Shown: in pieces, positions 1 to 26,265 of the stretch
Layout: each line of letters starts with the position of its first letter
Position numbering within the stretch: the stretch's first letter is position 1
Assembly (NCBI GenBank): GCA_039180345.1
Contig: JBCDDK010000096.1
Location: forward strand, 1 to 26,265
Reading direction: 5' to 3'
Length of the DNA: 26,265 bases
DNA from: Cyanobacteria bacterium P01_G01_bin.39
Lineage (GTDB): Bacteria > Cyanobacteriota > Cyanobacteriia > Cyanobacteriales > Xenococcaceae
Notes under the pieces: generated by a model
Database searches by the model: none
What the model saw: the letters and a program-made list of their open reading frames with translations, nothing else
What the model was told of the DNA's origin: nothing
Made by a program: the position numbers and the translations under genes

Positions 1-549
1 AAATTATTCTTAATTAAAGCAAATCGGTATCATATCTAACTAACCCACTGATCCTTAAAATGCTTTCTGGCACAATTATATAGCTATGAATCAATCAATG
101 CATAAGATATAGCTATATAACAATAGAGATTTTACGAAAAATGATGCATCATCACCAATCTCTGTTGCCTAAGGTCGATAAAAGAGTGCACTCTCAGGTG
201 TCTTCTCAAATTACCTATCTTTTAAATCGAATCTATTATATTTTTCTACTTAACTAATAACGAATCAACAAAAATCAACTTTTAGAGTAGGTGTTTACTA
301 TCTATGAAAATCATAATAAAGGCTTTATTCTGAAAAAGTCAAGTTGTAATATTTATTTATACATTTTCTGTGTTAGGTATATACTTACGTATATAAAATT
401 TAGTGCTAATAGTAAGTGATATAAAATTAATTACAAACAAACTGTAAATTCAAATACAAAATAATCAAAAATTAATACTTAGAAACTAAGAGTAGCACAC
501 GATACCAAATTGCTTTAATTTTTCTAACAAACATAAGTTTTACAGAATC

Positions 550-2736
550 ATGACTCAAAACCTAGAAACTCGAAATCTAAATTACTTAAACGATTCGTTT
601 ATGACTGAAAGTAGTGAAGCAGGATTAGATTTAAATGAGATCAGGAGTACTATCTTTCGCAAATTTCCTTTAATAGCATGTTTCACCTGTGCGTTGACCT
701 CTTTGGCATTGTTGAAAATCAATATTACGCCACCAAACTATACAGCTAATTTTGAATTATTATCAGAGCCGCTGAACATAGAAACTAAAGTAACCTCCGA
801 AGATGATAGCTCTAGAGAAACTAGAGAACAAATCACTAATGTAGAGCTAGACCAGGTACAGCTCAAAATTCTTAAAAGTCCTCGGCTAATTCTGCGAGCT
901 GTTGAGTCACTTAAAAGCAAGTATCCAGAATTAGGCTATCAAGAATTGATTGAAGATTTATCGATTGAAATTGTTGCGGATAAAAAGCAAGAACAAGATA
1001 TTTTGCTAGTGAATTATCAAAATTCTGATCGTGAAAAAGTTTTAGATGTAATTGATGCCTTAACAAAAACTTACTTAGATTACAGCGTAGAAAAACGCCA
1101 GTCAGGTGTCAAAAGAGGAATTGCCTTTTTGGATCGACAAATACCATTAGTATCTGCTCAGGCGCAGGAAATTCGTAATCAGATTAGGTCAATTAGACAA
1201 AAAAATGATTTTGGCGATCCTAGTATTACCGTAAGGCAAATTGCAACTCGTTTAGACGAATTGGAAAAACAACGGGAAAAAACTAATAGGGAATTACAAG
1301 AATCACGAGTGAAATTAAAACGTCTTGAGTCAGAGTTAATCTCTCAACCAGAAAAATCCTCAATGGCAATCAATTTAGCGACTCCTGAGTATATCGAAAT
1401 ATCAAATCAATTGAGAGCCTTAGATATTGAGATTGGTCGCAAATCCGCTGTTTTTTCGGCGCAAAACCCAGTCTTACAGGAATTACACCAAGAAAGACAA
1501 GAATTAAATTCATTGTTAGCTGAGGCTGGCTTCGATATTGGTCGCAAACTTGATGACCAAATTGCTATTCTGGAAAGTCGTCAACAAAACATTATTGCCC
1601 AAAGCGATTATCTTATGTCTAGACTTGAGCAATGGGCGGCAATTTCAGGTGAACATAACGAGCTTAAACAAAAACTCAATAGAACTAACGATAAGCTTAA
1701 TGGGTTTATTGCCCAGAAAGATGCGCTACAGATTGATGCTGCCCAACAAGATGCACCTTGGCACCTTCTGACACCTGCAACAGAGCCAAAGTTAGATAGC
1801 GTCAGCACTGTTAATTATTTAATACTTAGCTCTACTTTGGGATTGATGTTGGGTAGTGGAGTTGCTTTACTGCTAGATAAGCATCAAAAAATCATTTATA
1901 CTTCTGCCAAAGTCGAGGAAATTACACGTTTACCGATCCTGACTACTATCCCTTACAGCTCCCAAGCCAAGCAACTGTCACTGTTTGATAACATTAGCTT
2001 TGCCAGACAAGAAAGAAGGTTATCATCCTCACAAAATGAGGCAGCTTCGGCGACGGAAGTTTTGCCCGTCAAATATTCCAATCCTTCAATTGAGGCGTTT
2101 CGCTCTTTTGCTGCTAATTTGGGTCTTTTAAGCTTCAATACTGCTTCAGCACTCAATCTGACCAACAATCTTCAATCGGTTGTGATCACCTCCGCCATTC
2201 CTCGTGAAGGAAAATCCACCGTAGCACTCAATCTTGCTAGAGCCTCTGCTTCTATGGGTAAACAGGTCTTACTAGTAGATACTGACTTACGCAGCGCTGA
2301 TCGCTTAACTACAGATTTGGGTTTTGAATCCCATTTAGGTTTGAAGGATATTCTTAATCCTAATAATCAATATCCGATATTTGACTGTATTGAGCAATTA
2401 CCCCTTGAAGAGAACCTATTTATTCTGACTTCAGGTTTGGGACATGGCGTATATGAATCAGCCGCACAAGACCATAGTCGCCTATTAGCATCAGAAAAAA
2501 TGCATGATTTGATGGGTGAATTGGAAACTCAGTTTGATTTAGTGATTTACGATCTTTGTTCCATTATCGGATTTGCTGATGTTAATTTGATTGCTGCTCA
2601 GACAGATGGCATTGTCTTAGTTACAGGGTTGGGTAAAATACAGTCGGTGGCTTTGACCGAAGCTCTCAACCAATTAAGATTGTGCAATGCTCCAGTACTG
2701 GGAATAGCTGTAAATAAGGTAGTAAATAAAAATTAA
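550..2736 (+). CDS. Wzc/GumC-like polysaccharide co-polymerase (Wzz-type N-terminus, coiled-coil periplasmic region) fused to a CpsD/CapB-type P-loop ATPase (BY-kinase-like) domain
   Basis: ATG at 550. There is an N-terminal TM segment (FPLIACFTCALTSLALL), a long coiled-coil stretch and a second TM (YLILSSTLGLMLGSGVALLL). The C-terminal domain has Walker A AIPREGKST, Walker A' LLVDTDLR and Walker B DLVIYD. No C-terminal tyrosine cluster (ends VNKVVNKN). Confidence 0.8.
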   Translation: MTQNLETRNLNYLNDSFMTESSEAGLDLNEIRSTIFRKFPLIACFTCALTSLALLKINITPPNYTANFELLSEPLNIETKVTSEDDSSRETREQITNVELDQVQLKILKSPRLILRAVESLKSKYPELGYQELIEDLSIEIVADKKQEQDILLVNYQNSDREKVLDVIDALTKTYLDYSVEKRQSGVKRGIAFLDRQIPLVSAQAQEIRNQIRSIRQKNDFGDPSITVRQIATRLDELEKQREKTNRELQESRVKLKRLESELISQPEKSSMAINLATPEYIEISNQLRALDIEIGRKSAVFSAQNPVLQELHQERQELNSLLAEAGFDIGRKLDDQIAILESRQQNIIAQSDYLMSRLEQWAAISGEHNELKQKLNRTNDKLNGFIAQKDALQIDAAQQDAPWHLLTPATEPKLDSVSTVNYLILSSTLGLMLGSGVALLLDKHQKIIYTSAKVEEITRLPILTTIPYSSQAKQLSLFDNISFARQERRLSSSQNEAASATEVLPVKYSNPSIEAFRSFAANLGLLSFNTASALNLTNNLQSVVITSAIPREGKSTVALNLARASASMGKQVLLVDTDLRSADRLTTDLGFESHLGLKDILNPNNQYPIFDCIEQLPLEENLFILTSGLGHGVYESAAQDHSRLLASEKMHDLMGELETQFDLVIYDLCSIIGFADVNLIAAQTDGIVLVTGLGKIQSVALTEALNQLRLCNAPVLGIAVNKVVNKN

Positions 2737-2902
2737 TCAACTGCCATTGCCTGAGCGCTTTGAGAGCTAACTACAAATCATCGATTCGGAGCGAGTTGCT
2801 TATCAGTTCAAGAAAATTTACCAACTTCGTAAATATTAAAGTTACTTAGGCAAGATCGAAGTTACAAATAACTGTAGAATAGCCGCACTATTAAGAGTAA
2901 CC

Positions 2903-4867
2903 ATGTCAGAAACAAATATAGAGTCGATTTTACAAGAGAAACGGGTATTTAATCCGACTGCTGAATTTGCCAAAAATGCGGCAATTAAAAGTATGGAGGA
3001 GTATCAAAAGCTCTATAGCCTTGCAGCTCAAGATCCTAGCGGTTTTTGGGCAAAATTAGCCGAGAAAGAACTACATTGGTTTGAGAGATGGGGCAAAACT
3101 TTAGATTGGCAACCGCCCTTTGCTAAATGGTTTGTCAACGGTAAAATTAATATTTCTTATAATTGTCTAGATCGACATCTAACTACCCATCGTCGAGATA
3201 AACCAGCCTTGATTTGGGAGGGAGAACCGGGAGATTCGAGAACTTTAACCTATGCCCAACTTCACCAAGAAGTTTGTCAAATGGCAAACGTGATTAAAAA
3301 GTTGGGGGTCAAAAAAGGCGATCGCGTGGGCATTTACATGCCGATGATTCCCGAAGCGGCGATCGCCATGTTAGCCTGTGCCAGAATCGGTGCAGCACAT
3401 AGCGTGGTCTTTGGTGGCTTTAGCGCCGAGGCTTTAAAAGCTCGTCTGGTGGATGCGGAAGCAAAATTAGTCATTACCGCCGATGGTGGTTGGCGCAAAG
3501 ATAAAATTGTCCCCCTCAAAGATGCCGTGGATCAGGCGATCGCCGAGGATGTCCCTAGCGTCAAAAATGTGCTGGTGGTGCAGCGTACGAAACAAGAAAT
3601 TGAGATGCAGAGCGATCGCGATTATTGGTGGCATGAACTAAAAGCCGATGCCTCAGATAATTGTCCAGCCGAATACATGGATAGTGAAGACTTATTATTT
3701 ATCCTTTATACTAGCGGCACTACAGGTAAGCCGAAAGGTGTGGTTCACACCACAGGAGGCTACAATCTTTATACTCACATGACCTTTAAGTGGACATTTG
3801 ATATCAAAGATGATGATGTCTACTGGTGTACGGCTGACGTAGGCTGGATTACAGGACATAGCTACATTGTTTATGGTCCACTATCCAACGGTGCAACTAC
3901 CGTGATGTACGAAGGCGCACCTCGACCTTCTAATCCTGGCTGCTTTTGGGATGTAGTGGAAAAATATGGCGTAACTATCTTTTACACCGCCCCCACAGCA
4001 ATTAGAGCATTTATCAAAATGGGAGATGAACATCCCAACAGTCGTGATCTCTCATCTCTACGTATTTTAGGGACAGTCGGGGAACCAATTAACCCCGAAG
4101 CCTGGATCTGGTATCACAAGGTTATTGGTGGTGAACGTTGTCCCATTGTTGATACTTGGTGGCAAACGGAAACTGGTGGCTTTATGCTCACTCCCCTTCC
4201 AGGAGCAACCCCGACCAAACCAGGATCGGCAACTTTGCCCTTTCCTGGAATTATTGCCGATGTAGTGGATCTTGACGGTAATCCTGTTGCTACCAACCAA
4301 GGAGGCTACTTAGTGATCAAACATCCTTGGCCGAGCATGATGCGTACCGTATATAAAAATGATGAGCGCTTTCGACATACCTATTGGGAGCATATTGAAC
4401 CAAAAGACGGACAATACTTCTATTTTGCAGGAGATGGCGCCCGTAAAGATGAAGATGGCTATTTTTGGGTCATGGGACGGGTTGATGATGTAATGAACAT
4501 CTCAGGACACCGTTTAGGCACCATGGAAGTAGAATCAGCATTGGTATCCCACCCAGCGGTAGCCGAAGCTGCGGTAGTATCTCGCCCTGATGAAATTAAA
4601 GGCGAAGACGTTTATGCTTTTGTGATTCTTAACGGTACTCATGATCCTAGTGAAGAGCTAAACCGAGAATTAAAACAGCACGTCGTTAAAGAGATTGGTG
4701 CGATCGCTCGTCCAGGATCAATCCGTTTTACCGATGCCTTACCCAAAACTCGCTCAGGCAAAATCATCCGTCGTTTTCTGCGTAATTTAGCAGCAGGAGA
4801 AGAACTAGTGGGTGACATCTCCACCATGGAAGACCTCAGCGTCTTAGACAAGTTGCGCCAAGGCTAA
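2903..4867 (+). CDS. acs: Acetyl-CoA synthetase (AMP-forming)
   Basis: 654 aa starting at ATG 2903. It carries the AMP-binding signature [19 protein letters not shown], and a typical Acs C-terminus ([12 protein letters not shown]). The length and N-terminus (VFNP...EYQKLY) are typical of Acs. Confidence 0.95.
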
Positions 4868-4944
4868 TTAATTCAGTCAACAGTACATGCGGGCAAGCCC
4901 TTTGTCAGTACTTGGCAATACAGCCCAGAAAAAATGCTAAACTC

Positions 4945-4977
4945 TGTTGACTGTTGACTGTTGACTGTTGACTGTTA
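4945..4977. repeat. STRR-type heptamer tandem repeat, (CTGTTGA) x4 plus a 5-nt partial copy; the reverse complement contains CAACAGT (STRR3-like)
   Basis: Perfect 7-nt periodicity read directly from the sequence, lying between the acs stop and the tRNA gene. Confidence 0.85.
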
Positions 4978-4981
4978 CAAG

Positions 4982-5055
4982 CAGGCCATTCAGGACTTGA
5001 ACCTGAAACCTACGCCTTAGAAGGGCGGTGCTCTATCCAATTGAGCTAATGACCC
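4982..5055 (-). tRNA. tRNA-Arg (anticodon UCU)
   Basis: The reverse complement folds by hand into a 74-nt cloverleaf. Acceptor stem is GGGUCAU/AUGGCCU (with G:U pairs), D stem GCUC/GAGC, anticodon stem CCGCC/GGCGU, anticodon loop CUUCUAA (U33, UCU, A37). The variable loop is 5 nt and the T arm is UCAGG-UUCAAGU-CCUGA. CCA is not encoded. Confidence 0.8.
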
Positions 5056-5231
5056 AGATTAGCCAGATTATAATAACATATTATTATCTACGATTGTCAA
5101 TACTTCAGACTTGCATCCAGGGCAGAAGTCAAACTATCCCAAGTAGAAGCTATTTTGCCTGACAAAAGTGATGCCGACTGCTAGCTTCGCAATCAAGTAT
5201 TACCAATATGCGTCGCAGGCACTGGAATAAA

Positions 5232-5504
5232 TCATGAAATTGAGCTGGTCAATACCCAAGCATAAGTGACGAGAACCAAAGCGACCAAACCAAAAACAGT
5301 CTCTTTTTGTGTCATAATCCAGTTTTGGCAGCCCTGCCAAAAATAGGTAAACGCAGCGCGGCGTTCTATGGCAAGTTCTGCCATCAATTCGGCTACTTTA
5401 GCGTCTACTTGCTCTAGGGGAATTTCACCTTGCTGATAGGCAACTTCTAGCTCGTCTAGCTGGTGCCAGTATTCTTTTGTTGCTTGAAGAAGATTAGAAA
5501 GCAT
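5232..5504 (-). CDS. Hypothetical small protein with a C-terminal transmembrane anchor
   Basis: 90-aa ORF starting at ATG 5504. It has a helical acidic N-terminal part and a hydrophobic tail (VFGLVALVLVTYAWVLT). No family recognised. Confidence 0.5.
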   Translation of the reverse strand: MLSNLLQATKEYWHQLDELEVAYQQGEIPLEQVDAKVAELMAELAIERRAAFTYFWQGCQNWIMTQKETVFGLVALVLVTYAWVLTSSIS

Positions 5505-5575
5505 TAACTAAGACTGATCATTGTGATTTAAATTTACGGCGGCTTGGTCGCAGTAGCAACTTAGCGCCTAAGACA

Positions 5576-5605
5576 CTGCTGTCAGAAAATTCAGTCTGGC
5601 AGCAG
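5576..5605 (-). terminator. Possible hairpin downstream of the HLIP gene
   Basis: Inverted repeat CTGCTGTCAGA / TCTGGCAGCAG (11 bp, one mismatch on the minus-strand RNA) with an 8-nt loop, 15 nt past the HLIP stop. There is no clear U-tract. Confidence 0.25.
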
Positions 5606-5619
5606 CAGCAAATTGCTAA

Positions 5620-5772
5620 TTACAGCAGACCTAACTGAGACAAAATGCCTTGACCTGTAATCAGCTCAGTGGCAATGCCAATAACGAAGCCGAGCATTGC
5701 CAGGCGACCGTTCCAGTTCTCAGCAAATTTGCTAAAGCCAAATTTAGATTCTTGGTTTTCCATGAGATTCAT
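5620..5772 (-). CDS. High-light-inducible protein (HLIP, one-helix CAB/ELIP/HLIP family)
   Basis: Contains the chlorophyll-binding helix motif ENWNGRLAMLGFVIGIATELITG. The ORF-track start at 5835 is probably too far upstream. I place the start at ATG 5772 (MNLMENQ, preceded by AAGGA); ATG 5763 is an alternative. Confidence 0.85.
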   Translation of the reverse strand: MNLMENQESKFGFSKFAENWNGRLAMLGFVIGIATELITGQGILSQLGLL

Positions 5773-5900
5773 CCTTGGTAATTTTAATCGGAGTTTTTGT
5801 GGAGATTTATTACATACATCACGATGAATTATCACGATGAATGCATTGAATTAGCTAATTAATCATTAAAAGACATAATTAATTGGGTTTGCTCCTAAAT

Positions 5901-6272
5901 TTAGGCAACTACACTAGAGTCTCCTTCAATGGGAAAACTATTTGCCTTCCAGGCAGCCAAGCCCCCTCTAAGTTCAGCCACATTTTGATATCCAGCAGTA
6001 CGGAGTTGGGCTGCGGCAGAAGCAGTTTGCTCGTCAGTAGAGCCATAGACATAAAGATCACGCTCTAGTTCAAAATTATTTAAAGCACGATTAACTAACT
6101 CATTCATTGGCAGAGAAATAGCTCCTGAGATATGGCTAGTGTTGAAAGCATCTCGATTTCTAATATCAATGATGGTAAGAGCTGGTTCTCCCCAGTCAAG
6201 GCGTTTTTTTAAGTCATAAATGAGGGATTGAGCCTTAATTGGTTCTGGGATGAAGCTAGAAGAATTACTCAT
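5901..6272 (-). CDS. Single-domain rhodanese-homology protein lacking the catalytic cysteine
   Basis: Rhodanese-like layout: IIDIRNRDAFNTSHISGAISLP ... YVYGSTDEQTASAAAQLRTAGYQNV ... GGLAAWK. There is no Cys anywhere from the ATG at 6272. The 31 upstream codons of the track ORF look like AT-rich non-coding translation. Confidence 0.75.
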   Translation of the reverse strand: MSNSSSFIPEPIKAQSLIYDLKKRLDWGEPALTIIDIRNRDAFNTSHISGAISLPMNELVNRALNNFELERDLYVYGSTDEQTASAAAQLRTAGYQNVAELRGGLAAWKANSFPIEGDSSVVA

Positions 6273-6497
6273 GATTGGTTTTGCTGAAATTACTAAACTG
6301 AGTTTGCTGTTTATAGTGTAACAATATTTTAAGATTAATGTTTTTTTGTAAAAAATGCTTGACACAAGTCAAGAATTGAAGACTTTTTGTGTTGACAATC
6401 ACATTTCAGTTTTGAAATTAGACAGATATTAAATGAAATCTAAATTTAGAATTTCTTAATTAAGACTTTATACAAACACAGTGATTGAGCTAATACC

Positions 6498-6665
6498 TCA
6501 ATAATCTTGTAATAACTCCTGGTATAAGTTGTTTTTGAAGATCATTCGTCGATAAAGCTCAATTGACAAACCTTTCGCTTCCTCAGAGGAGAGAGTCTCC
6601 ACTTAATCGGCAAATGTTCTTAAATTGAGTTTCTGTTCTAGAGATAGTTGCTCGAAATCTTTCAT
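6498..6665 (-). pseudogene. nblA: nblA-like (phycobilisome degradation protein) reading frame interrupted by an in-frame TAA
   Basis: Hand translation of the minus strand gives MKDFEQLSLEQKLNLRTFAD*VETLSSEEAKGLSIELYRRMIFKNNLYQELLQDY*. This matches the NblA pattern LSLEQQFxxRxFAxQVxxxSxxxAKxxxxxLYxxMxxxxxxYQELL. The stop (6603-6605) sits where NblA proteins have Gln (CAA -> TAA). Too short to appear in the ORF track. Confidence 0.55.
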
Positions 6666-6991
6666 CGCTAACTTACGACTCCTGGTGTAAGAAGAATTTA
6701 AAGCATCTATAAGTTATGTTAATGATTATTAAGATAGCTTGCCACAACTTGAAGAGCTAATCTGATAGTAAAATCCGTACAGTTGTAGTTAGCTATTTCC
6801 AAAACTCCTGGCGCATTTCTCGGTAGGCTGTGAGTGATGGCAATGGATAAATGGTATTAGATGTCCCAGATAGCAATATACTTGATCTAGTTGCGCTCAA
6901 GATATTCTGAAACTGCTTGTAAGGGTGCATCTTTACGCTCTCGCCCTGGACTTGCATCACTAATAATATTGCCACAGGGGTTGAAGTGTCT

Positions 6992-7012
6992 TTGTTCCTT
7001 GTTCCTTGTTCC
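6992..7012. repeat. Heptamer tandem repeat (TTGTTCC) x3
   Basis: Perfect 7-nt periodicity that abuts the stop codon (7013-7015) of the 7013..7813 gene. Confidence 0.8.
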
Positions 7013-7813
7013 TTAATTATCCCATGACCTAACATTACGAGCATTAGCTTGATTTTTCGCTGCGGTGGCATTAGCCGAAAAAGAATGTTCTGAGCCTTCT
7101 CGGTTAACCTGACTTACTACCTGGCGAATTACCTTACGAACCTTTGTTTGATAAGTACTCAAATAACTTTGCTTATGCTGATTGTATTCCTTAGCATTGG
7201 TAGCATAGAGAGCAGGAACATTCTCATGGTTTAATACCAAAGCACAGACATCCGAAAGATCAATGCGATCGCTATTTGCCGCGTAATCAGTATGAATATG
7301 ACTATAGGCATCGGCGATGACTTCGCCTTCAATCAGATTAGTCAAGCTAAGGTTTGCTAACAGATCAAAAATGTCACTTTCGCCGACTTTGGTCTGTTTA
7401 CCATGTTTGATTTCACGCCACGAATCAGTTCTATGCTGCTTGAAAGTCGAGTTACGCGCCATGACTACATCTTTTTCTAGAGTTCGTAGACGATTTTGTT
7501 GGAGTACTTCTTCAATCGCTTTGGGTAGAAGTTTTTTCTGAACAAGTTCTTGAGATCTTTTGCTATATTCTTTTTGCTGTTTTAAATAACCGCGAGGGGA
7601 AGTAGCATAGAGACTAGGCACTTGATTGTGGTTGAGAAGCAGGGCGCAAACCAATGCAGGTTCGAGGTATTGTTTTTCCTTGAAATACTGGGTATTAATT
7701 ACCAATAAAACTGCTTGAAGTATCTCTATTTCTGCAACATTGATCAGCTTTAACTGACTAGCTAACTCCTCTTGAGTTGCAGCTTGGTGATTAATTTTAC
7801 GAGAATCATTCAT
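7013..7813 (-). CDS. Hypothetical protein with an internal tandem duplication
   Basis: The likely start is ATG 7813 (MNDSRKINHQ), 13 codons inside the track ORF. Two homologous halves share VCAL(L/V)LNH(N/E)(Q/N)VP(S/A)LYAT followed by a basic helical stretch. No family recognised. Confidence 0.6.
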   Translation of the reverse strand: MNDSRKINHQAATQEELASQLKLINVAEIEILQAVLLVINTQYFKEKQYLEPALVCALLLNHNQVPSLYATSPRGYLKQQKEYSKRSQELVQKKLLPKAIEEVLQQNRLRTLEKDVVMARNSTFKQHRTDSWREIKHGKQTKVGESDIFDLLANLSLTNLIEGEVIADAYSHIHTDYAANSDRIDLSDVCALVLNHENVPALYATNAKEYNQHKQSYLSTYQTKVRKVIRQVVSQVNREGSEHSFSANATAAKNQANARNVRSWDN

Positions 7814-7897
7814 AGTTGTTCCCCAATAATTCACGACGATTTTAACTCTCATTTTTCAAAATGTGTAAGAGTGATCATTGAACATTGTGAGGGCGTA

Positions 7898-7918
7898 AGT
7901 TTGAGGTTTCCTCAAACT
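7898..7918 (-). terminator. Possible hairpin downstream of the nucleoside transporter gene
   Basis: Perfect 9-bp stem AGTTTGAGG/CCTCAAACT with a 3-nt loop, about 80 nt past the transporter stop. There is no U-tract, so assigning it a terminator function is tentative. Confidence 0.3.
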
Positions 7919-7933
7919 GTTGACCGCCCGAAG

Positions 7934-7958
7934 TTGAACATTGAACATTGAACATTGA
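7934..7958. repeat. Heptamer tandem repeat (TTGAACA) x3 plus a partial copy
   Basis: Perfect 7-nt periodicity. A further isolated CATTGAACATTG copy lies at 7876-7887. Confidence 0.8.
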
Positions 7959-8000
7959 TTAACTAAATTGAAGATCTCTTTGTTTACAAATCCGCGTTGC

Positions 8001-9218
8001 TTAAATTAAGATGCCAGCGACGCAAGCGGTCATAAAACAGGCGATCGAGCCAGCCATCAATGCTCTTAGGCTCAACTGCGCTAAATCTGCCTGACGCTGA
8101 GGAGCGATCGCACTAATGCCGCCGATCTGAATCCCCACTGCTCCCAGATTAGAGAAGCCGCACAGGGCATAGGTTGCGATAATTTTAGCTCTTTCAGAAA
8201 TTACGGAGTTATCTGGAGTAATGAGCTGTTGTAAATCTAGATAAGCAACAAATTCGTTAAATATCAGTTTTTTGCCCAGTAAAACGGCAATATGTTGACA
8301 GTCAGCTAAAGGAATTCCCATCAGCCAAGCAATAGGAAACATTAAATAAGAAAAAATTAATTCTAAGGATAAATTACTCAAGCCAACTAGAGTTCCCAAC
8401 CAATTCAATATAGAATTAGCCAAAGCCAGTAATCCCAAAAAAGCAATCAACATCGCGCCAACATTAAGTGCCAGCTTTAGTCCTTCAATCGTACCAGTAG
8501 TGACTGCATCAATACCATTGACATAGTTTGAGGTGGTGGTAATTTTGATTTTCCCTAGGGTTTGGGGTTTTTCTGTCTCAGGATAAAATAATTTAGATAT
8601 AGCTAGTGCAGCAGGTGCAGACATTACTGATGCAGCAAGTAAATGTTCAGCGGGAATGCCAAAAGAAATATATGCTGCCATAACGCCGCCAGCAATAGTA
8701 GCAAAGCCGCCAGTCATGATTGAGTGTAGTTCTGATTTAGTTAAGCTCAATAAATAGGGCTTGATTGTTAAAGGTGCTTCGGTATGACCCACAAAAATAT
8801 TCGCAGCACAACTAAGAGATTCTGCCCCAGATGTCTTCATAGTTTTCATCATTACCCAACCCATTATGGCTACCATACGGGGCAAGATGTTGTAGTGATA
8901 GAGCAATGAGATAAAAGCTGAGAAAAAGATAATAGTTGGCAAAATTTTAAAGGCAATAAAATGCTCCTCAAAACCATCGCCAAATACTAATTTTGCTCCA
9001 GCATCGGAGAAGTCGAGAAACTGTTCGGCAACGGAACCCAAAAACTGAAACAATCTCAAGCCGATCGCAGTTTTGAGCAACAGCACTCCCAAAATTAACT
9101 GAAGAGCAATACCCCACAACACCGTATTCCAGGGAACCAGCTTACGGTTATTAGAACATAGATAGCTGAGAAAAATAAAAGTACCCAACCCTAATAAAGA
9201 AATCAAACGATAAGTCAT
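8001..9218 (-). CDS. nupC: NupC/CNT-family concentrative nucleoside transporter
   Basis: Polytopic membrane protein collinear with E. coli NupC. Matching blocks include LVFGD, FKILPTIIFFSAFISLLYHYNILP, GHTEAPLTIKPYL, NEFVAYLDL and FSNLGAVGIQIGG. The probable start is ATG 9218 (MTYRLISLLG) rather than 9254. Confidence 0.85.
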   Translation of the reverse strand: MTYRLISLLGLGTFIFLSYLCSNNRKLVPWNTVLWGIALQLILGVLLLKTAIGLRLFQFLGSVAEQFLDFSDAGAKLVFGDGFEEHFIAFKILPTIIFFSAFISLLYHYNILPRMVAIMGWVMMKTMKTSGAESLSCAANIFVGHTEAPLTIKPYLLSLTKSELHSIMTGGFATIAGGVMAAYISFGIPAEHLLAASVMSAPAALAISKLFYPETEKPQTLGKIKITTTSNYVNGIDAVTTGTIEGLKLALNVGAMLIAFLGLLALANSILNWLGTLVGLSNLSLELIFSYLMFPIAWLMGIPLADCQHIAVLLGKKLIFNEFVAYLDLQQLITPDNSVISERAKIIATYALCGFSNLGAVGIQIGGISAIAPQRQADLAQLSLRALMAGSIACFMTACVAGILI

Positions 9219-9599
9219 AGGCGATCGCTCGGCTACGTTTACGTAGTCGCACATGAGACGGCATCTATGTTTAACATGATTTCAGACTGAAAAAAGTTAA
9301 CCGAGATGATTAATTGCCTGAAGTCCAACGCTCAAAACTAACATTACTATGTGTTAGTGGTTAAATCAGCTATCATTTAATCTGACTTCAAATTAAATCA
9401 AATCACTTGAAAGCAATTACGGAAATGATTATGGAAGAATTGATCAGGAATTAGTTAATTAACTGTTGTTATTTGTGCCAATATACTGCATTTCTTTTGC
9501 TCTTTAAATAGATAGATTGTCATTGCGATACTTTTAATTTATACGGTTGATTGCGACTATAATTTATCTCAGAAAAACTAATTATATAAAATATTTTGT

Positions 9600-9971
9600 A
9601 TGACTATACTAATAAACTTAATTAGAAAATATTGGATATTCAATACGCTATTAATTCTGACAGGTATCACTGTTTTATCTCTATCGCCGTTAGACAACTT
9701 GCCTCCCGTACCTGGTCAAGATAAAACCCACCACTTAATTGCTTATGCAGCTCTAATATTGCCGATCGCTTTAAAGAAAACTACATCTTGGTATTTATTA
9801 GGCATTGCTGTTCTATTTATCATCTACAGTGGCGCAATTGAGCTGATTCAGCCTTATATTAATCGCTATGGAGAATTTGAAGATTTGCTGGCTAACTGTG
9901 TTGGGTTGGTTTGTGGTTGGTTAATCGCCCAGCTTATCAACCGATTGTTTCCTGCCAATTCTCATTCTTAA
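9600..9971 (+). CDS. VanZ-like family membrane protein
   Basis: 123 aa with about 4 TM segments. VanZ-type spacing is DKTHHLIAYAAL ... ELIQ ... R ... EDLLANCVG. Confidence 0.65.
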   Translation: MTILINLIRKYWIFNTLLILTGITVLSLSPLDNLPPVPGQDKTHHLIAYAALILPIALKKTTSWYLLGIAVLFIIYSGAIELIQPYINRYGEFEDLLANCVGLVCGWLIAQLINRLFPANSHS

Positions 9972-10281
9972 TAATTAAGAGTATTAGTCATGATGATTAT
10001 TAATTTACTGTTGAGATAAAGAGATAATATTATAGATTTAATGGCTGTTATCTTTACCAATTTCATCATAGGTTTTATAAAAAGAATCTATAAAATAATA
10101 TTTTGTTAATCGCATACAGTCTTTCTTATTGCGATCGCACATAGCTTAGAAATTTGTCAAAGATGATCACTTTTAGTATGCTAACAGGAGAATTACTGTA
10201 AATCTTCTGGTTGATTCTCAGATGAGTTAGATCGATCTCTGATAGATATAAAATGATTAAGCTATTCATTATTTTCTTGTT

Positions 10282-10704
10282 TTGACCTTACCGCCAAATC
10301 TATCAAGATTATTACCAAAATCAGAAGATGACCGTATTTTTAGCCATTTCACGAATGCCATTGGAGTTATAGGAATTACTGGAATTGAGGGAAATACTTT
10401 AGAATTGTACGAGCAAGTATATGTAAAACAGCTTACTTTTGGCTTAGGAAAAAATTCTTTTCTGGCTGGCAAGATAGGAGAAATATTTGTTACCGAACTA
10501 GGTATTGATGCCAGCGAAAGCCAATTGATGAGTATTGGCGTTTTCGGCGATAAGCAAAACTTTGTGATTCAATTTTCTAAGAAAGAAGCTTTTCTAAATA
10601 ATGACGTTAGAGTGTTAGGACAAAAACCTTCAAGAAATATCTATACTATTCCTGGAGGTTCTACACTAGAAGGTAAGTTTCTAATTACAAGGATTCGGTT
10701 ATGA
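10282..10704 (+). CDS. Hypothetical protein (no recognisable family)
   Basis: 140-codon open frame whose only possible start is TTG 10282, with no SD. Its stop overlaps the next gene's start (ATGA at 10701-10704), which supports it being real. The antisense ORF 10269..10472 is the alternative reading. Confidence 0.4.
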   Translation: MTLPPNLSRLLPKSEDDRIFSHFTNAIGVIGITGIEGNTLELYEQVYVKQLTFGLGKNSFLAGKIGEIFVTELGIDASESQLMSIGVFGDKQNFVIQFSKKEAFLNNDVRVLGQKPSRNIYTIPGGSTLEGKFLITRIRL

Positions 10705-11303
10705 GTCAGGTCAATCTAAATTCATTGATGGAAAATTTAGACTCTCCACAAATATCACGGCAAATTCCTGCAATGGATGAGGCAACAGCTATCGTTGAAA
10801 CTTTAGCCATTAAAGCAGTTGATTCCTTAAAGACAAGCTCAAATCCTTTTCTCGTTGCAGAACGCTTAGGTCGCTTCGGTTCAGTAATTGTTCCTCATTT
10901 AGAAATGCTGATCCAAGACTCGCACAATTGGGAGGTAAAAATATTAGCCTCTTTGGTATTGCTGCAATTAAATTCTCAAGTTGGAGTCCCTATCCTATTA
11001 AACGCTATTGAGGATAATGAAGAATATGCCATATTAGCGGCACAACATTTAGCACAGGCAAATGTTAAGGAGGCTATTCAACTAATATGGAATCGACTTA
11101 GGAAAAGTAAATTAGAACAAGTCGATTTGATTGAAAGCCTTCTAGCTTCCTTGAGTAGATTAAACCGCAAATTACCTCAAGACCTTTGGCAACGCTTTAC
11201 TGCTAATGAGATGCCTTGGGAGATTAAAACAATGTGCTTGAACAACTTTTCTGTTGTAGAAAATAGTCTGGAAGAAAGCCAAAACGTATATTCAACTCAT
11301 TAA
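10701..11303 (+). CDS. HEAT/PBS-lyase-like helical repeat protein
   Basis: ATG 10701 is preceded by AAGGA (10689-10693). It has repeated helix-turn-helix units of HEAT type: VIVPHLEMLIQDSHNWEVKILASLVLLQL, then VGVPILLNAIEDNEEYAILAAQHLAQ, then KEAIQLIWNRL. Confidence 0.55.
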   Translation: MSQVNLNSLMENLDSPQISRQIPAMDEATAIVETLAIKAVDSLKTSSNPFLVAERLGRFGSVIVPHLEMLIQDSHNWEVKILASLVLLQLNSQVGVPILLNAIEDNEEYAILAAQHLAQANVKEAIQLIWNRLRKSKLEQVDLIESLLASLSRLNRKLPQDLWQRFTANEMPWEIKTMCLNNFSVVENSLEESQNVYSTH

Positions 11304-11603
11304 TGTATGAAAACTACAACATCCGATTGTCAGAAGATTTAAAATCAAAGCATTATTGATAAATATAGGAAGAAATAAGAGAAAGTTAGTCAGATTCATC
11401 CAATTTTGATTGATTATCAGTCAAGAGACTATTTATGACGATAAATATCAAGCTTCTTATGAAAAAGCGATAAGAGAATATATCTGAATTTCTTAGCTAG
11501 GAGAAAATTAATCTTTACTTCATAGTAATAATTAAAGTAGCTTCGTTAATATTTGAGTAATTACCACCAACACAAGGTGAATTACTTTAAGAATTATTCA
11601 AAT

Positions 11604-12005
11604 ATGAGTTCAGAACTATTAACTGCTGCAAGTTTACTGAATATGGCTTTAGGGGGCATTATCGGGGGTGCGGCTAACGAAGGAAGAAAAAGACTGTGGC
11701 AAATGATTAGAGATCGCTTGCGGCAAAATCAGCCTGTTATTGAAGCCGAAATAGTTGAATTAGAGCAAAATCCTATTCCAGAGAATTTACAACCTTTAGA
11801 AGCTTTTCTCCAAGTGGAAATGCACAAAGACAAGGCATTTGCTGAAGCGATAAGTAAATTAGGTCAGGAAATAGCCAATGCAAATAGTGGCGACACCATC
11901 GAAATGAAAGAATTTGAAGCCAAAGATAATGCTGTTGTCATTGGCAAAGCAGAAGCCCAAACTCAGAATTTTGGAGGTACTCATCTTCATCCAAAAAAGA
12001 ACTAA
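11604..12005 (+). CDS. 133-codon ORF encoding what appears to be the detached N-terminal domain of the downstream NB-ARC/TPR protein
   Basis: I chose ATG 11604 (MSSELLTAASLLNMALGGIIGGAANEG...); the track ORF begins at TTG 11553. It is helical with a glycine-zipper first helix. It ends at TAA 12003-12005, two codons after the A_AAA_AAG heptamer. The -1 frame is open from 11930 into the NB-ARC gene. Confidence 0.6.
   Translation: MSSELLTAASLLNMALGGIIGGAANEGRKRLWQMIRDRLRQNQPVIEAEIVELEQNPIPENLQPLEAFLQVEMHKDKAFAEAISKLGQEIANANSGDTIEMKEFEAKDNAVVIGKAEAQTQNFGGTHLHPKKN
11993..11999 (+). other. A_AAA_AAG heptamer in X_XXY_YYZ phase with the upstream ORF: either a candidate -1 recoding site or the site of a 1-nt homopolymer deletion
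   Basis: Zero-frame codons are cc-A AAA AAG aac taa. A -1 slip, or one extra A, reads ...HLHPKK-ELTPDEYVEVLYKIEQ... straight into the NB-ARC frame. An SD-like GGAGGT at 11973-11978 lies 14 nt upstream. Confidence 0.45.
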
Positions 12006-12196
12006 CCCCAGATGAATATGTTGAAGTCCTATATAAAATTGAACAAGCAAATTCTCAAGTTACCACCTCAACAAATTTAAATACACTACCACCAAATCTC
12101 GAAAACTGGGTCGAGAGAACAGAAGAAATAGAGATCATTGAAGCATGGTTAAATAATCCACAGATTGCGACTGTAGGAATTACTCAAGCAAACACT

Positions 12197-14311
12197 TTGG
12201 GGATTCAAGGCTTAGGTGGGGTCGGAAAATCTACTTTAGCGGCGTATTTCTATCATTCTCTAGATTTTGAAGCCAAATTTTGGGCAGATGTTAGTGCCAA
12301 ACCCGACTTTACTATCTTTGCCGAAAAGATAATTATTGCTTTGGGCGGCAAGGTTGCTTTTCCCATTGATCTTACTGAGTTAATCAACAACCTACTTAAT
12401 TTACTCAGTCAGCGTCGTTGTTTATTGGTAGTGGATAATTTAGAAACCCTGCTGGATCAACAGAGAAATTGGCAAGACGAGAATTATCAGCAATTTTTTA
12501 GCCGCTGGCTGCAACAAGGCACAAAAAGTACTCTGTTGCTAACTACTCAAGACAAGCCAAGCTTATTCCAAAGTTTACAATCTTGGTATCCTTTGGGGGG
12601 AATGAAGATAACTGAAGGGGTTGAATTATTTCATCAACTTGGCATTATTGCCACCGAAGAAGAATTAACCAAGTTTGTTGAATATGTCCAGGGGCATCCT
12701 TTAACTATAAAGTTAGTAGCAGGGTATCTAATTAGCTACTGCGACAGTCAATTTAGTCAAGTTGAGGAATTAGAGTTAGCACAGTTTGAATTAGCTTATC
12801 AAGAAGCGACAGGATCGCACCGTAACCAAAAAGATGCTCGTCTATCTTGGATTATTCAACAACATCTAGACAAGTTAAGTTTAGAACAAACTCAATTTCT
12901 GATTGGTTTAAGCGTATATCGGGTACCTTTTAATCGCCAAGCAGCTAGTTACATGTGGCACGAGGAAGAAGCAAAGCCAATAATTATTAATAAAAAGCTG
13001 CAAGAATTATGCGATCGCTCGTTATTAATTAAGACAGAAGAGTTTAATTTTCAATTTGAATCTTTAGTCCAGAAATTTATTTTGCAGCAAGCTCATGATT
13101 TAAGTAATGCACATGTGCAAGCAATTGAATATTATCAAGCTAATTTAAAAGAAGCACAATCTTGGCAAGTTTTAGAGGATGTTAAGGAATATTTAGAAAT
13201 TATTCACCATCGCTGTGAATCAAGACAGTATGCTATAGCTAGTAATGTCTTGAATATCTGTTATGAATTCCTAAGTTTACGGGGATATTATGCAGTATTG
13301 GTAGAAGTATATGAACCAATAACTCAGGGATGGCAATCTTGCCTACAAAAAGAAGATCGTTATGACTATGCTTGGGCATTAAATCGTTTAGGTATTTTTT
13401 ATCGCTATTTAGGGAAAGTCCAGCAAAGTATTGTTTACAATGATCGCTCTCTAAAAATATTTCAAGATATTGGATCTGTTAGTGGATCAGCAGCAGCTTT
13501 AAATAATTTAGGCATTGCTTACTTTTCTTTAGGAGAATATCTACGAGCAATTGATTTCCACCGACGGGCGTTAGCGATTAGACAACAAATCGGCGACCGC
13601 CATGACGAAGCTGCTTCTTTAAATAATCTAGGCAATACTTACTGTTCTTTAGGAGAATATTCACGAGCAATTGATTTCCACCAACAGTCGTTAACCATTC
13701 AGCAACAAATTGGCGACCGCTATGGCGAAGGGATATCTTTAAATAATCTAGGTAATGCTTACTTATCCTTGGAAGAGTATCCACGAGCAATTGATTACCT
13801 TCAACAATCGTTAGCGATTACACAACAAATAGGCGACCGCAATAGCAAAGCGGTATCTTTAAATAATCTAGGCATTGCTTACCATTCTTTAAGAGAATAT
13901 TCACGAGCAATTGATTTCCATCAAAAGTCGTTAGCCATTCAGCAAAAAATCGGCAACCGCGAACAAGAAGCTAAATCTATAGGTAGTTTAGGCAATGTTT
14001 ACTATTCTTTAAGAGAATATTCACGAGCAATTGATTTCCATCAAAAGTCGTTAGCCATTCAACAACAAATCGGCGACCGCTATGGCGAAGCTAATTCTTT
14101 AGGTAATTTAGGCAATGCTTACTATTCTTTAGGAAAATATTCACGAGCAATTGATTTCTATCAACAGTTGTTGGCGATTGCACAAAAAATAGGCGACCGC
14201 CATGAAGAAGCTAATGCTTGGTTTAATTTATTTATTACTTATAACAAGCTACAGCAAGAGTCGGAAGCGAAAGCAGCTTATGAAAATTATATCAGGCAAG
14301 GAATTTTATAA
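12197..14311 (+). CDS. STAND NTPase of the NB-ARC (AP-ATPase) type with C-terminal TPR repeats (bacterial NLR-like)
   Basis: Motifs present are Walker A GLGGVGKST, Walker B RCLLVVDNLE, a sensor-like STLLLTTQD and a GxP motif GHPLTIKLVAG, followed by at least 8 TPRs. TTG 12197 is the first possible start codon, yet the frame is open and clearly coding back to about 11999 (LPPNLENWVERTEEIEIIEAWLNNPQIATVGI). The true product therefore probably begins at 11604 through a frame change. Confidence 0.85.
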   Translation: MGIQGLGGVGKSTLAAYFYHSLDFEAKFWADVSAKPDFTIFAEKIIIALGGKVAFPIDLTELINNLLNLLSQRRCLLVVDNLETLLDQQRNWQDENYQQFFSRWLQQGTKSTLLLTTQDKPSLFQSLQSWYPLGGMKITEGVELFHQLGIIATEEELTKFVEYVQGHPLTIKLVAGYLISYCDSQFSQVEELELAQFELAYQEATGSHRNQKDARLSWIIQQHLDKLSLEQTQFLIGLSVYRVPFNRQAASYMWHEEEAKPIIINKKLQELCDRSLLIKTEEFNFQFESLVQKFILQQAHDLSNAHVQAIEYYQANLKEAQSWQVLEDVKEYLEIIHHRCESRQYAIASNVLNICYEFLSLRGYYAVLVEVYEPITQGWQSCLQKEDRYDYAWALNRLGIFYRYLGKVQQSIVYNDRSLKIFQDIGSVSGSAAALNNLGIAYFSLGEYLRAIDFHRRALAIRQQIGDRHDEAASLNNLGNTYCSLGEYSRAIDFHQQSLTIQQQIGDRYGEGISLNNLGNAYLSLEEYPRAIDYLQQSLAITQQIGDRNSKAVSLNNLGIAYHSLREYSRAIDFHQKSLAIQQKIGNREQEAKSIGSLGNVYYSLREYSRAIDFHQKSLAIQQQIGDRYGEANSLGNLGNAYYSLGKYSRAIDFYQQLLAIAQKIGDRHEEANAWFNLFITYNKLQQESEAKAAYENYIRQGIL
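13500..14220 (+). repeat. Six tandem 120-bp (40-codon) near-identical TPR-encoding units
   Basis: The period is exactly 120 bp: the units line up in every second 60-nt sequence row. Long identical runs occur, for example ttctttaagagaatattcacgagcaattgatttccatcaaaagtcgttagccattca at about 13885-13941 and again at 14005-14061. Confidence 0.9.
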
Positions 14312-14417
14312 AGATATAGAAAAATGTGATGAGGCGCTCAAAAGTTTGGAATAACATTAGAAATTTTTTAAGCTAAAAATCATCTCGGCAAATAAATATT
14401 CTTTACTTAAACTAACA

Positions 14418-16235
14418 TCAATTAAAAACTTCTCCTGTTTCTTGTAAAGAATGTAAACGATGATAAATACCGCCGTGATTTAACAATTCCTCATGGCTAC
14501 CAACCTCGATAATCCGTCCTGCATCCAAGACTACAATTTGATCGGCTTCACGAATGGTACTGAGACGATGGGCAATAATTAGGGTGGTGCGGGTACCAAG
14601 GATGGACTTCATTGCCAGTTGAATCGAACGTTCGGATTCATAATCTAAGCTGGAGGTGGCTTCATCAAAAATCAAGATATCGGGGTCAACTACTAAGGCT
14701 CTAGCAATCCCTAGTCGCTGCTTTTGTCCCCCTGATAGTCTAACTCCTCGTTCTCCCACTAAGGTTAAATAGCCTTGGGGTAGTTCATGAATAAACTCAT
14801 CTACTCGCGCTATCTGACAGGCTTGCTTAACCTGTTCTCGATTTACTTTGGGATTGCCGTAGGTCAGGTTATCCCAAACAGTACCATTAAATATATCCAC
14901 ATCCTGATGGACGATCGCTAGACGGCGACGATAATGGGCTATATCTAACTCCTGAATATTGGTGCCATCGACTTTGATTGCTCCTTGATTAGGTTCAAAA
15001 TAGCGAAATAAGAGCTTAACCAAGGTGGATTTACCAGAACCCGAACGACCAACTAAAGCGACGGTTTGATAGGGTTTGATGATCAGGTTAATGTCCTGTA
15101 AGATTAAGCGATCGCTGTGGTAACCAAAACTAAGATGATTAAATTCTAAGTTACCTTCAAAGTGATAGGGATTATTCGCTACATCTTCTATAACTAAGCT
15201 AGCAGCATCGGCACCAGACTCAAGCTGCATAAAATCATGAAAACGGCGCATTGAGGCATAACGGCGGGCAAAGATCTCGGCTAGTTGGCTAATGGGTTCT
15301 AATTCTGCATAAGCCATACTCGAAACTGTCAGGGTGGTGATAAAGTGTCCCAGGGTGATATTACCCCTGACGGTAGAAATCAGGGTAAAGAGCAAAATCA
15401 GAAAGACACAGGTTTGAATTACCGTACGTGACCAGGTAATTAGATTGACATAGCCGCGATGAATACGATAGGTAACGTATGTAAATTCTCGTTCAAACCG
15501 CTGCCGCTGCCGTTGATATTCTTGGGCTTCGGTGGCAAAAGATTTGACGGTTTTAATGTTGGTAATGATTTCTGAGGTACGACTTTCGGTATTTTCCTGA
15601 TGCTTTTCTAGTAACTCCTCCTTGGCAATCAGAATTTTGAGATGTTTCAAGCTGTAGGAAAGAATCAACACAAAAGAAAGCAAAAAGGCGATCGCAATTC
15701 CCGCATCGATAAACAAAATCATCACAAAAATGCCTAGTATTCTGGCAAACTTAGGAATCAACTGTCCTGCAATTTCAGGATATGTCCAGGTGTGATTTTC
15801 AATTCCTCGCGCAATTCGACCCGCAATTCGACCTGGGTTATTTTCGTCGTAATAACCCAAGGGTAGAGTCAAAATCTTAGCCACCACCTGACTAAAATGA
15901 TCTCTTCTGGCTTTGAGGGCAATTGCCCAATGGTGCCACACCCCAATCCAAGGCTGAATTGGCGATCGCACTACCGTTACCAGAAAAATTATGCCTAGCA
16001 ACACTCCTAAAGATAACCATTTACCCTCAGGAAAATTGCCTATATTTTGAACTGTGGTAATTAAACTGACTAGAAGTGAATCGAGAGGCTGATTTGATAA
16101 AACATTTAAAATCTGTCCAATAATGTAGGGGACAACCAAATCAATAATTTCAAACAGACTTGATGCGGAAATACTTGCAATAGCGATCGCTTTGTAGTTA
16201 CGAAAGTAACCAACGACATCTTTGAAAGAAGACAT
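14418..16235 (-). CDS. ABC exporter, fused permease and ATPase half-transporter (MsbA/ABCB-like)
   Basis: 605 aa starting at ATG 16235. The N-terminal domain is a 6-TM type. The ATPase domain has Walker A GRSGSGKST, signature LSGGQKQRLGIARAL, Walker B ILIFDEATSSLD and H-loop IAHRL. Confidence 0.9.
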   Translation of the reverse strand: MSSFKDVVGYFRNYKAIAIASISASSLFEIIDLVVPYIIGQILNVLSNQPLDSLLVSLITTVQNIGNFPEGKWLSLGVLLGIIFLVTVVRSPIQPWIGVWHHWAIALKARRDHFSQVVAKILTLPLGYYDENNPGRIAGRIARGIENHTWTYPEIAGQLIPKFARILGIFVMILFIDAGIAIAFLLSFVLILSYSLKHLKILIAKEELLEKHQENTESRTSEIITNIKTVKSFATEAQEYQRQRQRFEREFTYVTYRIHRGYVNLITWSRTVIQTCVFLILLFTLISTVRGNITLGHFITTLTVSSMAYAELEPISQLAEIFARRYASMRRFHDFMQLESGADAASLVIEDVANNPYHFEGNLEFNHLSFGYHSDRLILQDINLIIKPYQTVALVGRSGSGKSTLVKLLFRYFEPNQGAIKVDGTNIQELDIAHYRRRLAIVHQDVDIFNGTVWDNLTYGNPKVNREQVKQACQIARVDEFIHELPQGYLTLVGERGVRLSGGQKQRLGIARALVVDPDILIFDEATSSLDYESERSIQLAMKSILGTRTTLIIAHRLSTIREADQIVVLDAGRIIEVGSHEELLNHGGIYHRLHSLQETGEVFN

Positions 16236-16242
16236 GTTAAAG

Positions 16243-16277
16243 GGATGAAGGATAAGGAACGAGGAATGAGGACATAG
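16243..16277. repeat. Imperfect heptamer repeat (GATGAAG GATAAGG AACGAGG AATGAGG ACATAGA)
   Basis: 7-nt periodicity with a conserved GGA/AGG core, immediately upstream of the ABC exporter start. The reverse complement resembles the TTGTTCC family at 6992. Confidence 0.45.
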
Positions 16278-16610
16278 AAATCTTCATTTCATAAATTTTT
16301 GTCAGTCAATCAGATCACCAACTCTTTTCTATACTTGTATTTTTTAAAAATTTCATGCAAATATTATTTTGTAAATGATATTTATAAAGTAATAACAAAG
16401 TTTTTGATGTGCCATACAATAAACACATAAGTGATATTACGTTTGTAATCGACTTATTTTCGATCACATATTTACTATAAAATCTATATTTTTTATCCAA
16501 ATGTAAAAAAAATCAATCATTTTTTATTCCAAATATATCTTTAATCTTTAAACTAATGTAAAATACTATTCATTCTATCGCTAAAAGCTTGGGCGCTTTA
16601 GGCTGAAATA

Positions 16611-16926
16611 TTTCTTTAATTGCAGACATTAAATTAACAACTGATAAAGATGGTAATGTCTCTATTTCTAACTCAGGAATTGAATTAATCCTACCGTCTC
16701 AACTTCTAGGTACGGCTCTATTCTATATAATAATACTGCTCCCGAAACACTATTAAATGAATTAATTAGCAATCCCTACAGTTTAAATTCATAACAACTG
16801 TTAACCAGATATTCTGCTAGTAAACGTATTTTTCAACGTCAAGCTGATGGTACGCTTAATTCTCGCTTCGACTATACCTACGACAATTTAGGCAGACGTA
16901 CCGAAGTAGCTACGGTTAAATTATAG
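16611..16926 (+). pseudogene. Degraded, internally deleted copy of the 5' part of the downstream RHS gene
   Basis: 16611-16851 aligns by eye with 18473-18709, and 16843-16912 aligns with 20066-20135. The two blocks join at GC(T/C)GATGGT. The copy carries an in-frame TAA (16792-16794, CAA in the intact gene) and a small frame-disrupting insertion near 16725-16735 (I did not fix its exact length). Confidence 0.7.
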
Positions 16927-17307
16927 ACTGCGATCGCATTTATCTGAATAAGAACTACAGATAATCCTTGTCCGTTAACCAAAGATAATAAACAATAGCT
17001 TTAGCGATCGCTATATCGTATTATGGAATAATCAAAATACACTTTAGATTAGAAAGCATTTAGGTAAAAAATTTAGGCAAAACTTACTTACCTACAAAAT
17101 ACTATCTCAATAACTGTGATTATACTATCGAATTGCTCGGTAGATTTTCTTACTCGATAAAATCTTTTTTGGCGATAACTTCATCAACACCTTATTATCT
17201 GAGTAATACATATTATTTTTTAGAGAAGCTTACTTATCAGATCTAGAATATATACTGAGATAATGCTAGTTTGTTTATATTAATAAATCAAATTTGCCGA
17301 GCAAATT

Positions 17308-17742
17308 ATGGCACAGCCAGAAAATAATTGCGATGCGATTGAAGAAAGTACAAAAACTCATGTTTTATCTGAAAAAGAGAGGAAAGTTACAGTTGTTGCT
17401 ATAGTTATATTTTCTCTTCTGATTTTGATTTTACTAGCTTTAATTGCTGAAGCATTAATTAATCAACATCCTGTCTTTGAATTTTTACAATATAATATTT
17501 TCAAAGAGAAGTTGATAATTACAGGTTCAATTTCCTATAACTACGATACAACTGGACAGTATTTACTTAGCATCGAAGACGTTAATGGCAAAACTAGCTT
17601 TAGTTACGATAATCCTTTTGATCCTACTTTGGTCAGTGGCGTTACCAATAGCGATGGGTCAAAACTCAGCCATGACTATGACCATGCAGAACGTTTACAG
17701 CAGATAATTTATGGAGAGAAAGTTAACATTTGTGATGTATAA
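17308..17742 (+). CDS. Chimeric ORF: a novel N-terminus with one TM segment fused to a duplicated YD-repeat fragment of the RHS gene (possible orphan or pseudogene)
   Basis: ATG 17308. Residues YNYDTTGQYLLSIEDVNGKTSFSYDNPFDPTLVSGVTNSDGSKLSHDYDHAERLQQIIYGE parallel RHS residues YHYDETGQYLLSIEDANGTTGFSYNNPFDPTLVSSVNYGDGSKLSYDYDHAGRLQQVIYGE. At the DNA level 17536-17720 matches 18970-19155. Confidence 0.45.
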   Translation: MAQPENNCDAIEESTKTHVLSEKERKVTVVAIVIFSLLILILLALIAEALINQHPVFEFLQYNIFKEKLIITGSISYNYDTTGQYLLSIEDVNGKTSFSYDNPFDPTLVSGVTNSDGSKLSHDYDHAERLQQIIYGEKVNICDV

Positions 17743-17782
17743 ATATTAATAAGTTAGATTTATTACCATACAATTTAATTAT

Positions 17783-18037
17783 TCATATTCTGTTGTTTTT
17801 CTTTGTTATCATTATATACGAAGTAATTCCAACTAATACTACTATCAATATCAGAATCAAGCTAGTGAATAATGCACCATATGTATAGAATAAATTACAT
17901 TCTACTAAAAAACCTTCGCTGTAGAAAAAGCCATTTTTGTTACATTGTATGTATTGCATACAGCCTAATTCCAGAAAGATAAAACTCGATAAACATAGTC
18001 CATAAATTGCTTTTTGTATCTTGTTTAATTTAAACAT
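17783..18037 (-). CDS. Hypothetical small two-TM membrane protein
   Basis: 84 aa starting at ATG 18037, with two hydrophobic segments flanking a loop that contains 4 Cys. The context is very AT-rich with no homology clue, so it could be spurious. Confidence 0.3.
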   Translation of the reverse strand: MFKLNKIQKAIYGLCLSSFIFLELGCMQYIQCNKNGFFYSEGFLVECNLFYTYGALFTSLILILIVVLVGITSYIMITKKNNRI

Positions 18038-18421
18038 TGTTTTTAATTAAAAGTTATTTTCTAAATTAGAAAAATGTTAACTACTAAGTTTTTTTTAAGC
18101 TTAATTTAAGCTTTACATATCTACCATATTTCTAGAAGTCGATACGCTTCTATAGCTTGTTCTTTTTAAAGTAAATCTACTTCATAACTTATAGTTTAAC
18201 AATATCTTCATGAAAATCCTATTCTCTGAAAAATATTTTAAAGCAAAGAAAAAGTTTAGTCTTGGTATATAGCTCGAATACTCAAGTACTGTTAGTTTTG
18301 ATATGTATTCATCTTAAGTCTTATAAAAATAAATAAAGAACCTATATGTAAGAGCAGTAAATCTCTGTTTTAGATATTCATATCTTTTCTAATTTCAAGT
18401 TTTATATATTTTAATTTAACA

Positions 18422-21400
18422 ATGAACTATACTAATTATCCAGCAAACAGCTTGGATGTTTTCGGTTGGAATTTTTCCTTGATTGGTGATATTAAATTAA
18501 CAACTGATAATGACGGTAATGTCTATGTTCTTAACTCAGGAATTGAATCATTATTACCTCAGCAACTTTTAGGTACAGCACTATACAATACTGCTGATTT
18601 ACAATCACCATTAGCAGAATTACAAAGTAATCCCTACAGCGTAAGTTCACAACAGCTTATAAGACCTTATTCCTCTAATAAGCGAATATTTAAACAACAA
18701 GCTGATGGTAGTTATCAGGGTGATAGTGGTACTTTAATTTGGAATGTTGACCATTACGAATTAGTAGAAGCTGACGGTACAACAATTGTTTTTCGTCCTG
18801 ATGGCAAATTAAACTATGTCAAAGACAGTAATGGTTATCGTTTGACGGCTGGTTACACTGGTGATTTACTAACTCAGCTTTCAGCCAGTAACGGAGATAG
18901 TTTTACTTTTGACTATAATTCTGATGGGCGAATTGAAACTGTTACAGACCAAAGAGGACAAACTAATTCTTACCACTATGATGAAACAGGTCAATATTTG
19001 CTAAGCATTGAAGATGCTAACGGTACAACTGGCTTTAGTTACAATAATCCTTTTGATCCAACATTAGTAAGTAGTGTTAACTATGGCGACGGGTCAAAAC
19101 TCAGCTATGACTATGACCATGCAGGACGTTTACAGCAGGTGATTTATGGCGAAGGGAGAGAAGCTTTAGCCTATACCTATAGCTATGACGACAATGGCGG
19201 GGTAACTATAATTAATCCTGATGGTGGGACTAATCAACAACTACGCAACGAACAAGGACAGGTTAGTCAAACAATTGATGCCAATGGACGCATTACTAAC
19301 TATAGTTATGATGCTGCGGGTAATCTGACGGGGATTGATGGCGAGTTGGAATATAGTGCTGGTTTTACCTATGACGATGAAGGTAATATCACCAGTCAGA
19401 CCAATGCTTTGAATCAAACTACTCATTTTACCTATCAAGCACAGACAAATAAGTTAGCTAGTTTTAAAGATGCTCATGGTAATGATGTTCTCTATAGTTA
19501 TAACGGTCGCGGAGATCTCAGCAGAATTACTTATGAAGATGGTACTCAGGATAAGTATTTTTATGATGATCAGGGACTGTTAATTAGATCAGTTAATCGT
19601 CGCGGTCAGAAAATTCGTTACGAATACAATGATAGATATCAAGTTACTAAAGAAACTCACAGCGATGGAAGAATTATTGAATATGAATATGGAGCAAATA
19701 CTGGGCTGCTTACTTCTATCAGTGATAATAATAGAGAAGATCATACCCAATTCAATTATAATCAAGCCGAAAATAAATTTTCTATTATTCATCCTAGCGG
19801 GTTTGTACATAGTTATATTTTCGATAATTTAGGCAGAAAAACTCAAGTTACTATTCAAGATGGTAGAAATATCTTCACCACCAACTACAGCTACGATAGC
19901 TTGGGTAGACTAGACCAATTGACTGACGGCAATGGTAATCTAATCGTTGACTATGACTACCATCCTCTAACTGGACGGTTAGCCAAAGAAACAAACGGTA
20001 ATGGTACATCTACTACTTACAGTTACGACCTTGCAGGACAGTTAATCAGTTTAGTTAACGCTCAAGCCGATGGTACGATTAATTCTCGCTTCGACCATAC
20101 CTACGACAATCTTGGCAGACGTACCGAAGTTAGTACTTTAGATGGAACATGGAGTTATAGCTATGATCTATCAGGACAGTTAACAGGTGCAGTATTCGCT
20201 TCAACTAATCCTGAAATTGATAGTCAAGACTTGACCTATGTTTATGACGCTGCGGGTAATCGGACTCAAACTATTGTTAATGGAGTTACAGAAAACTACA
20301 GCACTAATAATCTCAATCAATATCAATCCGCAGGGACGACTATTTATAACTATGACCTGGATGGTAATTTAACCTCTAAAACTGAAGGTAATAAGACTTG
20401 GGCGTATAGTTATGATGTCAACAATCGTCTGGTTGAAGTTATTGATTCGGATAATAACCTAACCCAATATGAATACGATGCTTTTGGCAACCGCACTGCT
20501 ACTATTTATAATGGTCAGCGGACTGAATACTTGATTGATCCTTTTGGTTACGGGGATGTAATTGCTGAATATGATGGCGATGGTAATCTAATTGCGAACT
20601 ACAATCATGGTATTGGGTTAGTCAGTCGTACTGATGCTAACAACATTCAGGCTTTTTATGACTTTGACGGTACTGGTTCGACAGCCGCTTTAACAGGACA
20701 GGCGGGTGCTGAACTTAATAGCTATGCTTACCGTCCTTTTGGGGAAGACTTCTATGAAGTAGAAACCGTTGATAACTCTTTTGAATACATCGGACAGTGG
20801 GGCGTGACTGAGGAAGTTAATGGTTTAGACTTCATGAGGGCAAGATATTATGACAGTCACAGTGGCAGGTTTGTAGCAAGTGATCCCATTGGTTTGCAGG
20901 GGCAAGATACAAATTTTTATCGTTATGTAAATAATGATCCTGTTAGTTATATCGATCCCGAAGGTACTTTAGCTTTCTTAGCTGCGCCTGTTCTCATTTC
21001 CTTTGGTAGTGCCGCGGGAGGAATCGGGACAGGTCTCTTGTTAACTTGTCTTGGAGGTCAAGGAGGTAGTGCTGCTACGAATGCTCTATTTTTAACTGCT
21101 CTTATCGCAGCGGGAAGTGGCGTTCCAGGAGGCGCACAATTTGGTGCTGGTCTAAAATTTGGAGAATACATTTGCAATGCTAGTGATTCTTTGGCAGAAC
21201 CACCACCCTACGCCGAAGAGGCAGAAGATAGATATGACGATTCACAACCGCCAGTGCCACGACCCGCTTCACCTTTAGTTCTCGACCTAGATGGCGATGG
21301 CATCGAACTTACTGCAGTCAATACCACCAACGTGTTCTTCGATGTGGATAACGATGGTTTCCGCGAAGCAACTGGTTGGGTACAGGCTGATGATGGCTTG

Positions 21401-22840
21401 TTGGTGCTAGACCGTAATAATGACGGTTATATCAACGACAATTCCGAATTATTTGGTAACTTTACTACTAGCGGGTTTGTCGAGTTACGGGTAATTGACG
21501 ATAACGGCGACAGATTTATTGATGCTAACGATAGTAGATTTGCTGACCTACAAGTGTGGCGGGATTTGGATCAAGATGGTCGTTCCGATGCTAATGAACT
21601 TTATTCTTTAGCCGAATTAAATATTACTGGTCTTAACGCCCGTGCTAATCAAGTTAATGTTGTCAATGCTGGCAACATTATTGAAGAAACAACTTTCTAT
21701 CAGCTAGCGGACGGCACCACCAGAGAACTAGCAGATCCTTGGTTCCAGATTAATCAGCTTCATTCTTACTACGACCACAACTCTACTTATAACGAACCTG
21801 TAGTTTTGAATGAAGCAATATTCAAGCTTCCTAACCTCAGAGGCTATGGTCGTTTACCAGACTTACGAATTGCTATGGCAAAAGATGCCCAGTTACAGGG
21901 ATTAGTTCAGTCTTTTAGCGATCAAGTAGCTAGCGGTAATATTGCAGATGGTCTAAACTTAGCTACGTCGATTCTATATCATTGGGCAGGAGTAGAAGAT
22001 ATCGATCCTGACAGTCGCGGGATTAATGTTGATGGTCAAAAACTAAGATTTTTAGAGAAATTTATGGGTCGTAACTGGCGTAATGCCAGTGATGATAACC
22101 TATCAAGTCCATCTTATCGTCAGAAAAGAGATGGTGAAGATTTATTGAATCCACTGTTATCACAATTAGAAACTAGACTGCTAGTTCAGGCAGTTGACTC
22201 TCCTGTTAATTACAACACAGTAACTGAAAGCTATGTTTTCAATGGTTCAATTACTGAAGCTGCTAGTCAATTTAATCAACTTATTGCTCAATCTAGGATT
22301 ATCTACAGTCCAGAAACAGAACTCAAGGCACTGGCATTGGCTCAATATATTCGTCAAGAAGGTGAAGATACCAACGGGATATTTGGTGATGCTGGTAATG
22401 ACTACTTGAGTGATTATACTTCTGAAGCAGCAAAATTATATGGCTTTATGGGTGATGATAATTTAGCTACTGGTATGGGCAATGACTACTTATTTGCGGG
22501 TTTAGGTAATGATTATTTAACATCAGGTTCAGGAGAAGATACCCTCTACGCTCAAGCAGGAGACGACACTCTCATAGGTGGAACAGGTAACGATATTTAC
22601 TATGGTGGTGCTGGCAATGATTTAATTGAAGATATTTTAAGTAATAATTTCTTCGGTGCTGCTAACAATCCTGACAACGATACAGTAGATGGTGGTTCTG
22701 GCAATGATACCCTCATTGGTGGCAGAGGCAATGATCTCTACATCTTTAATCAGGGCTATGGTAACGATGTAATTTTAGATTATAGTGAACATTCCTATGG
22801 ACCCTTTGTTCCTAATGCTATTACAAGTGTCAGATATTGA
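18422..22840 (+). CDS. RHS/YD-repeat protein with a non-enzymatic-looking C-terminal region containing calcium-binding and RTX repeats
   Basis: It contains dozens of YD repeats (YxYDxxGxL...). The canonical RHS core end is RYYDSHSGRFVASDPIGLQG...NFYRYVNNDPVSYIDPEGT, with DPEG at aa 845-848 (nt 20954-20965). The remaining 624 aa comprise a Gly-rich hydrophobic stretch, a Pro-rich linker, five DxDxDG-type loops and GGxGxD nonapeptide repeats. Confidence 0.9.
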   Translation: MNYTNYPANSLDVFGWNFSLIGDIKLTTDNDGNVYVLNSGIESLLPQQLLGTALYNTADLQSPLAELQSNPYSVSSQQLIRPYSSNKRIFKQQADGSYQGDSGTLIWNVDHYELVEADGTTIVFRPDGKLNYVKDSNGYRLTAGYTGDLLTQLSASNGDSFTFDYNSDGRIETVTDQRGQTNSYHYDETGQYLLSIEDANGTTGFSYNNPFDPTLVSSVNYGDGSKLSYDYDHAGRLQQVIYGEGREALAYTYSYDDNGGVTIINPDGGTNQQLRNEQGQVSQTIDANGRITNYSYDAAGNLTGIDGELEYSAGFTYDDEGNITSQTNALNQTTHFTYQAQTNKLASFKDAHGNDVLYSYNGRGDLSRITYEDGTQDKYFYDDQGLLIRSVNRRGQKIRYEYNDRYQVTKETHSDGRIIEYEYGANTGLLTSISDNNREDHTQFNYNQAENKFSIIHPSGFVHSYIFDNLGRKTQVTIQDGRNIFTTNYSYDSLGRLDQLTDGNGNLIVDYDYHPLTGRLAKETNGNGTSTTYSYDLAGQLISLVNAQADGTINSRFDHTYDNLGRRTEVSTLDGTWSYSYDLSGQLTGAVFASTNPEIDSQDLTYVYDAAGNRTQTIVNGVTENYSTNNLNQYQSAGTTIYNYDLDGNLTSKTEGNKTWAYSYDVNNRLVEVIDSDNNLTQYEYDAFGNRTATIYNGQRTEYLIDPFGYGDVIAEYDGDGNLIANYNHGIGLVSRTDANNIQAFYDFDGTGSTAALTGQAGAELNSYAYRPFGEDFYEVETVDNSFEYIGQWGVTEEVNGLDFMRARYYDSHSGRFVASDPIGLQGQDTNFYRYVNNDPVSYIDPEGTLAFLAAPVLISFGSAAGGIGTGLLLTCLGGQGGSAATNALFLTALIAAGSGVPGGAQFGAGLKFGEYICNASDSLAEPPPYAEEAEDRYDDSQPPVPRPASPLVLDLDGDGIELTAVNTTNVFFDVDNDGFREATGWVQADDGLLVLDRNNDGYINDNSELFGNFTTSGFVELRVIDDNGDRFIDANDSRFADLQVWRDLDQDGRSDANELYSLAELNITGLNARANQVNVVNAGNIIEETTFYQLADGTTRELADPWFQINQLHSYYDHNSTYNEPVVLNEAIFKLPNLRGYGRLPDLRIAMAKDAQLQGLVQSFSDQVASGNIADGLNLATSILYHWAGVEDIDPDSRGINVDGQKLRFLEKFMGRNWRNASDDNLSSPSYRQKRDGEDLLNPLLSQLETRLLVQAVDSPVNYNTVTESYVFNGSITEAASQFNQLIAQSRIIYSPETELKALALAQYIRQEGEDTNGIFGDAGNDYLSDYTSEAAKLYGFMGDDNLATGMGNDYLFAGLGNDYLTSGSGEDTLYAQAGDDTLIGGTGNDIYYGGAGNDLIEDILSNNFFGAANNPDNDTVDGGSGNDTLIGGRGNDLYIFNQGYGNDVILDYSEHSYGPFVPNAITSVRY

Positions 22841-23351
22841 TTTTGCTGCTGAGTTTGATCATAAGCCAGTAGTTCTAAGTCAAGTACAAACCCAGAATGG
22901 AGATCAATTTGTTCGTACACGTCAAAACCAGGCTAGTGTTGATGGTTTTAGTCTATCTTTGGAAGAAGAAGAGGCGCTCAAAAATTCGGGTCATGCCACT
23001 GAAACCGTCGGTTGGTTGGCAATCGAAGCAGGAAAGGGTGATTGGGGTGAGTTGAACTACCAAGCAGGACATACAGGTAGACGAGTAGATCATCGTCCAG
23101 CAAAGATTAATTTTAGTCAGGAGTTTAATGAGCAACCTTCTTTATTTGCCTCTGTGGCAAGTTTTTATGGTGGTGATGCTGTGGGATTGCGCTATCAGAA
23201 CATTAGTTCAACTCAAGCAGAAATTTTGTTAGAAGAAGATCAAAGCTGGGATAGTGAAATCGGTCACACGGAAGAAATAGTAGACTTCCTCGCTATTGCA
23301 GGTAGTGGAGATCTCATAGCTACTGTGTATGAATCCGCTCAATTGATTTAG
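22785..23351 (+). CDS. Overlapping ORF encoding a tandemly duplicated beta-rich domain: either the frameshifted C-terminus of the RHS/RTX protein or a separate gene
   Basis: The frame is open from 22779, with candidate starts GTG 22785 and ATG 22797. It overlaps the RHS 3' end by 44-56 nt. Two homologous halves end in GHATETVGWLAIEAGKGD and GHTEEIVDFLAIAGSGD. Confidence 0.55.
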   Translation: MNIPMDPLFLMLLQVSDIDFAAEFDHKPVVLSQVQTQNGDQFVRTRQNQASVDGFSLSLEEEEALKNSGHATETVGWLAIEAGKGDWGELNYQAGHTGRRVDHRPAKINFSQEFNEQPSLFASVASFYGGDAVGLRYQNISSTQAEILLEEDQSWDSEIGHTEEIVDFLAIAGSGDLIATVYESAQLI

Positions 23352-23668
23352 CAACCTGGTTGGGAACAAGTTTAATTTCAGACAGTTGTAGAAATTAATT
23401 TTCTGTTGAGCTAAATTTTGATTCTTAAGTCAAATAATTCTTCTACAGGGATACAAGCATTAATCGCAATGCAAAATTATCCCTTTCCAAAACAAAGTAC
23501 TCTGATTTTTAATTCACAATAGACGTGATAAAGCTAATTTAATTACCAGCTAGATTTAGCATTTATGGTTTTTTTCTTAATTGAACATTCGTCAGGGATA
23601 AAAACTGCTTAGATATATAGAGGCGGTTTATTCAGCTTATTACTAAACAATTATCATAGTTAAAATTA

Positions 23669-24928
23669 ATGTCTCCTAATTCCACTATAGCTATTCCTAA
23701 CTTACATCGCTCAGTGTTAAAGAATGGCATTACCCTGATAGTCGTTGAAAATCAAGCCGCCGATATCATTTCAGGACGCTTCTTTTTCAAAGATGCAGGT
23801 ACAATTGTCGAGCATTGCCAACAGGCAGGATTAGCTCATCTGGTGTCAACGGTAATTACCAAAGGAACCGAGAATTTATCGGCTTTAGAAATTGCCGAAC
23901 AAGTGGAGTCTATTGGTGCAGGCTTGGGCGCGGACACTTCAACCGATTACTTTTCCCTAAGCCTCAAGACAGTCTCGTCAGATTTTCCTCCAATGTTAAA
24001 GCTGCTGGGAGAAATTATGCGATCGCCAACTTTTCCTACTGGGGAAGTAGAATTGGAGCGTAAGCTAACTTTAGAGGGAATTCGCTCTCAAAGAGAACAG
24101 CCTTTTAACGTGGCGTTTAATCAACTGCGGCAACAGATGTATCCCAACCATCCCTATGGAATTTCAATTTTGGGTACTGAAGCCAGCGTTGGCACCTTAA
24201 CCGCAGAAGATCTACAACAATATCATCGTACTTACTTTCGCCCCGATAATTTGGTAATTAGTCTTTCAGGAAGAATCACTCAAGAGCAAGCATCAAGTTT
24301 AGTTTTAGAGGTATTTGGAGATTGGCAGCAACCTGAGCAACCTTGTCCTGTTACCAAGCTTAATTCACTCGTGTCTGCACCATCCCAGCAGCAAATCATT
24401 CAGGATACTCAACAGTCAATTGTCATGCTGGGTTATTTGGGAACCAAAGTCAATCTGGAGGATTATCCAGTCTTAAAGTTAATCAGTACTTACTTGGGTA
24501 ACGGGCTTTCCAGCCGTTTGTTTGTCGAATTAAGAGAAAAAAGAGGATTAGCTTATGATATTTCGGCATTCTTCCCCACTCGTTTAGATATAGCGCCTTT
24601 TATTACCTATATGGGGACAGCACCGATTAATACCGAAGTGGCAATTGAAGGTTTAAGCTCAGAAGTAGCCCGTTTAACGACTCAAACCTTGACAGAATCG
24701 GAATTACAGGGAGCAAAAAATAAACTTTTGGGTCAATATGCCCTGGGAAAACAAACTAATGGCGAAATTGCTCAAACTTATGGCTGGTATGAAACTTTAG
24801 GGCTGGGAATCGAGTTTGACCAACTATTCCAAGATCAGATTCCTCCCATCACTCCCGATAGGATAATGTCAGTGGCAAATAAATATTTAAGCCAGCCTTA
24901 CATTTCAATTGTCAAACCTGAAAGTTAA
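23669..24928 (+). CDS. M16 (pitrilysin/insulinase) family peptidase homologue, non-catalytic type
   Basis: 419 aa with a typical M16 N-terminal domain (GLAHLVSTVITKGTE ... IESIGAGLGADTSTDYF). The zinc motif HxxEH is replaced by HLVST. A RGLAYD motif is present in the second domain. Confidence 0.8.
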   Translation: MSPNSTIAIPNLHRSVLKNGITLIVVENQAADIISGRFFFKDAGTIVEHCQQAGLAHLVSTVITKGTENLSALEIAEQVESIGAGLGADTSTDYFSLSLKTVSSDFPPMLKLLGEIMRSPTFPTGEVELERKLTLEGIRSQREQPFNVAFNQLRQQMYPNHPYGISILGTEASVGTLTAEDLQQYHRTYFRPDNLVISLSGRITQEQASSLVLEVFGDWQQPEQPCPVTKLNSLVSAPSQQQIIQDTQQSIVMLGYLGTKVNLEDYPVLKLISTYLGNGLSSRLFVELREKRGLAYDISAFFPTRLDIAPFITYMGTAPINTEVAIEGLSSEVARLTTQTLTESELQGAKNKLLGQYALGKQTNGEIAQTYGWYETLGLGIEFDQLFQDQIPPITPDRIMSVANKYLSQPYISIVKPES

Positions 24929-24930
24929 AC

Positions 24931-26265
24931 TCAAGAGCAGTTCAACGAACCTTCAGCCAGGCGATCGCCTGCATTATTAGTGCGATATGCTGTTAATACT
25001 ATTCCCCCATCTTCTGTGACTTTAATCCCTCTGGCGGGCTGTATTTTTCCCTGGCTAGTTTCCAAGGGTTGGGGGATGGTAGAGGTTGGGGTAGTATATT
25101 CGCTATTAATAGAAATATTGTGGGAATTTAAGGGGGATTGTGGAGTCAGAGGAACACCACCTTTACCTTTGATTACTAAACTATTTTGGGCGGTCGTCTG
25201 TCTGCTAGCAGCACAGGCTTGAGCTGTGGTTTGCTGAGGCTCTACTATATTATTAGGTAATTCAGTTTCCCTCTGAATAGGATTAACATCAGGCGTAAAA
25301 ATTGAGATAGTGCCATCTAAACCAGATTCAGATCTTACATCAATGTCGTTAATCTGATTATTGGGAGTAGCATCTCTCTCCTCGATTCCTAAAAGAGACT
25401 CTGCGCTAATAGTAATTTTCCCTCCATTTCCTTGTTCTGCATTAGCGATAATATCACTACCATTGCCTTCTATTTCGTTGGGAAAAGCAACAATAAATCT
25501 GGCATCAATATCTAGATTGCCGCCATTAGCCTCTTCAAAAGCGCGAGCAGAAATAGTGCTATTGTTTTTTAGGATAATGTCTTCAGCAATTTGTAAGTTA
25601 ATAATTCCTCCCTGTCCAAATGTTGTTGAGGCGTTAATATTTGCATTATTATCTAGACTAAGTGAGTTAGCCTTTACTGTTAATTGCCCAGCATTACCTT
25701 CACCCAAACTTTCAGCATTAAATAAAGCACTGTCAGTTAATAAAATTGAGTCAGCACTAACATCAAGATCACCTCCATCACCGATTGCTCCTGGGCTAAT
25801 AATAGTAAATACTCCACTACTGAATCCTTCACTATTGAATCCACTAGCTATAAAATTATCATCAATATCAAGGTTGACATTTCCAGCATTTCCTTCTCCA
25901 CCAGGAATGTTGTCTACTGTACCAAAAACACCAGCTTGGATTTGAGAACCTTCGCTTAAGGTTAGAGAATTTGCCTTGATATCAATATTTCCTCCATCAC
26001 CGATTGCTCCTGTATTTACAGTACTAGTAATAAAACTACTATTTGATAAAGAAACATCGTCATTGACTTTAACTATTATGCTTCCAGCATTACCTTGACC
26101 TGAAGTGCTGCTGACAATTTGACCACCATCATTTAAATCAAGAGAGCCAGCAGTAATTGAAATCGCTCCACTTTCTCCTGTTGCGCCTAAATCTAAGCTA
26201 CTGGAAATCAAGCTGGCAAAACTATTATCAACTCCACCAGTATTGAAGACATCACTGACACCTGA
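24931..26265 (-). CDS. C-terminal part of a large beta-helical exoprotein (filamentous-haemagglutinin-like); the 5' end lies outside the window
   Basis: The frame stays open through 26265, and the track start at 26211 is only an internal TTG. It has degenerate ~20-25-aa repeats (G-x-G-N-A-G-x-I/L-x-V/I-x-A-x-S-L-x-L). The tail ...ACAASRQTTAQNSLVIKGKGGVPLTP... is typical of cyanobacterial FHA-family proteins. Confidence 0.7.
   Translation of the reverse strand, partial: SGVSDVFNTGGVDNSFASLISSSLDLGATGESGAISITAGSLDLNDGGQIVSSTSGQGNAGSIIVKVNDDVSLSNSSFITSTVNTGAIGDGGNIDIKANSLTLSEGSQIQAGVFGTVDNIPGGEGNAGNVNLDIDDNFIASGFNSEGFSSGVFTIISPGAIGDGGDLDVSADSILLTDSALFNAESLGEGNAGQLTVKANSLSLDNNANINASTTFGQGGIINLQIAEDIILKNNSTISARAFEEANGGNLDIDARFIVAFPNEIEGNGSDIIANAEQGNGGKITISAESLLGIEERDATPNNQINDIDVRSESGLDGTISIFTPDVNPIQRETELPNNIVEPQQTTAQACAASRQTTAQNSLVIKGKGGVPLTPQSPLNSHNISINSEYTTPTSTIPQPLETSQGKIQPARGIKVTEDGGIVLTAYRTNNAGDRLAEGSLNCS

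Follow-up and report, generated by a model that had tools for sequence, protein, structure and literature searches.

Two overlapping reading frames at the locus

The window, i.e., the whole analysed stretch of 26,265 nt, originates from a MAG, Cyanobacteria bacterium P01_G01_bin.39. It holds a short ORF and, collinear and immediately 3' of it on the same strand, an ORF for NB-ARC plus TPR. Both ORFs are intact and no terminator was found between them. The features of the locus are:

11604..12005, + strand: frame-0 ORF, 133 aa plus stop; Bell-type helical domain and tail; predicted abundant short product
11604..11888, + strand: Bell-like domain, residues 1-95; hydrophobic N-terminal helix, then four helices (AlphaFold2 and hhalign)
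11892..11978, + strand: BASS10-like tail, residues 97-125, DTIEMKEFEAKDNAVVIGKAEAQTQNFGG; predicted to be disordered in the monomer
11927..11929, + strand: stop TAA of the -1 frame; 5' limit of the region in which a shift can be productive
11973..11978, + strand: SD-like GGAGGT, 14 nt 5' of the heptamer; possible upstream stimulator
11993..11999, + strand: slippery heptamer A_AAA_AAG (X_XXY_YYZ), in the phase of the frame-0 codons CCA AAA AAG
12003..12005, + strand: frame-0 stop TAA, one sense codon past the heptamer
11999..14311, + strand: -1-frame ORF with linker, NB-ARC and TPR, 770 codons plus stop; full translation only as a 902-aa fusion
11999..12196, + strand: start-less linker and pre-P-loop segment, 66 codons with no canonical start codon
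12197..12199, + strand: TTG annotated publicly as the start of the 704-aa protein P0001; 4 codons before Walker A
12191..12736, + strand: NB-ARC NTPase domain, Pfam PF00931, E 6.7e-9, fusion residues 197-378
12209-12232, + strand: Walker A GLGGVGKS, within NB-ARC
13340..14302, + strand: TPR repeat sensor region, Pfam TPR_12, TPR_10 and TPR_1, E 1e-45 to 1e-57, fusion residues 580-900

The short ORF ends with ...CAT CTT CAT CCA AAA AAG AAC TAA, and the A_AAA_AAG that an earlier note on this DNA had placed in phase at its end was found at 11993-11999. By its motifs and Pfam matches, the downstream protein is a STAND NTPase of the NB-ARC-TPR type and bacterial NLR-like: Walker A (GLGGVGKS) and Walker B (LLVVDNLE) are followed by repeat sensors, with TPR_12 matching at E 1.5e-57. 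PADLOC returned no defence-system model matching the locus. As claimed earlier, the NLR frame lacks a start codon. It is open from 11930, after the TAA at 11927-11929, and its first ATG, GTG or TTG is TTG 12197, 4 codons ahead of the first glycine of Walker A. A slip of -1 at the heptamer gives the continuous protein that had been estimated at about 900 aa. Its length is 902 aa, with NB-ARC at residues 197-378 and TPRs at residues 580-900 in Pfam.

The 66 codons from 11999 to 12196 read ELTPDEYVEVLYKIEQANSQVTTSTNLNTLPPNLENWVERTEEIEIIEAWLNNPQIATVGITQANT and include a conserved helix of the NTPase module, TSTNL-x-T-x-PPNL-x-NWVER-x-EEI. The AAA_16 and FxSxx_TPR profile matches start at fusion residues 169 and 163, respectively, both within this start-less segment. 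The segment was conserved across 17 loci, with substitutions in the -1 frame decreasing from codon position 3 to 1 to 2 (3712, 2795 and 1800). Judged by this pattern, purifying selection acts on these codons in the -1 frame, in agreement with their earlier reading as a typical pre-P-loop NLR segment. Protein conservation in this frame starts at the heptamer itself, with [E/G]L[S/T]P[D/E]E. In related loci, ATG, GTG and TTG were absent from the -1 frame until near or past the conserved pre-P-loop helix. Five loci had none of them anywhere upstream of the P-loop; the loci with nSTAND1 or NACHT were free of them over 50-112 codons. TTG 12197 is almost certainly not the real N-terminus, because a start there would lose the conserved pre-P-loop helix.

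The 133-aa ORF had 74 close homologs, nearly all with 127-140 aa. [K/G/P]K plus 0-2 residues formed the C-terminus in 60 of 72 close Bell ORFs. The AlphaFold2 model of the window protein, with a mean pLDDT of 70.9, comprised helices at residues 8-19, 26-42, 44-55, 59-75 and 77-93, the first being hydrophobic; residues 96-133 scored below 50 in pLDDT. A Foldseek search of the PDB with the Bell model returned no match. In hhalign, the family matched canonical BASS10-type Bell proteins with a probability of 99.8% (E 1.4e-29), its tail aligning with BASS10 tails. The family HMM retrieved MEPIT- and MEPVT-type proteins with the published BASS10 and Crocosphaera watsonii motifs as tails. Local alignment of the window tail with published BASS10 motifs and with the NLR N-terminus of P0081 showed moderate similarity (shuffle p <= 0.01); that of the L001 and L002 tails with BASS10 was not significant. 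On the basis of the profile comparisons and the model, the frame-0 ORF encodes a helical domain of the Bell family, followed by a candidate BASS10-like tail. In P0081, a canonical relative, the NLR N-terminus does carry a copy of the motif. In the window, the tail does not recur in the linker ELTPDEYVEVLYKIEQANSQVTTSTNL..., and no matching motif copy was present at the NLR N-terminus.

Heptamer and frame arrangement in related loci

The comparison set comprised 29 distinct related loci holding both a Bell ORF and a STAND NTPase ORF. In every locus with both parts, from tblastn as well as among further loci, the Bell ORF was in frame f and the NTPase ORF in f-1. An in-phase X_XXY_YYZ heptamer was located 0-7 codons upstream of the frame-0 stop in 27 of the 29 loci, as A_AAA_AAG (14 loci), G_GGA_AAG (10), C_CCA_AAG (2) or G_GGA_AAC (1). 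V_VVA_AAG was found at the frame junction in 26/29 loci. The frame-0 stop followed 0-1 codon past the heptamer in 27/29 loci and 6-7 codons past it in two. The background of in-phase V_VVA_AAG, calculated from long ORFs of all loci retrieved, was 3.35e-4 per codon, so about 0.3% of ORFs would be expected to have one in their last 10 codons. Measured against this background, the presence of the heptamer at the frame junction is more than chance.

Close relatives showed coordinated three-base changes at the heptamer: each time, the last base of the codon before it and the two bases that follow changed together. L002 (GGGAAAG) and L030 (AAAAAAG) shared 87% nucleotide identity, L034 (GGGAAAG) and L035 (CCCAAAG) were 85% identical, and L020 and L021 differed by such a switch at 83% identity. 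Across these comparisons, the heptamer is conserved beyond the demands of the encoded amino acids. The -1 frame was closed 3 nt upstream of the heptamer in 13 of the 29 distinct loci, restricting the frame overlap to just 16 nt. The two-frame layout persisted at Bell identities as low as 34% and was present in the isolate genomes of Hyella patelloides LEGE 07179 and Crocosphaera chwakensis CCY0110. It also joins the Bell-tail cassette to nSTAND1-pentapeptide proteins (L023, L040) and a NACHT protein (L025). Degenerate loci were L036 with GGGGGAG and L013 with only A_AAG plus stop. Extra stops occurred in L002 and L006 and an extra frame break in L003. One copy, P0002, is now in-frame, but truncated.

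In E. coli, a single tRNA-Lys(UUU) makes A_AAG shifty. Of the -1 motifs measured in this organism, A_AAA_AAG, G_GGA_AAG and C_CCA_AAG shift most efficiently (PMC4066793; PMC5009743). The first of three readings in the earlier note, programmed -1 frameshifting, is favoured by the comparison, as homologous loci keep the two-frame layout and the heptamer and have neither a simple A7 nor an ordinary start. Its other two readings were a recent inactivating 1-nt deletion and a homopolymer error in the assembly. The window derives from a MAG, and the related MAG loci L002, L003 and L006 carry extra stops or frame breaks, in line with such a reading. The same layout was nevertheless found in 28 other loci from independent assemblies, two isolate genomes included, and with non-homopolymer heptamers. 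Furthermore, 60/72 close Bell ORFs share their end point, and the window ORFs are intact. Both readings have a negligible probability and are effectively excluded, because loci with G_GGA_AAG or C_CCA_AAG and independent assemblies repeat the layout.

Transcriptional slippage sites are long homopolymers, typically with at least 8 A or T. The window was rejected as such a site, with A6 here and only G3A3 or C3A3 in twelve homologous loci. RNA polymerase slippage on the A-run, by which gain or loss of a base would restore the frame in some transcripts, is very improbable, even though Thermus dnaX uses transcriptional slippage (PMC5009743) and an A6 run is at hand. The twelve loci with GGGAAAG or CCCAAAG have the same layout with runs of just 3 nt, much shorter than productive transcriptional slippage needs, and the phase-specific X_XXY_YYZ pattern is a ribosomal signature.

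Two ordinary genes would be another explanation, with the NLR translated from a non-canonical start (ATT, ATA, CTG) or by termination-reinitiation, and with an incidental heptamer. RefSeq starts related NLRs at ATT or ATC codons, ATT and ATA codons are present in the window linker, and Bell and NLR genes frequently occur as neighbours with coupled translation (Dyrka et al. 2020). This arrangement is improbable, since it leaves unexplained the in-phase V_VVA_AAG in 26/29 loci with its coordinated switches against a background of 3e-4 per codon, the constant -1 frame of the NLR and the onset of -1-frame conservation at the heptamer ([E/G]L[S/T]P[D/E]E).

Candidate stimulatory elements varied among the loci. 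The SD-like GGAGGT that had been noticed 14 nt upstream of the heptamer is located at 11973-11978, where it doubles as coding sequence for a conserved Gly-Gly. Among homologs, it is common and not universal: GGAGG was present 12-15 nt upstream in 8 of the 14 A_AAA_AAG loci and missing from most other loci. The window had no convincing 3' hairpin, as had been stated earlier, and the 111 nt past the heptamer fold with z = -0.31. RNAalifold found no conserved 3' RNA structure across loci (0 pairs), and Rfam gave no match. A GCCCAG...CUGGGC hairpin 6 nt past the site occurred in only a subset of loci, which does not include the window.

Seven other loci showed a start-less NLR ORF directly after a TGA, in the same frame as the Bell-tail ORF. 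Four of them were from finished genomes, on plasmids pREB4, pREB5 and pREB8 of Acaryochloris marina MBIC11017 and on a plasmid of Allocoleopsis PCC 7113; the others were from Argonema, Aerosakkonema and Phormidium LEGE 05292. The base after the TGA was C in 6/7 loci and A in one, and the conserved NLR linker begins at the codon next to the TGA. From its reading frame, this layout implies stop-codon readthrough, not frameshifting, and would represent an independent route to the same Bell-NLR fusion. The TGA loci in finished genomes suggest that a low-level fusion is the selected outcome, whatever the mechanism. TGA variants of the Bell-NLR system were not described in the literature searched.

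Predicted free effector and fused sensor

Based on the conserved layout and on analogy to known Bell systems, the locus is probably one translational unit decoded in two ways, with a -1 frameshift providing a fused sensor next to a free Bell effector for signalling. Most ribosomes would read the 133-codon frame-0 ORF and terminate at TAA 12003. A minority would slip -1 on A_AAA_AAG as the tRNAs in the P and A sites re-pair in tandem and tRNA-Lys shifts from AAG to AAA. Shifted ribosomes would continue for 770 codons and produce a 902-aa sensor with the order Bell, tail, linker, NB-ARC and TPR. The predicted fusion junction is ...HLHPKK-ELTPDEY..., with the junction peptide HLHPKKELTPDEYVEVLYK. 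The sensor is expected to be rare and the free effector abundant, because such heptamers shift at about 0.3% in E. coli without a stimulator, and more with stimulators (PMC4066793).

By analogy to the published Bell/BASS-NLR pairs and Bab/Agp, ligand binding might lead to oligomers of the long form, which bring the tails together. The clustered tails might then act as a template for the free short form, whose tails are identical. Templating would free the membrane-targeting Bell domain and result in cell death or abortive infection. Amyloid formation, signal transmission and killing by Bell domains are known from related systems (bioRxiv 10.1101/2020.01.06.895854; 10.1101/2024.11.07.622273). 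Receptor and effector motifs could not drift apart, because one motif copy encodes both proteins.

A rather unlikely alternative accepts the frameshift and assigns it just one other role: limiting a toxic all-in-one Bell-NLR to very small amounts, with the short product being inert, an inhibitor or a decoy. The all-in-one Bell-NB-ARC relatives P0061 and P0065 function without a separate effector gene, and the N-termini of Avast2 and bNACHT have been discussed (bioRxiv 10.1101/2024.11.07.622273). The bare heptamer works at low efficiency (about 0.3% in E. coli; PMC4066793), and so does UGA readthrough. The tail argues against it: recoding-type loci retain a 30-aa, Q/N/G-rich tail homologous to BASS10 motifs, whereas the in-frame all-in-one relatives P0061 and P0065 are without it. 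In addition, the stop is kept 0-1 codon from the heptamer in 27/29 loci, suggesting a defined short product.

Dual decoding into effector and sensor may extend beyond the window. As a plausible though tentative generalisation, cyanobacteria would have an unrecognised class of recoding-dependent NLR immune genes, in which one motif sequence serves both the effector (Bell-BASS, frame 0) and the receptor (Bell-BASS-NOD-repeats). Depending on the lineage, recoding would occur by -1 frameshifting at V_VVA_AAG or by UGA readthrough. A published report of such a system was not found in the literature searched.

Comparison with known systems

A close counterpart of the site itself is E. coli dnaX (tau/gamma), which has the identical A_AAA_AAG in the same phase and forms two products with a common N-terminus at a set ratio, as predicted for the window. 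An SD-like element is located upstream in both, at 10 nt in dnaX and 14 nt in the window. In dnaX, a strong 3' hairpin drives about 50% shifting, whereas the window family is without conserved 3' structure and the frame-0 stop lies 1 codon past the site. The dnaX shift also stops almost at once and gives a short trans-frame product, whereas the shift in the window would give a long one (770 more codons). IS3/IS911 OrfA-OrfAB and the phage tail-assembly chaperones G/GT share the logic of the predicted products, with a short frame-0 protein and a rarer fusion that has the whole short protein at its N-terminus. The IS3 family uses the same A_AAA_AAG, G_GGA_AAG and C_CCA_AAG (PMC4066793, PMC5009743). 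Those are genes of mobile elements or viruses and mostly have a pseudoknot or hairpin, whereas the window family consists of chromosomal immune-type cyanobacterial genes with a STAND NTPase partner. Few cellular genes of bacteria have a conserved programmed -1 frameshift; a 2016 review covers dnaX, copA and csoS2 among others (PMC5009743). Most other cases are in mobile elements and phages.

The two-gene Bell-BASS/BASS-NLR pairs (Dyrka et al. 2020, bioRxiv 10.1101/2020.01.06.895854; Bab/Agp, bioRxiv 10.1101/2024.11.07.622273) share the effector family and the BASS10-like tail with the window, as well as a collinear NB-ARC/TPR, NACHT or other STAND gene directly 3', also in cyanobacteria. Unlike these pairs, the window NLR has neither a second motif copy nor a start, and would gain the motif and the whole Bell domain by recoding. 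The two papers do not mention frameshifting (0 matches). Their matched-pair table has no entries for Hyella, Xenococcus, Pleurocapsa, Symploca, Acaryochloris, CCY0110 or PCC 7113; the Crocosphaera entries shown are C. watsonii pairs (bioRxiv 10.1101/2020.01.06.895854; 10.1101/2024.11.07.622273). All-in-one Bell-NLRs (P0061, P0065; the N-termini of Avast2 and bNACHT) combine Bell, NOD and repeats as in the predicted frameshift product, but as single in-frame ORFs without the Q/N/G-rich tail and with no free Bell protein. The UGA variants share the Bell-tail ORF followed by a start-less NLR ORF and differ in having both in the same frame with a TGA between them.

If dual decoding is correct, the loci would add an entire family to the conserved cellular frameshifts, one that spans several orders of cyanobacteria and no fewer than three classes of STAND NTPase. 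Theirs would be the first case found in the literature searched of an innate-immunity-type NLR that depends on recoding, and would link recoding with bacterial NLR and amyloid cell-death signalling. One slippery site would fix the effector-to-sensor stoichiometry and keep the signalling motifs identical; the recoding efficiency would hard-wire a high ratio of effector to sensor, with identical templating motifs guaranteed. A survey that looks for Bell/NLR motif pairs would overlook these loci entirely. In current annotation, the window NLR (704 aa, TTG) and dozens of homologs start at an arbitrary internal TTG, GTG or ATT, and the Bell ORFs are hypothetical proteins. Under the tentative generalisation, many annotated 'N-terminally truncated' cyanobacterial NLRs and 'orphan' Bell proteins would each represent one half of a recoding-dependent gene.

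The two-frame junction and the small ORF

The earlier note had described a short ORF, an in-phase slippery heptamer and a −1 frame lacking a start codon, and this arrangement was confirmed on the sequence of the window, which is a MAG contig (Cyanobacteria bacterium P01_G01_bin.39):

11604-12005, + strand: frame-0 ORF of 133 codons, with the 3′ end ...CCA AAA AAG AAC TAA
11993-11999, + strand: slippery heptamer A_AAA_AAG in X_XXY_YYZ phase, with the frame-0 stop one codon further on
11930-14311, + strand: open −1 frame, in which the first ATG, GTG or TTG is TTG 12197

TTG 12197 was located four codons 5′ of the Walker A motif GLGGVGKS. Conceptual translation with a −1 slip at the heptamer resulted in a protein of 902 aa with the junction HLHPKK-ELTPDEY, for which the predicted trans-frame junction peptide is HLHPKKELTPDEYVEVLYK. 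In this fusion, the Pfam NB-ARC domain spanned residues 197-378 and the TPR repeats residues 580-900, in agreement with the expected continuous protein of about 900 aa comprising an N-terminal domain, NB-ARC and TPR. Profile alignments began at residue 169 (AAA_16) and residue 163 (FxSxx_TPR) of the fusion, and the 66 start-less codons are therefore assigned to the NTPase module. This part is lost in the public annotation P0001, an NLR of 704 aa that begins at TTG 12197.

The N-terminal domain had no model in Pfam or NCBIfam, and PADLOC gave no defence-system match beyond TPR. AlphaFold2, based on a 55-sequence alignment, predicted five helices, the first of them hydrophobic, and a disordered tail from residue 96. 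Foldseek comparison of this model with the PDB was uninformative, with no match below E = 0.8. A family HMM searched against 1.84 billion representatives retrieved 93 clusters, nearly all of 115-160 aa. Distant members opened with MEPIT, MEPVT or MTDPVT and had Q/N/G-rich C-termini such as ...NATAYDQSTVKQVGKIEGDNVSF or ...KAYQQNQNQGKIYNADTITIHE. These tails matched motifs that Dyrka et al. 2020 (Table S2) list for proteins with a Bell domain: the BASS10 family and an unclassified motif of Crocosphaera watsonii. In a profile-profile comparison, the family of the window matched canonical BASS10-type Bell proteins over the full length including the tail, with 99.8 % probability and an E-value of 1.4e-29. 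Local alignments of the window tail DTIEMKEFEAKDNAVVIGKAEAQTQNFGG beat 99 % of shuffles, both against published BASS10 sequences and against the N-terminus of the canonical NLR homolog P0081 (NRTEMEAIAKDNSKLTQIGSIRAD). Other tails of the family did not reach shuffle significance against BASS10 or P0081. Based on the profile match, the motifs of the distant members and the tail alignment, the small ORF is assigned to the Bell family with a BASS10-like tail.

Conservation of the slippery site

A protein search with the fused sequence retrieved many homologs at 60-78 % identity. Their annotated starts were arbitrary, lying just 5′ of or within the P-loop (MGIQGLGG..., MGGTGKS..., MGITQANT..., MVKRKEE...), suggesting that the same start problem recurs in other loci. 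DNA was obtained for two of these homologs, for 20 genome loci and for 10 metagenome loci, the latter by a scan with the close Bell family. Among the genome loci were those of two isolates, Hyella patelloides LEGE 07179 and Crocosphaera chwakensis CCY0110, as well as loci from MAGs of Xenococcaceae, Pleurocapsa, Symploca and Crocosphaera. In all loci holding both parts, tblastn placed the NB-ARC ORF in frame f-1 of the small ORF (frame f) without exception. The in-phase heptamer was situated 0-1 codon 5′ of the frame-0 stop, and 6-7 codons in two loci. The close-family junctions and the divergent loci with nSTAND1, NACHT or NB-ARC partners comprised 29 distinct loci; the two-frame layout was conserved across them, with an in-phase slippery heptamer in 27.

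Heptamers at the junctions of the 29 distinct loci
A_AAA_AAG: 14 loci
G_GGA_AAG: 10 loci
C_CCA_AAG: 2 loci
G_GGA_AAC: 1 locus
G_GTA_AAG with TAA directly after (A_AAG tetramer): 1 locus, the second Hyella patelloides locus (L013, 3381-3387)
GGGGGAG, degenerate: 1 locus (L036, 3896-3902)

The background of in-phase V_VVA_AAG was 3.35e-4 per codon, calculated from long ORFs of all loci fetched by then. A frame overlap of 16 nt was present in 13 of the 29 loci, with the −1-frame stop 3 nt 5′ of the heptamer. The small ORF ended in [K/G/P]K plus 0-2 residues in 60 of the 72 normal-length sequences among 74 close homologs, and this ending is the translated heptamer. The heptamer type differed between close relatives with upstream-ORF nucleotide identities of 87, 85 and 83 %. 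At these switches, three bases changed jointly, the wobble base of the codon before and the two bases after it (CCA AAA, TTG GGA, CTC CCA). The change is compensatory and keeps the slipperiness of the site, not the protein sequence. Of the −1 motifs measured in E. coli, C_CCA_AAG, G_GGA_AAG and A_AAA_AAG are the top three in efficiency; they shift at ~0.3 % when no stimulator is present and at up to 54 % when a pseudoknot follows (PMC4066793; PMC5009743).

Independent initiation of the NLR was not workable as an explanation. The first canonical start of the −1 frame was found 27-112 codons 3′ of the heptamer in most loci, and five loci had none before the P-loop. In most loci, a conserved TSTNL-x-T-x-PPNL-x-NWVER-x-EEI segment preceded these starts. 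Differences in this segment were distributed over codon positions as 3712 (third), 2795 (first) and 1800 (second), the pattern of a translated frame, and the stretch 11999-12196 is thus conserved as protein. Transcriptional slippage was rejected because it cannot act on the G3A3 or C3A3 loci. The earlier note had also considered a recent 1-nt deletion and a homopolymer assembly error. Neither accounts for the recurrence of the layout in independent assemblies and isolates. Its remaining reading, programmed −1 frameshifting, is strongly supported by comparative genomics, and the phenomenon in the window is considered real.

The sole in-frame Bell-NB-ARC copy found in the close family was P0002 (L028, 1023-2384). 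It was rejected as proof of a normal fused gene, since its DNA keeps the heptamer, is truncated and continues into unrelated sequence. G_GGA_AAG was retained, TAA was changed to GAA and the frame was restored about 30 nt further on; the ORF was cut at residue 453 by TAG, followed by repeat-like DNA. P0002 is probably a decayed or decaying copy. A YoeB/Phd toxin-antitoxin pair was located directly upstream of it.

Elements stimulating the shift were searched for around the heptamer. When the 70 nt 3′ of the heptamer were folded singly for 21 loci, z-scores ranged between -3.5 and +2.2 and no common structure emerged; RNAalifold predicted 0 pairs for 15 loci. The downstream fold of the window had z = -0.31, in line with the earlier note, in which no convincing hairpin had been found by eye. 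Rfam searches of 11500-12500 at E <= 10 gave chance matches only, none of them to a known frameshift element. A GCCCAG...CUGGGC (or CGGGCU) hairpin was present 6 nt 3′ of the heptamer in L002 (2864-2905) and L009 (2414-2455) and partly in L006 and L007, a subset of the G_GGA_AAG loci. A distance of 6 nt is the usual spacing between heptamer and hairpin for a frameshift stimulator. The hairpin was dropped as a general element because it was confined to these four loci and absent from the window and most others. The proposed SD-like GGAGGT was present in the window, and GGAGG was found 12-15 nt 5′ of the heptamer in 8 of the 14 A_AAA_AAG loci including the window; it was missing elsewhere and doubles as codons for a conserved Gly-Gly. 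Since no 3′ structure is conserved and GGAGG is missing elsewhere, the frameshift efficiency may be low. The most constant flank of the heptamer was the frame-0 stop 0-1 codon 3′.

Divergent partners and in-frame TGA loci

The same layout was found with divergent Bell-like ORFs ending in ...KK and other NTPase partners in the −1 frame:

L023, 1950-1956: A_AAA_AAG TTG TAA, overlap 25 nt, partner nSTAND1 with pentapeptide repeats
L040, 562-568: A_AAA_AAG CCA TAG, overlap 55 nt, partner of >1001 codons, nSTAND1-like
L025, 3914-3920: A_AAA_AAG TAA, overlap 22 nt, partner NACHT
L041: A_AAA_AAG CCT TAA, overlap 73 nt, partner NB-ARC

The heptamer-encoded dipeptide formed the C-terminus in 15 of 78 normal-length family representatives. 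In loci of the nSTAND1 type, the linker after the shift included a stretch resembling a beta-strand (TILQADGNIVIFQ / TILEGNGNIIIFE), possibly a second motif. Bell-like ORFs ending in ...IGGAII (L031 and L038) had no NLR in the −1 frame. The contig of the canonical-type locus L027 ended in an IS element, and L042 held 24 NLR residues only.

In NB-ARC/TPR homologs annotated from MGRKEE..., the Bell-tail ORF ended with TGA and the NLR followed in the same frame, open from the next codon. This junction was present in the isolates Argonema galeatum, Aerosakkonema funiforme and Phormidium sp. LEGE 05292, with 23-31 conserved start-less linker codons after TGA. It was also present on plasmid pMIC7113.04 of Allocoleopsis franciscana PCC 7113 (finished genome) and in three paralogous loci on plasmids pREB4, pREB5 and pREB8 of Acaryochloris marina MBIC11017, which shared the context TGA CTA GAG TCG. 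The seven loci represented five genera, and four of them came from finished genomes.

Positions of the TGA loci
L043: 1015-1501
L044: 946-1501
L045: 1012-1501
L046: 1916-2378 (NC_019761.1, 22601-23063)
L048: 3453-3930
L049: 3393-3870
L050: 3351-3948

RefSeq starts for the NLRs of these loci were ATT or ATC. TGA was followed by C in six of seven loci and by A in one; +4U, a context reported to lower stop-codon readthrough (PMC5289835), occurred in none. We infer that these loci are stop-codon readthrough variants of the same design, in place of the frameshift, and they argue that selection favours the fusion of Bell, tail and NLR at a low level. The breadth of frameshift-joined loci and the parallel readthrough form were unexpected.

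Proposed mechanism and genomic surroundings

In published Bell/NLR systems, the same motif occurs at the Bell C-terminus and at the N-terminus of the adjacent NLR (Dyrka et al. 2020, bioRxiv 10.1101/2020.01.06.895854). In the Bab/Agp system, amyloid templating activates a membrane-targeting domain, leading to abortive infection (bioRxiv 10.1101/2024.11.07.622273). Unlike the NLRs of two-gene systems, the window-type NLR lacks both a start and a motif of its own, and the in-frame all-in-one relatives P0061 and P0065 differ in having a Bell-like N-terminus without a tail. Judged from sequence, the locus appears to join two known kinds of system, the programmed −1 frameshift of the heptamer type and the Bell/NLR system for cell death. 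Among the papers searched, in full text as well, none described recoding for bacterial NLR or Bell systems, and nothing relevant was found on frameshifting with NLR, NACHT, NB-ARC, STAND, Bell or cyanobacteria.

In the proposed mechanism, most ribosomes would stop at 12003, yielding the Bell-tail protein of 133 aa, and a small fraction would shift by −1 at 11993-11999, yielding the sensor of 902 aa. If the sensor works like Bell/BASS systems, its tails would be clustered once it is activated and oligomerises, and they would act as seeds that convert the free Bell-tail protein, present in abundance, so that membranes are damaged. The ratio of effector to sensor would be fixed at a high value by recoding, and the motifs of receptor and effector would stay identical because they share a single coding sequence. 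The chief competing view of the function holds that frameshifting only serves to throttle an all-in-one NLR that is toxic.

No terminator was found between the Bell ORF and the NLR ORF of the window. The neighbours in the window were unrelated genes, of housekeeping or other kinds, coding for a Wzz/AAA protein, an RHS/RTX protein, an acetyl-CoA synthetase and transporters of the nucleoside and ABC types. The Bell/NLR unit is regarded as self-contained because neighbours vary from locus to locus. Immediately 5′ of the Bell ORF and on its strand, two small ORFs, 10282-10704 and 10701-11303, shared an overlap of 4 nt (ATGA); they were not conserved beside the other loci examined, and the second had only a weak DUF5838 match.

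Lesions in related loci comprised a TAG in L002, stops in L006 (3.6x coverage), a broken frame within the L003 Bell ORF and the degenerate heptamers of L036 and L013, and fit either MAG errors or the turnover that is typical for NLR families. In L003 (275-645), tblastn assigned residues 1-64 of the Bell ORF to frame 2 and residues 53-125 to frame 1, a split reflecting either an extra indel or an assembly error. In the pre-P-loop helix of L002, an in-frame TAG (2998-3000) took the place of the Trp conserved in ...EAWLNN...; the contig measures 1.9 Mb and, judging by its name, may stem from a long-read assembly. The TAG marks either a pseudogene or a further recoding event. The homolog P0006 was annotated from a TTG equivalent to this site, and its own locus, L030, has TGG (Trp) at the TAG position.

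Elsewhere in the window, positions 18422-22840 encoded a protein of 1472 aa with RHS repeats and C-terminal RTX calcium-binding repeats. A 144-aa ORF 5′ of this gene (17308-17742) showed a weak partial RHS-repeat match, and positions 16001-19000 were AT-rich (GC 0.29-0.31). This region is possibly a polymorphic-toxin locus. The sole tRNA gene of the window was tRNA-Arg(TCT) at 4981-5055 on the − strand.
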